A stretch of 64,000 nucleotides of DNA, from positions 41,983 through 105,982 of the forward strand of contig QBML01000010.1 in the NCBI GenBank assembly GCA_003242085.1, given 5' to 3'. Position 1 is the stretch's first letter, and every line of letters starts with the position of its first letter. The notes below the pieces were generated by a model, which saw only the letters and a program-made list of their open reading frames with translations, was not told where the DNA came from and did no database searches. A program made the position numbers and the translations under genes. Source of the DNA: Pseudanabaena frigida. Its GTDB lineage: Bacteria; Cyanobacteriota; Cyanobacteriia; Pseudanabaenales; Pseudanabaenaceae. Positions 1 through 64,000 of the stretch are shown one piece after another.

Positions 1-1
1 G

Positions 2-328
2 ATTAGTCAAGTAATCAATACTGTCAAAGATGGGCGATCACAGCTCTACGCTTTTCCTCAAGGAGTTGAATATCTTTGGATATTTTGTTGGTCTCTGACA
101 GGCATTTTTCTTACCTATATCTTCCGATTTTCTTGGCAAAAGGTAGCGATTTCAATTGGTGGTGAATTGTTAGTTTTAAGTTTTATCTGCCTTGGAAGTT
201 TGAGTTGGGGTAGTCTCTGGTTACCACTTATTCCATCAGTACTGGCTTTGATGTTAGCGAATGGAAGTATACTATATATTGTTTATCGACCTCACAAACT
301 GATTTCTAATTCAAGGACAAAAACATGA
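2..328 (+). CDS. CHASE2-domain membrane protein, C-terminal part (5' end outside window)
   Basis: Frame from base 2 reads ISQVINTVKDGRSQLYAFPQGVEYLWIFCWSLTG...WLPLIPSVLAL...RTKT*. This matches the CHASE2 end plus the TM helices that usually follow it. The stop overlaps the next ATG (ATGA at 325-328). Confidence 0.75.
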   Translation: MSQVINTVKDGRSQLYAFPQGVEYLWIFCWSLTGIFLTYIFRFSWQKVAISIGGELLVLSFICLGSLSWGSLWLPLIPSVLALMLANGSILYIVYRPHKLISNSRTKT

Positions 329-1224
329 ATCAAATCAAGAGCAGAAAGTATATTATTCCCTGTTTTTGTGGTGTGGTGTTAGCTGCCAATACCATTTTAG
401 CGATCGCAACTCCCCAATTTCTGTTTGCCGAAGAGCTTAGCATTTGGGAAAGACTCTACAATTTATTTGCTAGTTCGCATCCACAAGGCGAAGCTGGTAG
501 CCGTCAGGATGGCGGGGCAAGGCGCGATCGCTGTCCTACTGTGACTAATCCTCTAATGGCGATCGCACCTATCGATGTTAAAGGAAACTTATTGGTCGGT
601 AGAACTATTTCCGATCGCCCAACTTTTTGGTTTTACGTGCCTTATTCACCTGCGGCAAGAAGAAGAGCCGAATTTGTGATTATTGATGACAAAGAAGAAG
701 ATTTTTACTCAGCAACTTTCATGCTAGATCGACAACCAGGGATCGCAAGTTTACAGTTGCCTTCGACCGCACAACCATTTAAGGACGGCAAAAAATATCA
801 ATGGGTATTTTCAGTTATTTGCAACCCTATCAATCGCTCTGGCGATGCAACCGTTAATGGATGGATAGAGAAAGTTCCAGTAAGCAAATCTTTAAATATA
901 AAGCTGAAAACTGCAACCCCAAAAGATTTAATTACTATTCATACTGATTTGGGTTTGTGGAACGATACGCTAACGGCGTTGGCTAACTTTGGCAAAGAGA
1001 ATCCTGAAAACACAGATTTTCAATCTAGTTGGATCGCTTTGCAGAGTCAGTTCGGCTTAAAGAATTTTCATTCAAAAACTTGGATTACATATGCTTTACC
1101 AGAGATAGGACTTACTAATAACAATTCTGCACCACCGCAGTCTCAGCCAACAATGTTACCTGTTCAGACAATTATTGATAACCTTAGAAATATGGATCTA
1201 ACGCCAATCCCGAAAACAAAATAG
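325..1224 (+). CDS. DUF928 domain protein
   Basis: N-terminal signal-like segment; GGARRDRCP, GRTISDRPTFWFYVPY, GKKYQWVFSVICNP and GLWNDTLT are typical DUF928 motifs. Confidence 0.85.
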   Translation: MNQIKSRKYIIPCFCGVVLAANTILAIATPQFLFAEELSIWERLYNLFASSHPQGEAGSRQDGGARRDRCPTVTNPLMAIAPIDVKGNLLVGRTISDRPTFWFYVPYSPAARRRAEFVIIDDKEEDFYSATFMLDRQPGIASLQLPSTAQPFKDGKKYQWVFSVICNPINRSGDATVNGWIEKVPVSKSLNIKLKTATPKDLITIHTDLGLWNDTLTALANFGKENPENTDFQSSWIALQSQFGLKNFHSKTWITYALPEIGLTNNNSAPPQSQPTMLPVQTIIDNLRNMDLTPIPKTK

Positions 1225-1248
1225 AAAGAATTTTGTCAATCACATCGC

Positions 1249-4200
1249 TTATTTCCATTCACCCTGCAAAATAAATCCTGCCCAGTAAAATGGATTTTGC
1301 CAACGAGGATCTTTGCGAATTTCTAGTTGAGCTTTGCGGAGGGCTTGAGAGGCAGGTAATTTATCTTGAAGCATACCCTTATAAAAAAGTTTCATGAGTT
1401 CGGCAGTTGCCGCATCATCCACGCTCCACAGACTAACAACTACACTTTTGGCTCCCGCATACATAAATCCTCCAGTCAATCCAATCAGCCCTTCGCCATT
1501 AATTTCCTTGCCAAGTCCTGTACGACATCCGCTTAAGACAACTAGATCTGCCGATAACTTGAGGTTAAAAACATCGGGAGTTGATAGTAGACTACGTTGT
1601 TGGAGATCTCCACTCTCATTTAGTAGAGACAGCACCATGCCAGACCTTTCAGGGAATTTTGTATCTAGAGTGCCATGCGTTGCAAAATGAATGATGCGGT
1701 ATTGAACAACTGCTGGATCGATAGCGGCTTGCCGACTGGCGGCTGAACCAGTTAGCTGAGTAACATTGGTGGCTGGAAGGAGGCTGCTAATCTGGTCTGC
1801 TTCAATTTGCGTACTTGGTAAGCGGGGATAGAGTTGCTCGACACGAATTTCATCGAGAAGAGGTTGAGAGCCATCAGCAAGGGGAAGTTGTTTTTTAGTT
1901 GATTGTGGCTGAGAAGATTTGCTTACCATCCGATCATCTGCATAGCCAAAAACGGGATCGGCAAAGATCAGGAGCGTTTTAGATGGTGAAAGATCGCTAG
2001 GTTTGTTTTTTCTAAGTGCTGCAAATACGGATGCAGATGGGAGCATCACAATTTCATGTTGAGATATCAAAGAATCGCTTAAGGCTTGTTTATCTGGATT
2101 TAAAGTTGGACTAGGTAATGCACTGAACGGAATATATTGCAGGATGCCATCAGCAACAATTAGCAATCGCTTATTAGCTATGCGATTGGCAGCAGCCCCA
2201 AGTAACATTTGACTTAATTCCTGACCTGCTTTTGCTGCCTTTGTAGATCGCACTCGCAAACTGGGAACGGTTAAGAAGTTGTAAAAATTTCTAGCAGAAT
2301 CCTCAATGTCAGATCGTTTGGATAATTCATAGCTTTGGATATCAGTCTTGCTGACAACAAACAGATAACTGCGTTCTTCACCAAGAGAGTATTCCAATAA
2401 TACAGAATCATTATCTAGTATTTGTTGTTGGATTTCAGAAAGCTTTAAGGTACGCTCTAAACCTTTTACTCTTTTATCTGTATTACTTCTAATGGAGTTG
2501 GAATCATTGCGATTGCTACTATTAAAGAGTGCTAATAAACTTCTCCCACGCGATTGTTCGCTAACTTGTAAAGCTTGCTGTTGATGTACATTGTTAGGAT
2601 TTTGCTTGTGTAACTGCATTAACAAATCAATGTAGAAATCATAGAATTTCTTCCTCGCGGTAAAGTAAGAAGCAAGATCAACATATGACTTAAACTGCTT
2701 TCGATTGGATAGCGAAGTATCTTGTATAGGTATATCAAGAGGGAGTGGTTCAGATTCAATGATTTTGATAGCAGTCTCGATCTGTGTTATTGATCTAGCT
2801 AAATTATTCCGCGCTCTTTCTATAATTGCTATTTCAAGATGACTATCCGCTTCTTCTTTTAAATTAGCAGTCTTACGGCTAATTAATAAAGACTCGTTAA
2901 AGCTTTGAATCGATTGATTAAACTGACCTAAATCTTGTTGGATTTTACCGATTTTACCAAATATTATTGCTTTACTCTTTGGATTGTTACTAATACTTAT
3001 AGCCTTTTTATAGTACTTAATCGCTTCAAGTTTTTTATCTAAGTTTGAGAGAGCATCACCAATACCTTGTAAACTTTCCTGTAAACTTGTATTAATATTA
3101 TCGCTAGGTGATAAATTTTCTTTTGCTAACTTTTTTAAATTTGCTTCTAAGTCTTTTAATGATTGATAGAAATAGTTTAGCGATATCTCATTTTCACCAA
3201 TTTCTAAATATTGCTTGCCAAATATAGGTTTCAAACTTAAATATTTATCAGATATTTTATCTTTATCCAGAGGTTGATTTAAACTAATTTTTAAGGTTGC
3301 TTCAGAGAATCGTACAGAATTATCTAGATCCAATTTCTTGTTGGATTTAATAGTAGTAATTGAATCTTGGAACGGATCATCAATGTTGACACCAAGAAAA
3401 AAAGATGTAATTAATTGAAGTACCTCATCGACAGAAGACCTTTCTTCTCCTTTCTTTATTGAGAAATTCTCATTTGACGAATCAATTGAAGCTTGTAGAT
3501 TTTCATTTACAGAGAATATTGACTTCTGGATATTCTCACTAGATATTTGAATGTTATTTTTATTTACAGAAGGCTTTGGCTTATTGAGATTTTCTCTGGT
3601 TTTTAAAAAAAGTTCTCTAAACAAATCAATAGAAATCTGACGATTTTTATGAAATAGCTCTTTTTCACCTAAATCATAATAAAAACCAGCTTTTTGCATA
3701 TGATATAGTGCTTGAAAAAGTGCAATTTTAGATTTGTTATCATTTTGCAATAGACCAACATAGTTTTTTTTCAATGAAGATTGAACTTGGCTCAAAAGAA
3801 TTAGTGCCTGTTGATACTCTCCTAATGATTGATAAGAAGAGCTTTGTGTTGCAGGAAAAATGGAAATGTAGAATGCTAAATTATCTGATTTTCCAAAAAT
3901 CGCTAACTCATTTAGATAGGCTAGTGTGAATGCTAAATTATAAAAATCTATTGCTTTATCCAAGAAATTAAGAGACTGATAAATTCTACCAATTTTGAAT
4001 AACACATGAAATTCTATCTTTAAATCTTTTTTTGCTTTTGCCAGTATCAAGCATTCCCTATAAATTTTAAGCGCTTGCATCTTAGAATCTATGGCATCTG
4101 ATTTTGCTAGTTTTACAGCCTCATAATCTAACCTATCTAATTCATCTAAAAGTTCTATTAATTGGGGATTATTAGTATCAGCACTTTTGATTAAAGGTCT

Positions 4201-5253
4201 TTCATATTCTATTTCTGTGAAAGCTCCTGTTTTATTAGAGATTCCAACACTCCAAGATAAGAGACTGATAAATTCTTTTTCTCGAACATTAATTGTGACA
4301 ATAACTTTTCTAGGATCTGTCCCAGGAGCAAGACCTATATTCAGATCCTCCAATAGACCGAGGCTATATAGATTCTGCAAGTCTAACTGTACGGTATTTT
4401 TGTTGAAGGCTTGCCTAGGCTTAGTCTTCAGCTTTCGTACAATATACTTGTTAATAAGATTGGCTATAGTTGTACTACCGACTACTGGTGTGCCATCTTT
4501 ATTTACAGTTTTCCCTTCTTCATTGATAAAAGCATAATGAATACTTTCAATCGCACCTTCAGATATAACTAAATTAATATTGCCTTCAGGTGTGGCTTTG
4601 ATATCGATAACTTGGGCTAACACGTAGCCTTTGTCTGTATAGTACTTTTCGAGTTCTTTAACTCCAACTTGGATATTTTTAAGATTAGTAATCTTTCCAA
4701 TTTGTGATCCAAAAATGTGATTGACTACATTTTGCTCTAGTACTTGTGTACCTTGAGTTGTCACAGACTTGAGGACGGGGTTAGGCAATAAAAAGAAGGT
4801 TACACGCACACCAATATCAGTATCTTCAGGCTCAGCTTGAGCATTAGAGAAATAGCCTGTGGCAAATATGGCACTGATGTCGGCTTGTAGTTGAGTTCTC
4901 GTTACTGTTCCACCTGGTTTTGTTGCAATAATATCATAAGCTTTCTGCTCAAGGTCAGACGGTAAAGCAGGTTGACCTTTTGGAGTTTTGATTACAACTT
5001 TAGCCACTAATACTGGGACTTCAGGTTCTGCTGGGGTAGAAGTTTTTGCAGTCTCTTTCGATACTGGCTTTAGCTCACTCTTAATTTTTTCTCGAATAGC
5101 TTGAGCTTGCAAGCTAATAGATCGTGAAACATCCAATTTTTCAGCGATCGCCGATGCCCCAAACAAACCAATTACCATTTCAGATAGCGTAATGCAGAGA
5201 AAGAGAGATAGAGAATATTTAAATCTCTGAAATGGTTTGGATTGATGAAGCAT
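1249..5253 (-). CDS. Exported 3xPOTRA (Omp85-type) - TPR - CHAT (caspase-like protease) fusion protein
   Basis: Signal peptide ending ASAIA. Residues about 81-325 resemble cyanobacterial Omp85 POTRA1-3 (TRTQLQADISAIFATGYFS, GYVLAQV, DLQNLYSLGLLEDLNIGLAPGTDPRKVIV). TPR-like helices follow, then CHAT motifs IIHFATHG, LVVLSGCRTG and FYWAGFILQGEW. Confidence 0.85.
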   Translation of the reverse strand: MLHQSKPFQRFKYSLSLFLCITLSEMVIGLFGASAIAEKLDVSRSISLQAQAIREKIKSELKPVSKETAKTSTPAEPEVPVLVAKVVIKTPKGQPALPSDLEQKAYDIIATKPGGTVTRTQLQADISAIFATGYFSNAQAEPEDTDIGVRVTFFLLPNPVLKSVTTQGTQVLEQNVVNHIFGSQIGKITNLKNIQVGVKELEKYYTDKGYVLAQVIDIKATPEGNINLVISEGAIESIHYAFINEEGKTVNKDGTPVVGSTTIANLINKYIVRKLKTKPRQAFNKNTVQLDLQNLYSLGLLEDLNIGLAPGTDPRKVIVTINVREKEFISLLSWSVGISNKTGAFTEIEYERPLIKSADTNNPQLIELLDELDRLDYEAVKLAKSDAIDSKMQALKIYRECLILAKAKKDLKIEFHVLFKIGRIYQSLNFLDKAIDFYNLAFTLAYLNELAIFGKSDNLAFYISIFPATQSSSYQSLGEYQQALILLSQVQSSLKKNYVGLLQNDNKSKIALFQALYHMQKAGFYYDLGEKELFHKNRQISIDLFRELFLKTRENLNKPKPSVNKNNIQISSENIQKSIFSVNENLQASIDSSNENFSIKKGEERSSVDEVLQLITSFFLGVNIDDPFQDSITTIKSNKKLDLDNSVRFSEATLKISLNQPLDKDKISDKYLSLKPIFGKQYLEIGENEISLNYFYQSLKDLEANLKKLAKENLSPSDNINTSLQESLQGIGDALSNLDKKLEAIKYYKKAISISNNPKSKAIIFGKIGKIQQDLGQFNQSIQSFNESLLISRKTANLKEEADSHLEIAIIERARNNLARSITQIETAIKIIESEPLPLDIPIQDTSLSNRKQFKSYVDLASYFTARKKFYDFYIDLLMQLHKQNPNNVHQQQALQVSEQSRGRSLLALFNSSNRNDSNSIRSNTDKRVKGLERTLKLSEIQQQILDNDSVLLEYSLGEERSYLFVVSKTDIQSYELSKRSDIEDSARNFYNFLTVPSLRVRSTKAAKAGQELSQMLLGAAANRIANKRLLIVADGILQYIPFSALPSPTLNPDKQALSDSLISQHEIVMLPSASVFAALRKNKPSDLSPSKTLLIFADPVFGYADDRMVSKSSQPQSTKKQLPLADGSQPLLDEIRVEQLYPRLPSTQIEADQISSLLPATNVTQLTGSAASRQAAIDPAVVQYRIIHFATHGTLDTKFPERSGMVLSLLNESGDLQQRSLLSTPDVFNLKLSADLVVLSGCRTGLGKEINGEGLIGLTGGFMYAGAKSVVVSLWSVDDAATAELMKLFYKGMLQDKLPASQALRKAQLEIRKDPRWQNPFYWAGFILQGEWK

Positions 5254-5642
5254 TTTGTCAGATCGACTAGTAGCCGAGGATAAGAAAGCCGAACATCATA
5301 GCCTTAGAAATAATAACAAATAAAAAATGAAATTATTTCTAGTCACTATAATGACTCGCCAAAAACTCTACGTCAATACCCAATTTACACACAGCATTTC
5401 AGTAATCAAAAACAAGTCGATAGCTTAGATTTGCATAGTAATTTTATCTAAATATACAAGCTTATATTCCTTATTTTAAAAGGCTTTACAACTAATCTTT
5501 TAGTTTTTTTGCAGTAATCAAGTATTTACAAATTGTAATATATCTTTATTATGTAACTTTAATAAAAGTGAAATGGTCTAATAAAAGTTATAAAAAACAG
5601 AATTTATATTTATAAGCAATTTGAAGATCGATCTAAACAATC

Positions 5643-7808
5643 TCAAATCTGATTTTGAGTTAAGGGAATATCAATCGTAAATTCTGTACCTTTCCCCACT
5701 TCTGAACTAAAAGACAACTTGCCACCATGATTTTCAGTAATGATCTGATAAGAGATTGACAAACCTAAACCCGTGCCTTTACCCACAGCTTTAGTTGTGA
5801 AGAATAAGTCAAATAAGCGCGTGCGAAGTTCTTCAGGAATTCCTTTGGCATTATCAGAAATTTTAACTGTTAAGCGATCGCCGTTTTGATCTGTCTTTTG
5901 AATTTCTGTTTGGATTGAGATTGTAGAAACTTTGCCATCTTCCCTAAACCACTCTGGTTTGTCGTCAACCATTTGCCAAACTCCATTCTCCTGAGCATCC
6001 TCTTCGAGAGCGTCGATCGCATTAGTTAAAAGATTCATAAACACTTGGTTTATCTGCCCAGCAAAACACTCCACCTCAGGGATATCACCATAAATCTTCT
6101 CAACCTGAATCTCAGGACGGCTAGGAGTCACCTTAAGCCGACTTTGTAAAATCAACAAAGTGCTATCAATTCCCTCATGAATATCAACGTACTTGCATCC
6201 AGCTTCATCACTACGCGAAAACTTATTAAGAGATTGGACGATTTTCTGAATTCGTTCCGCCCCAAGCCTGATCGAACCAATTAATTTCACAAAGTCATGG
6301 GCTATGAAATCTATATCAATTGCTTCTAACTTTTCTTGGATAGTCTCATGAGCCTCGGGGTAGCAAATACGGTAGGCTTCGATAAGATTTAATAGCTCAG
6401 CTGTGTAAGTCTCAGCATAGGAAAGATTTCCATAAATAAAATTTACAGGGTTATTAATTTCATGGGCTATGCCTGCGACTAATTGTCCGAGCCCCGACAT
6501 CTTTTCTGCTTGAATTAATTGCGATTGAGCGCTTTTAAGTTCTTGTAGAGCATGTTCTAGTTTTTCGGCTTGGAGGCGATATTTCTCTTCGGAGGCACGC
6601 ACCAAAGCTTCAGCAGCAAGGCGTTCGGTAATATCACGCAAACTCCAAACTCTACCCGCACAACTATTCAAAATATTTTGCGGTTGTGAATAGCATTCCA
6701 AAGTTCTACCATCATCTAACTCCACGATTTCAAAACTATTTTGATCGCCACCTAGTCCTTTTCCGAAATTATGCAAATGTTTGGAAGAAGTAATTCGCTG
6801 AACTACATACTTGAGAATATATGAATCATCATGGGATGTAAAAATACGATCGGGAATGCGCCAGAGATCGACAAATTTTTGATTGCAAATAATAATATTG
6901 CCGACCGCATCTAGTACTAAAATGCCATCTGCTGTTGCTTCAAGGGTCGCTCCGAGTGCGGCAAAACTTTTATTGATTTCAGCTTCTGCTGATTTGCGAT
7001 CGCGGATGTTTGTGCAAATATAAGTCGTGCCAATCACTTCCCCCGATGGGCTTTTGACAGGATTTACCCTTATACAAATTGGAATTTGCTGATTATTGCG
7101 ATCGCGCATTTCTATTTCGCTCGACCAAGTACCACCATGCATGACAGCCGTATGGATAACTTGAGCAATTTTAGGATCGGCAAATAAGGACGAAAACGTT
7201 GTTGGTCTTTGCAAAGCAGACAAGCTGTAAGAGAACAGATCGTTGAATGCAATATTTATATAGATTGGATTTCCGATGCTGTCAGTAATGCAAATAGCAT
7301 CATTAGCGCTTTCAAGAGCTGTCCCAATTTTGGTAAATGCATCTTCAATATATTTTCGCTCAGCAATTTCTTCTGCTAGCTGACGCTTCAGACTTTCTGA
7401 CTGCCGATCCCCCAAGGCATAGCTAGCAACGATGATGCCACCAGCTGAGCCATCATCTGTGTACCAAGGTTGTACGACTAACTGAAAGATGTCTGATTGG
7501 TCGCCACGCGATACAATCTCAATTTCAGTGGAGTAATGCATCTGTCCACCGATCAGACAACGTTCTAATCCATGTCGATGAACGATCGCACTCGGTAATG
7601 ATTCATAAATATTTGTCCCAATCAGCTTTAGGCGCGGGATGCCCAACATTTTGACCCAAGGCTGACTCACCAATATATAGTTCAGATCGCAATCAAACAT
7701 CGCGATCGGGACAGGGCAAAACTCAACGAACCACCGCAGATACTTTTCTGCATGGTTAGCACGCGTTGCAATAGATCCCCACTGGACTTTAGGGTTGGCT
7801 TTTGCCAT
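5643..7808 (-). CDS. Multi-PAS sensor histidine kinase
   Basis: Three PAS-like segments; H-box LVAGIAHEINNP; N-box QVFMNLLTNAIDA; G-boxes FFTTKAVGKGTGLGLSIS. Confidence 0.92.
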   Translation of the reverse strand: MAKANPKVQWGSIATRANHAEKYLRWFVEFCPVPIAMFDCDLNYILVSQPWVKMLGIPRLKLIGTNIYESLPSAIVHRHGLERCLIGGQMHYSTEIEIVSRGDQSDIFQLVVQPWYTDDGSAGGIIVASYALGDRQSESLKRQLAEEIAERKYIEDAFTKIGTALESANDAICITDSIGNPIYINIAFNDLFSYSLSALQRPTTFSSLFADPKIAQVIHTAVMHGGTWSSEIEMRDRNNQQIPICIRVNPVKSPSGEVIGTTYICTNIRDRKSAEAEINKSFAALGATLEATADGILVLDAVGNIIICNQKFVDLWRIPDRIFTSHDDSYILKYVVQRITSSKHLHNFGKGLGGDQNSFEIVELDDGRTLECYSQPQNILNSCAGRVWSLRDITERLAAEALVRASEEKYRLQAEKLEHALQELKSAQSQLIQAEKMSGLGQLVAGIAHEINNPVNFIYGNLSYAETYTAELLNLIEAYRICYPEAHETIQEKLEAIDIDFIAHDFVKLIGSIRLGAERIQKIVQSLNKFSRSDEAGCKYVDIHEGIDSTLLILQSRLKVTPSRPEIQVEKIYGDIPEVECFAGQINQVFMNLLTNAIDALEEDAQENGVWQMVDDKPEWFREDGKVSTISIQTEIQKTDQNGDRLTVKISDNAKGIPEELRTRLFDLFFTTKAVGKGTGLGLSISYQIITENHGGKLSFSSEVGKGTEFTIDIPLTQNQI

Positions 7809-7941
7809 CCGAACCTTACTTTTCGAGAATTTTAGATCTTTACTATAGAGATTGTAGCGGTTTCCAAATTTTTAGAGTGTGTTGTCTGAACTATTATTTG
7901 TTTTTTCTAGAGTAAGTAGTTTAGCGTAATTAAAAAACAAC

Positions 7942-7985
7942 CCCAGAAGTATGTGTCGGTGTAGTGGGTGACACATACTTCTGGG
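7942..7985. repeat. Intergenic hairpin, 16-bp perfect stem, 12-nt loop
   Basis: CCCAGAAGTATGTGTC (7942-7957) is the reverse complement of GACACATACTTCTGGG (7970-7985). Confidence 0.85.
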
Positions 7986-8038
7986 TTTTAAGGTTATTTA
8001 TGCTAAGTCACTTACTCTTAGATAAGTTGTGGAGGTTT

Positions 8039-8072
8039 CGACTACTCTCAGCAATTAAGCTGAGAGTAGTCG
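8039..8072. repeat. REP-like palindrome, 14-bp perfect stem
   Basis: CGACTACTCTCAGC-AATTAA-GCTGAGAGTAGTCG. Confidence 0.8.
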
Positions 8073-8163
8073 CACCGCTTATAGAGGAATGAGTTGGTGA
8101 ATGAATGCTCCACTTAATAACAGTTGTTAGGATTATTAGAAAGCTTGTTATTTGATTTGATTT

Positions 8164-8994
8164 CTAGTTGACTTGCTTACTGCTAGTAATATCACGCAAG
8201 GTAACTGTAAAGCCATCCCCTAATTTGACAACAATTATTTGATACCAGCTAATCGGATCCGAGGGATAGCATATTTCAGTGTTTAGTGTAATTCCCGTTT
8301 CTACGACATTAATTAATTGCTCAAATAGAACTGGGCTAAATCGTTCTAAAAATCTCCTTAATACTAATTTGCCAATTAAATCCTCTCGATTGCGATCAAA
8401 AATTCTGGCAATCACAGGGTTTACTACAAGGCAGCGAAAGTCTTCAATGCTTCCTGTGTTCGGATCTCGAACCGCTTGTAACGCAGCAATTCCATCGGAT
8501 ACGCTATTTAAAACGCTTGTGACTAGTGCTCTAGACTGATAGAGCATTTCTTCTGTCTCTTTACGTCTCGCAATTTCATCTTGTAGAGAGCGCTTATGAC
8601 GTTGAATAGCTAGCTGATTTTCTAATCGTACTAAAACTTCTTCACTCTGAAAGGGTTTAGAAATGTAATCGACCCCACCCGACCAAAATGCTTTGACTTT
8701 GTCAAAGACATCATCAAGTGCGCTGATAAAAATTATGGGGATATCGCGTAGCTCCTCATCGGCTTTAAAAGCTTGACAAACTTGATAGCCATCCATGTCT
8801 GGCATCTTAATATCTAAGATAATCACGTCAGGGCGCTTTATCTTAGCCGTTTTAAGTGCCATACGTCCATTCGTAACGCTACGAACACTATAGCCAAGTG
8901 TGAGCAGTAAATCACTTAGTAGTTGTAAGTTTTCTGGAAGATCATCTACTAAAAGAATATTTCCTGTTAGCTCAATCGAAGGGTTATAGCTCAT
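8164..8994 (-). CDS. Response regulator (REC + PAS-like, no output domain)
   Basis: ILLVDDLPEN, PDVIILDIKMPDMDG and DYISKPF, then a PAS-like segment ending GDGFTVTLRDIT. Confidence 0.9.
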   Translation of the reverse strand: MSYNPSIELTGNILLVDDLPENLQLLSDLLLTLGYSVRSVTNGRMALKTAKIKRPDVIILDIKMPDMDGYQVCQAFKADEELRDIPIIFISALDDVFDKVKAFWSGGVDYISKPFQSEEVLVRLENQLAIQRHKRSLQDEIARRKETEEMLYQSRALVTSVLNSVSDGIAALQAVRDPNTGSIEDFRCLVVNPVIARIFDRNREDLIGKLVLRRFLERFSPVLFEQLINVVETGITLNTEICYPSDPISWYQIIVVKLGDGFTVTLRDITSSKQVN

Positions 8995-9145
8995 GAATTA
9001 ATTTGGCTGTTCTAAAACAAGTATTGTACAAATAATTTTTGACCTCCCTTTAAAATTTTCTGAGCTTAGGCTAGGCTCAGTTACCATAGACAACCGATGA
9101 CTGAACGAAGCCTATATCAAACTTTGTACAAATTTTTTTGGACTT

Positions 9146-11623
9146 TTATAGTATAGGTTCAATCAGGTCAATTAATTTCTCAAACTGAAAATTACGTGTA
9201 AGTTTAGATAGCGATCGCGCTAAAGCACTTTCTCGATCTGGGATTTCTTCAATTAGTTGCATAACGAGATTTTTATCAGCTTCTAGAGCCGATTTATACA
9301 ATTGCATGATCCATCGATCGGGCATGATTTTTAACTTTTCAGATATTAGAGACATTTCTAAATAAACGTCAATTTTTTGGTCGATTTCCTGTGTATTTTC
9401 TAAAACTTGCTCGTATACATATTTCACCCCCAGATGCTTAGCAAGGGTGTCAAAAATGATTTGTTCTCTAAATGGTTTACGGACAAAATCATCACACCCT
9501 GTTGAAAGTACGATCGCCTTTTCTTCTTCCAAGACGCTAGCTGTTAAGGCAATAACAGCCGTGGCGTTGCCTTTGGTGGTGGACTTAATGTACTGTGTCG
9601 CCTCATATCCATCCATCACAGGCATTCGCATATCCATCCAGATCAAGTGCGGCTCCCATACATCCCAAATCGCGATCGCTTCTTGCCCATTGCTAGCTTC
9701 TTTGACTTCAAAGCCCATCGGGTGGAGCAACTTTGTCAATAGTTGACAATTAACAGGCTTGTCGTCCACTACTAAGATTTTGTAGGTCGGCTGGTTGGGG
9801 GCTAGCGATAATGCACGTCTTTTATTTGTGGGATCGTTAATTGATTCCTGACCGATTTGAGCCTGAATCTGAAATTGAAAACTAGTTCCCTGTTTAAGTT
9901 CACTAGTCACGGAAATATCGCCACCCATCAATTGTACAAATTTGCGACTAATTGCTAGCCCCAAACCTGTACCTTCTTGTTTTTCTCTACCTGCCTGAGC
10001 TTGTGCAAAGGAAATAAATAAATTAGATAGCTCTTCGGGAGAAATGCCCACTCCAGTGTCACGAATTGTAAAATCTAAGATGCATTCATTAGCGTTACAG
10101 TTGGCTAATTTGCTGACATTTTTTAAATTTAAATGGACTGTCCCCACCTCCGTAAATTTAATCGCATTGCCTAATAGATTGATTAAGACTTGACGGAGCT
10201 TGACTTCATCTGTACGAATATAACGAGGTACATCATGATCGCGCTCAAATACTAAATTGATGCCACCATTAGCGGCTCGGATTTGAAACATATCCTCTAC
10301 ATCATCAAGTAAATTATAGAGATCGAAATTATGCACATTGAGTGTTGATTTGCCTGCTTCAATTTTCGATAGATCGAGTATGTTATTGATAAGTGTCAGT
10401 AGATAATCGCCGCAACGGTAAATGATGCTGGCATTTTCATAGTGTTCTGTGGGCAGATTAGTGGTTCGCAACATTAATTGTGAAAAGCCAATCACGGCAT
10501 TGAGAGGCGATCGCAGTTCATGGCTCATATTGGCGATGAAAGCACTTTTAGCTTGATTAGCCGCTTCTGCTTTTGTGGCAAGTGCTTTCGCGTTAGCTTC
10601 GCTTAGTTGTAGTTCTTGAGTGCGTTCAATTACTCGCTGTTCCAAGTCAATATTTGCTCTTTGTAAGCGCAAATTCGCTCGATCGTTTTCCGAAACAATG
10701 GCAAGTACTGACATTGTTGTAATTGCAATCACGCCCATAAAAAGCTGTAGCAATAAAACGGAGTTGCCTTCTACCGTAGATTTATAAAAAACGCCCAATT
10801 GATTGGCTGTTGCGTATGTGGCGGTCATGGAAATAAGCACGACCATGAGAGTGGTATACTTAGCCCCAAAACGAAAAGCTGACCACAGTAAGGGTGGTAG
10901 CAGTAAATATTCAATTGGTTGGTCTTTAAAAAACGAAAGATAAGAAATAACTATTAAACTGGCGATACTCGAAACTACTTCCCAATGCAGCCAAGACTTG
11001 ATCTTGTAATCCTTGGGCGATCGCAACCAAACAAAAACAAGAGGAGCAAATAGCAGAACGCTAATGGAATCACCAATCCACCAAGGAAAAAAAGCCTTGG
11101 CTAAATTGTCACTCCAAAGCTTGCTCATAAATGAGCTGTAGGAGAGTATGCCAACGATCGGCTGAAAAACAGTTCCCGTGAACATCGAACACAATGTAAA
11201 AATTACTACATGGCGAACATGGCGTAGAGGATAGTTGCTACGGGTAAAATGGAGAATTAGAGAAACTGTAATTAATGCTCCAATCGTCGAGCCAATACTT
11301 GCGCCTATGGGAGGCAATATAACTGATAATCCCCGTTTGAGATAATTGAAATAGAGTGTTCCTAAAAAAACGCCAAACCAGCGCGATCGCCCCCAACTTA
11401 ACAGCAAACCGACGACGATACCAGCCCCTGGCCAGACAGGAGAGGGAATGTTGGGGTTTTTAGGTATCGTATTGATTACTAACCAAGAGACTGAAGTATA
11501 GGCAAAAGCAATGATGAAGACTTCAATCCACCAACGAGGATTTTTGAACTCTAGACCAAATCGGGATAGAGTCCATTTTGAATCGGCAGGTATCTGGGGA
11601 AACTTTATTAGATTATTGGTCAC
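9146..11623 (-). CDS. MASE1-domain hybrid histidine kinase (MASE1-HisKA-HATPase-REC)
   Basis: Multi-TM N-terminus with SPVWPGAG, WWIGD and LLWSAFRFG; FIANMSHELRSPLN; NLLGNAIKFT; GTGLGLAIS; REC LIWMDMRMPVMDG. GTG start. Confidence 0.92.
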   Translation of the reverse strand: MTNNLIKFPQIPADSKWTLSRFGLEFKNPRWWIEVFIIAFAYTSVSWLVINTIPKNPNIPSPVWPGAGIVVGLLLSWGRSRWFGVFLGTLYFNYLKRGLSVILPPIGASIGSTIGALITVSLILHFTRSNYPLRHVRHVVIFTLCSMFTGTVFQPIVGILSYSSFMSKLWSDNLAKAFFPWWIGDSISVLLFAPLVFVWLRSPKDYKIKSWLHWEVVSSIASLIVISYLSFFKDQPIEYLLLPPLLWSAFRFGAKYTTLMVVLISMTATYATANQLGVFYKSTVEGNSVLLLQLFMGVIAITTMSVLAIVSENDRANLRLQRANIDLEQRVIERTQELQLSEANAKALATKAEAANQAKSAFIANMSHELRSPLNAVIGFSQLMLRTTNLPTEHYENASIIYRCGDYLLTLINNILDLSKIEAGKSTLNVHNFDLYNLLDDVEDMFQIRAANGGINLVFERDHDVPRYIRTDEVKLRQVLINLLGNAIKFTEVGTVHLNLKNVSKLANCNANECILDFTIRDTGVGISPEELSNLFISFAQAQAGREKQEGTGLGLAISRKFVQLMGGDISVTSELKQGTSFQFQIQAQIGQESINDPTNKRRALSLAPNQPTYKILVVDDKPVNCQLLTKLLHPMGFEVKEASNGQEAIAIWDVWEPHLIWMDMRMPVMDGYEATQYIKSTTKGNATAVIALTASVLEEEKAIVLSTGCDDFVRKPFREQIIFDTLAKHLGVKYVYEQVLENTQEIDQKIDVYLEMSLISEKLKIMPDRWIMQLYKSALEADKNLVMQLIEEIPDRESALARSLSKLTRNFQFEKLIDLIEPIL

Positions 11624-11660
11624 AACTGCCTTTCCCTAACATAAAAATAATTTAGGATTG

Positions 11661-13601
11661 CTATATACACTCCGCTAATTCTAGCCAACGCTCGGTTGAC
11701 TTATCGATCGCCTCAGTCAGTTCGGACAGACGCGCTGAAAGCTTTTGGATTTCTACGTGTCCACTGGGTGGATTGTGATAGAGCTTCTTCTCGAGTTGAG
11801 TTTTTTCCTCTTCGAGTTTTGGGATTTTTGCCTCTAGCTCCTCATATTCCCGCTTCTCTTTGTAAGAAAGTTGCGAAGGCTTTTTGGTTACAGTTTTTGG
11901 AGCTTCAGGAGGCATTGGAACTGAACTATTGGATTTCTGCTCTTTAGAGGATTTATTCGATTGTTCTTTTATATCATTAGCTTCTTTCTCAGATTCATCT
12001 TTTTTGTATTCCAAGTAGATAGAATAGTTTCCTGGATATAAGCGAACTTCTCCAGCAGCCTCGAAAGAAAATACCATCTCAACTGTTCGATCTAGAAAAT
12101 AGCGATCGTGAGAAACTACGATTACGCAGCCATTAAAGTCTTCAAGATACTCTTCTAAAACTGCTAAAGTTTGTACATCTAAATCGTTAGTCGGTTCGTC
12201 GAGGATCAATACATTCGGAGCCGCCATCAATACTTTCAAGAGGAATAAGCGCCTCTTTTCACCACCTGAGAGTTTATTGATTGGTGCATATTGTTGATTG
12301 GGAGGGAACAGAAATCGTTCTAGCATTTGTGAAGCTGTAATCACGCTGCCATCGGCAGTCTTGACTAGTTCCGATACATCCTTAAGGTAATCGATTACGC
12401 GCTGGTTACCATGCTCGGCGAGATCGTCAGAATGCTGATCGAAATAGCCAAAATGAATCGTTGTCCCAATTTCTACGGTACCTTCATCGGGTTGCAATCT
12501 TCCAGTGATGATGTTCATCAGCGTAGATTTACCAGCACCATTACTGCCGATGATGCCAATGCGATCTTCGGGAGTGAAGTTATAAGAGAAGTCTTTAATC
12601 AGGGTACGATCGCTATAGGATTTACCAACGCGATCGAGTTCGACGACTTTTTTGCCAATGCGCCGCCCTGTGGTGGTGATATCGACTTTGGCATTAGCTT
12701 GTTTAAATTCCGTTGCTTGCAAAGCATGGGCGCGATCGATGCGTGCTTTTTGTTTGGTGCTCCGCGCCTTCGGTCCTTTTTTTAGCCATTCCAACTCACG
12801 GCGCAATAGTCCCGCGTGTTTGCGCTGCGTACTTAACGCTGATTCTTCTGCCTCTGCTTTCTTTTCTAAATAATAGGAGTAGTTTCCTGAATAAGTGTAT
12901 AAATCACCGCGATCGATTTCGATAATCCGATTGGTAACTTTATCGAGAAAATAGCGATCGTGGGTAATCAGCAGCAATGCACCCCGATAACGATTGAGAT
13001 AGCTTTGTAACCATTCCACCGAGAGGGCATCAAGATGGTTAGTCGGCTCATCCATCAGCAAGACATCAGGTGCAGATAGTAAAGCCGAGGCGATCGCAAT
13101 GCGTTTACGATATCCACCAGAAAGACTACCGATTTTTGCTTCTAAATCTTCAATTCCTAATTTAGTAAGAACAATTTTGGCAGTGGTTTCTAAGTCCCAA
13201 GCGCCAGTTATATCCATGCGTTCGGATACTATTGACAATCGATCCAATAATCGTTCTTGATCGCCATGTCCGTGCGATAACTTATCAGAGATCTCTTCAT
13301 ATTCTTTTACTAGCGCCATTTGTTCGCCACTATCGGCAAATACTTGCTCTAAAACTGTAAGTTCCTCATTCAGGTCTGGCTGCTGCGGCAAATAGATAAT
13401 TTTTGCGCTGGAATTTACCCATAATTCGCCACTATCGCTAGTCTCTAACCCAGCAATCATTTTTAGCAATGTGGATTTGCCCGAACCATTTGTGCCGATC
13501 AGCCCAACTTTGTCGCCTTCATCAAGGCTAAAACTGGCGTCTTTGAGGATTTCCTTAATGCCAAAATCTTTTTTGAGCGATCGCAGTGTAAAAAGTGCCA
13601 T
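11661..13601 (-). CDS. ABC-F family ATPase (Uup-like)
   Basis: Two ABC cassettes (GTNGSGKST/LSGG/LLMDEPTN and GSNGAGKST/LSGGE/LILDEPTN), no TM segments, C-terminal coiled coil. Confidence 0.92.
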   Translation of the reverse strand: MALFTLRSLKKDFGIKEILKDASFSLDEGDKVGLIGTNGSGKSTLLKMIAGLETSDSGELWVNSSAKIIYLPQQPDLNEELTVLEQVFADSGEQMALVKEYEEISDKLSHGHGDQERLLDRLSIVSERMDITGAWDLETTAKIVLTKLGIEDLEAKIGSLSGGYRKRIAIASALLSAPDVLLMDEPTNHLDALSVEWLQSYLNRYRGALLLITHDRYFLDKVTNRIIEIDRGDLYTYSGNYSYYLEKKAEAEESALSTQRKHAGLLRRELEWLKKGPKARSTKQKARIDRAHALQATEFKQANAKVDITTTGRRIGKKVVELDRVGKSYSDRTLIKDFSYNFTPEDRIGIIGSNGAGKSTLMNIITGRLQPDEGTVEIGTTIHFGYFDQHSDDLAEHGNQRVIDYLKDVSELVKTADGSVITASQMLERFLFPPNQQYAPINKLSGGEKRRLFLLKVLMAAPNVLILDEPTNDLDVQTLAVLEEYLEDFNGCVIVVSHDRYFLDRTVEMVFSFEAAGEVRLYPGNYSIYLEYKKDESEKEANDIKEQSNKSSKEQKSNSSVPMPPEAPKTVTKKPSQLSYKEKREYEELEAKIPKLEEEKTQLEKKLYHNPPSGHVEIQKLSARLSELTEAIDKSTERWLELAECI

Positions 13602-13728
13602 GCATTATTATCTATGAACTTAAAGTCTAGTTTAGCCTGATTTCGATGACTGCCATTGTCAACGAGCTTTGCACATGGTAAACCAATAAAGCAAAGAGAG
13701 GCAGTGCGAAGCACTACCACTTTTTAAT

Positions 13729-14325
13729 TTATTGCTCTTTCAGCCGATACCAGAAAAGTGTCAGCAAAATGATTCCAGTTAGCAATCCGTAAATCGCACC
13801 GATAAAAAGTGTCAGAAAATATCCTAATTCACTCATTAATAGACTGCCAATTAGGACGCTGATATACCAACTTGCCGTGGTTCCGACAATCCACCAGTTT
13901 GACAGCTTGAAGTCTTGTCTTAAGATCGTCCACTGTGCTAATCCCATTGAAAAACCACGCAGACAAGTATACATCGCTAAAAAATCAACTGCGTCTCCAT
14001 AGGTAATCGCTAACTGAAAACTCGCCCAAGAACTCAGATACCCACCCACGGTACCGCCAATCGAAGTCGTCCATAACCATCCCCTCCCCAAAATATATTT
14101 TCTGAGCGCTAGCCACTGTGCTGCCGCGATCGCCAAGCTCATCGCTGTAAAACTCAGTAAAATGCCAAGATTGCCTTGTATGTAATATGTGACGAAAGTA
14201 CTGATTTTGCCGCCAACTGAGTAACCGATCGCGGTTGCTACAACCCAAAGCGGTAAAAAGCTCCAATGTGGTTTCCGTATGGTTAGCCTTTTTACTCTAA
14301 ACTTTATCCTAAGCTTTTCTAGCAA
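13729..14325 (-). CDS. Hypothetical multi-pass membrane protein (start uncertain)
   Basis: About six hydrophobic helices with repeated AQW.LR motifs. The TTG start lies only 17 bp from the divergent gene, so the true start may be internal. Confidence 0.65.
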   Translation of the reverse strand: MLEKLRIKFRVKRLTIRKPHWSFLPLWVVATAIGYSVGGKISTFVTYYIQGNLGILLSFTAMSLAIAAAQWLALRKYILGRGWLWTTSIGGTVGGYLSSWASFQLAITYGDAVDFLAMYTCLRGFSMGLAQWTILRQDFKLSNWWIVGTTASWYISVLIGSLLMSELGYFLTLFIGAIYGLLTGIILLTLFWYRLKEQ

Positions 14326-14342
14326 AGATTTGAGCCTAATTA

Positions 14343-15350
14343 ATGAGAAGACTATACTTTTTACTTCCAGGAACTACAAGTAAATTTGCCTGTGGTGGAT
14401 TGTGGGCAGAATTAAAAACGCTAAGACTGACGCAACAGGTTTGTTCTGCGGAAGTAGTTACTTATCGCCAACGCGAGAAAGATCATCTATGGCTCGATGA
14501 TTTGCTAAATACTGATGACACTAATCGCGCCTTAGATGATGTAATTTTTGTGATGTGTTGGGGCTTTGACGTTGCCAAACTAGCTCCTAAGTTAAAGTCA
14601 CTTAATGCGATTTATCATGCCCATAGTGTCGGTTATGGATTTAACTTGTCATCCAGTGTGCCAATTATTACAGTCAGCCGCAATACGCTAGGCTACTGGG
14701 GGCAGCGATCGCCCCATGCGCTACTTTACTATTTACCTAACGAGATTTCTGATAAGTTTCATGATTACCAAGGCGATCGCGATATTGATGTTTTAGTTCA
14801 GGCTCGGAAATCTTCTCGCTATTTGATGAAACAATTAATTCCCGCTTTGCAAGATCGCTGTAATGTAAAAATTGTTGATAGTTATGTAGAGGATTTAGAA
14901 GGATTATTTAATCGAGCGAAAGTTTATCTATATGATTCGGCAGAGTACTGGGCAGTGCAAGGTGTAACTGAAGGCTTTGGACTGCAACCAATGGAAGCTA
15001 TGGCATGTGGATGTCAAGTTTTTTCAAGTATCAATCACGGCTTATCCGATTATCTAGATCCAGCTTTTAACTGTTATAAAATTGCTGGTTATTCTCAAGA
15101 ATTCGATCTGCAACGCATTCTCAAAGTAATTCATAGTGAGAAAAAGCTAGCTTTAGCACCAAGCATTTTAGAAGAATATCGATCGGAAAATATTATTAAT
15201 CGCTTACAAGTAATATTAGATGACTTAAATGAATTTTTCGATCGCAAACAATCCTACCAAAGCGATATTCCAGATTTAAATTACTGGCAAATTATGAAGT
15301 TGCGATCGAAAAGAATATTCACAAAGTTCAGCAAAAAATTAAAGAATTAA
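14343..15350 (+). CDS. Glycosyltransferase (GT-B, GT4-like)
   Basis: C-terminal EGFGLQPMEAMACGC motif. Confidence 0.8.
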   Translation: MRRLYFLLPGTTSKFACGGLWAELKTLRLTQQVCSAEVVTYRQREKDHLWLDDLLNTDDTNRALDDVIFVMCWGFDVAKLAPKLKSLNAIYHAHSVGYGFNLSSSVPIITVSRNTLGYWGQRSPHALLYYLPNEISDKFHDYQGDRDIDVLVQARKSSRYLMKQLIPALQDRCNVKIVDSYVEDLEGLFNRAKVYLYDSAEYWAVQGVTEGFGLQPMEAMACGCQVFSSINHGLSDYLDPAFNCYKIAGYSQEFDLQRILKVIHSEKKLALAPSILEEYRSENIINRLQVILDDLNEFFDRKQSYQSDIPDLNYWQIMKLRSKRIFTKFSKKLKN

Positions 15351-15379
15351 AAGAAGTGACGCAAAACGTCACTTCTTTT
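15349..15379. terminator. Hairpin at glycosyltransferase stop, 13-bp stem, likely bidirectional terminator
   Basis: AAAAGAAGTGACG-CAAAA-CGTCACTTCTTTT between convergent genes. Confidence 0.65.
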
Positions 15380-15403
15380 TGCGTGTTTAGGCTTCATGTA
15401 GTA

Positions 15404-15482
15404 CAAGAAATTTTTTGAAAGTTTTGCTTCGCAAAACTTTCAAAAAATTTCTTGGTTTTTGAGAAAGTGCAAAGCGCTGTAA
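15404..15482. repeat. Long hairpin element, family B copy 1 (24-bp perfect stem + GTGCAAAGCGCTGTAA tail)
   Basis: CAAGAAATTTTTTGAAAGTTTTGC-TTC-GCAAAACTTTCAAAAAATTTCTTG; tail at 15467-15482. Confidence 0.9.
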
Positions 15483-15487
15483 TTCTT

Positions 15488-16342
15488 TTAGTTCTTAACC
15501 AGTCCCGTTAATGGAGAACTCGCACTTGCATAAGCTTTGATAGGAATTCTGCCCGATAAATAGGCGGTTCTTCCTGCTTCGGTTGCCATACCCATTGCTC
15601 TTCCCATAGCAACTGGATTACTAGCACAGGCGATCGCGGTATTCACCAACAAAGCTGCTGCTCCCAACTCCATCGCCGCCGCCGCTTCGCTCGGCACACC
15701 GATTCCCGCATCGACAACTACAGGTACTTTTGCCTCTTCGATGATGATCGAAATATTGGCGGCATTATTAATCCCTTGCCCTGAACCAATCGGTGATCCG
15801 AGAGGCATCACGGTGACGCAACCAATTTCTTCAAGGGTTTTGGCAAGCCTTGGATCGGCATTGATATAAGGCAGTACCGCGAAGCCTTCTTTGACCAACT
15901 GTTCGGCAGCTTTACAAGTTCCCAGCGGATCGGGTAGTAAATACTTAAGATCGGGAATTACTTCTAGCTTGACAAAATTATTATCTTCTTGACCCAAGAT
16001 TTTTGCCATCTCGCGTCCTAATCTTGCTACGCGCACCGCCTCATCGGCAGTTTGACAGCCTGCGGTATTTGGCAAGAGCCAATATTTGCTCCAGTTGATC
16101 GCTTCACCCAGTCCTTCATGTCCTGCCGCATTGGTTTGCACTCTTCGTACCGCCACGGTGACAATTTCGCAGCCACTAGCCTCGATCGCCTGACGCATCA
16201 CATCAAAATTGGCATATTTACCTGAGCCAGTCATTAGTCGCGATCGGAACTTACGACCCGCAATTTCGAGCAGATCGTCAGATAAATCCGTAGAGTCAGA
16301 TATTTGGTTACTTAGAGTGAAAAAAGGCGAAGAAGCGATCAT
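15488..16342 (-). CDS. thiG: Thiazole synthase
   Basis: [55 protein letters not shown]. Confidence 0.97.
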
Positions 16343-16375
16343 ATCAAGGGATTAAAAGGTTATTTGCAAATCTCA

Positions 16376-16407
16376 AGGATTAAATGTGCTTGCGCGCATT
16401 TAATCCT
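16376..16407. repeat. Intergenic hairpin (14-bp stem, one G.T pair)
   Basis: AGGATTAAATGTGC-TTGC-GCGCATTTAATCCT. Confidence 0.7.
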
Positions 16408-16538
16408 ATGCTAATCAATTTCAAGGATATATAACAGTTTGCGGTTTGAAGGCGCAATTTTTTATTAAGATACTCTAGTGTCTTCTGTGATATCCAAAAT
16501 TTCCATAGTATTCCCATAGCAAGTAGCAATTTAGTTTC

Positions 16539-17486
16539 ATGGCTAACCTCAAATCTATCCGCGATCGCATCGGCACTGTTAAGAATACTCGCAAGATTAC
16601 TGAAGCAATGCGTCTTGTCGCCGCCGCAAAGGTCAGACGCGCTCAGCAGCAAGTTTTAGCAACTCGTCCCTTTGCCGATCGCCTCGCTCAAGTTCTCTAT
16701 CGCCTCCAGCAGCGCATCACTTTCGAGGATGTCAGTCTACCCTTACTCGACAAGCGTCCTGTTAAAACCGTTGGTCTACTGGTAATTTCAGGCGATCGCG
16801 GTCTTTGTGGTGGCTATAACTCATCGATTATCCGTCGTGCTGAAGCTCGTGCTAAAGAACTAAAAGAACAAGGTATTAATTACACCTTTATTTTAGTTGG
16901 TCGTAAGGCTGCGCAATACTTTGCCCGTCGCGATCAACCGATCGCCGCTAAGTTTACTAACTTAAACCAAATTCCTAATGCAGCTGAAGCTAATGCGATC
17001 GGTGATGAAATTACTTCAGCATTTTTAGGAGGCGTAATCGATCGTGTCGAGCTAATCTATACCCGCTTTGTGTCTTTGATTAGCTCTCGTCCCGCCGTGC
17101 AAACTCTATTGCCCCTTGAGCCACAAGGTCTAGAGCCTCAAGACGATGAAATTTTCCGCCTAATTACTCGTGGTGGCAAGTTTCAAGTTGAGCGCGAAAA
17201 ACGTGAAATTACAGTTAAGGAATTGCCCAAAGAATTAATTTTCGAGCAAAATCCCGAGCAAATCCTCGATGCGTTGCTGCCTCTTTACCTCAGCAATCAA
17301 ATCCTTCGCGCATTGCAAGAGTCTATTGCCAGCGAACTGGCTTCTCGGATGACGGCAATGAGTAATGCAACTGAGAATGCTGGCGATCTGATCAAGTCCC
17401 TCACCTTGCAGTACAACAAAGCACGTCAAGCAGCCATTACTCAAGAAATCCTTGAAGTTGTTGGTGGCGCAGCCGCTTTAACTTAA
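16539..17486 (+). CDS. atpG: F0F1 ATP synthase subunit gamma (atpC in cyanobacterial naming)
   Basis: [11 protein letters not shown]...[63 protein letters not shown]; includes the cyanobacterial insertion. Confidence 0.98.
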
Positions 17487-17525
17487 ACAAAAAGAGCGGT
17501 GCGTAGCACCGCTCTTTTTGTTTAA
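17483..17525. terminator. 20-bp perfect hairpin with GC-GTA-GC cap at the ATP synthase gamma stop
   Basis: TTAAACAAAAAGAGCGGTGC-GTA-GCACCGCTCTTTTTGTTTAA. Confidence 0.8.
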
Positions 17526-17538
17526 AGCAATTATCGAT

Positions 17539-17622
17539 CAAACTAAGAAAGATTTTGAAAGCGTTGCTTTGCAACGCTTTCAAAATCTTTCTTAGTTTGG
17601 GTTAGCGTGCAAAGCGCTGTAA
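17539..17622. repeat. Long hairpin element, family B copy 2 (29-bp perfect stem + GTGCAAAGCGCTGTAA tail)
   Basis: CAAACTAAGAAAGATTTTGAAAGCGTTGC-TTT-GCAACGCTTTCAAAATCTTTCTTAGTTTG; tail at 17607-17622. Confidence 0.9.
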
Positions 17623-17680
17623 GTTCAAAATGTCTTAACTTACAAAACTTTTAACAGAACAAGATTCTTTCTATGACTAT

Positions 17681-17711
17681 AAAAAAGGACAGGCATCGCC
17701 TGTCCTTTTTT
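17681..17711 (-). terminator. Probable intrinsic terminator of hup
   Basis: AAAAAAGGACAGGC-ATC-GCCTGTCCTTTTTT, directly after the hup stop. Confidence 0.75.
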
Positions 17712-17713
17712 TA

Positions 17714-18013
17714 TTAGTCAGAAGGAGGGCTGACTTGTTCCTTGAAGGACTTCCCAGCCGAAAAAGCAGGTACTTTAGTGGCAGGAATTTCCATCTTTTC
17801 ACCAGTTTTAGGATTGCGACCTTCTCTGGCTTTGCGTGCTCTAGCTTCAAATGAGCCGAAGCCAACCAAAGTTACTTTGTCTCCGCCAGCTACAGTATCA
17901 ATGATTACTTCAAGCGTAGCTGAGAGGACTTCGTCGGCAGTCTTTTTGTTGACTGACAAGCCTTTCTCGGTAGCTTTTTTAGCAATAGCATCAACTAGTT
18001 CACCTTTGTTCAT
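17714..18013 (-). CDS. hup: HU histone-like DNA-binding protein
   Basis: MNKGELVDAI, GDKVTLVGFGSF, RKAREGRNPKTGE, VPAFSAGK. Confidence 0.97.
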   Translation of the reverse strand: MNKGELVDAIAKKATEKGLSVNKKTADEVLSATLEVIIDTVAGGDKVTLVGFGSFEARARKAREGRNPKTGEKMEIPATKVPAFSAGKSFKEQVSPPSD

Positions 18014-18143
18014 AGGTTTCCCCTTTATATATAGATGATTATGAGTATGAGTTTAATGTCAAAGTAATACTTGTGCGATCGCTTTTTGCAGAACCCGCAC
18101 TGCCTATGACTTCTGTTTGATCATTCTAATAGCAACTTACCAC

Positions 18144-18159
18144 TTGTGTATATACACAA
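18144..18159. promoter_or_regulatory. 16-bp perfect palindrome in the hup/EamA divergent promoter region; candidate operator
   Basis: TTGTGTATATACACAA is its own reverse complement; it lies about 130 bp upstream of the hup start. Confidence 0.4.
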
Positions 18160-18480
18160 CGGTTAATTTATATGGATTTGAGCAGTTTTTTTTAATTACT
18201 TATTACTCTAATTCTTTATTAGATCGCTGTAACCCTTTGCTGGTAACGGTTTTGGCAAATCAAAAAACAATGGGAGTAGTGTAAGGCATACAGGGCAAGC
18301 ACTTCACAAAAGTTCAAGTTTTTCCAATAAATCTCTAAAATTAATCGAATGTGCCCCACCTAATTCAAAATTATTTTTAGTTGCTTTGTTCTCAATGATT
18401 CATAACTCGGGGTTTTGATCGAGATAGTATGATTAATAATTCGCAATTAAACTTTGCAATTCCACTCACTATCCTAAAGT

Positions 18481-19554
18481 ATGCAGTCATCTACTCCAGT
18501 CGATACCTCTGGACTAACTCGTCAGTCTCCATTAGTAATTGCGCCATTTTTCCTTTGGGGGACAGCAATGGTAGTGATGAAAGCGTTATTGCCACAAACA
18601 AGTCCCATGTTTATGGCGGCTGTACGATTGATCCCTGCTGGGATATTACTGGTTATTGGTGCTGCGTATTTTGGTAGAGCGCAACCAAAGAGCTGGCGTG
18701 CTTGGCTATGGATCGGCTTATTTGCCTTGGTTGATGGCACTATGTTTCAGGGCTTTTTAGTACAAGGTTTAGTCCGCACCAATGCAGGACTTGGCTCTTT
18801 GCTAATCGACTCTCAGCCTCTAGCTGTAGCAGTTCTTGCCGCAGTCCTATATAAAGAGAAAATTGGTGTTGGCGCAACTCTCGGTCTATTGGTTGGTGTA
18901 ATTGGGATTGGACTAATCGGATTGCCATCGGAATTGATGGCGGCTTTGCTAGCAGGAGATTTTGCCACCGTTTTAGAGGCGGGAGTATTTACACTAGGCG
19001 AGTGGTTTATGCTCGGAGCCTCATTGTCGATGGCGATCGGCACAATTTTGATCCGCCCTGTGGTGCGCTATGCCGATCCTGTGATGGCAACGGGTTGGCA
19101 CATGATTATTGGAGGAATTCCTTTATTATTGCTCTCAGCACAAATTGAGCAGAATCAATGGCAAGCTGTAAGCGCTTGGGGCTGGCTGGGAATGGCATAT
19201 ATGGCAATTATGGGCAGTGCCATATCCTATGGATTGTTTTTCTTTTTTGCATCTTCAGGTAGTTTGACAACTCTTAGTGGCTTGACCTTTTCGACCCCAG
19301 TTTTTGCTCTCATGTTTAGTAGCCTGTTTTTAGGTGAAAATCTCACTCTAGTGCAATGGATTGGTGTGATTTTGACCTTAACTAGCATTTACCTTGTCAG
19401 TATGCGCGGGTCAGGACAAGATAGTAATAAAGAGGATAAATCTGCTCCAGAAATTACTACTAATACGATGCTTCCTGCATCGGAGCAAGTCGTCGTTAGC
19501 TCGGTTATACCAGTTTTGCAGCAGCCCGTAAATGAATTGAGAATTCCCGAATAA
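18481..19554 (+). CDS. DMT/EamA family transporter
   Basis: About ten TM helices in two EamA repeats (FFLWGTAMV, SQPLAVAVLA, LFLGENLT). Confidence 0.9.
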   Translation: MQSSTPVDTSGLTRQSPLVIAPFFLWGTAMVVMKALLPQTSPMFMAAVRLIPAGILLVIGAAYFGRAQPKSWRAWLWIGLFALVDGTMFQGFLVQGLVRTNAGLGSLLIDSQPLAVAVLAAVLYKEKIGVGATLGLLVGVIGIGLIGLPSELMAALLAGDFATVLEAGVFTLGEWFMLGASLSMAIGTILIRPVVRYADPVMATGWHMIIGGIPLLLLSAQIEQNQWQAVSAWGWLGMAYMAIMGSAISYGLFFFFASSGSLTTLSGLTFSTPVFALMFSSLFLGENLTLVQWIGVILTLTSIYLVSMRGSGQDSNKEDKSAPEITTNTMLPASEQVVVSSVIPVLQQPVNELRIPE

Positions 19555-19558
19555 GTCT

Positions 19559-20632
19559 ATGCCCACTTTATATGCTGCAATTACTAATCATGGTTTTGGA
19601 CATGCAACACGAACTGCTGCTGTCCTTGCAGAACTACAACAGCGATCGCCTGATATTAAACTGATTATCGCGACGACAGCTCCGCGCTGGTTATTGGAGG
19701 AGTATATCGAAGGCGATTTTGTATATCATCATCGTGTTTTTGATGTGGGCGTGATCCAAATTGATAGTTTGCAGACCGATCGCGAGGCAACTTTTGCTGC
19801 ATGGCAACAAATTCGTGCGAACCAAGCAGACTTAATCAAAGCGGAAGTCAAATTTTTGCAAGAAAATAAAGTCGATTTGATTTTTGGGGATATTCCGCCA
19901 ATGACTGCTGAGATAGCGAAAGCTGCGAATATTCCTTGTTGGATGGCGGGTAATTTTGGCTGGGATTTTATCTATCGTGATTGGGGTGGCAAGTTTATTG
20001 AACTTGCTGAGGGGCTATCAGAAACCTATAGCCATTGCGATCGCCTCTTTCGGTTGCCATTTGCTGATTCGATGAGTTGCTTTCCCAACATACAAGATGT
20101 GGGATTGACTGGGGCAAAACCCAAATATTCAGCAGAATGTTTGCGTGAAAAATTTAATTTAGATAGCGATCGCCCCACCGCCCTACTTACTTTTGGTGGA
20201 TTAAGCTTGCAGTCAATTCCTTACCAAAATTTGGCAAATTTTCCTGATTGGCAATTTGTCACTTTCGATCGAGATGCTCCTGAAGCGCCAAATCTCACTA
20301 AAGCTAATTGCGATCGCCTTCGCCCTGTCGATTTGATGGTGGTATGCGATCGGCTTATCACTAAACCCGGCTATGGCACTTTATCTGAAGCTTTGCGCGT
20401 TGGGATTCCTGTTGTGTGTCTTACCCGTGAAGGATTTTTAGAAGCAGAAACTTTGATTGCGGGTTTAAAAAGCTATGCTGAGCATCTAATTATTTCTCCA
20501 CAAGAGTTTTATGAAGGTGACTGGACATTTCTTAACTCCCCATTCCAGTCTCCAGATTTAGCAGATGCTAAGCAACTGGATATGCATGGTGAAGCTACGG
20601 TCAATCAAGCGATTTTGGATTATCTATTCTAG
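19559..20632 (+). CDS. Glycosyltransferase-like protein (GT-B fold)
   Basis: ITNHGFGHATR at the N-terminus and LITKPGYGTLSEA at the C-terminus. Confidence 0.8.
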   Translation: MPTLYAAITNHGFGHATRTAAVLAELQQRSPDIKLIIATTAPRWLLEEYIEGDFVYHHRVFDVGVIQIDSLQTDREATFAAWQQIRANQADLIKAEVKFLQENKVDLIFGDIPPMTAEIAKAANIPCWMAGNFGWDFIYRDWGGKFIELAEGLSETYSHCDRLFRLPFADSMSCFPNIQDVGLTGAKPKYSAECLREKFNLDSDRPTALLTFGGLSLQSIPYQNLANFPDWQFVTFDRDAPEAPNLTKANCDRLRPVDLMVVCDRLITKPGYGTLSEALRVGIPVVCLTREGFLEAETLIAGLKSYAEHLIISPQEFYEGDWTFLNSPFQSPDLADAKQLDMHGEATVNQAILDYLF

Positions 20633-20767
20633 ATGTAGCACCTCGGTGCGATTAAAACCTGTACCGCACGCATAGAGTGCAGTGCAGATTTTGGATTTAG
20701 TTTTTAGTCATCATTATGTAACCGCCTAGAGTATTTTCCTTAGCAAAGGTAGTTTTGCTTAGGGCAT

Positions 20768-20822
20768 AAAACCCAAATAAGTAGAGGTGGTGCGAAGCGC
20801 CGCCTCTACTTATTTGGGTTTT
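20768..20822. repeat. Long hairpin element, family A copy 1 (26-bp stem, GC-GAA-GC cap)
   Basis: AAAACCCAAATAAGTAGAGGTGGTGC-GAA-GCGCCGCCTCTACTTATTTGGGTTTT, with two G.T pairs. Confidence 0.9.
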
Positions 20823-20985
20823 GATTTGTCAAAGATATCTCTTGCATCGCTATAAATCTAGAGAGAGAGGTATTTGTGAGCTTGTCTCTATCAAATTAAT
20901 TAAATTTACAAAGCAAACTTTGACTTGGTTGTTTTGATACACTTGGGATCGATTGTCAGCGTAAACTAAAAATCTCTCTGTCGCT

Positions 20986-21861
20986 GTGGAATCGACAAAT
21001 ATGGAAATCGATAAATGCTATCAACTTCTAGGACTAACATCCAATGCGACTTTAGAAGATGTCAATAAAGCTTATAAAGCTCTAGCGCTGCAATGGCATC
21101 CAGACCGCATTCCTAGAGAGAATGTGCAGCAACAACTACAAGCTCAAGAAAAGCTTAAAGAAATTAACCATGCAAGGGATAGCGTGCGAAAGGCTACCGA
21201 GCAGAAACAATCGACGGTGCAAGCTAGATATTCTCACCAGAATTCCAATCAAAGTAATCGACAATATCACCATCATCAAACTAGGTATCAAGGTAAATAT
21301 CAGAGCACTTATCAGGGAACATATCAGTCGCAGCACCAAACTTCAGAGCGTGCTTCAGAACGTTATTACCAAAATCAATCACAGTCCTATCAGCCTTATC
21401 AATCGCGCCAGCAAAACTATAAACAGTCAAATTCTCAGGCTGAATCATATAGTGCGTCTCAAACACCGCCTCAAGCTTCCCAAAAAACACAAAAGCCAGA
21501 CCATCTGACTGGGGCTGATTTAAGTGGAGCGAATTTGCGAGAAAAATACCTTGAAGGTCGAAATCTAAGCTACGCCAATCTGAGTAATGCTGATTTAACT
21601 GATGCTTTTTTGCATCGTGTCAATTTTCAAGGAGCAAATCTTCGAGGGGCAAATTTGTTCCGTGCCAATCTATTTCAAGCTAATTTGCAAAACGCCGATT
21701 TGCGTGAAGCTAATTTAATCGGTGCAGATTTGAGTGGTGCAGATTTGAGTGGTGCAAACTTGACTGGTGCCAAGATTGGCTTTGGCGAAAAAATTATGGT
21801 CAAACTAACGAGTGTTAACCTCAAAGGCGCGACCATGCCTAATGGGTCTATACATTTATAG
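20986..21861 (+). CDS. J-domain protein with Q/Y/S-rich linker and pentapeptide repeats
   Basis: J-domain with intact HPD (LQWHPD); low-complexity middle; A(D/N)L(S/X)XX repeats. Start is GTG 20986 or ATG 21001. Confidence 0.9.
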   Translation: MESTNMEIDKCYQLLGLTSNATLEDVNKAYKALALQWHPDRIPRENVQQQLQAQEKLKEINHARDSVRKATEQKQSTVQARYSHQNSNQSNRQYHHHQTRYQGKYQSTYQGTYQSQHQTSERASERYYQNQSQSYQPYQSRQQNYKQSNSQAESYSASQTPPQASQKTQKPDHLTGADLSGANLREKYLEGRNLSYANLSNADLTDAFLHRVNFQGANLRGANLFRANLFQANLQNADLREANLIGADLSGADLSGANLTGAKIGFGEKIMVKLTSVNLKGATMPNGSIHL

Positions 21862-21867
21862 ACACAC

Positions 21868-21908
21868 CAAAAAAGGATGGTAGTGCTTTGCACTACCATC
21901 CTTTTTTG
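21868..21908. terminator. 19-bp perfect hairpin with GC-TTT-GC cap after the J-domain gene
   Basis: CAAAAAAGGATGGTAGTGC-TTT-GCACTACCATCCTTTTTTG. Confidence 0.8.
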
Positions 21909-22489
21909 TGTTCAACAAAAATAGCGGGCATTGCCAATTATTAGTTAGCAATCCACGCTATAGAGGAATTATCCGAGACATTTCATTACATTAGCGACAA
22001 AAAAATGACTAAACATCAGCAAAATTGCTTGACTTAAATGTGCAGTCATTCATGTTTATAGATGCGATCGCTGTGCAGTTATGAAGTTAATGGGGAATTC
22101 GATCACAAGAAATCAATTTAGATATCCCTGTCAGATTATGGCGATACGACTCATTGAATTAGGGATTTAAATCTGGTAAGTGGTGATCTTGAAAATAATC
22201 AGAAATTGCTCAGATCTACCCAAAGAGCGATAGTACTGAAAATTTTAACTGAATTTTTCTGTCAAATTGGATACTTAATATACTTATCTCTTTCTCAAGG
22301 GTGATTTATGATCCCCATTAATATCGTAGTTTAAAAACTGGTCACTATCGTTTAAAATTTTTAGTCTTTGTATATGAGTCTAAAAAAGTTTAAAAACTAT
22401 TGATTTAATATTTGATTTTTAGCTATTTAAATTAACTTTTTTTTATTTATTTCCTAACAAACATCTCTGTTGCTTAACACCTAAAAAAT

Positions 22490-23329
22490 ATGTCTACATT
22501 GTCTACGTTGTGGGCGATCTCATTGAGTTCGCTTATTTCTAGTGCGTCTTCACCAATACTTTTATCTGAGATTGTTAATCAAAGCAACAATTACGATCTT
22601 CAGTTAATCTACCAAAAAAATACTGTTGTTGGTAATGATTCATCAATATCTAAAAAACGTCGATATGAGATCGAGTTTCATGCAAATTCGGCTAAAGAGT
22701 GGATGATAACAGTGAATCGTCAACCAACATTTTGGGTTAAAGATTTACCAGATGCAGCGATCGCTACGACAAAACTGGCTATGATCATGAGCGCTCAAGA
22801 CTTTGATTTTAATCTTATTGAGCCGATAGTAATAAATGGTGAATATATCGGTAAATATAAAAATGTAGTTTTATTTAAAATTCCTAAATCTGAGGTTGTA
22901 AACCCTTCATTAAACTTGACCCAATGGATTAATAATTTGCGAGTTGCTTCTGGGGCAGAGCCCTTGACCTTAGTCGAAGCTCAAAAGCGCATGTATCAAT
23001 TAGCGGTCACAAGCGAACAAATTGATGGGGTTGCTTCTTGGTATGGCCCCTATTTTCAGGGCAGACAGACAGCATCAGGAGAGCAGTTTGAACAGCAGGA
23101 TTTCACGGCTGCCCATCCTAGCTTGCCTTTTGATACTTATCTCAAAGTTACTAACCAGCAAAATGGTAGGTCAGTGGTAGTAAGAATTAACGATCGAGGT
23201 CCCTATGTGGGCGATCGCAATTTGGATTTATCTCATGCAGCTGCTATCGCCCTCAATAGTGACGAGGTTGGGGTTGTGCCAATTACTGCAACTGTGCTCG
23301 TGCCATCTGGTGCTAATCCTTTACATTAG
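22490..23329 (+). CDS. rlpA: Septal ring lytic transglycosylase RlpA family protein
   Basis: C-terminal DPBB motifs GVASWYG, TASGE, TAAHPSLPF, VVVRINDRGPY and LDLS. Confidence 0.88.
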   Translation: MSTLSTLWAISLSSLISSASSPILLSEIVNQSNNYDLQLIYQKNTVVGNDSSISKKRRYEIEFHANSAKEWMITVNRQPTFWVKDLPDAAIATTKLAMIMSAQDFDFNLIEPIVINGEYIGKYKNVVLFKIPKSEVVNPSLNLTQWINNLRVASGAEPLTLVEAQKRMYQLAVTSEQIDGVASWYGPYFQGRQTASGEQFEQQDFTAAHPSLPFDTYLKVTNQQNGRSVVVRINDRGPYVGDRNLDLSHAAAIALNSDEVGVVPITATVLVPSGANPLH

Positions 23330-23364
23330 AGAAAAGGTGCTGCTTAGCAGCGCCTTTTCTCTAA
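23326..23364. terminator. 18-bp hairpin spanning the whole gap between two convergent stop codons
   Basis: TTAGAGAAAAGGTGCTGC-TTA-GCAGCGCCTTTTCTCTAA, with one G.T pair. Confidence 0.8.
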
Positions 23365-24251
23365 CGTAAGTTTTCAGTACGAGTACCAATATCAAGAAAT
23401 TGGATCAACTTGACAGGATCGGCATTAAACATGAAAGCTCTAGAATCAGGTGTAATTTTATAACCTTCTTTTTCGGCAGCTTTTTGAGCGGCATAGGGCA
23501 GAGGACTGGATAGTTCAAACATCAAACGAGCATAAGGATCGTTCAATACTTCTGCGGTGTTGGGAAAAGAAACAGGCTGTGTATATTCGGCAGAAAGATG
23601 GATGTTATACAGCAGCACGGAACCATCAGAAGTACTCAGTTTTTTGAGGTTAAGCGCTTCCTCGGTCGGATCGCCATCCGTTGATTCACCATCAGTAATA
23701 TTGATAATTGTTGGTGGATAGCTGTTTGGATGTTTTTCAATCCAATCCTCTAGCAGGATACGCGCCAATGCAAATACGCTGCACATAGCTGTGCCACCAC
23801 TTGCCACAGGTTTAAACCAAATTGGAAAGTCGTTATAGACTTCGACAAGTCCTCCCATTCCATCAGGTAATTTTTGGGCGCGTTTTTCTAATTCGGTTGG
23901 ATTTTCGTAGATCTTCCCGATCGGGGCGATCGCATGGTTGCCAGCAACACCATTGAGTGCTGAGGCAACTTCGCTGTTGTAACCAATTACCCCAACATCA
24001 AAGTAATCATAAATTTCGTTACCTTTAACGCAACGTTGACCGAGTGAATCAAGTAAACGATTTACAGCATCAGCTACAGCCTGTGCTTTTTGGATGGGTT
24101 CACTGGTCTTATGCAAGCTTTCATTTGCACCTTTGGCTGTTCCTTTACTAGCACTTTCTCTGGAAAATGCATCTGCCATCGATCCCGATTGATCGATGAG
24201 AAATAGGAAGCAACTTGGTTGACGACGACTGATCTCTGCTGAGTAAGGCAT
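23361..24251 (-). CDS. vWA domain protein (TerY-like)
   Basis: MIDAS-type motifs FLIDQSGSM, GGTAM and NITDG. Confidence 0.82.
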   Translation of the reverse strand: MPYSAEISRRQPSCFLFLIDQSGSMADAFSRESASKGTAKGANESLHKTSEPIQKAQAVADAVNRLLDSLGQRCVKGNEIYDYFDVGVIGYNSEVASALNGVAGNHAIAPIGKIYENPTELEKRAQKLPDGMGGLVEVYNDFPIWFKPVASGGTAMCSVFALARILLEDWIEKHPNSYPPTIINITDGESTDGDPTEEALNLKKLSTSDGSVLLYNIHLSAEYTQPVSFPNTAEVLNDPYARLMFELSSPLPYAAQKAAEKEGYKITPDSRAFMFNADPVKLIQFLDIGTRTENLR

Positions 24252-24515
24252 ATTAAACTTACCCGATTCCTTATGTAGTATGTCTCAAGACTTAACCTCA
24301 GTCTAGCAAAGGTAAGCTCAATAAAAAGTCCCGCGATTAAAATTCAGCTATTTATAGTAAGCGTATGACGATCTAAACTATGATGCGTTCTTCCTCGAAG
24401 AGTCTGCTTTCTAAGCATTATGGCGTTTGCTTCTATTTTGTTAGTTATTATGATGTTAAGATATACAGCTTTTTAGCTGTCAATTTTTAGACCATCATTA
24501 AATACTCCTGAAATT

Positions 24516-25994
24516 ATGCTGTCTGTCAGTCTCAAAAAGATACTTCTAAAAGGAGAAGTACTGTCCTTATTGAGAGGATTAGTTAACACCATCACTTCTC
24601 CAATCGTAATTCAAGATCGAGATGGGAAGATTTTGGTTGCAGATCTGGGCACAGAAGCAATAGACAGAAAAAATTCAGACTTGAACAAAGCAGGTACAGA
24701 TCGGATTGAATTGGATACAGAAGCCAAAAAAATTCCTATTGTGCTGGATGAAGAAGTTTTAGGATGGGTTATTGGAGCAGAGATGGTTGAGCAGGTTGCT
24801 AATTTTATTAACTACTTGGTCAATCGTGAATTTGAGCGCAAAACGCTGGCGGCTGATGCTTTGGATAAATATCGAGAAATTAGCCTCCTGTATACGATCT
24901 CTAGTAAATTATCTAACTGCTTAGATGTTAAGGAAATTGGTGCACTGGTAATTGAGGAAGCTAGTCGTCTCATTAAATCTACTAGTGCCTCTGTGATGTT
25001 ACAGAATGAGCAAAATAATTGTCTTGAAATAATTTCAGCGAAGGGGACAGCCGAACAGATCAGTAGGTTAAAAATCCATAACAACGAAGGAATTGCGGGG
25101 CATGTATTTGTAACTGGTAAACCAGAGCTAGTAAATAATGCAACTCAAGACCCAAGGTATATCGCCATTGAGAATGAATCCTATGCGCTTATTTGCGTGC
25201 CAATTCTGACTAAAGATCGAATTTTAGGCGTTGTCAATATCAGTAATTCCGAACCAGTCAACTATACATCTCAAGATTTAAAGCTATTTACAGCGCTAGT
25301 TACACAGGCTTCTGGCGCAATTGAGAATGCGATTCTCCATGAGAGTAAATTGCGAGAAGAGAGAATCAAGAACAATTTGGAACGATATCTATCACCACAG
25401 GTAGCTCACGCGGTAATTAGTGCCAAAGGTGAAGTTTCTTTAACTACGAGTAAACGCAAAATTGCGATGCTGTTTTCCGATATTCGTAATTTCACAACTA
25501 AATGTGAAGAGCTTGAACCAGAGCAACTTGTCTCTTATCTCAATGAGTATTTTACGCAAATGGTTGATGTAATATTTAGCCATAAGGGAACTGTGAATAA
25601 ATTTGTGGGCGATATGATCGTGGCGATGTTTGGTGCACCTTCTGACATTCTAGATCGAGAAGAATGTGCGATCGCGGCAGCAATTAATATGCAAAAGCGA
25701 ATCAAAAATTTGCCAATTGATTGGATTCGCGACAACTTCATCACAGGCATTGGTATCAGCTCAGGCGATGTGATTGTCGGTAATATTGGTTCACCTCAGC
25801 ATATGGACTACACAGCGATCGGTGATGAGATGAATATTGCCTCACGATTACAAGGATTAGCTGAGGGTGGACAAATTCTAGTGACTCGAAGTGTATACGA
25901 GGCAACGCAGACAAAATTTCAATTTAGAGAGTTTGGAACTTTGCCTGTAAAAGGGAAAAAGAACTTAGTGGAAATTTTTGAAGTGATTTACTAA
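24516..25994 (+). CDS. GAF-domain class III adenylate/guanylate cyclase
   Basis: GAF (LICVPIL, LGVVNI); cyclase motifs MLFSDIRNFT, NKFVGDMIVAMFG, DYTAIGDEMNIASRLQ. Confidence 0.92.
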   Translation: MLSVSLKKILLKGEVLSLLRGLVNTITSPIVIQDRDGKILVADLGTEAIDRKNSDLNKAGTDRIELDTEAKKIPIVLDEEVLGWVIGAEMVEQVANFINYLVNREFERKTLAADALDKYREISLLYTISSKLSNCLDVKEIGALVIEEASRLIKSTSASVMLQNEQNNCLEIISAKGTAEQISRLKIHNNEGIAGHVFVTGKPELVNNATQDPRYIAIENESYALICVPILTKDRILGVVNISNSEPVNYTSQDLKLFTALVTQASGAIENAILHESKLREERIKNNLERYLSPQVAHAVISAKGEVSLTTSKRKIAMLFSDIRNFTTKCEELEPEQLVSYLNEYFTQMVDVIFSHKGTVNKFVGDMIVAMFGAPSDILDREECAIAAAINMQKRIKNLPIDWIRDNFITGIGISSGDVIVGNIGSPQHMDYTAIGDEMNIASRLQGLAEGGQILVTRSVYEATQTKFQFREFGTLPVKGKKNLVEIFEVIY

Positions 25995-26089
25995 AAAAGG
26001 TGGCGTTTAGTACCACCTTTATAGATTAATTTTGAATGCAAAGCGCTGTAAGTGATACATTAGTTTTGAGTAACCTCAAAGGCTTTAAA

Positions 26090-26473
26090 ATGAGCAAAAA
26101 GCTATTAATCGTTGATGATGAGCCTCACATCCGTTTGCTACTAGAGCAAACCTTAGAAGAGCTAGAAGATTATGATGTAGAGCTATTGACAGCAACTAAT
26201 GGGTTAGAAGCGCTTGAAACTATTCAGCGTGAAAAACCTAATTTAGTTTTTTTAGACGTAATGATGCCAAAAATGAATGGCTACGATGTATGTCAAAAAG
26301 TTAAAGGAGAATTAGGTCTGAGCGATGTATACATCATTATGCTGACCGCTAAGGGGCAAGAATTCGATCGCAGTCGTGGCAAAGATGTCGGGGCGGATAT
26401 TTATATGACTAAACCCTTCGATCCTGATGAAATCTTAGAAAAATCATTTGAAATCCTAGGGATAGAAGCTTAA
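26090..26473 (+). CDS. Single-domain response regulator
   Basis: LLIVDDE, LVFLDVMMP, LTAKG, MTKPF. ATG 26090 preferred over the ORF-track start at 26036. Confidence 0.92.
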   Translation: MSKKLLIVDDEPHIRLLLEQTLEELEDYDVELLTATNGLEALETIQREKPNLVFLDVMMPKMNGYDVCQKVKGELGLSDVYIIMLTAKGQEFDRSRGKDVGADIYMTKPFDPDEILEKSFEILGIEA

Positions 26474-27748
26474 ATGGGTGTAAACCTGACTTGTAAGTTA
26501 AGCGATCGCTTTCTAGATAGTAACCAAGGCAGCAGTCAGCGCCAATTGGCGATCTCTGTTTCGGCTAGTGCTGCTGTCGATGGTGGTAATGCCCCTCTTA
26601 ATCTGTGTCTAGTCTTAGATCACAGTGGCTCTATGGGAGGGCAGCCCCTTGATACTGTCAAACGTGCTGCTCGCGATTTAGTGGATCGCATGTATCCGCA
26701 AGATCGAATTAGTGTAGTTGGATTTGACCATAAAGCTAAAGTCGTTGTCGAAAATCAACTGGTAGATAGGGTTGAATCGATTAAAGAAAAGATTCAATCA
26801 CTCAAGGCTTCGGGTGGTACTTGTATCGATGATGGGATCAAACTTGGCTTGCAGGAAACTAGTAAGGGTAAGGATGGAACAGTTAGCCAGATTTTTGTGC
26901 TAACTGATGGGGAAAATGAGCATGGTGATAATGAGCGTTGCTTTCAGTTTTCGCGCTTGGCGACTGAATATAACATGACCTTACATAGTCTTGGTTTTGG
27001 TGATAGCTGGAATCAAGATGTGTTAGAACGCATTGCTGACGCAGGTGGTGGTGCGATGGCATACATTCCATCTCCTGCGGCTGCGGGTGAAGAATTTCAA
27101 AAGTTGTTACGGCGAGTTCAAGCGATCGGGCTGACCAATGCCCATTTGATCCTACAGCTAGCTCCTCACGTAAGACTTGCCGAATTAAAACCGATCGCCC
27201 AAGTTGCGCCTGATACGATCGAGTTACCTTATCAAACCGAAGGTGATGCAATTATTGTCAGGCTCGGCGATCTGATGACAGATGTAGAACGAGTAGTGTT
27301 GTTTAATCTTTATATCAGCCCTGCGAGCTACATTGCTCAGTATCCAGATCGTTCTGAAATTCCGATTTTGACAGCTCAAGTCCGCTTTGATATTCCCTCA
27401 CTAGCTCAAATTAATTCGCTATCATCATCAGTGGCGATCGCTGCGGACTTAGTCCAAGATTTTACGCCGCAGGTCGATCCACAAGTCCAAAACCATTTAT
27501 TAGCTTTAGCTAAATATCGTCAAACACAGCTTGCCGAACAAAAACTTCAACAGGGCGATCGTGCTGGTGCTGCGACAATGTTACAATCTGCAGCAAAAAC
27601 TGCTTTGCAAATGGGTGATCGAAATGCTTCAACGATTCTGCAAAATAATGCAACACGGTTGCAATCAGGTACAGAACTGAGTGAATCCGATCGTAAAAAA
27701 ACACGAATTGCATCCAAAACTGTCCTGCAACCGCCTACGAATTCCTAA
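26474..27748 (+). CDS. vWA domain protein
   Basis: LVLDHSGSMGG, ASGGT and VLTDGENEHG MIDAS motifs; begins directly after the response regulator stop. Confidence 0.9.
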   Translation: MGVNLTCKLSDRFLDSNQGSSQRQLAISVSASAAVDGGNAPLNLCLVLDHSGSMGGQPLDTVKRAARDLVDRMYPQDRISVVGFDHKAKVVVENQLVDRVESIKEKIQSLKASGGTCIDDGIKLGLQETSKGKDGTVSQIFVLTDGENEHGDNERCFQFSRLATEYNMTLHSLGFGDSWNQDVLERIADAGGGAMAYIPSPAAAGEEFQKLLRRVQAIGLTNAHLILQLAPHVRLAELKPIAQVAPDTIELPYQTEGDAIIVRLGDLMTDVERVVLFNLYISPASYIAQYPDRSEIPILTAQVRFDIPSLAQINSLSSSVAIAADLVQDFTPQVDPQVQNHLLALAKYRQTQLAEQKLQQGDRAGAATMLQSAAKTALQMGDRNASTILQNNATRLQSGTELSESDRKKTRIASKTVLQPPTNS

Positions 27749-27818
27749 CTATAATAAGTAGTCGGCGCTATGCGCCAAACATTCTCACATCTTTAAGTTG
27801 CCCCAAAAAGTTGCTTTT

Positions 27819-28616
27819 ATGATTACCTGTCCTAATTGCGCTCATCTTAATCCTGACGGAGCCGTAAACTGCGAAGCCTGTTTTACACCGTTGCCTATCG
27901 TCAAAAGCATTCAATGCCCTAGTTGCAATGCGACAGTGTTATCAGATGCAAAGTTTTGTGGGCATTGTGGATTTAACCTTAATTCTGCGACTGCCATCAA
28001 TCCTCATCAAGAGGTTAAGGTTGAGAGTAAATCGATTGAACGGTCAGTCGATCCATCAACTGAAGTTTTTCCCGTACTACCCATTTCAAGTGCTATGTCA
28101 AATTCTTTACCTGATGAGACTACAGAAGGAAATAACGTCCCAGACTTTTCTACAAGTTCTAGCTCCGCAATTCCAACCATTCCAATGGCATTCGAGGCAG
28201 ATCCTCTACTTGCATCTCAGTCAAGTAACTTAGGCGCGAACGTAGCTGCTGCTCCTACAGGCAGTGTTAAGACTCAGTTACAACAATTTTCGGCATCTTT
28301 ACTGCACGTGCAGACTAATCTCACGATTGAAATTCCTGCTCATTTACCAGTTGTACATATTGGGAAGCCAAATACTGTAATTCCGCCTGATATCGATGTT
28401 TCTGGTTTCCCTGATTCTGATATCGTTTCTCGCATTCATGCTGATATTCGAGCTGAGGGAGGTGCTTTTTATTTTGAGGATACTGGCAGCTCTAATGGTA
28501 CTTATATCAACAATTTACCCTTACCTGCGGGCAATCGTCATAAGCTCAGGGCAGGCGATCGCATTTCACTTGGCAAAGGTGACAAGGTAAGTTTTGTATT
28601 TCAACTTAGCTCTTAG
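27819..28616 (+). CDS. Double zinc ribbon - FHA domain protein
   Basis: Four CxxC pairs (CPNC, CEAC, CPSC, CGHC); FHA motifs IGK, VSRIHA and SSNGTYIN. ATG 27819 preferred. Confidence 0.9.
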   Translation: MITCPNCAHLNPDGAVNCEACFTPLPIVKSIQCPSCNATVLSDAKFCGHCGFNLNSATAINPHQEVKVESKSIERSVDPSTEVFPVLPISSAMSNSLPDETTEGNNVPDFSTSSSSAIPTIPMAFEADPLLASQSSNLGANVAAAPTGSVKTQLQQFSASLLHVQTNLTIEIPAHLPVVHIGKPNTVIPPDIDVSGFPDSDIVSRIHADIRAEGGAFYFEDTGSSNGTYINNLPLPAGNRHKLRAGDRISLGKGDKVSFVFQLSS

Positions 28617-28622
28617 CAATTC

Positions 28623-28661
28623 AAAACAGAGAGGCGGTGCAATGCGCCGCCTCTCTGTTTT
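28623..28661. terminator. 18-bp hairpin with GC-AAT-GC cap between convergent genes
   Basis: AAAACAGAGAGGCGGTGC-AAT-GCGCCGCCTCTCTGTTTT, with one G.T pair. Confidence 0.8.
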
Positions 28662-28674
28662 TTGGTTTTAGTCG

Positions 28675-29973
28675 CTATATTTGCAAAACAAGACGAACTT
28701 TTCCTGTTGTAGAATGGGGCGATCGCCACTTGAGAATTAGATCTTCGAGAGCTGAGATTGCTTTGCTGTCTTGTAATGTCGAACTTGGCATATCGACTGA
28801 TAGATTGCTAATGCGATCGCCTGAAATCTCCAGATTAAGGGCGATGATTCCCGTTGAGGATGTATTAATCCGCTGATTTTGGATATAACGCACTAAATCT
28901 GTGGTTATATCACTCGGCAATTCAGATTTGACCTGTAGGACTTTGATAGTAGTTACGACATCAGCATTATCATTACGCGAGATGGCAGATGGCATAGCAA
29001 TTTTGGCAGATGATGGAGTTGAAGGTGATGGTTTAGCAGCCTCTGATATGACTGTTGCAGGTGCGGAAGCATCTTTACTATCTTTACTTGGAGCTTCTAA
29101 ACGTCTTGATTGAGTTGATGAAGTGCTACCTGCAGTGATGCCATCAGACATCGAAGGCTTATTTTCGGTGGCACGTTGGCGATCGCCACTTAAATTGCCA
29201 AAAGAATTAGAAGTTTGAGGCTCAGGCGCTGCGGCTACTTTGTCCATTCTCTCTCGAACTTTGGCTTCGCGATCTGCCATTGCAGGGGATTGCGATGGGG
29301 CAGTGGCGATCGCGCTATTAGGTAATTGATTGTTAGGTGATTGATTTGTGGATTTTGATGCAGCAATTTTTGAGGTGCTTTCTGGCTTACTGTCTGGCTT
29401 TTTGTCGGCGCTAGCCGACGGTGATGCAGCATCTTTTTCAGGAGCCGTGGAGGAAGGAGTGGAGGCGATTTGATAGCTGGGTTGTTCGCTGAAGGGTGGA
29501 GAAATTAGTCGCAACGTGCCAATGCTGACACCGACAATGGCGATCGTGCCTGCGACAATTTTTAGCCAATTGGGGCTGAGGCGGCGCACTTCTAAAACTA
29601 CATTAGGCAAAATTACAAATTCATTGGCGCAGAGTTCGAGACTTTCGTAAAGATCGAATAGTTGTAATGTTGAGAGCTGCAGTTGTGGTAGTTTTGGAAT
29701 TTTAATGACATGATCGAGGCTCTCAAAATCATCTTGAGCTAGCCAGCGATCGCAGTAACTAGTCACAGATTCGATCAGACTTGTGATTTGTTGTTGATTA
29801 CCTTTGATGGCGCGTTGGCTTTGCTCTAATTGCAGTCGAAAGCGCAAATTTTGGGCGACGATTTGCGACTGCCAATCGGATAAAGGCGATCGCTCAGTCC
29901 AGACCTCTAATAAACAGGTTGGCAGCTCATAGCGTCGGCTCACGGTATTTGATTCTGAAGAGGAGTAACGCAT
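28675..29973 (-). CDS. DUF4335 domain protein
   Basis: RYELPTCLLEV..SPLSDW N-terminus, one TM helix, S/P/A-rich tail; adjacent to DUF3038 as usual. Confidence 0.7.
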   Translation of the reverse strand: MRYSSSESNTVSRRYELPTCLLEVWTERSPLSDWQSQIVAQNLRFRLQLEQSQRAIKGNQQQITSLIESVTSYCDRWLAQDDFESLDHVIKIPKLPQLQLSTLQLFDLYESLELCANEFVILPNVVLEVRRLSPNWLKIVAGTIAIVGVSIGTLRLISPPFSEQPSYQIASTPSSTAPEKDAASPSASADKKPDSKPESTSKIAASKSTNQSPNNQLPNSAIATAPSQSPAMADREAKVRERMDKVAAAPEPQTSNSFGNLSGDRQRATENKPSMSDGITAGSTSSTQSRRLEAPSKDSKDASAPATVISEAAKPSPSTPSSAKIAMPSAISRNDNADVVTTIKVLQVKSELPSDITTDLVRYIQNQRINTSSTGIIALNLEISGDRISNLSVDMPSSTLQDSKAISALEDLILKWRSPHSTTGKVRLVLQI

Positions 29974-30016
29974 GGTTTTTTATGTTTTCAAATTATGCAA
30001 AGCATAATTTGAAAGT

Positions 30017-30568
30017 TTATTGGCTACGCTCGAACAGGGCAACCCAAAGGCGGCGCGATCCGATCTGTGAACTATAGAATAGTAAATCTATTAATAATTT
30101 TAACGCTAATCTCTGGATTGCGTCGGGTTTTGCTTGTTCTTCTTCCGCCATCCGCTCTTGATAGAGCGTATTAAAGCGATCGAGATAATCACCGAGAATT
30201 GGTTCGCGGTAGGGAGGGCGCTTCAAGGCGGTGCATTTCTCTAACTGAGCCACAGCGTTACGAATCGCGAATTGTTGCTGTGAGGCTAAAGTACAACTGA
30301 TCAGGGTCATTGCTCTAGCTTCATCAACATCTAGCTTTTTGCGCCCCTTGCCCTTGCGTAATGGACTAGCCTGACGCAATCGCCAGAGTGTAATGCGATC
30401 GCTCAAAATTTCTTCTAAACCCAACTTCTCGGCAACTGCAAGCATTTCATCAGAACCCAGCCCTGTCAAAGCCTCTAGTGCCAAAAGCACTAAATCCAAA
30501 TGAGCCTTGATTGCCTGCAATTGGGGCAAATCAGGATTTTCAAAGGAAGGAGCAGGATGGGAAGTCAT
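30017..30568 (-). CDS. DUF3038 domain protein
   Basis: HLDLVLLALEAL, LWRLRQASPLR, KLLIDLLFYSS..G.RRLW. Confidence 0.8.
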   Translation of the reverse strand: MTSHPAPSFENPDLPQLQAIKAHLDLVLLALEALTGLGSDEMLAVAEKLGLEEILSDRITLWRLRQASPLRKGKGRKKLDVDEARAMTLISCTLASQQQFAIRNAVAQLEKCTALKRPPYREPILGDYLDRFNTLYQERMAEEEQAKPDAIQRLALKLLIDLLFYSSQIGSRRLWVALFERSQ

Positions 30569-32202
30569 GAGTCAGAACTAGATTTGATTTGGGGTAACGG
30601 TGGTAAAGGTAAAGGACGATGCTTGATTCTTGACTTTTCGATCAATGTTTTAGTTGCTTGTTCGATTACACTAATATCACTTAATTTAGCGCCCAATTCA
30701 TCGCTTAATTCGACCCGTGATGCACTTCGCGCTCGACCCTGAGTCGCCCATGCCTGCATAAAACTAATTTGTTCGCGAGCGGTGCTGGCTAATGGATAGG
30801 TTTCTCCGATCGCGGCCAATATATCCTCGGTGATCACATCTCTTTGCTCGTGGAAGGCGCGATACATACCTTCTACGATCGCCTGTTCGATTTCAGCGCC
30901 ACTAAATTCTTTGGTGATCGAAGCCATTTTATCAATATCAAAATTGCGTAATTCATTTGGACGAAATCGTTTGAGATGTAGCAAAAATATTTCTTTGCGT
31001 TCTTCATAGGTTGGCAGATTGATAAAAAACAATTCATCAAAGCGTCCTTTTCTTAATAACTCAGGCGGGAGTGCGTGGATGTTATTTGCCGTAGCGACTA
31101 CAAAAACTGGGCTGGATTTTTCTTGCATCCATGTTAGTAGTGTTCCTAATACGCGCTGACTGGTACCTGAGTCTCCAGTACTATTCGCAATTCCCCCAAA
31201 AGCCTTATCAATTTCATCAATCCAGAGAATACAAGGGGCAAGAGCTTCTGCTAACTGAATTGTCTGGCGGGTGCGACTTTCAGACTGACCGACCAAGCTA
31301 CCAAATAAACGACCAACATCCAAACGTAAAAGTGGCAAGCGCCAGAGATTGGCGATCGCCTTCGCGCATAGGCTTTTGCCTGTGCCTTGAATGCCCAACA
31401 GTAATACTCCGCGGGGATTTGGCAACCCAAAAGCCCGCGCTTCGTCTGAAAATGCTTGTTGGCGCTGCATTAGCCAGAGCTTAAAATTATCTAACCCCCC
31501 AATACTATCTAAGGTTTCATTTGGTGTAAAAAACTCTAAAAACTCAGTTTGGCGAATCCGTTTTTGTTTTTCAATCAACACGCGATCGATATCTGATTCG
31601 TTAATATAGTGCTTCTGTACAATCGATTTGGAAAGTGTATGACAAATGCGATCGCGAGTCATGCCCATACAAGCTTTGACCAGTTGTTCGAGGCTATTCC
31701 CTTCCATTCTCAATTGTTCTGATGGAACCATTTGCTCGATAATATTTCGGATTTCCGTCGTTTCAGGTAACGGGAAATAGAGAACTGCTACCTGTTCTTC
31801 GAGTTCAGTTGGTAGTTCTAAGAGCGGACTCAACAAAATTAATGTCTTGCGCGAATTGCGAAAACTGCGATAGAGATTGCGAAGCTGGCGTACCAAAACT
31901 TCATCAAGTCGCTGGGTGGCTAACCGCCGATGCAGATCCCGAAATACATAAATAGATGCTGTCTGGCGATCGGCATTCTCGACAATTTGCAGCGCTTGCA
32001 GCAAATTGTTTTTACCATCTTGATTGTGATCGAAACCCCGCACTAGATCGTAATAGAGCATTTGACGCGGTGGTCCACATTCCTGCGCTACTTGGGCGAT
32101 CGCCTTTTCAGCACGTTCTTCTTCCCATGTCACGACATAAATAATCGGACATTTAGAGCGAATTAGCAGGCTAAGTTCTTCTTGAAAATTAGGAGGTTTC
32201 AT
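30565..32202 (-). CDS. ycf46: Ycf46-family AAA+ ATPase
   Basis: TWEEERAE N-terminus, Walker A GIQGTGKS, Walker B LWIDEIDK, PPELLRKGRFDE. Confidence 0.88.
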   Translation of the reverse strand: MKPPNFQEELSLLIRSKCPIIYVVTWEEERAEKAIAQVAQECGPPRQMLYYDLVRGFDHNQDGKNNLLQALQIVENADRQTASIYVFRDLHRRLATQRLDEVLVRQLRNLYRSFRNSRKTLILLSPLLELPTELEEQVAVLYFPLPETTEIRNIIEQMVPSEQLRMEGNSLEQLVKACMGMTRDRICHTLSKSIVQKHYINESDIDRVLIEKQKRIRQTEFLEFFTPNETLDSIGGLDNFKLWLMQRQQAFSDEARAFGLPNPRGVLLLGIQGTGKSLCAKAIANLWRLPLLRLDVGRLFGSLVGQSESRTRQTIQLAEALAPCILWIDEIDKAFGGIANSTGDSGTSQRVLGTLLTWMQEKSSPVFVVATANNIHALPPELLRKGRFDELFFINLPTYEERKEIFLLHLKRFRPNELRNFDIDKMASITKEFSGAEIEQAIVEGMYRAFHEQRDVITEDILAAIGETYPLASTAREQISFMQAWATQGRARSASRVELSDELGAKLSDISVIEQATKTLIEKSRIKHRPLPLPPLPQIKSSSDS

Positions 32203-32265
32203 TATTGGGGAATACGAAAGAATGCCTTGGATTTATAAAAATATGCATAGCATGTTTTTATAGCA

Positions 32266-33018
32266 CTAGAAGAAATCATCGCTTGCTGATTGTCTATGGG
32301 GAGTTGGTAGAGATTTTAAATGGCTGAGAAATTGCAATAACTCATCATTCGTTAATTGCTGACGGGATTTTTTATCAAAAGTCCGCACCAAATAATCGCG
32401 TCCTTGAGTTTTTGTCCATCTGAGACGTTCCATCTCCACATCAATTTTAGAAATCGCATCCGATAGATCGACAGGTTCGGGCGTAATTTGTGGTGTTGAG
32501 GACTTGATCGGTGCAGCGGTGGTCTCTGCCTGACGAGGTTTTGCGGCTATCTCTTCATTGGACGCATAGTGAAAATTGGTTTCTGGCGTATACTCATTTG
32601 CTCCATATTCACTGGCGTAGTCTGAAGCAGGTTCAGATTGAATTGTATGCGTAGTATGCATTACCTGATGCAAATCGCTACGACTTTCAAGGCTGCCTAA
32701 TGTATTTAAGTTGGCTGATGGTAGCGAATTTACAGTTGACGGTTCGCGTGAAACTTGTGTCAACATTGGAGATCGCCCATTGTAGCCTCCAAAGCTATTA
32801 TCAAATGCATTGTCAAAGGAAATTCCCGCGATCGTCAGCGCACGTTTAACCGCACGATCCTCTGCTATTTCTAGGTCACTATCAACAGCCGTTGCCGTCC
32901 CCATGATGGCATCTCCTTCAGACACGATCGCCCTAAAAGCATGAAGACCATCGATTTTTGGGAGCATCTCAGTTTGGATGCGCCCCTGTGGATATTGAGA
33001 GCGAAACTGGGCAAACAT
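32266..33018 (-). CDS. Conserved hypothetical protein with possible Rad52-like N-terminal fold
   Basis: ATG 33018 preferred (MFAQFRSQYPQGRIQTE...AEDRAVKRALTIAGI); disordered linker; C-terminal helical domain. Confidence 0.75.
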   Translation of the reverse strand: MFAQFRSQYPQGRIQTEMLPKIDGLHAFRAIVSEGDAIMGTATAVDSDLEIAEDRAVKRALTIAGISFDNAFDNSFGGYNGRSPMLTQVSREPSTVNSLPSANLNTLGSLESRSDLHQVMHTTHTIQSEPASDYASEYGANEYTPETNFHYASNEEIAAKPRQAETTAAPIKSSTPQITPEPVDLSDAISKIDVEMERLRWTKTQGRDYLVRTFDKKSRQQLTNDELLQFLSHLKSLPTPHRQSASDDFF

Positions 33019-33122
33019 AAATAAGTACGAAATCAATTTTTTGTGGTTGAAAAGCTGGAAGTTGGAGATCGCGAGGTAACTGGTTGCAATATGAGGATCG
33101 GTCTCCAAATCTTTATTAGTGC

Positions 33123-34787
33123 TCACACCGAAGTCTTAACTTTAGGGGAGATTGGGGTATATCCTGGAATCTCATTTTCATCAACTTCATCGATCTGTTC
33201 TGGATCGAGATACTCATTGGCGTAGCGCAAATATACTTTTTCGCTAACAAATAAATCAAATAGATCGGGATCGATGTGATTTCCTAATTTCATCTTACCG
33301 AGAATCTGAAGGCATTCGGTCAAAGTTTTACCTTTCTTATAGGGGCGATCTTTAGCACTGAGGGCTTCAAATATATCAGCAATTCCCATCATTCGCGCAG
33401 GTAAGGACATTTGATCGCGAGTTAAACCTTTGGGATAGCCTTTACCATCCATGCGTTCGTGGTGTCCGCCTGCATATTCAGGCACGCGGCGAAGATTGCG
33501 TGGATAGGGCAACTGTTCGAGCATTTCGATGGTCACTACAATGTGATCGTTGATGATCTTGCGTTCTTCATCGGTAAGTGTCCCTCTAGCAATATTCAGG
33601 TTATATACTTCGTTTTCAGTCAAGAAGTTGGTTTCTACACCTTGGGGATCGATCCAACGATATTTGGTAATTAGTTGCAGGCGCTCTTTATATTCTTCGC
33701 TCATGAATTCGCCGCCGATATTGCAAATGCGTAAAAATTGTTGATCGCTAGAATATTGGGCGAGTTTCTGTTGCAAGGCGGCTTCGAGGTCAGACACGAT
33801 ACTAAGGTTGCCAGACTCGATCGCAGCTATCTTTTGGTTGAGAAAACTAATTTCGGCATCGCGTTTTAGTACTTCAAAGCGCGTATTTACTAAATGAATG
33901 CGATCGAAAATGGTTTCTAGTTTTGTAGCTTTATCAATGACATGTACTGGTGTAGTGACTTTGCCGCAATCGTGAAGTAGCCCTGCGATCTTCAGCTCGT
34001 AACGTTCTTCTTCATCCATTATAAAATCTTTGAAGATGCCATAATTAGCTTTGCAAGCTGCATCCGCAATCATCATTGTTAAAGTGGGGACACGGCGACA
34101 ATGTGCGCCATTGTAGGGCGATTTTTTATCGATCGCCTCAGACATGAGGTTAATAAATGACTCAAATAGTCCGCGAAATTGGCTGACAAGTTTATTGTTG
34201 GTTAGAGCGATCGCTGCCTGCGAAGCTAAAGATTCGGCAATACGCTGAGAAATTACGGAAAACTCGACGATCTCATTGCTGTGCGGAGACTTAGCATTAA
34301 TTAACTGCAAAACACCAATCAATTCATTCTCGTGATTGAGCATTGGCAAAGTCAAAAAAGACTGCGATCGATAGCCCGTTTTCGTATCAAAGGCTCTGGT
34401 TCCAGCAAAATCAAACCCTTCGGCTATGTATGCATCGGGAATATTGATGGTTTTTTTGTATAACGCTGCATGGGCTGCCACCATTGTGTTATTAGGATTG
34501 CCCAACTCGTCATATAGAGGTAGAGGAGGAAAGGGAATTGGATCGCCTTGCTTTGCACCCATTAGAGTCCCTAGCGAGTCGTTCATGATAATTTCAAACT
34601 GTAGGTACTTTTTATCCTCACTTGCTAGATATAACGTCCCAGCATCAGCATTTAAAATAGTCTTTGCCCCCTGTAAAATCATCTCTAACAATTTAGGCGT
34701 ATTTTTTTCCGCTGATAGCGCAATACCAATCTCATTTAGCTTTTCAATTAGCTCAAAGGATTCTGATTTAGTGTCGCCAATTTCCAT
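33123..34787 (-). CDS. GAF - HD-GYP phosphodiesterase
   Basis: GAF (FLTLPML, IGVLQLIN); LLHDCGK, HHERMDGKGYP, ADIFEAL. Confidence 0.92.
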   Translation of the reverse strand: MEIGDTKSESFELIEKLNEIGIALSAEKNTPKLLEMILQGAKTILNADAGTLYLASEDKKYLQFEIIMNDSLGTLMGAKQGDPIPFPPLPLYDELGNPNNTMVAAHAALYKKTINIPDAYIAEGFDFAGTRAFDTKTGYRSQSFLTLPMLNHENELIGVLQLINAKSPHSNEIVEFSVISQRIAESLASQAAIALTNNKLVSQFRGLFESFINLMSEAIDKKSPYNGAHCRRVPTLTMMIADAACKANYGIFKDFIMDEEERYELKIAGLLHDCGKVTTPVHVIDKATKLETIFDRIHLVNTRFEVLKRDAEISFLNQKIAAIESGNLSIVSDLEAALQQKLAQYSSDQQFLRICNIGGEFMSEEYKERLQLITKYRWIDPQGVETNFLTENEVYNLNIARGTLTDEERKIINDHIVVTIEMLEQLPYPRNLRRVPEYAGGHHERMDGKGYPKGLTRDQMSLPARMMGIADIFEALSAKDRPYKKGKTLTECLQILGKMKLGNHIDPDLFDLFVSEKVYLRYANEYLDPEQIDEVDENEIPGYTPISPKVKTSV

Positions 34788-34848
34788 AGTTTGCGTCCCT
34801 ATTTGTCAACAGGATCTTTTTGGTGAATGTTAGGAGAGAATCTGTTTC

Positions 34849-35655
34849 TCAAGGTTTCTTAGGTTGACTGGGGTCAATTAATATTTTGGGTAAAGGTGGT
34901 AAACCAGTTTTTTTCCAGAATTGCTGAAATTGTTGGGGCTGAACTAGTCGCCATCCAAACAATAAAATCGTAACCAAAAATGTTGTAATTATTCCAAATT
35001 TCATAAGACTTATAGAGATATGTCTCAAATTTGGATTGGATTTTTGATTAGATGAGTGGCTAGATTTATCTAAAGTGGTGGATATATCTAAAGATTTAGA
35101 GTTTAGGACTTTATTGTCTGACTGATGAAAGGATTGAAGAGTTGTTTGATCTGTTGGGATTGGTAATTGTTTAATTAACAGTTGAACAATTGGTGGCGCT
35201 TGATTGGTTCTAGACCATTGTCGAGCGATCGCTGAGGGAATGGCGCATAGATTCTTGCAATTTAGTTTCGCAATGCGATCGCGTAATGAGATCTCATCAG
35301 AAACTAAGACAACACATTTTTGCGGGTGAGCATTGGCAACACCAATTGAGCTTTGAGCAACATTTAGAATTAATTTTGCCTTACGACTAAGATTTTGGCT
35401 AGTGTTTAGAACTAGATCGGGATGATTGGCTGTTAGGGACGTAATTTGCCAATCTAGTTGAGACATAGAATTTTGAAATGATTTTGCAACTGTCTCATTG
35501 CCATCAGCTTTACCATTAGCGATATTTTTAATTTCTAGGGCAACCACCTCTGGTAAAAAACATTCACCTAATTTTGCGATCGCCTGCCAAGTATGGAGAT
35601 CGGTTTGAATAATCGTACTAGTTTCTAGTAGTAATAAATAAGAGGAAGCGGTCAT
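34849..35655 (-). CDS. Hypothetical protein with C-terminal TM helix
   Basis: Long ORF. ATG 35655 preferred because the ORF-track GTG start lies inside a palindrome. Confidence 0.65.
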   Translation of the reverse strand: MTASSYLLLLETSTIIQTDLHTWQAIAKLGECFLPEVVALEIKNIANGKADGNETVAKSFQNSMSQLDWQITSLTANHPDLVLNTSQNLSRKAKLILNVAQSSIGVANAHPQKCVVLVSDEISLRDRIAKLNCKNLCAIPSAIARQWSRTNQAPPIVQLLIKQLPIPTDQTTLQSFHQSDNKVLNSKSLDISTTLDKSSHSSNQKSNPNLRHISISLMKFGIITTFLVTILLFGWRLVQPQQFQQFWKKTGLPPLPKILIDPSQPKKP

Positions 35656-35680
35656 ATCGGCACGAATTGCAGTTTTTATT

Positions 35681-35733
35681 AATCTAAGAAGATAGTGTGT
35701 GGTGCTTTGCGCCACACACTATCTTCTTAGATT
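35681..35733. repeat. 25-bp hairpin with GC-TTT-GC cap
   Basis: AATCTAAGAAGATAGTGTGTGGTGC-TTT-GCGCCACACACTATCTTCTTAGATT, with one G.T pair. Confidence 0.85.
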
Positions 35734-35741
35734 TTTTGATT

Positions 35742-36398
35742 TTATTTAGGAATGCGAGAACCTTGCCAATTACCAAAATTACTGGTGCTGTCAGCAGTAC
35801 CATAGCTGCCATAAAATTCCTTACACCCTTCAGCAAAAATTAAAATCCCCTTTCCTTGTTGTTTCGGTTGCTGTTTGGGTGTTTCTTGCCAATCAAAGGT
35901 AACGACGTTGTTACTCAACTTACCAGTTAACTCACCGACAATCTTGCCGCGTTCAAAGTTGGCGTATTCATATTTACCTGAGATCAGGTTTTCACTTTCT
36001 TCTTGCAATGTTACTTTCCCAAACGGCGTTTGCCAGTCTCCACTTATCTGGGATTTGCAGGCAAGGTTACTATCAGGAGTAGCTTCTGGTGCAGTCAGAT
36101 ACTGCAACCCTAACATGGTCACTACGGCGATACCGCCCAATCCTAATATTAGAATTAACCATGCAGAAGAGATTTGCCAAGCAAAGGGTCTTTGGAGAAA
36201 TTTTGGGAAATATTTCACGGAACCTTTTGTTTCTGCGGTTGTAGGAGTCGCAACTTCCTGAGTTGATTCCCCTATTGCCGAAGAAGAGCCAGTCTGTTCT
36301 TCTTCGGGTGGCAATGACTGCGATCGCTTGCTTTTAAACCAAAGTTTTTGCATAGTTAGGCAAAGTTTTGCTGCCGACACTGAACCAATTATAATCAT
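35742..36398 (-). CDS. Hypothetical single-pass membrane protein with small beta-rich C-terminal domain
   Basis: One TM helix (WLILILGLGGIAVVTMLGL), then SGDWQTPFG...GNWQGSR. Confidence 0.7.
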   Translation of the reverse strand: MIIIGSVSAAKLCLTMQKLWFKSKRSQSLPPEEEQTGSSSAIGESTQEVATPTTAETKGSVKYFPKFLQRPFAWQISSAWLILILGLGGIAVVTMLGLQYLTAPEATPDSNLACKSQISGDWQTPFGKVTLQEESENLISGKYEYANFERGKIVGELTGKLSNNVVTFDWQETPKQQPKQQGKGILIFAEGCKEFYGSYGTADSTSNFGNWQGSRIPK

Positions 36399-36469
36399 TG
36401 TCGCATGACGACAAAACTAACGCCTATTTATTCACTCAGCGATTGTGCTGAGATGTGGCAAATCAAAGG

Positions 36470-37189
36470 CTAAGAGATGAACTTCTCGCCGACTTTAGTA
36501 ATTGGTTTGGCGATCGCCATAAATTTTTCGACTTTATACAAATCTTTATCACCTGCGGCTAGCTCTACACCACTGGATACGTCTAGACCATCGGGGCAGA
36601 CTTGGGCGATCGCCTTGTCAACATTTTCTGGTGTTAGTCCTCCCGCTAACCACCAAGGACAAGATGGACGAAAATCGCGCAGCATTTGCCAGTCTATAGT
36701 TTTGCCAGTACCGCCTGCCATTTGCGGATCGTAGGCATCGAGTAAGATCGCATCAACCACGGCACTAAAAAGTTTCGCTTGTTCTAAACCTGCTTGATTT
36801 TTCACTCGTAGGGCTTTAATTAGCTTGATGTCTGGATTGATTTTGTCTAGCAGCGATCGCGCTTCACGACAGAAATCTGGAGATTCATCGCCATGGAGTT
36901 GCACCGCAGTGAGTCCGCCTTGCTTAACTGTTTGGCAAATTTCAAGCACACTAGCGTTGAGAAATACGCCGATCAAATCTAGCTGACGAACATCTAGACG
37001 ATCTAAGCGATCGCCTAGATGTTCGTCAGAATTTGTTAGTTTAGAGGTGATGTGGTTAATCGTCGATGTATTCACATAGCGTGGTGAAGAAGGTACGCAA
37101 ATAAAACCAAGGGCATCGGCTCCCATTTGAGCGATCGCTTGAGCTTGATCGAGTTTCGTAATGCCACAAATTTTGATATACATACACAA
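36470..37189 (-). CDS. trpF: Phosphoribosylanthranilate isomerase
   Basis: IKICGIT, AVQLHGDE, ILLDAY, GGTGKTIDW, WLAGGLTPENV, DVSSGVE. Confidence 0.97.
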   Translation of the reverse strand: MCMYIKICGITKLDQAQAIAQMGADALGFICVPSSPRYVNTSTINHITSKLTNSDEHLGDRLDRLDVRQLDLIGVFLNASVLEICQTVKQGGLTAVQLHGDESPDFCREARSLLDKINPDIKLIKALRVKNQAGLEQAKLFSAVVDAILLDAYDPQMAGGTGKTIDWQMLRDFRPSCPWWLAGGLTPENVDKAIAQVCPDGLDVSSGVELAAGDKDLYKVEKFMAIAKPITKVGEKFIS

Positions 37190-37207
37190 GAACCATCACC
37201 ACATTTC

Positions 37208-37906
37208 ATGACCAAGTATTCATCCTATCCAACTACTGCGACTACTCCCATGCATTTCCCCCAGAAATTAGTTACTAAATTCATTACGAAATTTTCCGCT
37301 GGTTCTGCCGTTGTCGCGGCGATCGCGATCGCTTGCTGCACTCCTACTATGCCAGCCCGCGCCGCTCTCTTTGATGGCCCCGTCGATCGCTTACCATCGG
37401 TTGAGCGTGATTCCTTACGCAAGGGGCAAACTGTAGTAACGGGGGATAAGGGTAAATATGTGGCGCGGGTTCTAGTCACTGCTTCCCCTGATGCTGTTTG
37501 GCGAGTTCTCACTGATTATGCCAATCTCTATAAGTTTATTCCCAATATGACCTCTAGCAAGGTTCTTGAGAGTTATGGCAATCGCAAGGTGATTGAGCAG
37601 GTAGATACACGCCAAGTCTTTGTAGTTTCCATCGTTTCTCGTACTAAGCTTGCGATCGAAGAGACCGATCGCAAACAGATTGATTTTCGTCTGATCGATG
37701 GCGATCTTTCCAAAATGGAAGGATATTGGAAAATTGAACCTGTTTCCGCTGTGCCAAATCGTCCCGCCAATCAAATTTTGATTACCTACACTGTCAATGC
37801 TCAGCCGAATGATGGTACGCCTACTGATGCTTTTTATGGAATTTTCAAAGATGCTTTAAATGATACTTTGCAGGCGATCAAAAACGAAATCAAAAGCAGA
37901 GGCTAG
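37208..37906 (+). CDS. SRPBCC/START (polyketide cyclase-like) family protein
   Basis: VWRVLTDYANLYKFIPNM and GDLSKMEGYWKIEP. The ORF-track start overlaps trpF head-on, so ATG 37208 or 37250 is preferred. Confidence 0.85.
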   Translation: MTKYSSYPTTATTPMHFPQKLVTKFITKFSAGSAVVAAIAIACCTPTMPARAALFDGPVDRLPSVERDSLRKGQTVVTGDKGKYVARVLVTASPDAVWRVLTDYANLYKFIPNMTSSKVLESYGNRKVIEQVDTRQVFVVSIVSRTKLAIEETDRKQIDFRLIDGDLSKMEGYWKIEPVSAVPNRPANQILITYTVNAQPNDGTPTDAFYGIFKDALNDTLQAIKNEIKSRG

Positions 37907-37941
37907 TGAACCTATAACAACTCACTGTAAGTCTCTTGCCC

Positions 37942-40311
37942 TCATAGCTGTAGAATCTTTCGCAACCCATCGGCGATCGCCTGTACAGGACTAAGTAATT
38001 TCGCAGCTTTGCTGACGACATTAAGAATACCGTCGATCGCCATGCTAATCATGTCGCGATCGGCTTCTTTGTCGTTGGCAAGTTGACCAATCTTATCGAG
38101 ATATTTCAGAGCTTTTTCTTTGTCTGGTTCTGCTAATTCGGTAGATTCACTAATTGCTTTTTGTAAGTCAGTAAGGAGATCGGCGAGTTTTGGTGCTTCA
38201 GGAATGTTGCTATCGAGGAGTTCTTGAATTGTGATAGTAACTTGTCCGCTAATATCTCTACCTGCAACTCCTTTTAAGTCTTTACCTGCAACACCTGAGA
38301 TGTTTCCATCTGCAATACCTGAAACATCTCCACCTGCTTTAATATCAGTCTTTTTCCCAAACATAGAGTCCTGCACAATTACGCTAATTAGGCTGAAATT
38401 ATTCCCCACTTTAGCATTATCTGATGGAGAGTACTTTGTCTTTACTAAACTGCTTTCTAATTGTCTATCTTTATCCGCTAGGTCTTTCTTAAGTTGCTTG
38501 ATTTCACTTTCTAGTTTTTGCAAGTTTTGATTTGAGTCTTGTAAGAAAAATGATTGAGCAATTTTTTTAGTCTCAGTAAAAAAGGAGTGCAATTTTGATT
38601 TGGGAACTTTTGAGTTGCCAACTGTGAGACGTAGAATTATATCTCCATCGCCCAAATTTTGCAAACCACCAAATTGAAGTTGAGCCTCTTCATATTCATT
38701 CATTAGTTTCTGCAAAGCAAAAGCAAAAGCTTTGGGGTCATCACCATTACGAAAAATTAAATCTAGGCTGTCTTGATACTGACGCATTAGTTTAGCAAAA
38801 TCTCCTTGCCGAAAAGTCCCAATTGATGGCTTGCGACTTTCAGGATCAGGTGTCAAATTTCCTCTGTCATCACGTTTTTGACTTAAGAAAATATAATCAC
38901 AAATTACACCATCAAGCTTAGTACTAGGAGTCATCCACCAATCTTCAATACAAGCACCTGTAAAATCTGCTTCAAAAAAGTCAGTTCCACGAACTTGAGT
39001 ATTACTTAAATTTGCGTTGACAAGTGAGGCATTTCGGAAATCACTTCTATTTAAAATTGCATCTTGTAGATTTGCATAATCTAGATTTGCATCATGCAAA
39101 CTTGCTTCTATCAAACTTGCATTTTGCAGGTTGGTATTTATGAGTTTTGCATTACATAAATCTGCTGTATTAAATTTAGCATTTTGTAAGTTTGCATCAA
39201 CCAGATCAACATTTTGTAAAAAGTATTCACTCAGGTCAACAGATGTAAAGTCCTCTGCTCTATTCTTATTAGGTTCACAACTTAGACCAAAAGCTTTTTT
39301 ATCCTTAAGTGTTTCAGGCAAATAGCAAAACCAAAAATGAGCGCCCTGCCAGTTAGTTAATTTACACTTGGTATTTTTAAAACTAGTAGATTGTAAGTTA
39401 GTATTTGCAAATTTTGCCATAGTTAGATCTGCCCCTTGAAAATATGTGCCTGTCCAGCCTTTGATGATGCTAATTAATCCCTGTAGTAAGTACCAGTACA
39501 AAACGATAAAATAGAATGTACATAAACCAAGCCAAGTTCCATCAACAATTTTTCCACTAAGAAATGCATTATAAGATTGAAATGAAGATTCCCCCACCAA
39601 TAAACACATGTAGGCACAGACTAATTCACCTATCCCCACTACAAATAGTCCCATAAATTTTGTCTCGCTCAAGCTCTCATCCGAAGGCTCAAATAACATT
39701 AAAACAAAATTTGCTAACCTATCTGCCTTTGCAATCTCAAGATGAAGTTTTTTTAATCTTGAAATAGTAGTATCAATCCCAAGAAACCTATACCGATCAT
39801 TAGTGTCATCGTACACAAATGCAACCAGAAATAGCATAAACAACACAATCCCATTCAGAATTGCACCCAGAGTCGCATTCCCCATAGCCCACTCCACTGC
39901 ACCCTGAATTACACCTACCAGTGCACCCTGAATTACACCTACCAGTGCACCCTGAATTGTACTCTCCATTACATCCTGAGTCGCACCCTCCATAGGAACA
40001 AGCGCACCCACAAGCGCACCTACAAGCGCACCTACAATCGTAAACACATATATACTGTTACCAGTAATTGCAAATGCAACTATAATTGTAATTGAAACTG
40101 CAAGCGAAATCGCAAGCGAAACCGCAATAAGAATAATTAATTGCTTGCGACTCTTACCAGTTTTTACACCTGTAAAGTTGGCATTGGCTAAATTTGCTCC
40201 TCGAAAATCACAACCTCGTATATCTGCACCTGTAAAATCTGCACCTGCTAAGTCTTCTCGTCTACAAAAGGACTGATTACGCAAGTCTTGACCGACAAAG
40301 GATAGAGCCAT
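37942..40311 (-). CDS. Pentapeptide-repeat membrane protein
   Basis: N-terminal and central A(D/N)(L/F)XX repeats flank a multi-TM region; ends in a coiled coil and helical tail. Confidence 0.88.
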   Translation of the reverse strand: MALSFVGQDLRNQSFCRREDLAGADFTGADIRGCDFRGANLANANFTGVKTGKSRKQLIILIAVSLAISLAVSITIIVAFAITGNSIYVFTIVGALVGALVGALVPMEGATQDVMESTIQGALVGVIQGALVGVIQGAVEWAMGNATLGAILNGIVLFMLFLVAFVYDDTNDRYRFLGIDTTISRLKKLHLEIAKADRLANFVLMLFEPSDESLSETKFMGLFVVGIGELVCAYMCLLVGESSFQSYNAFLSGKIVDGTWLGLCTFYFIVLYWYLLQGLISIIKGWTGTYFQGADLTMAKFANTNLQSTSFKNTKCKLTNWQGAHFWFCYLPETLKDKKAFGLSCEPNKNRAEDFTSVDLSEYFLQNVDLVDANLQNAKFNTADLCNAKLINTNLQNASLIEASLHDANLDYANLQDAILNRSDFRNASLVNANLSNTQVRGTDFFEADFTGACIEDWWMTPSTKLDGVICDYIFLSQKRDDRGNLTPDPESRKPSIGTFRQGDFAKLMRQYQDSLDLIFRNGDDPKAFAFALQKLMNEYEEAQLQFGGLQNLGDGDIILRLTVGNSKVPKSKLHSFFTETKKIAQSFFLQDSNQNLQKLESEIKQLKKDLADKDRQLESSLVKTKYSPSDNAKVGNNFSLISVIVQDSMFGKKTDIKAGGDVSGIADGNISGVAGKDLKGVAGRDISGQVTITIQELLDSNIPEAPKLADLLTDLQKAISESTELAEPDKEKALKYLDKIGQLANDKEADRDMISMAIDGILNVVSKAAKLLSPVQAIADGLRKILQL
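39898..39958. repeat. 24-bp tandem repeat (2.5 copies) encoding GALVGVIQ-type units
   Basis: TGCACCCTGAATTACACCTACCAG twice plus 13 bp. Confidence 0.9.
39998..40036. repeat. 12-bp tandem repeat (3 copies) encoding VGAL
   Basis: ACAAGCGCACC(C/T) three times. Confidence 0.9.
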
Positions 40312-40419
40312 GAAATTTGGGTTAACTGACTGAAGTTAAAGCTGTGCTTTACAAGCATTGCGATTTCAGTAAATATATCAGAATTGCTCAATTCCTGATA
40401 TATATCCAAAATTTATCCT

Positions 40420-40742
40420 TTAGCCAACAGCAAACTCTGTAAACTGCCGCATATAACTTGAGTGAAAGCCATTAACAATATCTTGCTTAGGAACTCCCAT
40501 CTCAGCAAGCCTAATCGCAATATCAAACTCCGTTCCATTATGCTGCACCCAAATTTTGTCATCTTTAATATCGAGATGCACGACACAGCCATATATCCGT
40601 CGTTTATTGCGCCAACCAACATGGGCTAATTGGTAATGATCGCGTTCAGTATCAAAAATCAACTGTGACTCAACCTCACGATCCGAAGAACCATAATTTG
40701 CAAGTTCCGTCAGTAAATCTTGAATTTTCTCACGATACTCAG

Positions 40743-40755
<13 letters not shown>
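40420..40755 (-). CDS. xisI: XisI family protein
   Basis: QLIFDTERDHYQL..VGW, HLDIKDDKIWVQHNGTE, GVPKQDIV.GF. Confidence 0.92.
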
Positions 40756-42925
<2,170 letters not shown>

Positions 42926-42926
42926 T

Positions 42927-43014
42927 TATAGCTATAGCCAAAAAACCAGAAGAGAGTTGCGGCGCGAAGCGCCGCAACTCTCTTCTGGTGCTAACATAAC
43001 TGGCTACTGCTATA
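42927..43014. mobile_element. Putative 88-bp MITE-like element (imperfect 14-bp terminal repeats, TA at both ends) with an internal 21-bp perfect hairpin
   Basis: Left end TATAGCTATAGCCA; right end TGGCTACTGCTATA (reverse complement TATAGCAGTAGCCA). Inner hairpin ACCAGAAGAGAGTTGCGGCGC-GAA-GCGCCGCAACTCTCTTCTGGT at 42945-42989. Confidence 0.55.
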
Positions 43015-43026
43015 TTGTCCATAAGC

Positions 43027-43626
43027 TTATCTCATGGCATTTCGGAAAGTATTTGCTGCTTCTAATCGCGAAGTTTGAGCTATCAAGACACAACGAGTAA
43101 GTAATTCGATATCTAAGTCTACTAGCTCTGGAATTTCACTGCGGGTAATTTTTTGATAATCTCCTTGGCGAAGATGATAAAGGCTAAACACACCATCCTG
43201 CCAAAACCATACTTCTGGGATACCTAAAACCTGATATCTTTGCAATTTTTTTGGACTACCGCTACTAAATACAACTTCAACTACCAAATCAGGAATTGGC
43301 TTGGATGCTCCAAAACAGTAGGACTCGTCTGGTTCAACAGAGACTTCACCTTCTCGCTCTTGGGTCATGGAACCTGTGGGTTCAAATTCGATATTTTTCT
43401 CTACACAAAACAGTTCAATCAGAAACCCAATAATAGTTTTAAAGAATTCGTGAGCGCGACCTGGCATGAGAATTTCAATGGTGTTGTTATAATAATAAAT
43501 CCTTACACCGATGGAATCAGAAAAACCTGTTTGAATCAGTTTAAACTGTTCCCAAGTTATACCCGAATAGATGAGGTGTTGATCTTGATCGGAAGTTGTG
43601 GAAGTAAGTAGTGAAGTTTTGGACAT
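43027..43626 (-). CDS. Uma2 family (DUF820) endonuclease-like protein
   Basis: GITWEQF, EPDESYC, PDLVVEVV, LGIPEVWFW. Confidence 0.9.
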   Translation of the reverse strand: MSKTSLLTSTTSDQDQHLIYSGITWEQFKLIQTGFSDSIGVRIYYYNNTIEILMPGRAHEFFKTIIGFLIELFCVEKNIEFEPTGSMTQEREGEVSVEPDESYCFGASKPIPDLVVEVVFSSGSPKKLQRYQVLGIPEVWFWQDGVFSLYHLRQGDYQKITRSEIPELVDLDIELLTRCVLIAQTSRLEAANTFRNAMR

Positions 43627-43825
43627 GACGACAACTCATTACTAGGAGAAAATAGGTTTAAGCAAAGCTTAGTCATATTTTGTCAATGCTTTGGGCTAAT
43701 AACTGTAGTATGACATATAAAAAGATCGTCTTAATGGTTCTGATAAAAGAGAGTCGCTTTGCACCTCTTTTTGTTTCTGTTATATAATCTTAAAAGCTTT
43801 ATAAATAGATAGTTCGCAATAATTT

Positions 43826-45790
43826 ATGTCTGTCGCTCCCTACGGTTCTTGGAAATCGCCTATTAGTTCCGATTTGATTGTTTCTAGCAGCATTCGCCTT
43901 GGCACGATCGCTATTGATGACGGTAATGTCTATTGGAATGAAGGCAGACCAACGGAAGGGGGGCGTAATGTAATTATGCGCTATAGCAGTGATGGCAACT
44001 ATCGCGAAATGACTTCTGCATCGCTCAACGTGCGATCGCTAGTCCATGAATATGGCGGTGGCGAATATCTTGTAGAAGATGGACGGATTTATTTTTCTAA
44101 CTTTAGCGATCGCTGCATTTATCGCAAAGTTGGCGGCGGCTCTTGTAAACCCTTGACCACTGAAAATGCCTATCGCTACGCCGACTTTATTTGGCATCGG
44201 ATGTATGGCAAGTTGATTTGTGTACGCGAAGATCATACTGGTGAAGGCGAACCGATTAATACTCTGGTGGCTGTAAGTACTACCAATGGTGAAGATATTC
44301 AGGTACTGGTAACGGGTGCAGATTTCTACGCCTCGCCTTGTCTTAATCCTACTGGAGATAAACTCGCTTGGATTAGTTGGCAACATCCAAATATGCCTTG
44401 GGATGGAACGGAACTATGGGTTGCCGATCTCATAGAATCAGACGTGGGCGTACTTGCCATTCAAAATCCCCAACTGGTGGCAGGTGGAGCCAATGAGTCG
44501 ATTTTTCAGCCTGAGTGGTCACCCGATGGCAAACTCTATTTTGTTAGCGATCGCACGGGTTGGTGGAACTTATATAGTACGGAAGCTTCTAGCAAAAATA
44601 TTCAACCACTCTGTCCAATGGAAGCCGAGTTTGGCTTACCTCAATGGGTATTTGGAATGTCTACCTATGACTTTACTGGTGCTGGCAAAATTGTCTGCTC
44701 CTATAGCCAGTATGGTAAATTCCATTTAGCGATTCTCGATCCTGCAAATTTGGCTACGGGATTACAAGAAATCCCTCTGCCATTTACTTCCATTTCAGGA
44801 CTACATTGTGAAGGCGAGCGCGTAGTGTTTCATGGTGGTTCGGCTACTGAACCAACGGCGATCGTCTTGCTTGATTTGACAACTGGAACTTGGCAAAAAG
44901 TGCGTGTTGCTTCGGATTTACAGATCGATCCTGATTATATTTCCGCCGCTCAATCTATAGAATTTCCGACAGAAGATGGAAAGAGTGCCTATGGACTTTT
45001 CTATCCGCCCAAAAACAAAGATTTCCAAGCAGAGGATTCTGAAAAACCACCTTTGCTTGTTAAAAGTCATGGGGGACCTACAGCATCTACTTCAGGAAGT
45101 CTAAGCCTAGGCATTCAATATTGGACGAGTCGTGGTTTTGCTGTGCTTGATGTCAACTATGGCGGTAGTACGGGCTATGGCAGAGAGTATCGCGATCGCC
45201 TCAAAGGTAATTGGGGCATTGTTGATGTCGATGACTGCGCTAATGGAGCCAAGTTTTTAGCTGACAAAGGTTTAGTCGATGGCGATCGCCTCGCGATTTC
45301 AGGTGGTAGTGCTGGCGGCTATACGACCCTTTGCGCTCTGACTTTTCGTAATGAGTTCAAAGCTGGTGCAAGTCATTATGGAATTTGCGATCTGGAAGCT
45401 TTAGCTACAGATACCCATAAGTTTGAGTCGCGCTATCTGGATACTCTGATCGGTAAATATCCCGAACAAAAAGAACTTTATATCCAGCGATCGCCAATTC
45501 ATTTCACGGAGAAGCTGTCCTGTGCGATCGCCTTTTTCCAAGGATTAGAAGATAAAGTCGTGCCCCCCAATCAAGCCGAGATGATGGTAAATGCTTTACG
45601 CGAGAATGGTTTGCCCGTTGCCTATGTTCCCTTTGAAGGCGAACAGCATGGCTTCCGTAAAGCCGAAAATATCAAACGCGCCCTTGATGGCGAGTTTTAT
45701 TTTTATTCCCAGATTTTTGGCTTTAAACCTGCGGATGAGATTGAGGCGATCGCGATCGAATATGGCAACCACGCAAAAATCTCTACTTAA
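43826..45790 (+). CDS. S9 family (prolyl oligopeptidase-like) peptidase
   Basis: APYGSWKSPI, HGGPT, nucleophile GGSAGG, GLEDKVV, EQHGF. Confidence 0.93.
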   Translation: MSVAPYGSWKSPISSDLIVSSSIRLGTIAIDDGNVYWNEGRPTEGGRNVIMRYSSDGNYREMTSASLNVRSLVHEYGGGEYLVEDGRIYFSNFSDRCIYRKVGGGSCKPLTTENAYRYADFIWHRMYGKLICVREDHTGEGEPINTLVAVSTTNGEDIQVLVTGADFYASPCLNPTGDKLAWISWQHPNMPWDGTELWVADLIESDVGVLAIQNPQLVAGGANESIFQPEWSPDGKLYFVSDRTGWWNLYSTEASSKNIQPLCPMEAEFGLPQWVFGMSTYDFTGAGKIVCSYSQYGKFHLAILDPANLATGLQEIPLPFTSISGLHCEGERVVFHGGSATEPTAIVLLDLTTGTWQKVRVASDLQIDPDYISAAQSIEFPTEDGKSAYGLFYPPKNKDFQAEDSEKPPLLVKSHGGPTASTSGSLSLGIQYWTSRGFAVLDVNYGGSTGYGREYRDRLKGNWGIVDVDDCANGAKFLADKGLVDGDRLAISGGSAGGYTTLCALTFRNEFKAGASHYGICDLEALATDTHKFESRYLDTLIGKYPEQKELYIQRSPIHFTEKLSCAIAFFQGLEDKVVPPNQAEMMVNALRENGLPVAYVPFEGEQHGFRKAENIKRALDGEFYFYSQIFGFKPADEIEAIAIEYGNHAKIST

Positions 45791-46968
45791 CCCTTAACAC
45801 AAATAATCTGCTTCAAAGTGGCGACTACCTCGACTAGATCGGATTGCTGGTGCATCACTTGCTCAATCGGTTTGTAAGCCGCAGGAATTTCATCAATGAT
45901 ACCTGTATCCTTACGACACTCAATGCCTTGAGTCTGCTGAATTAGGTCATCTAAGGTGAATTGATCCTTCGCCTTACTCCGAGACAGCAAGCGACCAGCC
46001 CCGTGAGAACAAGAGCAATAACTTTCGGTATTTCCTTTGCCTTTGACGATAAAGGACTTCGCTCCCATTGAGCCAGGAATAATGCCATAGTCCTCAGTTC
46101 TTGCCCTTACCGCACCTTTGCGGGTGACATACACATCCTCGCCGAAATGAGTTTCTTTTTCGGCATAGTTGTGATGACAATTTACGGTCAGTAACGGTTT
46201 AACAGGTTTACCACCACTAGCATACTTCTCGATAATCTTCTTAAATCTTGCCATCATGACATCACGATTAGAACGCGCATATTCCTGTGCCCATTGCAAA
46301 TCGCGCCAGTAAGCGGCAAATTCAGAAGTACCAGCAACGAAATAGGCAAGATCCTTATCGGGTAGAGAAGTTCCTGCTAGTCGGGCTAGATCCTTTGCTG
46401 TCTCGATATGTCTCTGTGCAAGCATATTGCCAATATTTCGAGAACCAGAATGCAGCATTAGCCACACCTGATTATCTGTATCTATGCAGACTTCGATAAA
46501 GTGATTGCCACCACCAAGGGAACCCATTTGCTTCATGGCTTTACCTTCAAGATGTTGAACTCCAGAATGCAACTCACGGAATTCCCTCCATCCTAGCCAA
46601 TTGAGGACAGGCTTTTCGACCTCTTTATTATCATTAAAGCCAACTGGAATCGCGGCTTCGATTTCTAAACGAATTTGCTTAAGCTTTCCTTCTAATTGGT
46701 CATAGTGAAATGGAGTTTTGATCGCAGCCATGCCACAACCAATATCCACTCCCACCGCCGCAGGGATGATCGCTTCTTTAGTTGCCACTACAGAGCCGAC
46801 GAGTGCACCTTTGCCAAGATGCACATCAGGCATTAATGCCACATGCTTAAACACAAAGGGCAAGGATGCAACATTTTTAGCCATTTTCGTTTCTTCATGT
46901 CCAAGGTCATGATCTGCCCAAGACAAGACTGGCTTGGGTGTTGCGATATTTAATTGTTGGTAAGGCAT
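45787..46968 (-). CDS. rtcB: RNA ligase RtcB
   Basis: MPDVHLGKG, GVDIGCGM, GGGNHF, HSGSR, HHNY, HGAGR. ATG 46968 preferred. Confidence 0.95.
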   Translation of the reverse strand: MPYQQLNIATPKPVLSWADHDLGHEETKMAKNVASLPFVFKHVALMPDVHLGKGALVGSVVATKEAIIPAAVGVDIGCGMAAIKTPFHYDQLEGKLKQIRLEIEAAIPVGFNDNKEVEKPVLNWLGWREFRELHSGVQHLEGKAMKQMGSLGGGNHFIEVCIDTDNQVWLMLHSGSRNIGNMLAQRHIETAKDLARLAGTSLPDKDLAYFVAGTSEFAAYWRDLQWAQEYARSNRDVMMARFKKIIEKYASGGKPVKPLLTVNCHHNYAEKETHFGEDVYVTRKGAVRARTEDYGIIPGSMGAKSFIVKGKGNTESYCSCSHGAGRLLSRSKAKDQFTLDDLIQQTQGIECRKDTGIIDEIPAAYKPIEQVMHQQSDLVEVVATLKQIICVKG

Positions 46969-47085
46969 GGTCTTAATCTCGTTATGTAGTACGTATGCTA
47001 CAATATGAAACACGATCGCGCAATAGATTCAAAAATTAGGCAAAAGAGATCGGTGGCGCTTTGAGCCGCTCCTCTCTTTTGGGTT

Positions 47086-47880
47086 TTATAAAGTGGGAAC
47101 AGCTATATCTGTAAGTAGGAATGATAATGGGTAACTGGGATTAGCGGCAAAGCCTAAAATTCCGCGATCGCGATGTTCGTAAACCAATTGATTTTGAGCA
47201 TCGAATAGAAATGTCCCACCACGTTGGGTCATGTGGGAAGCATCAGGAACATAGGCTTTCCAATTACCCAAAACCTCTGCCATATTCCGCAATCGCAAAG
47301 TTGCTAGTTCAAAGGAGCGCTGAAATCCACTGCCGCCAGCCCATTTAAAGAAGGACCCTTTTAATGGTGGTAACGGTGCAGCCTTAATGACTTCTTCATC
47401 GCCGATTAACTGTGGTGCGTTGCGATCGCCACGATAGCCTCGGAAAACTTCGGCTAATGTTCCCTTACTACCAATGCCAGCACACATCAGCATCAGATTT
47501 ACCCAAGCACTTTGTCCTGATGATAGTAATGGAAATTTAGTCGTTAAGCCAGAATAGAGCTGTAATTGGCGATGTAGCTCACCTGTAGTATCGACAAACA
47601 TCCAATTAGGATCGAAGCCAGTAAATTTGCAAAAATATTCTCCCGACTGGCGATCGCCGATGCCAATTGCTCTAACGGCAATTCCTTCTGATTTAATGCG
47701 ATCGATTTCTCTCTGTATCCACCAAATATATTCAAGGCTATCAAAATCGCCTAGTTGAGGTAATACTAAAATTAATTTGCGCTGTTCTGGTGGGCAATTA
47801 TCAAGAATCGGGGCGATCGCGCCATCACTAACACGCTGCCTTTGGGTTTGACTGAGAATCTCGTAAGTATTTTGATTCAT
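47086..47880 (-). CDS. Peroxiredoxin-like (AhpC/TSA-2) family protein
   Basis: PQLGDFDSLEY, ELATLRLRNM, QRGGTFLF. Confidence 0.75.
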   Translation of the reverse strand: MNQNTYEILSQTQRQRVSDGAIAPILDNCPPEQRKLILVLPQLGDFDSLEYIWWIQREIDRIKSEGIAVRAIGIGDRQSGEYFCKFTGFDPNWMFVDTTGELHRQLQLYSGLTTKFPLLSSGQSAWVNLMLMCAGIGSKGTLAEVFRGYRGDRNAPQLIGDEEVIKAAPLPPLKGSFFKWAGGSGFQRSFELATLRLRNMAEVLGNWKAYVPDASHMTQRGGTFLFDAQNQLVYEHRDRGILGFAANPSYPLSFLLTDIAVPTL

Positions 47881-47958
47881 GCTGTAATTAACTTACCTAA
47901 AGAAATTATATAATTAGATTTAACTGCTTGGCGATCGCTAACTTTTCGATCAAAAACT

Positions 47959-48630
47959 ATGACCAATACAATCCCCAGAATAGAGACTATCTATCCTAGT
48001 AGCGATGGACAACCGATGGCAGAAAGTACAGAGCATTATCAATGGATTGTGACAATCGCGGGAGGATTGGAAAATCTATTTAAAGATAACAATAATGTAT
48101 TTGTGGCAGGAGATTTGCTCTGGTATCCTGTCGAAGGTCAGTCGGAAATCCGTCGCGCTCCTGATGTGCTGGTGGTATTTGGTAGGCCGAAGGGAGCAAG
48201 GGGTTCTTACATCCAACACCTAGAAGATGGAATTGCTCCACAGGTAGTGTTTGAGATTTTGTCTAGGGGAAATCGAATTTCTGAGATGGCTCGAAAATTT
48301 GAGTTTTATCAAACCTACGGGGTGGAAGAATATTACGTTTACGATCACCTTGCGAATGATTTGGCTGGTTGGCTAAGAAACCCAGACGATCGTCATCTAA
48401 AGCCGATTGCTAATATCGAAAACTGGACAAGTCCACGTTTAGGTATTCGTTTTGAACTTACTGATGAAACTTTCAAGATTTTACAACCTGATGGAACTAG
48501 ATTCTTAACTTATCTCGAACAAGCTGAACAGGTTAAAGCGGAACGAGTTGCTAAAGAACAGGCGCTTGACACGATGGCAAAGCTTGCTACTAAGCTCCGT
48601 GAGATGGGAGTCGATCCAGATAATTTTTAA
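47959..48630 (+). CDS. Uma2 family (DUF820) endonuclease-like protein
   Basis: YPSSDGQPMAE, VAGDLLWYP, APDVLVVFGRPKG, PQVVFEILS, YGVEEYYVYD. Confidence 0.9.
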   Translation: MTNTIPRIETIYPSSDGQPMAESTEHYQWIVTIAGGLENLFKDNNNVFVAGDLLWYPVEGQSEIRRAPDVLVVFGRPKGARGSYIQHLEDGIAPQVVFEILSRGNRISEMARKFEFYQTYGVEEYYVYDHLANDLAGWLRNPDDRHLKPIANIENWTSPRLGIRFELTDETFKILQPDGTRFLTYLEQAEQVKAERVAKEQALDTMAKLATKLREMGVDPDNF

Positions 48631-48776
48631 GCGATCGCTGAATGTTTGGGAAAAGCCAATCTATGACAAGAATCTTTTTGGCAAGGGCTGAGGAGCAGAA
48701 GAAATTTCGTGATGTGTTGCGATTGCTTAGCAAAAATAGATTTCACGATAGCAAAAAATAATGGAAGCGATCGCAT

Positions 48777-48872
48777 TCAATCGGCGAGAGGAACTGAGTA
48801 ATGTACGGCTGTTGCAAGTGATGTTTTGTTGTAAAAGTTTTGAGCTTCGGGAGATAGACTGATCTCATCCAT
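48777..48872 (-). pseudogene. Truncated RelE/ParE-like toxin (31 codons)
   Basis: ATG overlaps the end of the antitoxin-like gene; reads MDEISLSPEAQNFYNKTSLATAVHYSVPLAD*. The first about 20 residues resemble cyanobacterial RelE N-termini. Confidence 0.5.
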
Positions 48873-49095
48873 CTCTGCGAAATTCTCTCCAGTTATGATA
48901 GACTCCAGTAGAAACTTTAGCTTCTGCTTTTTCTAATGAGTCCATAAATTTAGGAATCCTCAATAATTCTTCTGTTGCTTCTTTACTCTCGCGTTCTGCT
49001 AGATATGCCAAAAAATCGACAGCCACTCTTAGTCGTTCGGGAGATAGACAATCGCTGTATTCATCAATTTGATGGCGAAGTTCTGCTGTGGTCAT
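48865..49095 (-). CDS. Putative type II antitoxin (DUF2281-like)
   Basis: 76 aa; ELRHQIDEY...LSPERLRVAVDFLAYL...EATEELL.IP.F...WR pattern seen in cyanobacterial antitoxins. Confidence 0.65.
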   Translation of the reverse strand: MTTAELRHQIDEYSDCLSPERLRVAVDFLAYLAERESKEATEELLRIPKFMDSLEKAEAKVSTGVYHNWREFRRDG

Positions 49096-49351
49096 AAGCT
49101 TGATGGTTATTCAAAATTTATAACTTCCTAATAACGCTATTGTAGGCGATCGCCTAACTAATCACCCTCAATTTAGTTGTCATACTAATTTAAAACCATA
49201 AACATCTCAAAATCTTGTCTTTAAGCTGAACGATCGCTAAATTAAAAAAGTTGCTGATTTTCTATACATTTTGGGAAAATCAAAGCCATGAAGATTGTGA
49301 GAATAAAGCGATATAATCGATCGCAATAACTTTCAAGAATTAGAAAAACTC

Positions 49352-49684
49352 ATGACTGATTTGCCAGAAGATGATCGCGAAATTATTTTGGTGGATTTTA
49401 AGGGAAGTGGCGGATCTGTAGGGCAAGTTAGCCTTTCGCCTGTAGAGCTTACTAAGCAGTTAGAGGAACCGTCGAAGCACGCAGTGAATACGGCGATGGC
49501 GACAATTCGGTTGATGGCAAATCGCACGATCGCTACTCTTGACACGATGGCAAATAAGCCGTCACAGGTGGAGGTGGAGTTTGCGATCAAGTTAGATGCT
49601 AAGGCGGGTGCTTTGTTGGCGAGTGCTGGGGCTGAGGGTAGCCTCAAGGTGAAGTTGGTCTGGCATCGGGACAAGGATAAATAG
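49352..49684 (+). CDS. Trypco1 (CU044_2847-family, trypsin co-occurring) protein
   Basis: PSQVEVEFAIKLDAKAGALLASAGAEGSLKVKLVW signature; directly upstream of a trypsin-domain gene. Confidence 0.85.
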   Translation: MTDLPEDDREIILVDFKGSGGSVGQVSLSPVELTKQLEEPSKHAVNTAMATIRLMANRTIATLDTMANKPSQVEVEFAIKLDAKAGALLASAGAEGSLKVKLVWHRDKDK

Positions 49685-49698
49685 GATATTTTACAATC

Positions 49699-52600
49699 AT
49701 GGCAAAAGTTCAGATCCAGAAACTGCTTGACTTTACATTGCAAATTCGTCATGCCACTAATGGAGATGATGAAATCGTAGGGACTGGGTTTATTGTGTCG
49801 GACAGTGGGTTAGTAGTGACGTGCGCTCATGTTGTAAAAGCTGCTGCTGGGAGTGTTTACCAAGGTGTCGAAGTAGGAGCCTATTTCACACCAGCACGTC
49901 AAAAATGGCAAGCAAGGGTGATCGGATGTTTTAAAGACTGCGATGATGATGTCGTGATGCTACAACTTGAGGATGAGAATAGCTCATTTATATTGCCTAG
50001 TAATATGCATCCTGCGCGAATTGCAGGAGCGGATGAGTCAGAAGGGAATCCCTTTCTTAGCTATGGCTATAAAAGGTTAGAGAAATATAGAGCAGGGAGG
50101 GCTGAGGGTAAGATTTTAGGTGAAGTTGAATCACCTGATAACGTTGTTTTGCAACACAATCCGATTCAGTTAAAGTCGAGTGAAATCAATGGTGGGATGA
50201 GTGGTGCGGCGGTACTAGATGTAGAGCGCGATCGCGTGGTGGGAATTATCTCGGAAACTTGGTTCCCAGATGAGACGGGGAAAGATCGGGATACGGCTTG
50301 GGCGGTGAATGTGCGGGTGTTGGCTTTGCCACCGATCGCATTGTCGATAAGTAATGAGAATGGGGTAACGGAGACAGATATAGTACCGATGGAGACAGCA
50401 CCAATGACGGATAATATTGCGATGTCTACCCTCAAGCAAAAACTGGTAAATGCGCCGCCGATCTTTGATGAATGGGTCGGACGGGTGGAATTGTTGCAAG
50501 CTTTGGATGAGGATTGGGGCGATCCTGCGCGGCGGATTGTGGAATTGATTGGGTTTGGGGGTGAGGGTAAGAGTAGTGTGGCGCGGCGGTGGGTGGCGAA
50601 TGTGTTGTCATCAAATCGCAAACCGCTTGCGGCTTTCTGGTGGGGATTTTATGAGAATGGCGGTATTGATGAGTTTTTCGAGGCGTTGGCTGAGTTTCTG
50701 GTTGGGGATGTGATTGATATCAGCGAATACAAGTCAGCGAGTGAAAAGATTCGGTTGATTAATTCGGTTTTGCGGAAGGGTGGGCGCTATCTGTTTGTGT
50801 TGGATGGTTTGGAGGTGTTGCAGCATGAGAGCGGTGATGATTATGGCTTGCTCAAAAGTCCCGATCTGCGGGAGTGGTTGCGAACTTTGGCAAAGGGAGA
50901 GAATGAGGCATTTTGTGTGGTGACGAGTCGTGCGCCGTTGTTCGATCTGATCGATCTGACGACGTTTGTGCATCGGGATGTGGAACGGTTGACGGATGGG
51001 GAGGGGTGTGAGTTATTGCAAAAGTTGGGTGTGCGGGGTGAGGTGGCGGCGCTAAGGCAGGTGGTGCGCGATTGGGATGGTTATGCGTTGGTGTTGAGTT
51101 TGTTGGGAACTTATCTGGTGGAGAGGTATGCGGGGGATGTAGCGAAGATTGAAGAGATTGAGGCTCCATTGGTGCAGGAGGCGAGGTATGACCGTGTGCG
51201 GCGAGTGCTAAGGCGCTATGATGAGCATTTGTCTGAGGCGGAACGGGAGGTGATGGAATGTTTTAGTGCGTTCCGTTTGCCAGTGAAGGAGGCGGCGTTG
51301 GCGGATTTAGGGGGATCAAGTGGGATTTTGAATCAGTTAGTGAACTATCGGATGTTGCGCTACGATAACCGATTGCAACACTATACGACGCATCCGTTGA
51401 TTAGGGCGCATTATTTAGAACGGCTGAAAGAGAAGCCCATTGAGGTAGTGCAGGCACTCCATAATCGGATTAAGAGTTGGTATCTCGACATTGCGGGAGA
51501 AATGCCCGAAGTGCCAACCCTCGAACAACTTGCGCCGTTGATTGAAGCGGTACATCATGCTTGTCAGGCGGGTGAGTATGATGAGGCGAATGATATTCGC
51601 AGGGAGCGGATTTATCAGGGAAATCAACGTGTCCTTCCCAATAAACTCGGTGCTTGGGAAACGAATCTTGCCATCATGCAAGAGTTTTTCCCACAGGGCG
51701 ACACATCCCAAAATCCGCAGGTAAGCCAACCGAGAACTAAAGGTTTTGTTCTGAATGAGATCGCCCTCTGCCTCATGTGTTTGGGACGCTTGCACGAAAC
51801 ACCTCCCTTTTACGAACGCGGCACAAAAATCGATCTCGCTCAATCCGACTGGCGCAATGCCAGTGTTGGCTACCGAAACCTAGCAGATTTGTATGCCAAT
51901 CTCGGAGATCTGGCGGCGAGTGCTAAGTCGGCGCGTGAGGCGATCGCCCTAAGCGATCGCGCCGAGGATAAAAATTACAAACGTAATTCACTTGCCTATC
52001 TCGCTTATGCAGAATTTTTGCAAGGAGATAGAACTACTGCGGGTGAGGCATTTCGGCAAGCTGAGATATTGGAATGTAAGATTTATCCTTCTAGTCAATA
52101 TCTGAACAGCATCGGAGGAATTTTTCATGCGGAATACTTGCTAAGGTATGGTGAAGTGGACTATGGGCGGCGAGTCACAGAGGTAAATCTCAAAGTTTGC
52201 GAAGAGAATCACTTTGTAAAATCTGTTAGCCAGTGTCATCGCGTTCTCGGAGATCTTGGCATCGATCCGCAAGTTCATTATGCCGAAGCCCTCAAAATTG
52301 CCCGTAGTATTTCCTTCCGTCCCGCTCTCATTGAAGCCTTACTAGGCTATGGTCGCTGGTTGGTTGGTCTAGGACTAATCCCAATTTCGCAAGACGTGGA
52401 GCAAGCAATTTCCTATTCCCCAACAGAGCAATGCTATATGCTTTCCCTCCGCACCAATGAGCATCCTATCGATGAGAACGATCTGGCACTAGCCCGACAA
52501 TATCTTGACGAAGCCCTGACCTATGCCACTACCAGCGGTTATCGCATTTATGAAACCGATCTTCGCATTGCCCTAGCATGGCTCCATTGGCGCGAAGGCG

Positions 52601-52728
52601 ATCTCATTACCGCCAGACGTGAAGCCGACAGAGCCAAACGCGCTAGTGAGGAGATGGGATATTTCTGGGGTCAAGTTGATGCGAGCAACTTAATTACGAA
52701 TTACGAATTACGAATTACGAGGTGTTGA
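49699..52728 (+). CDS. Trypsin-like protease - STAND (NB-ARC-like) NTPase - TPR protein
   Basis: Triad motifs VTCAHVV, DDDVVML and GGMSGAAV; Walker A GFGGEGKS; Walker B LFVLDGLE; HPLIR winged helix; TPR-like C-terminus. Confidence 0.9.
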   Translation: MAKVQIQKLLDFTLQIRHATNGDDEIVGTGFIVSDSGLVVTCAHVVKAAAGSVYQGVEVGAYFTPARQKWQARVIGCFKDCDDDVVMLQLEDENSSFILPSNMHPARIAGADESEGNPFLSYGYKRLEKYRAGRAEGKILGEVESPDNVVLQHNPIQLKSSEINGGMSGAAVLDVERDRVVGIISETWFPDETGKDRDTAWAVNVRVLALPPIALSISNENGVTETDIVPMETAPMTDNIAMSTLKQKLVNAPPIFDEWVGRVELLQALDEDWGDPARRIVELIGFGGEGKSSVARRWVANVLSSNRKPLAAFWWGFYENGGIDEFFEALAEFLVGDVIDISEYKSASEKIRLINSVLRKGGRYLFVLDGLEVLQHESGDDYGLLKSPDLREWLRTLAKGENEAFCVVTSRAPLFDLIDLTTFVHRDVERLTDGEGCELLQKLGVRGEVAALRQVVRDWDGYALVLSLLGTYLVERYAGDVAKIEEIEAPLVQEARYDRVRRVLRRYDEHLSEAEREVMECFSAFRLPVKEAALADLGGSSGILNQLVNYRMLRYDNRLQHYTTHPLIRAHYLERLKEKPIEVVQALHNRIKSWYLDIAGEMPEVPTLEQLAPLIEAVHHACQAGEYDEANDIRRERIYQGNQRVLPNKLGAWETNLAIMQEFFPQGDTSQNPQVSQPRTKGFVLNEIALCLMCLGRLHETPPFYERGTKIDLAQSDWRNASVGYRNLADLYANLGDLAASAKSAREAIALSDRAEDKNYKRNSLAYLAYAEFLQGDRTTAGEAFRQAEILECKIYPSSQYLNSIGGIFHAEYLLRYGEVDYGRRVTEVNLKVCEENHFVKSVSQCHRVLGDLGIDPQVHYAEALKIARSISFRPALIEALLGYGRWLVGLGLIPISQDVEQAISYSPTEQCYMLSLRTNEHPIDENDLALARQYLDEALTYATTSGYRIYETDLRIALAWLHWREGDLITARREADRAKRASEEMGYFWGQVDASNLITNYELRITRC
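52692..52720 (+). repeat. Heptamer tandem array (AATTACG)x4 + A
   Basis: Four exact copies at 52692, 52699, 52706 and 52713. Confidence 0.97.
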
Positions 52729-52733
52729 TTGCA

Positions 52734-53090
52734 ATGAAAGAAGAAAACATTATCCAGACTAAAAGTTATGCATTTGCTGTGCGTATAGTTAGACTTCATC
52801 AACATCTCGTAAACACAAAAAAAGAATATGTTCTGTCTAAACAAATATTGCGATCGGGAACCAGTATCGGCGCAAATGTTGAAGAGGCGATCAGTGGGCA
52901 GTCAAAAGCTGACTTTATCTCCAAACTATCCATAGCCTACAAAGAAGCCCGTGAAACAAGCTACTGGCTAAGACTATTAAAAGATACCGATTACCTGACC
53001 GAAAAAGAATTTGAAAGCATACATCCCGATGTAGAAGAACTATGTCGGATTATTGGGAGCATACAGAAAAGTGCGAAGGGGAATGAATAA
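52734..53090 (+). CDS. Four helix bundle protein (TIGR02436 / 23S rRNA-IVP / Avd-like family)
   Basis: KSYAFAVRIVRL, LSKQILRSGTSIGANVEEA, SKADFISKLSIAYKEARETSYWLRLL. ATG 52734 preferred. Confidence 0.93.
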   Translation: MKEENIIQTKSYAFAVRIVRLHQHLVNTKKEYVLSKQILRSGTSIGANVEEAISGQSKADFISKLSIAYKEARETSYWLRLLKDTDYLTEKEFESIHPDVEELCRIIGSIQKSAKGNE

Positions 53091-53148
53091 TTACGAATTA
53101 TCAATTACGATTTAAAATTTCGTAATTCGTAATTCGTAATTCGTAATT
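53089..53148. repeat. Heptamer arrays: three forward copies (one variant), then T + (CGTAATT)x4 inverted
   Basis: AATTACG-AATTATC-AATTACG at 53089-53109; inverted copies at 53121, 53128, 53135 and 53142. Confidence 0.95.
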
Positions 53149-53536
53149 TAGATCCCCTCTGAAACTTGAAAACGCAGTTCAAACAAAAAGATAGAGCGAT
53201 TAATGTGTGTTAATGCGTCGTTACGAGTAGATAGTCTTTTGCTGATGCTTATTTGGTTAGTATGTCTGAGGTAATACCATACTTCGCAGTTTTAATATAA
53301 GCTCCTCTCAAGTCCTTTGAAATTGCGGAATTCAAGCGAATTCTCAAATAAATTTTGAGCACCTATGAAAGGACTAAATTGTATATTCTGTTTGATTTCG
53401 TCACAAATATTTACGTTAAAAATCAGCTTTCTTCCTTCTATTTACATACGTATTGTTACTACTATCTGTACATGTATTTCTTTCTGCCGTCTCTATAGAC
53501 TTGAAAAGTTCGTGATTCACATGGGAGGGCTTAATT

Positions 53537-55672
53537 ATGGCAAAGCGATCTTTAAAAGCATCAACATCAGGTGCTAGATTAGCTAAGCAGCAATTTACCT
53601 TTAAAGGTTGGACACAAGAGTATCTAGCGAGTGAAGTAGGTATCAAAACGCGGCAACCGATTTGGCGGTTTTTTGCAGGGCAACCAATTGAACGATATAC
53701 ATTTTTTGAGATTTGTACGGCTTTAGATTTGGAATGGAGAGAGGTTGCCTCCAATGCACCAGCAGAATATATCGATCGCACAGTCGATCGCATTACCAAT
53801 AACACTGAGTTAGAACCAACATCTCTAAAATTAGATGATGTAGTGCAAATGGTGCGATCGCAACGCAAGGATAAAGTTAATCATCAATGTGGCATCTTGC
53901 AACTATTAGATATTGGTCGTCCCGTCGAGCTTGACAAGATCTACATCGATGTAAATGCGATCGAACAAATCCCCAGTCAGCAAGGGATCGAAATCTCCGA
54001 TCTCGATAGTCTAGCGCCCGAAGATATCGATCGCTTCGACCTAGACAAAATCACCGCCAGACAAATCCTCGGTACAGAAGCAGTAGAGAAATATGGCAAC
54101 CTACGAGTACTGGGTAAGACAGGCTCTGGTAAGTCTATATTTCTCAAACATCTGGCAATGCAATGCAATGCTGGAAGGTTTGCTGCAAACCAAGTTCCAA
54201 TGTTTATGACGTTGCGAGATTTTGCCGAAAGTTATAAGTACAACCAGCAGTTACGCTTATTAGAGTTTATCCATCAAGAATTTCTTGAATCAGATATTTC
54301 TCACCCAGAAACCCTTAAGAAACTGCTTCACGAAGGAAGAATATTGTTCTTAATTGATGGCATTGATGAAATTTGCCAAGATGTAAAACTAGAACATAGG
54401 GTTTTAAATGAAGTTCGCCGATTTTGTGAGCGATACCACAAGAATACTTTTGTAACAACCTGTCGGACTGCCTTGCAAAAACTCACCCTGAAAGGCTTTA
54501 CCGATGTCCAAATCACTCCACTTAACGAAGACCAAATCAGCGCGGGAGCCCGAAAATGGTTTGGAGAATTTAGCAAGGCTGATGGCACTAATGGACTAAA
54601 AATTTCATCTCAATTTATGCAAGAGTTGAAATTACCAGAAAATTGGCAATTTCAGTCATTGATGACTACCCCGCTATTTTTGCATCTTGCCTGTTCCATA
54701 TTTCATCGTCAAAAGAAGTTTCCGATTAAAGCGGATTTTTATAAGCAAGGTATGGATTTGCTGGTATGGAAATGGGATGAAGCAAGAGGAATGGATCGGA
54801 ATCAATCATACCCAGGATTTGCATTACCGCAAAAGCTACAGTTGTGGAGTGAAATTGCCTCATTCACCTTTGAAAAAGGGCAATACTTTTTTGAGCAACG
54901 GGTAATTGAGGAACATATCGCTAACTCCGTACAAAATCTTACCGATACTAACTCTGAGCCAGAAGAACTTTACCAAGCGATCGAAGCCGTGTTACGCATG
55001 GTCAAGTCTCAACATCACGGACTTTTAGCTGAGCGGGCAAGGGGTATATTTTCCTTCTCCTATTCCGCCATGCAACAGTATTGTATTGCCCGTAAGATTG
55101 TTGCTGGTCAACATCTCCAACCATCAGGGCAATCTTTGCAGGAACTTGTAACTCATCTTACCGATCCTCGTTGGCATGAAATCTTTTTGCTCACGGCAAG
55201 TATGCTTCACAGTTCCGATGATTTGGTGCAGTTAATGAAACAAGAAATTAATCGCCTCGTTGCTGAATCTCCTTATTTAGAGAACTTTTTGGCTTGGGCA
55301 TACCAAAAATCCCAAAACAATCTAGAAACAAGCCCAGACTCAGGGGAGCGGAAAACTTTACATTCCTGCGATCGATTATCAAATAAAAATCACATGGAAC
55401 CCAACCTTGAGAATTGGAGCAACAATAACTGTATGACTCGGTTATGGCAGTTGCAACAAGCGATCGCCAATCGTGAAAATGTTGATGCCTCCAAACAACA
55501 AGTGTTACAAAGCTTCTATGACGCTAATCAATTGCTGCTTGACTGTCTCAATAGTAGTTGCGAAGTTACATCCAGCATCAGAGAAGAAATAGAAGCAAAC
55601 TTACTGTGTTATAGCTATTGCCGCTCTAGTTACAGCAAATTAAGTTCAAACATGTTACCAATGGAAGTATAA
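53537..55672 (+). CDS. HTH - NACHT NTPase with C-terminal helical domain
   Basis: N-terminal XRE-like HTH (GWTQEYLASEVG..RQPIWRFF); Walker A GKTGSGKS; Walker B FLIDGIDE; TPLFLHLAC; C-terminal FYDANQLLLDCLNS. Confidence 0.88.
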   Translation: MAKRSLKASTSGARLAKQQFTFKGWTQEYLASEVGIKTRQPIWRFFAGQPIERYTFFEICTALDLEWREVASNAPAEYIDRTVDRITNNTELEPTSLKLDDVVQMVRSQRKDKVNHQCGILQLLDIGRPVELDKIYIDVNAIEQIPSQQGIEISDLDSLAPEDIDRFDLDKITARQILGTEAVEKYGNLRVLGKTGSGKSIFLKHLAMQCNAGRFAANQVPMFMTLRDFAESYKYNQQLRLLEFIHQEFLESDISHPETLKKLLHEGRILFLIDGIDEICQDVKLEHRVLNEVRRFCERYHKNTFVTTCRTALQKLTLKGFTDVQITPLNEDQISAGARKWFGEFSKADGTNGLKISSQFMQELKLPENWQFQSLMTTPLFLHLACSIFHRQKKFPIKADFYKQGMDLLVWKWDEARGMDRNQSYPGFALPQKLQLWSEIASFTFEKGQYFFEQRVIEEHIANSVQNLTDTNSEPEELYQAIEAVLRMVKSQHHGLLAERARGIFSFSYSAMQQYCIARKIVAGQHLQPSGQSLQELVTHLTDPRWHEIFLLTASMLHSSDDLVQLMKQEINRLVAESPYLENFLAWAYQKSQNNLETSPDSGERKTLHSCDRLSNKNHMEPNLENWSNNNCMTRLWQLQQAIANRENVDASKQQVLQSFYDANQLLLDCLNSSCEVTSSIREEIEANLLCYSYCRSSYSKLSSNMLPMEV

Positions 55673-55784
55673 AACAATTTACTCCCTTCCCAGTAAAGAA
55701 TAAGTGGTGCGCGGCTTTGCCGCGCACCACTTATTCTTTACTTTACAGCACCTATTCTTTCGGTGCTAAGGGAGTAAATTGTTT
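55672..55784. mobile_element. Nested palindromes: 58-bp hairpin element inserted into the left arm of a 23-bp-arm palindrome
   Basis: Outer arms AAACAATTTACTCCCTT|AGCACC and GGTGCTAAGGGAGTAAATTGTTT. The insert at 55689-55746 contains a 24-bp perfect stem with a GC-TTT-GC cap (55692-55742). Confidence 0.75.
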
Positions 55785-55799
55785 GCTCAATTTAGCGCT

Positions 55800-57977
55800 T
55801 TAAGCAGCAACAGCCACAGGACTATCGAGCTTCTTCAACTGCTGCACTAGCAAGCTAAGGAATAGACCTACATCGGTAACTACACCAACTGACTCAACAG
55901 AACCGCGATCGGAGAGCTTGGTTACAACTGCTGGATTGATATCCACGCAAACCATCTTCACACCTGCGGGAGTCATGTTACCCACACCGATGGAATGCAG
56001 CATTGACGACAACATCAAAATCATGTCCGCACCGCGAATTTGTTCGCTATACAAGCGTTGTGCTTCTAGCAAATCCATTACAGTGTCAGGCAAAGGTCCA
56101 TCATCACGAATGGAGCCAGCAAGTACAAAGGGAATATCGTTCTTAACGCATTCGTACATTACGCCAGTCTTCACAAAACCAGCCTCAACTGCCTTGTGGA
56201 TGCTGCCATAGCGACGGACGGAGTTAATTACTTTCAGGTGATGGCGATGTCCGCCTTTGACGCTCACGCCACGCTTAAGATCGACACCGAGGGAAGTTCC
56301 CATTGAGGACTGTTCCATGTCGTGAACGGCGATTGCATTACCACCAAGCATCGACTGCACATAGCCTTCACGAATCAAGTAAGCCAAGTGAGGAGCTCCG
56401 CCAGTATGTACGACTACGGGGCCGCAGGAGACAACTAACTTACCACCGCGATCGCGAATTTGGCGAAGTTCCCATGCGATTTGCTCGACCACGAGTTCGA
56501 CGCGACGTTCGCTAGATACACCCGCACCCATGAAGGAAAATTCTTCTTTCTTGGCGGTATCTCTAGCTTCAGGCTTACGCACAGTCCGCACGCCATCGTA
56601 ACCAACCACCACGCGATCGCCTACGATGAGATCGCGCAGCAGCTTGCAAGTAGCAGTTTTACCATCGGGACTAATGGCGATCGCGGCATCCATACGCTGA
56701 TTCGTACAACGAATCCACTCGCCATCCACACAAGCCTCAGTGGGATAAATTGTGGATACATAGAAGTCATCGGGAGCGACTCCATCTTGCAAGACTGGTT
56801 CTAAATTGGCAGCACATGTCTCGCGATCTTGTAATACTGCACCGATCTCGATCAGTTCGCCCATGATTGTTTCCATGAGGTCATGGGATGGTGCAGAAAT
56901 TCGGATTCTGGCTAAAGAAGTGCTTTGTCTTTGTTCGCCAAGATTAAATTCTAATACTTGGAAACTACCACCGTTATCGGTTACTAGATCGAGAGCGCGA
57001 TTGATGATTCCAGAATCAAGCAAATGTCCTGTTAATTCGACAATTCTTGCTTCTACTCCACCTTGCTCAATAGCTCCTTGTTCGCTTTCTGCGGCAATGG
57101 GAACTTCAATAGTTCTCAAAGTTAGACATTTAGCGGCTCCACCAGCTTTGAGAAACTCAGTGAGAGGAGTTTCAATGACAGTAAAACCAGCGTCAGTAAT
57201 GCGTTGTTTTAAGCGATCGCTAATTTTATTCATCACCACATTGCGATCAACGTTGACTGCATTACAAGCAAAATTCACCGCATCCGCTTCTTCAATCGCA
57301 ATTCTCTTATCCGCAGGAACCCGCATTTCAATCAAACGATTGGAATAGGAATCAAAAGCAGGTGGGTAATACAGCAAATATCCGCCTGTTAAAGGACAGA
57401 AGCAGGTATCGAGATGATAGAAGCGATTGTCAATTAAACGAAGGGAGAGAACTTCGACATCTAACCATTTCGCCAAATAGGGATGAGCATCTAGTTCCGA
57501 ACGGAAGCCATAGCCAGCCCATAGCCAGCCACCACTGCGATCGAATAAGGCATCACCAGCACCTTCAAAGGGTAAATCCTTGGGTAGTTCATACACTGTA
57601 AAGCCCTTAGACTCAAACCATGCTTTGAAATAGGGTTCTTCACCTTGGCGTTCTTTATGTAAAAAACGGCTTAATACAGCTTTGTCACCTAATACCAGTC
57701 CAGCATTAGCAGTAAATACCATATCTGGCCAGCCCTTGGCGGGTGTCACTAGCTCAACATTGACTAAACCCTTGAGGACTCCATATAGTTTTTGCCATTG
57801 CTCCACAGCGCGATCGCGGCTAGATTTGTGAACGTTGCCCTCCATCCAAGGATTGATCACATAATCTACGTCGTAGTGATCGGGGGCACACATCAGATAA
57901 TTCAGTGGGGAAGTCATAGATAAGATAAATAATTTGGGAGAAGTTGCCGAATTCGGCACATTAGTATTTGACATCAT
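55800..57977 (-). CDS. argZ: Bifunctional arginine dihydrolase / ornithine cyclodeaminase (ArgZ/AgrE)
   Basis: Amidinotransferase-fold N-terminus (YLMCAP, DMVFTANAG, FEGAGD, FYHLDTCF, GGAAKC) plus LOR/SDH-type C-terminus (GGNAIAVHD, GSIRDDGPLP). The start may be about 20 codons internal. Confidence 0.93.
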   Translation of the reverse strand: MMSNTNVPNSATSPKLFILSMTSPLNYLMCAPDHYDVDYVINPWMEGNVHKSSRDRAVEQWQKLYGVLKGLVNVELVTPAKGWPDMVFTANAGLVLGDKAVLSRFLHKERQGEEPYFKAWFESKGFTVYELPKDLPFEGAGDALFDRSGGWLWAGYGFRSELDAHPYLAKWLDVEVLSLRLIDNRFYHLDTCFCPLTGGYLLYYPPAFDSYSNRLIEMRVPADKRIAIEEADAVNFACNAVNVDRNVVMNKISDRLKQRITDAGFTVIETPLTEFLKAGGAAKCLTLRTIEVPIAAESEQGAIEQGGVEARIVELTGHLLDSGIINRALDLVTDNGGSFQVLEFNLGEQRQSTSLARIRISAPSHDLMETIMGELIEIGAVLQDRETCAANLEPVLQDGVAPDDFYVSTIYPTEACVDGEWIRCTNQRMDAAIAISPDGKTATCKLLRDLIVGDRVVVGYDGVRTVRKPEARDTAKKEEFSFMGAGVSSERRVELVVEQIAWELRQIRDRGGKLVVSCGPVVVHTGGAPHLAYLIREGYVQSMLGGNAIAVHDMEQSSMGTSLGVDLKRGVSVKGGHRHHLKVINSVRRYGSIHKAVEAGFVKTGVMYECVKNDIPFVLAGSIRDDGPLPDTVMDLLEAQRLYSEQIRGADMILMLSSMLHSIGVGNMTPAGVKMVCVDINPAVVTKLSDRGSVESVGVVTDVGLFLSLLVQQLKKLDSPVAVAA

Positions 57978-57985
57978 GGCCGATC

Positions 57986-58039
57986 TGTCAAAAGCGCAAA
58001 TATGTCAATCTACAAATATGTCAGTTTATGAGATGTCAA
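57986..58039 (-). promoter_or_regulatory. Four tandem (T/C)TGACA boxes just upstream of argZ; candidate operator or promoter array
   Basis: Plus-strand TGTCA at 57986, 58003, 58019 and 58034 (spacing 17, 16, 15 bp); two share AAATATGTCA. Confidence 0.45.
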
Positions 58040-58167
58040 TCTTTAATCATACTCAATTTACATAGTTATAGACGATCGAAAAAGTTATCATCTCTTGATA
58101 ATTGCGGTATTAATACGGCATGTTAGTACATATGACCTAAGTTGCTAGGTGCAATAAATATAAAATC

Positions 58168-58210
58168 CAAGAACCTGTAGCGCTTGCTGTGATGGCACTA
58201 TAGGTTCTTG
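58168..58210. repeat. Imperfect 16-bp hairpin
   Basis: CAAGAACCTGTAGCGC ... GCACTATAGGTTCTTG, two mismatches, 11-nt loop. Confidence 0.6.
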
Positions 58211-58273
58211 ATTCTGTTTTTTTAATGATATCTAGCCGCCTATATAACAATGCAAGTTTTTTGTTTAGGACAT

Positions 58274-58328
58274 AAAACCCAAATAAATAGAGGTGGCGCG
58301 AAGCGCCACCCCTATTTATTTGGGTTTT
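58274..58328. repeat. Long hairpin element, family A copy 2 (26-bp stem, GC-GAA-GC cap)
   Basis: AAAACCCAAATAAATAGAGGTGGCGC-GAA-GCGCCACCCCTATTTATTTGGGTTTT, one mismatch. Confidence 0.9.
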
Positions 58329-58337
58329 CAAAATTTG

Positions 58338-59702
58338 CTATGACTTTTTGAGAAAGGCGATCGCCTCGACGTGGGAGGTTTGTGGGAAGAAATCGATCGG
58401 TTGAATGCGGGTGATTTGATAGCGATCGCCTTCGCATAATAGTTTGAGATCTCGCGCTTGGGTGGCGGGATTGCAACTGACATAGACAATGCGCTCGGGA
58501 GCATTTTCGCGGAGAAAGGCAATTACTTCAGGTTCGCAACCTTTGCGGGGAGGATCGAGGATGACGATATCGGGTTTTAGGTTGAGAGTACCGATCAGCT
58601 CTTCAACTTTGCCCGTGTGGAACACGACATTATCGATGCCATTGAGTTCGGCGTTGAGCTTGCCTTGGGCTGTGGCTTGAGGCTGGATTTCGATCGCGAT
58701 CGCCTGTTTGACTTGTTCGGCTAAAGGCAAAGCGATCGTGCCAATTCCTGCATAGGCATCTAAGAGAACTTCCGTTCCATCTAGCTCGAGTTCTGCTTCA
58801 ATGATGTTCAGCATCTTTTCCGCTTGCTCAGTATAGATCTGAAAGAAAGTATCACCACGCAAACGGAAAGTTAAACCAGCAAATTTTTCTAAGAGATAAT
58901 CTTTGCCAGCAATACAACGGCTATCACGACCAAAAATCGCATTGGTTTTATCAGGATTACAATTGAGAATTACGCCTACTACTTTGGGATATCGCTCCAA
59001 CCAAGTTTGAGCAAACACTCCTAAGTTTGGTACATCCCAATCTCGCGTTACCAATGTAATTAGAATTTCACCTGTATTGCGACCAATCCGCAACCCTAAA
59101 TGGCGCAATAGCCCAGTATGAGCATTTTCATCATAAATTTCCCAACATTGGTTATGAATATCTCGTTTGAGTTCTTCCAACATCGGATCGAGGCGAATAT
59201 CTTGGGCAGGACATTGATTGAGATTGACAATTTTGTGGGTTCCCTTTTGATAATATCCCGCCTTAAGATTGCCATCTCGTCCCGTAGCTAAAGGATAAGT
59301 AACCTTGTTGCGATAGTGTAAACTTTCCTTCGCGCCAACAATCGGTGAAATTAGCTCCGTTAACATCTCAGACTCAAAGCCACCGATTCTCTGTAATGCT
59401 TGCAGAACAATATTTTGCTTGGTTCGCAACTGAGCAGGATAGCTAACCGTTTGCCATTGACAACCACCACATTTATCAGCAACGATACATTTGGGATGGA
59501 CGCGATCGCTTGATGGTAAGAGAATTTTTTCAATACTGGCGTTAGCAAAGTTCTTTTTTACAAATTCCAACTTTGCCGTAATGCGATCGCCAGGGACGGT
59601 ATTGGGAACGAAGATGGCGATATTTTCATAACGTCCCACCCCATCGCCACTATCAGCGAGATCGTCAATGGTGAGCGTAATTTTTTGTCCCTGTAGTAGC
59701 AT
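58338..59702 (-). CDS. rlmD: 23S rRNA (uracil-1939-C5)-methyltransferase
   Basis: TRAM domain; C...CGGCQWQ and C for the Fe-S cluster; YRNK; TFFQIY; LDAYAGIGT; LDPPRKG; YVSCNP; DFFPQTSHVE. Confidence 0.95.
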   Translation of the reverse strand: MLLQGQKITLTIDDLADSGDGVGRYENIAIFVPNTVPGDRITAKLEFVKKNFANASIEKILLPSSDRVHPKCIVADKCGGCQWQTVSYPAQLRTKQNIVLQALQRIGGFESEMLTELISPIVGAKESLHYRNKVTYPLATGRDGNLKAGYYQKGTHKIVNLNQCPAQDIRLDPMLEELKRDIHNQCWEIYDENAHTGLLRHLGLRIGRNTGEILITLVTRDWDVPNLGVFAQTWLERYPKVVGVILNCNPDKTNAIFGRDSRCIAGKDYLLEKFAGLTFRLRGDTFFQIYTEQAEKMLNIIEAELELDGTEVLLDAYAGIGTIALPLAEQVKQAIAIEIQPQATAQGKLNAELNGIDNVVFHTGKVEELIGTLNLKPDIVILDPPRKGCEPEVIAFLRENAPERIVYVSCNPATQARDLKLLCEGDRYQITRIQPIDFFPQTSHVEAIAFLKKS

Positions 59703-59813
59703 AGTTTCCTAAATTTATTGACTAAAGGCAACGCAAAGCATTGCCTGTTTTATAACCCTTGAAGAGCATTTAAATTGTTTGGTTTTGATCTAAGCGTTAA
59801 GCGCTGAATACAA

Positions 59814-60320
59814 TCAATCTGTACCTCCCCACGACCAAATGGGATTACCATCTCTTACGTCTTGTTTAAGAATAGTAGGCATATAACCATTAGGATCATA
59901 CATCGCTGTCATGTCCAAAATCAGATAGACATTGCCTTCAGTAAACTGCATTCGCAAAAATGAATGCCGTTGCGTCCCACTCCGATCGGGGCTACTAAGT
60001 CCTGCGGCAGCTCGACAGTTTTGATATTTAGGTTGGAGTTTAGCAACCCACACAACGCTAAATTCATCACTTGTGACAATTTTAAATTTATCTGCTAACC
60101 AACTTAATTTTGCTGTGCCATCAAGTATGTATGCAGCCTGAATATTAGGGCGTGCTTTTTGATCGACAACAACTTCATCAGGACAAATCGAGCCATCAGG
60201 ATTGCGAGCATTAGGATATACTCTGAGCTTCAAAGTGTCAGATGAAGCATAGCTAGGTATTTGGGAAATAGCAGCTTGAGCGATCGCCAAAGTAATTAGA
60301 AACGCTTTATTTTTAAACAT
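59814..60320 (-). CDS. Hypothetical secreted protein
   Basis: Signal-like N-terminus; two Cys; ends PIWSWGGTD. Confidence 0.7.
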   Translation of the reverse strand: MFKNKAFLITLAIAQAAISQIPSYASSDTLKLRVYPNARNPDGSICPDEVVVDQKARPNIQAAYILDGTAKLSWLADKFKIVTSDEFSVVWVAKLQPKYQNCRAAAGLSSPDRSGTQRHSFLRMQFTEGNVYLILDMTAMYDPNGYMPTILKQDVRDGNPIWSWGGTD

Positions 60321-60414
60321 GATTTAGATTCATGGGGTTTCGTAAATTGACGAAATTTGCGAAGATTATCTTCCGCCAAAGAGGTTTGCTCAAGCGCTTA
60401 GCGCTGTATGATTT

Positions 60415-61617
60415 ATGGCTGTACGATCTATGACTATGCAAATTCGATTATTTCAAACACAAGATAGCGATCGCATCGCCCAGTTATTCCATGATACTGT
60501 GCGCGAGGTGAATATTCGCGACTATTCACCTGAACAGGTCAAGGCTTGGGCACCTGATGACTTGTATTTCACCAACTGGACAGAAGATTGTAGTAACAAC
60601 TTCACCTATGTTGCGGAAGAAGAGGGCGAAATTATTGGCTTTGCGCAACTAGAAACCAATGGTCATATCGATTGTTTCTTTTGTCATAAGGACTATCAGC
60701 GCTGTGGTGTGGGAACGCGGCTATATCGAGCTATCGAAGCCAAGGCTCTGGAATTAAAAATCGATCGCTTATTTGTAGAAGTGAGTATTACCGCGAGGGC
60801 ATTTTTTAAAAGTCGTGGCTTTAAGGTTGTTAAGGAGCAACAAGTTGCTTGTCGGGGTGAAAAGCTCACCAACTTTGTGATGGAGAAGTCTCTAGTAAAA
60901 TATCTAGAGAACCCCGATCGGTTTGTGGTGACAACTTTTTACCATTTTGCCGATTTGACTAATTACCGAGAGATGCGATCGCCCATTACGGAATTTTGCA
61001 ATTGCCATGAACTCAAGGGTGTAATTTTACTAGCACCAGAGGGAATTAATTCCACAATTGCTGGTAGTCGCGAAGGTATTGATGCGCTATTAAGTTATCT
61101 TCGTTCCGATCCGCGTTTACAAAATTTGGAACATAAGGAAACTACTTCTGATGTCATTCCTTACAACAAACTTCGGGTAAGGCTTAAAAAGGAATTAGTG
61201 AAGTTTGGAGTGTCGGGTATCGATCCTAGTAAAGAAGTGGGAACCTATGTCGATCCTAAGGATTGGAATGCGTTAATTTCCGATCCAGAAGTAATCGTTA
61301 TTGATACGCGCAATATTTACGAAGTGGAGTTTGGTACTTTTAAAGGCGCGATCGATCCGAATTTAGATTTTTTCTATGAGTTTCCCAAATATGTCGAGGA
61401 GAATTTAAGCGATCGCAAGCAGCAAAAAATCGCTATGTTCTGCACGGGTGGCATACGTTGCGAGAAAGCAAGTGCTTATATGTTGGCTCAAGGCTTTGAT
61501 GAGGTTTACCATCTCAAGGGTGGTATTCTCAAATATTTAGCAGAAATTCCTCCCGAAGAAAGTCTCTGGGAAGGTGAATGTTTTGTTTTTGACGATCGCA
61601 TTGCGACTAAGGGATAA
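60415..61617 (+). CDS. trhO: GNAT acetyltransferase fused to TrhO-like (YceA) rhodanese tRNA hydroxylase
   Basis: Residues about 8-158 are GNAT (HKDYQRCGVG, TARAFFKSRGF, NFVMEK). Residues about 170-400 carry GVILLAPEGINSTIAG, IDTRNIYE...GTFKGA, MFCTGGIRCEKAS, YHLKGGILKY and GECFVFDDR. Confidence 0.85.
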   Translation: MAVRSMTMQIRLFQTQDSDRIAQLFHDTVREVNIRDYSPEQVKAWAPDDLYFTNWTEDCSNNFTYVAEEEGEIIGFAQLETNGHIDCFFCHKDYQRCGVGTRLYRAIEAKALELKIDRLFVEVSITARAFFKSRGFKVVKEQQVACRGEKLTNFVMEKSLVKYLENPDRFVVTTFYHFADLTNYREMRSPITEFCNCHELKGVILLAPEGINSTIAGSREGIDALLSYLRSDPRLQNLEHKETTSDVIPYNKLRVRLKKELVKFGVSGIDPSKEVGTYVDPKDWNALISDPEVIVIDTRNIYEVEFGTFKGAIDPNLDFFYEFPKYVEENLSDRKQQKIAMFCTGGIRCEKASAYMLAQGFDEVYHLKGGILKYLAEIPPEESLWEGECFVFDDRIATKG

Positions 61618-62419
61618 ATGGTTTCGTTATTTCCTGCGCCATTAACAAGAGTTCGGTATGGCTCACTACTAGGGTGGGAAAACTGCGGCTACTATAATCC
61701 TTACCCATTTCTAAGGGAAAGATATTTTGACAATCCTCTAATGGAATCCAGATCGCGCCGATCGCTTTCAGAATTACCCATACAGCCGCAATATCCCAAA
61801 TCTTGGGAGTAGCTTCCACTGCGCCAATGGTGGAACCGATCGCGACGGTTAAAATGTTATAGCTTGCTACACCTAACATCCGCAATTTGAAAGGGAACTT
61901 GGATCTGCCCATTTTTTCGAGACTGCGGGAACAGGCACTAAAGAAGTAATTACTGAGAGCATCAGGATCGGGTGAAGTTTCAGGTAAATGGATTGGCGTG
62001 TCGTTGAAAAATGCTGCTGAGCCATGCTCATCTGACCAACCATAAATATTTTGGCGCAATGGCGGTATAGCAACGTAGCCAAATACAGGCGTACCATGAT
62101 GCAATAAACCTAGAGAAATTCCCCAAATTGGAATCCCGCGTGCAAAGTTAGTTGTGCCATCGAGAGGATCGACTACCCAAGCCCATTCGCGATCGGGTAA
62201 AACTTGCGTCGATTCTTCAGTTAAAACGCCATATTCAGGAAATTTTTTTTCGAGGGCAGCTTTGATATAAGCATCAGCCCAGCGATCGCTTTTGGTGACA
62301 AGGCTACCATCGTCCTTAGCGATCGCCACTCGCGCCTGTTCAAAATCGGCTAGCAGGCGATCGCCGACCTGCTTAGTTAGCTCTTGGATAAAGGGAAGAA
62401 TTGATGGCAAGTTATTCAT
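61607..62419 (-). CDS. Inositol monophosphatase family protein
   Basis: VTKSD, VLTEE, WVVDPLDGTTNF, KIWDIAA. Confidence 0.92.
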   Translation of the reverse strand: MNNLPSILPFIQELTKQVGDRLLADFEQARVAIAKDDGSLVTKSDRWADAYIKAALEKKFPEYGVLTEESTQVLPDREWAWVVDPLDGTTNFARGIPIWGISLGLLHHGTPVFGYVAIPPLRQNIYGWSDEHGSAAFFNDTPIHLPETSPDPDALSNYFFSACSRSLEKMGRSKFPFKLRMLGVASYNILTVAIGSTIGAVEATPKIWDIAAVWVILKAIGAIWIPLEDCQNIFPLEMGKDYSSRSFPTLVVSHTELLLMAQEITKPFIP

Positions 62420-62520
62420 AGATTGTTAGCATAACTCAGAATTCATGAGGCTAGAAGCGTCCCCTCTAATTGTGCGGTAAAATGCAATCATGTTAGGAAG
62501 TATGAGGATTTTGTAGACCT

Positions 62521-63318
62521 ATGAACTTGAGCTTAAACCTGAGTCTAAGTTTAGGTCGCGTTTGGGCGATCGCCACCAATGTATTTCGCGAAACCGTGCG
62601 CGAGCAGGTACTTTATTTATCTTTGCTATACACCCTGATCTTGATATCAGCAATGATGTTGCTGCCAGAATTTTCCTACGACTCATCGGCAAAGATGATC
62701 GTTGATACGGGGATCGCGGCGATCGAGGTAGTGAGCTTGATTGTGGCTGTATTAGTCGGTACTAATCTGATCAATAAAGAGATTGACAAACGCACAATTT
62801 TTATTCTGATTGCCAAACCAATGCACCGCGCTGAGTTTGTGCTTGGTAAACATCTAGGATTGACGGCAGTAATTGCGGCATTAGTGTCGATAATGTCTGG
62901 AATTTTTATAATTCTGATGACAATTAAGCAAATTCCAATTCCGATTCCTGCGATTCTCACGGCCAACTTTTTTATCTTTTGGCAAATCATGTTGCTAGGG
63001 GCGATCGCGATTTTCTTTGGCTCCTTTACAGGTTCGCTAATTGCTTCTCTGCTAACACTTGCTGCTTATTTAATTGGTAACTTTAGCCGCGATTTGTTGC
63101 TGCTAGGTGAAATTTCTAAAAATCCTAGCTTGCAGACAATCACGCGCACTCTGTATATGATTTTGCCCGACTTGTCCCGTGCTAATCTCAAAAATGAGGC
63201 AGTTTACAACATCTTACCGAGCCTGCTCGATATGTTTAATAACAGCATCTATATTTTGAGCTATGCGTTGTTGACTCTAGCGATCGCCATTCTCATCTTT
63301 GCCCGTCGCCAATTTTAA
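62521..63318 (+). CDS. ABC-2 type transporter permease
   Basis: ATNVFRETVR, LINKEIDKRTI..LIAKP..RAEFVLGK; six TM helices; ends FARRQF. Confidence 0.88.
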   Translation: MNLSLNLSLSLGRVWAIATNVFRETVREQVLYLSLLYTLILISAMMLLPEFSYDSSAKMIVDTGIAAIEVVSLIVAVLVGTNLINKEIDKRTIFILIAKPMHRAEFVLGKHLGLTAVIAALVSIMSGIFIILMTIKQIPIPIPAILTANFFIFWQIMLLGAIAIFFGSFTGSLIASLLTLAAYLIGNFSRDLLLLGEISKNPSLQTITRTLYMILPDLSRANLKNEAVYNILPSLLDMFNNSIYILSYALLTLAIAILIFARRQF

Positions 63319-63342
63319 ATAAAGAAGTACTGCTTTGCTGAT

Positions 63343-63369
63343 GAAGGGTGGCGCTTTGCGCCGCCCTTC
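63343..63369 (+). terminator. 12-bp hairpin with GC-TTT-GC cap after the permease
   Basis: GAAGGGTGGCGC-TTT-GCGCCGCCCTTC, with one G.T pair. Confidence 0.65.
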
Positions 63370-63411
63370 TAGTTTTGTCGATTAAAATTAAGTATATTTA
63401 GTGAATTAACT

Positions 63412-64000
63412 ATGCACTACCGTCGTTTTGGCAAAACTGAGATGCTCCTGTCAGTCTTTTCATTAGGAGCGATGCGCTATTTAGAATCGGCGGAGAATGC
63501 TCACAAAACAATTTTGCGAGCATTAGAAGTTGGGATAAATCATATTGAAACTGCTCAAGGCTATGGCAAGAGCGAAGAATTTATCGGTAGAGCAATGCGA
63601 AATGGCTTGAGCAAACAACGCGATCGCTTTTATCTGACTACTAAAATCTCACCAACTAAAGATGCAGACTCCATGCGTCGCCAAATCGAGCAGTCTCTCA
63701 AAAAACTGAATGTAGACTATATCGACAACTTCGATATTCACGGGATTAATCTATACGAACATCTGGACTTAGTAAAAAATCCCAATGGATGTATGAAAGC
63801 AGTTAGAGAAGCGATCGATCAAAAAATGATTGGTCATGTTGGCTTCTCTACCCATGCCCCGCTTAACGTCATGCTTGACACAATTCGTACAGATTTATTT
63901 GAATCAATAAATTTACATTATTACTACTTCAATCAGCGCAATGCTTCTGCTGTGCAGCTTGCCCATGAAAAAGATATGGGAGTATTTATCATTTCGCCAT
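63412..64000 (+). CDS. Aldo/keto reductase (3' end outside window)
   Basis: ATG 63412: MHYRRFGKTEMLLSVFSLGAMR...GINHIETAQGYGKSEE...YLTTKI...IHGIN...IGHVGFSTH; open to the window end. Confidence 0.9.
   Translation, partial: MHYRRFGKTEMLLSVFSLGAMRYLESAENAHKTILRALEVGINHIETAQGYGKSEEFIGRAMRNGLSKQRDRFYLTTKISPTKDADSMRRQIEQSLKKLNVDYIDNFDIHGINLYEHLDLVKNPNGCMKAVREAIDQKMIGHVGFSTHAPLNVMLDTIRTDLFESINLHYYYFNQRNASAVQLAHEKDMGVFIISP

Follow-up and report, generated by a model that had tools for sequence, protein, structure and literature searches.

The locus that we describe in Pseudanabaena frigida is probably one copy of a widespread cassette, whose heptamer arrays would serve as active ends at the level of DNA and which would be moved by host processes; we put the probability of this reading at roughly 0.6. 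At its centre lies a gene for a 118-aa four-helix-bundle protein, enclosed by inverted arrays of the unit AATTACG, within the stretch of 64,000 nucleotides that was analysed as a whole (the window). The package of gene and arrays is conserved, its arms co-vary, filled, empty and inverted alleles occur, and the protein is under purifying selection. That the cassette moves is what we infer from comparing these alleles.

Proteins of the PF05635 family, annotated as 'four helix bundle protein', 23S rRNA intervening sequence (IVS) protein or S23p, are very widespread. In the literature that we searched, we found no explanation for the function of S23p, for the origin of ORF-bearing rRNA IVSs or for the tandem heptamers of cyanobacteria, Xanthomonas and others, nor any connection among the three. 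As far as comparison of sequences can show it, this locus and its relatives tie the protein family, the rRNA IVSs and the heptamer repeats into one package. This package is acquired, lost and inverted at the repeats that form its arms, and no mobility enzyme is recognisable.

Layout of the locus

An earlier note on this DNA had reported exact inverted AATTACG arrays bracketing the 118-aa ORF. We confirm a perfect inverted repeat of 29 bp, (AATTACG)4+A at 52692-52720 against T+(CGTAATT)4 at 53120-53148, with a spacing of 399 nt. A 21-mer of the array, allowing up to 2 mismatches, occurs five times in the 64-kb window, always at this locus, and 0 times in 100 dinucleotide shuffles. The features, with their evidence in brackets, are as follows.

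49699..52728, + strand: upstream host gene, 1009 aa, trypsin-like protease with NACHT/STAND NTPase and TPR, Avs-like (ORF; Pfam Trypsin_2, NACHT, TPR_MalT)
52692..52720, + strand: upstream (outer) arm, (AATTACG)4+A (sequence, repeat search)
52719..52733, + strand: leader with Shine-Dalgarno-like GAGGTG at 52719-52724 (sequence, ORF ends)
52734..53090, + strand: four-helix-bundle gene, 118 aa, PF05635 / TIGR02436 (Pfam, TIGR02436 and PDB matches)
53089..53110, + strand: inner forward arm, AATTACG AATTATC AATTACG A, degenerate (sequence)
53111..53119, + strand: hairpin loop TTTAAAATT (sequence, comparison with relatives)
53120..53148, + strand: terminal (outer) arm, T+(CGTAATT)4 (sequence, repeat search, folding)
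53149..53193, + strand: truncated second cassette copy (stump), 5'UTR (tagatcccctc) and ~11 codons (alignment to the cassettes of G058 and G024)
53537..55672, + strand: downstream neighbour, NACHT NTPase with NCH2 domain, context outside the cassette (ORF, Pfam)

The upstream arm has no stop codon in any of the three reading frames and reads NYELRIT; the terminal arm carries a TAA in every one of its three frames. The GAGGTG of the leader stands 9 nt ahead of the ATG of the four-helix-bundle gene, and the leader also holds the TGA stop (52726-52728) of the 1009-aa ORF. At the other end of the gene, the inner arm overlaps the TAA stop (53088-53090), and the loop behind it, TTTAAAATT, is akin to the loops (a)gttaaaat(t)t of relatives. 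The terminal arm is predicted to pair with the inner arm or with the upstream arm. It is followed directly by the stump, in which the 5'UTR is truncated and the start ATG has become CTG; tandem decaying copies in G048:C94 and a partial duplicate in G022 provide parallels. The third, forward array that the earlier note had seen at the ORF stop does exist, in degenerate form, at 53089-53110, but together with the terminal array it is more aptly taken for the junction hairpin that joins the 118-aa cassette to a truncated second copy.

Neither a promoter-like nor a terminator-like site was found on the + strand in 52300-53700, and an Rfam scan of 52400-53600 gave sub-threshold hairpin look-alikes only, with no rRNA or other Rfam family. 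The surroundings of such cassettes are very diverse: neighbours across 80 loci fall into 93 and 104 Pfam families, the upstream neighbour being co-directional in 65 of 73 loci at a median gap of 60 nt. No mobility enzyme recurs among the neighbours of these 80 loci and none is present in the 64-kb window; likewise, no ORF of at least 150 aa within ~8 kb on either side carries a reverse transcriptase domain.

The 118-aa protein

The protein matches PF05635 over residues 4-108 of 118 (9.4e-30, 103.4 bits, cut-off 33.8) and TIGR02436 (2.7e-33, 114.4 bits, cut-off 24). Over residues 3-117 it matches PDB entry 2RLD (E 5.5e-37), a solved helical-bundle homologue deposited with 5 chains. The only other Pfam match is a weak one to PF22296, with no HUH/Y1 (IS200-like) transposase, and the Pfam and PDB comparisons revealed neither a catalytic motif nor a fold known from enzymes. 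The gene is present in single copy, with no paralogues in the P. frigida genome. Among 9 Pseudanabaena copies dN/dS is 0.07 at a dS of 0.77, which points to strong purifying selection on the protein, and the arrays stay perfect meanwhile.

How did closely similar proteins come to reside in different phyla? The GC content of the ORF tracks that of the host (slope 0.73, r 0.90), as does GC3, which rules out recent cross-phylum transfer; spread between phyla would accordingly be old and residence long. High identity across phyla is, on this evidence, a matter of strong constraint combined with old spread. A mainly phage-borne cassette was also ruled out: only 2 of 50,697 phage records hold a match, at 43-47% identity.

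A gene-plus-arms package across bacteria

We examined 80 homologues, 60-87% identical and drawn from most bacterial phyla, and scored the arms at 79 loci. The motif AATTANNAATT lies no more than 100 nt upstream in 69/79 loci, its complement no more than 100 nt downstream in 70/79, and both are present in 62/79, where AATTANN arrays upstream face their complement downstream. The background for this motif is 0.02 per 100 nt, so that the flanks stand at ~40 times background. Homologues with this inverted layout occur in Bacteroidota, Proteobacteria, Chloroflexota, Verrucomicrobiota, Patescibacteria and others. The two arms of a locus co-vary: arms of one locus score 19.0 for complementarity and arms paired across loci 14.5 (permutation p <= 2e-4), and where the unit is a variant one, the two sides of the locus agree. 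At 25 diverse cyanobacterial loci, period 7 alone stands out (median score 9 versus 3), and own-arm complementarity is 19.5 versus 9.25 (p <= 2e-4). A like layout is found on plasmids of Nostoc, Anabaena and Dolichospermum.

Other PF05635 subfamilies carry other heptamers, and one genus can hold several, namely AATTACG, GGAAAAA/GTAAAAA and GAAG-type units. Within a subfamily the sequence of the unit is conserved beyond what complementarity alone would ask for. At G024, L078, L022 and L017 the upstream array runs in the same direction as its downstream counterpart, and the arms cannot pair there. Flanking inverted 7-mer arrays, proposed earlier as a mark of this gene family in cyanobacteria, are thus found in that phylum and in most others, and the idea that gene and arrays make up one cassette is borne out by the recurrence of the package, with both arms at 62/79 loci, and by the co-variation of its arms.

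Filled, empty and inverted alleles

Empty counterparts of filled sites, which the earlier note had asked for, were found at two junctions. At hisI|MBOAT-like in Pseudanabaena, genomes G053, G050 and G049 have a hairpin only, and G058 is filled. G045 and G013 are filled as well, with the whole inner unit inverted between outer arrays that keep their polarity, which leaves the four-helix-bundle gene antisense to both neighbours. The hisI flanks are 98-99% identical to those of G058 in G045, G049 and G050, 94% in G013 and 83% in G053. The hairpin-only alleles have the loop aaaatatctc, unlike the loops of filled alleles; from these sequences gain cannot be told from loss.

The second junction, trpD|trpC in Tenacibaculum, has a spacer of 9-16 nt with no arrays in 8 genomes, is filled in 4, at two or more positions, and bears a AATTACGAATTA footprint in 1. 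Arrays come together with the gene here, at sites that are otherwise array-free. These array-free empty sites led us to drop, as a general rule, the notion that cassettes enter pre-existing hairpins only. No clear target-site duplication was seen at the filled and empty junctions compared, but AATTA microhomology may be present at them. The TPR gene is found with a 3' end that lacks arrays, that carries arrays alone, that carries a cassette, or that is followed by decaying cassettes in tandem. No exact empty counterpart of the junction in the window was found; TPR paralogues that lack arrays have different DNA downstream. A close homologue is present in 8 of 48 Pseudanabaena genomes, and in only three insertion contexts among those 8.

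Arrays without the gene

The 5.39-Mb genome of P. frigida holds 13 exact heptamer arrays of at least 3 units, 9 of which are AATTACG; counted from 2 units upwards, there are 16 AATTACG arrays at ~11 loci. Next to the 10 remaining array loci there are no fragments of the gene; the window's stump is the only one. Pseudanabaena genomes with the gene have more array matches than those without it (median 46.5 in 8 versus 2 in 40; Mann-Whitney p = 3e-5, uncorrected for phylogeny). Nevertheless, G050, G060 and G018 combine many array matches (66, 34 and 26, respectively) with no PF05635 match, and a solo AATTACG hairpin occupies 28 of the 29 readable rpsK|rpoA junctions of the genus, including those of genomes that lack the gene. 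AATTACG hairpins can be old and persist stably where the gene is missing, and the arrays may be host cis-elements in which it merely nests. The earlier suggestion that the protein spreads the repeats is weakened by these array-rich, gene-less genomes and by the genus-wide solo hairpin; what speaks for it is a correlation.

RNA folding and likeness to rRNA intervening sequences

In the predicted minimum free energy fold of 52680-53160 the upstream array pairs with the terminal array (z = -4.1). The long-range duplex of 29 bp is predicted at -39.7 kcal/mol and the local hairpin at -22.1 kcal/mol, with pair probabilities of 0.76 versus 0.21. If pairing in RNA maintained the arms, would G·U not be the commoner mismatch? 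Between arms we counted 145 G·U and 145 A·C mismatches, and isolated G·U/A·C mismatches numbered 25/28, 16/22 and 11/17. G·U being no commoner than A·C, maintenance or homogenisation of the arms at the DNA level fits better than RNA selection, and pairing of the sense RNA as the sole force maintaining them was given up. Of the transcript with two alternative folds that had been proposed for this locus, the thermodynamic part stands, since both structures are predicted to exist; a sign of selection for pairing in the sense RNA was not seen.

The link drawn earlier to ORF-bearing 23S rRNA IVSs proved apt. The IVS of Coxiella burnetii has a stem of 28 bp around a gene of the S23p family and is cut by RNase III (PMC4990558). 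Upstream of the S23p start it carries three tandem GACAGAT heptamers, the first at the 5' cleavage site of RNase III, and their number differs among Coxiella strains; an old proposal regards the IVS as a former mobile element, its ORF perhaps serving mobility (PMC4990558). Like the cassette, the IVSs of Leptospira and Coxiella hold a PF05635/S23p ORF in the loop of a terminal-inverted-repeat stem. They are inserted in helix 25 or 45 of the 23S rRNA, whereas the cassette is flanked by protein-coding genes and by no rRNA. Further differences are the arms of the cassette, which are long pure heptamer arrays, and its filled, empty and inverted alleles.

Mechanism and competing explanations

What could move a gene that brings no enzyme along? 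We picture the cassette as a promoterless yet functional PF05635 gene between inverted 7-nt arrays, the unit of this subfamily, in Pseudanabaena and many other phyla, being AATTACG or a close variant. Whether the gene is gained, lost, inverted in place or duplicated in tandem, the breakpoints fall within the arrays. It could reach array-free sites, bringing its arrays along, and its loss would leave a gene-less heptamer hairpin behind. Because no transposase, integrase or reverse transcriptase accompanies the cassette, we suppose that host recombination or replication acts on the arms, via homology, slippage or hairpin formation; as neither a target-site duplication nor an enzyme was found, this mechanism is the reading by default. 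The protein would recognise its own heptamer unit, and the arms may also fold in the transcript in the manner of an rRNA IVS.

A possible but doubtful account, and one compatible with action at the DNA level, treats the cassette as an IVS of messengers: its arms would form a double-stranded stem in the host transcript, RNase III would release the cassette RNA as it does with 23S rRNA IVSs, and the local hairpin would be an on/off switch. The predicted preference for the long-range stem agrees with this, and so do the RNase III-cut stem of the related Coxiella gene with heptamers at its 5' cleavage site, the position of cassettes tightly behind a co-directional gene with no promoter of their own, and the genus-wide structural conservation of the rpsK|rpoA solo hairpin. 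The account has difficulty with the missing G·U excess, with same-polarity arms that are unable to pair, with the gene that lies antisense to both neighbours at one site (G045, G013), and with subfamilies that conserve the sequence of the unit and not complementarity alone. Could instead the protein, having recognised its own unit, itself copy and disperse arrays and hairpins from the armed gene as a 'master' locus, as in REPIN-RAYT systems? We think this unlikely. Both systems have a lone gene between inverted copies of a short repeat, and in both that repeat is scattered over the genome as units able to form hairpins; here the gene is single-copy and the repeat stands at ~11 loci. RAYT is a HUH/Y1 transposase (PMC3116915), whereas the cassette protein is a 118-aa four-helix bundle with no catalytic motif, known catalytic site or known enzymatic fold. 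Array matches are more numerous in genomes with the gene (medians of 46.5 versus 2), but that correlation is uncorrected for phylogeny, array-rich genomes exist that have no PF05635 match, and arrays, including the rpsK|rpoA hairpin, persist in gene-less genomes, a further difference from REPIN-RAYT. Each protein subfamily within one genus has its own unit, which co-inheritance explains equally well. Strong purifying selection would suit an active role of the protein, as would its distant homology to Avd, the nucleic-acid-binding protein of diversity-generating retroelements (DGRs). Both are small helical-bundle proteins, related at scores far under the curated cut-offs (PF22296, E 8e-6, 26.8 versus 40 bits; NF033474, E 3e-4, 21 versus 80 bits), and Avd has an adjacent reverse transcriptase, which the cassette lacks within ~8 kb.

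It seems quite improbable that the cassette is a non-autonomous element mobilised in trans, with hairpin ends recognised by a single-strand transposase of IS200/IS605 or RAYT type encoded elsewhere and the gene as cargo. IS200/IS605 elements leave no target duplication. Together with their hairpin-ended derivatives and MITEs they resemble the cassette in being small, with hairpin or inverted ends, and the succession of hairpin, cargo and hairpin without target duplication or an enzyme in cis would fit. A cognate enzyme would be needed in every phylum that shares the same arms, however, and no transposase is found in cis or recurs nearby; the ends, unlike those of IS200/IS605 elements and MITEs, are tandem heptamer arrays, and the cargo is always one conserved protein family under strong purifying selection. 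Are the arrays then ordinary repeats of the STRR type that happen to lie beside an unrelated small gene? AATTACG arrays do stand at ~10 further loci of the genome without the gene and are common and old in the genus; as with STRR-type heptamers, their 7-nt units stand in tandem and are scattered over a cyanobacterial genome, largely outside genes. Coincidence is nevertheless refuted, and we leave it next to no probability: the identical inverted layout flanks homologues in many phyla at ~40 times background, and in Tenacibaculum arrays appear with the gene at otherwise array-free sites. The classical units STRR1-3 are CCCCAGT, TTGGTCA and CAACAGT, and AATTACG differs from each of them. Other intergenic heptamers of this type are GGGAATC in Xanthomonas and GGGGA(C/T)T in Anabaena; such arrays lie mostly between co-directional ORFs, often as convergent inverted pairs, and that work, which left their origin and function unexplained, mentions no gene that accompanies them and detected no association with mobile elements (PMC4692102). 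The arrays of the cassette, by contrast, belong as arms to one particular gene family.

Returning to the cassette with arrays as DNA-level ends, we offer a wider conjecture, tentatively and with the odds rather against it. PF05635 proteins and inverted heptamer arrays might constitute one self-propagating system, in which each subfamily recognises a 7-nt unit peculiar to it. Enclosed in its hairpin, the gene would settle at transcribed junctions (spacers of operons, ends of genes, cas and restriction-modification operons, rRNA helices), and gene loss would leave gene-less hairpins. Such a system would move with no recombinase of a known class and could be the common origin of ORF-bearing rRNA IVSs and of much of the STRR-type load in cyanobacteria and other bacteria.

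Rewritten ends of host genes

The upstream ORF of the window runs into the cassette. Its last 12 codons (52692-52728) come from the cassette array and leader, giving the tail ...NL-ITNYELRITRC*, and array-free paralogues terminate in ...VDAA(S/A)FFVHID(E/A)PT(T/I)*. The cassette has replaced the last codons of a co-directional STAND-protease gene; this replacement by the upstream array and the second-cassette stump after the terminal array are new beyond the earlier note. For the upstream gene, PADLOC gave weak protease matches (Avs1b, LmuA, RT-Protease). Annotators should be alert to host genes whose ends have been rewritten by such cassettes, as the STAND-protease tail and inserts in other proteins illustrate: in-frame 'LRITNYE' inserts were seen in GcvP, and another insert in a restriction specificity subunit.

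A four-helix-bundle gene between inverted heptamer arrays

The earlier note had described three heptamer arrays around a four-helix-bundle gene in the window, and the sequence is identical to that description, with all three arrays in place. The cassette (the PF05635/TIGR02436 gene plus its arrays, or arms) and its surroundings read as follows.

49699-52728, upstream neighbour, an Avs-like protease-STAND(NACHT)-TPR gene
52692-52720, upstream outer arm, (AATTACG)4+A, exact sequence
52734-53090, ORF of the 118-aa four-helix-bundle product
53089-53110, third array, forward and degenerate (AATTACG AATTATC AATTACG A), overlapping the TAA stop of the ORF
53120-53148, terminal outer arm, T+(CGTAATT)4, exact sequence
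53149-53193 (to ~53210), stump of a second cassette, 45 nt, directly 3' of the terminal array
53537-55672, downstream neighbour, an NACHT NTPase with NCH2

The outer arms form a perfect 29-bp inverted repeat with a spacing of 399 nt. The upstream one sits within the last part of the preceding ORF (1009 aa) and, together with the leader, encodes its tail ...NL-ITNYELRITRC*; neither this tail nor the stump is in the earlier note. Allowing 2 mismatches or fewer, the window contains the array 21-mer five times, always at the cassette locus, and 100 shuffles contain none. Across the genome (5.39 Mb, 67 contigs, 41.8% GC) there are 13 exact heptamer arrays of at least three units, nine of them AATTACG; AATTACG arrays of at least two units number 16, at ~11 loci. 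The stump consists of a 5'UTR-like tagatcccctc and ~11-17 four-helix-bundle codons, with ATG changed to CTG; tandem decaying cassettes are also found in the Pseudanabaena genome G048 (contig C94) and a partial duplicate in G022. Around the cassette in the window no promoter-like site was found on the + strand and no mobility enzyme within ~8 kb. The position between two STAND-type genes may be a defence-island setting, with PADLOC matches covering the protease domain only.

The product scores 103 bits against PF05635 (cut-off 33.8) and 114 bits against TIGR02436 and clearly belongs to both, while its match to the DGR protein Avd is weak and below cut-off. Among solved structures the uncharacterised 2RLD is its closest relative (E 5.5e-37; five chains). 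The PF05635 gene is single-copy in this P. frigida genome. Nine Pseudanabaena copies reveal strong purifying selection on the protein (dN/dS 0.07 at dS 0.77), with the arrays still perfect.

Arms beside homologous genes

Does the array belong to the genome or to the gene? In a scan that took a single genome for each bacterial species, >570 relatives were found, of which the best 80 (60-87% identical) were analysed. Their hosts are Beta- and Gammaproteobacteria, Kiritimatiellota, Acidobacteriota, Gemmatimonadota, Chloroflexota, Verrucomicrobiota, Planctomycetota and Lentisphaerota, together with many Bacteroidota, Patescibacteria, Bacillota and Actinomycetota. The genes are preceded by AATTACG, AATTAAG, AATTAGG or AATTACT arrays, the reverse complement of which lies on the stop codon or beyond it, and many of the genes terminate within the array, ending ...AATTCGTAA. 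Forward AATTANNAATT is present in the 100 nt upstream at 69/79 of these loci, its complement in the 100 nt downstream at 70/79 and both at 62/79, against a background of 0.02 per 100 nt in the remaining 337 kb of these loci. Arms match better within a locus than between loci (19.0 vs 14.5; permutation p <= 2e-4; shuffled sequence 7.4), and variant units are repeated on both sides, for example at loci L020, L042, L066 and L085. These comparisons indicate that the arms are a property of the gene family and not of the P. frigida genome. The cross-phylum spread is old, because ORF GC tracks host GC (slope 0.73, r 0.90; GC3 slope 1.35); the arms are AT-rich regardless (median 28% GC).

Among the best 80 loci, 65/73 upstream neighbours are co-directional (median gap 60 nt), as are 49/74 downstream ones (median gap 39 nt). 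Neighbours are highly diverse, with 93 and 104 Pfam families, and no recurrent transposase, integrase or RT was found among them; repeatedly met junctions are trpD/trpC, HlyD/AcrB, RlmL and restriction-modification methylases.

A separate sample of 151 cyanobacterial genomes gave 25 usable PF05635 loci. The enrichment of inverted 7-mer arrays beside cyanobacterial family genes, for which the earlier note had proposed a test, was found in these loci and in named records (below), because among periods 4-12 only 7 is raised in the flanks (median score 9 vs 3 in controls; the others score 3-4), arms complement their own partner (19.5 vs 9.25 cross-locus; p <= 2e-4) and the named examples share the layout.

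Arms in named cyanobacterial records (upstream; downstream)
Nostoc punctiforme pNPUN02: (CAATTCG)4.5; (AATTGCG)4.5
N. punctiforme pNPUN01: (GTCGGAR)4; (TCCGACY)4
N. flagelliforme: (AATTCAA)4; (AATTTTG)4
Dolichospermum: (GTAATTC)4 then (TGGAATT)6; (AATTACG)4
Anabaena cylindrica PCC 7122 plasmid pANACY.01 (L161): GTAAAAA-type arrays on both sides, gene flanked by cas2 and cas1, which are on the other strand

Three remoter Pseudanabaena/cyanobacterial copies (36-52% identical) have hairpin flanks of GGAAAAA/GTAAAAA-type or GAAGAAN-type heptamers. Could the protein recognise its own arms? We regard this as plausible, if tentative, since members of one protein subfamily share their unit even in different phyla, purifying selection on the protein is strong, and Avd is one of its relatives.

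A second subfamily (~52% identical; L096-L099, in the Pseudanabaena genomes G043, G049, G063 and G053) has GGAAAAA/GTAAAAA-type hairpins on both sides, in a mosaic of upstream types A/A/C/C with downstream types X/B/B/Y, which suggests rearrangements at these cassettes. In four cyanobacterial genomes (L130, L131, L134, L136) a cassette with AGTGGAT/CCACTAT-type arms lies apparently within one same host ORF, whose coding sequence (...FGEPDIVV / ...TIHGVDVFHP...FIDTDY...) is present on both sides.

Alleles with and without the gene

Only 8/48 Pseudanabaena genomes have a close homologue (at least 88% identical), in three contexts:

3' of STAND-protease/TPR gene paralogues: window, G022, G024, twice in G048
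Type I specificity-domain gene (Methylase_S), at its end: G005
Junction of hisI with an MBOAT-like gene: G013, G045, G058

At the hisI/MBOAT-like junction G053, G050 and G049 have a hairpin only, (AATTACG)3AATT-aaaatatctc-AATT(CGTAATT)2, in 144-172 nt. The filled junction of G058 (564 nt) holds the cassette co-directional with hisI, and in G045 and G013 (594-636 nt) the entire inner unit, loops included, is inverted. Outer-array polarity is constant in all alleles, hisI-(AATTACG)n...(CGTAATT)n-MBOAT. Because the hisI flanks are 98-99% identical to that of G058 (99% for hairpin-only G050 and G049, 98% for inverted G045), these changes are recent, with breakpoints in the arrays. The direction of change in the hairpin-only alleles could be gene gain or loss.

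The TPR gene is similarly variable at its 3' end. Array-free paralogues (G042, G024:C227) terminate ...VDAA(S/A)FFVHID(E/A)PT(T/I)*; G052 and G006 carry arrays and a short hairpin without the gene, the window and G022 the cassette, G024 additional arrays and an upstream array in inverted orientation, and G048:C94 tandem decaying copies. In G005:C12 (L005) the C-terminal helix of the Methylase_S protein includes ITNYELR, read in frame from the array, and the conserved helix (LPPIEIQKAIVAEIQAEQALV...) recurs as a second copy 3' of the cassette. Restriction-modification specificity or methylase gene ends also host the cassette in L013-L016 and L018, and in MAGs of several phyla.

The trpD/trpC junction was compared across 61 Tenacibaculum genomes, with 24 loci fetched. 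Eight have an array-free spacer of 9-16 nt, one a 29-nt spacer containing AATTACGAATTA, one arrays on both sides without an ORF, and three a small membrane ORF only. Four carry the cassette, two of them straight after trpD (L164, L185) and two behind the small ORF (L182, L183), and there are never more than ~12 nt between the right arm and the trpC ATG. These alleles point to insertion at more than one position, and since the empty spacers lack arrays, the arrays would have arrived with the gene at previously array-free sites. No clear target duplication was seen at the 24 loci.

DNA ends or RNA stem?

We infer movement of the cassette from these allele comparisons, and we favour, at a probability of about 60%, a reading at the DNA level: the arms would be the recombination-active ends of a gene-in-hairpin cassette, driven by host recombination or replication and not by a dedicated enzyme. 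Since its two ends are mirror images, the cassette could occupy either orientation; direct repeats flanking the gene would allow its precise loss, with a hairpin left behind, and the arrays could mediate tandem duplication and inversion as well.

The arm stem might also be processed by RNase III. The precedent is the Coxiella intervening sequence (IVS) of 23S rRNA, in which a 28-bp stem is cut by RNase III and three GACAGAT heptamers vary in number with the strain (PMC4990558); the cassette layout mirrors this stem plus heptamers. The two alternative transcript folds proposed in the earlier note are both thermodynamically possible by prediction. The outer arrays pair in the predicted fold of 52680-53160 (MFE -118.1 kcal/mol, z -4.1), and the energies and pair probabilities of the 29-bp duplex (-39.7 kcal/mol, 0.76) and the local hairpin (-22.1 kcal/mol, 0.21) make either a real possibility. 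However, arm mismatches at 90 loci lack a sense-strand wobble bias (G·U 145 vs A·C 145; isolated mismatches 25/28, 16/22 and 11/17), the two arms share one polarity at some loci, and the gene is antisense to both its neighbours at one site. By the IVS precedent RNase III processing of the arm stem is plausible, though less likely than not.

The predicted MFE structure pairs the last part of the upstream array and the Shine-Dalgarno-like GAGGTG (52713-52729) over ~15 bp with CATCAACATCTCGTAA in the ORF (52806-52820), which could mask the ribosome-binding site; the stretch is altered in G022 and the predicted pairing may be chance.

In the searchable literature, outside which many subscription papers lie, the array sequences are absent and none of the nine papers naming PF05635/TIGR02436 concerns flanking repeats. 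The nearest items in print appear to be the Coxiella paper and a report on G-rich heptamer arrays of Xanthomonas and Anabaena, which describes convergent inverted pairs between co-directional ORFs and links them to no named gene or mobile element (PMC4692102).

Arrays without the gene

The other AATTACG loci of the P. frigida genome are mostly hairpins just 3' of stop codons, and none contains fragments of the four-helix-bundle gene. An AATTACG-type hairpin occupies the rpsK/rpoA spacer in 28/29 readable Pseudanabaena junctions (L188-L217; C44:91519-91578 in P. frigida). It lies 2-7 nt beyond the stop codon of rpsK and has stems of 12 bp (outer) and 11 bp (inner) and variable loops. It is also found in genomes without a PF05635 gene and almost without other arrays, and by this comparison is an old, structurally conserved element. 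Array load is higher in Pseudanabaena genomes with the gene than in those without (median 46.5 vs 2 matches, p = 3e-5, kinship ignored); G050, G060 and G018 have 26-66 matches and no gene. Because of the rpsK/rpoA hairpin and these array-rich genomes, gene-less hairpins are old and stable, and their maintenance does not need the gene.

Arrays also lie within coding sequence of the P. frigida genome. Between its two halves gcvP (glycine-cleavage P-protein) contains two in-frame (AATTACG)4 arrays (C55:334406-334476; L218), which encode ...QLRITNYELRVPEDKLRITNYELRVPEN..., and an (AATTACG)3.5 array at C41:20926-20950 (L219), near the 3' end of an ORF at least 896 codons long, reads ...GWVEQLRITNYELGGEQF...
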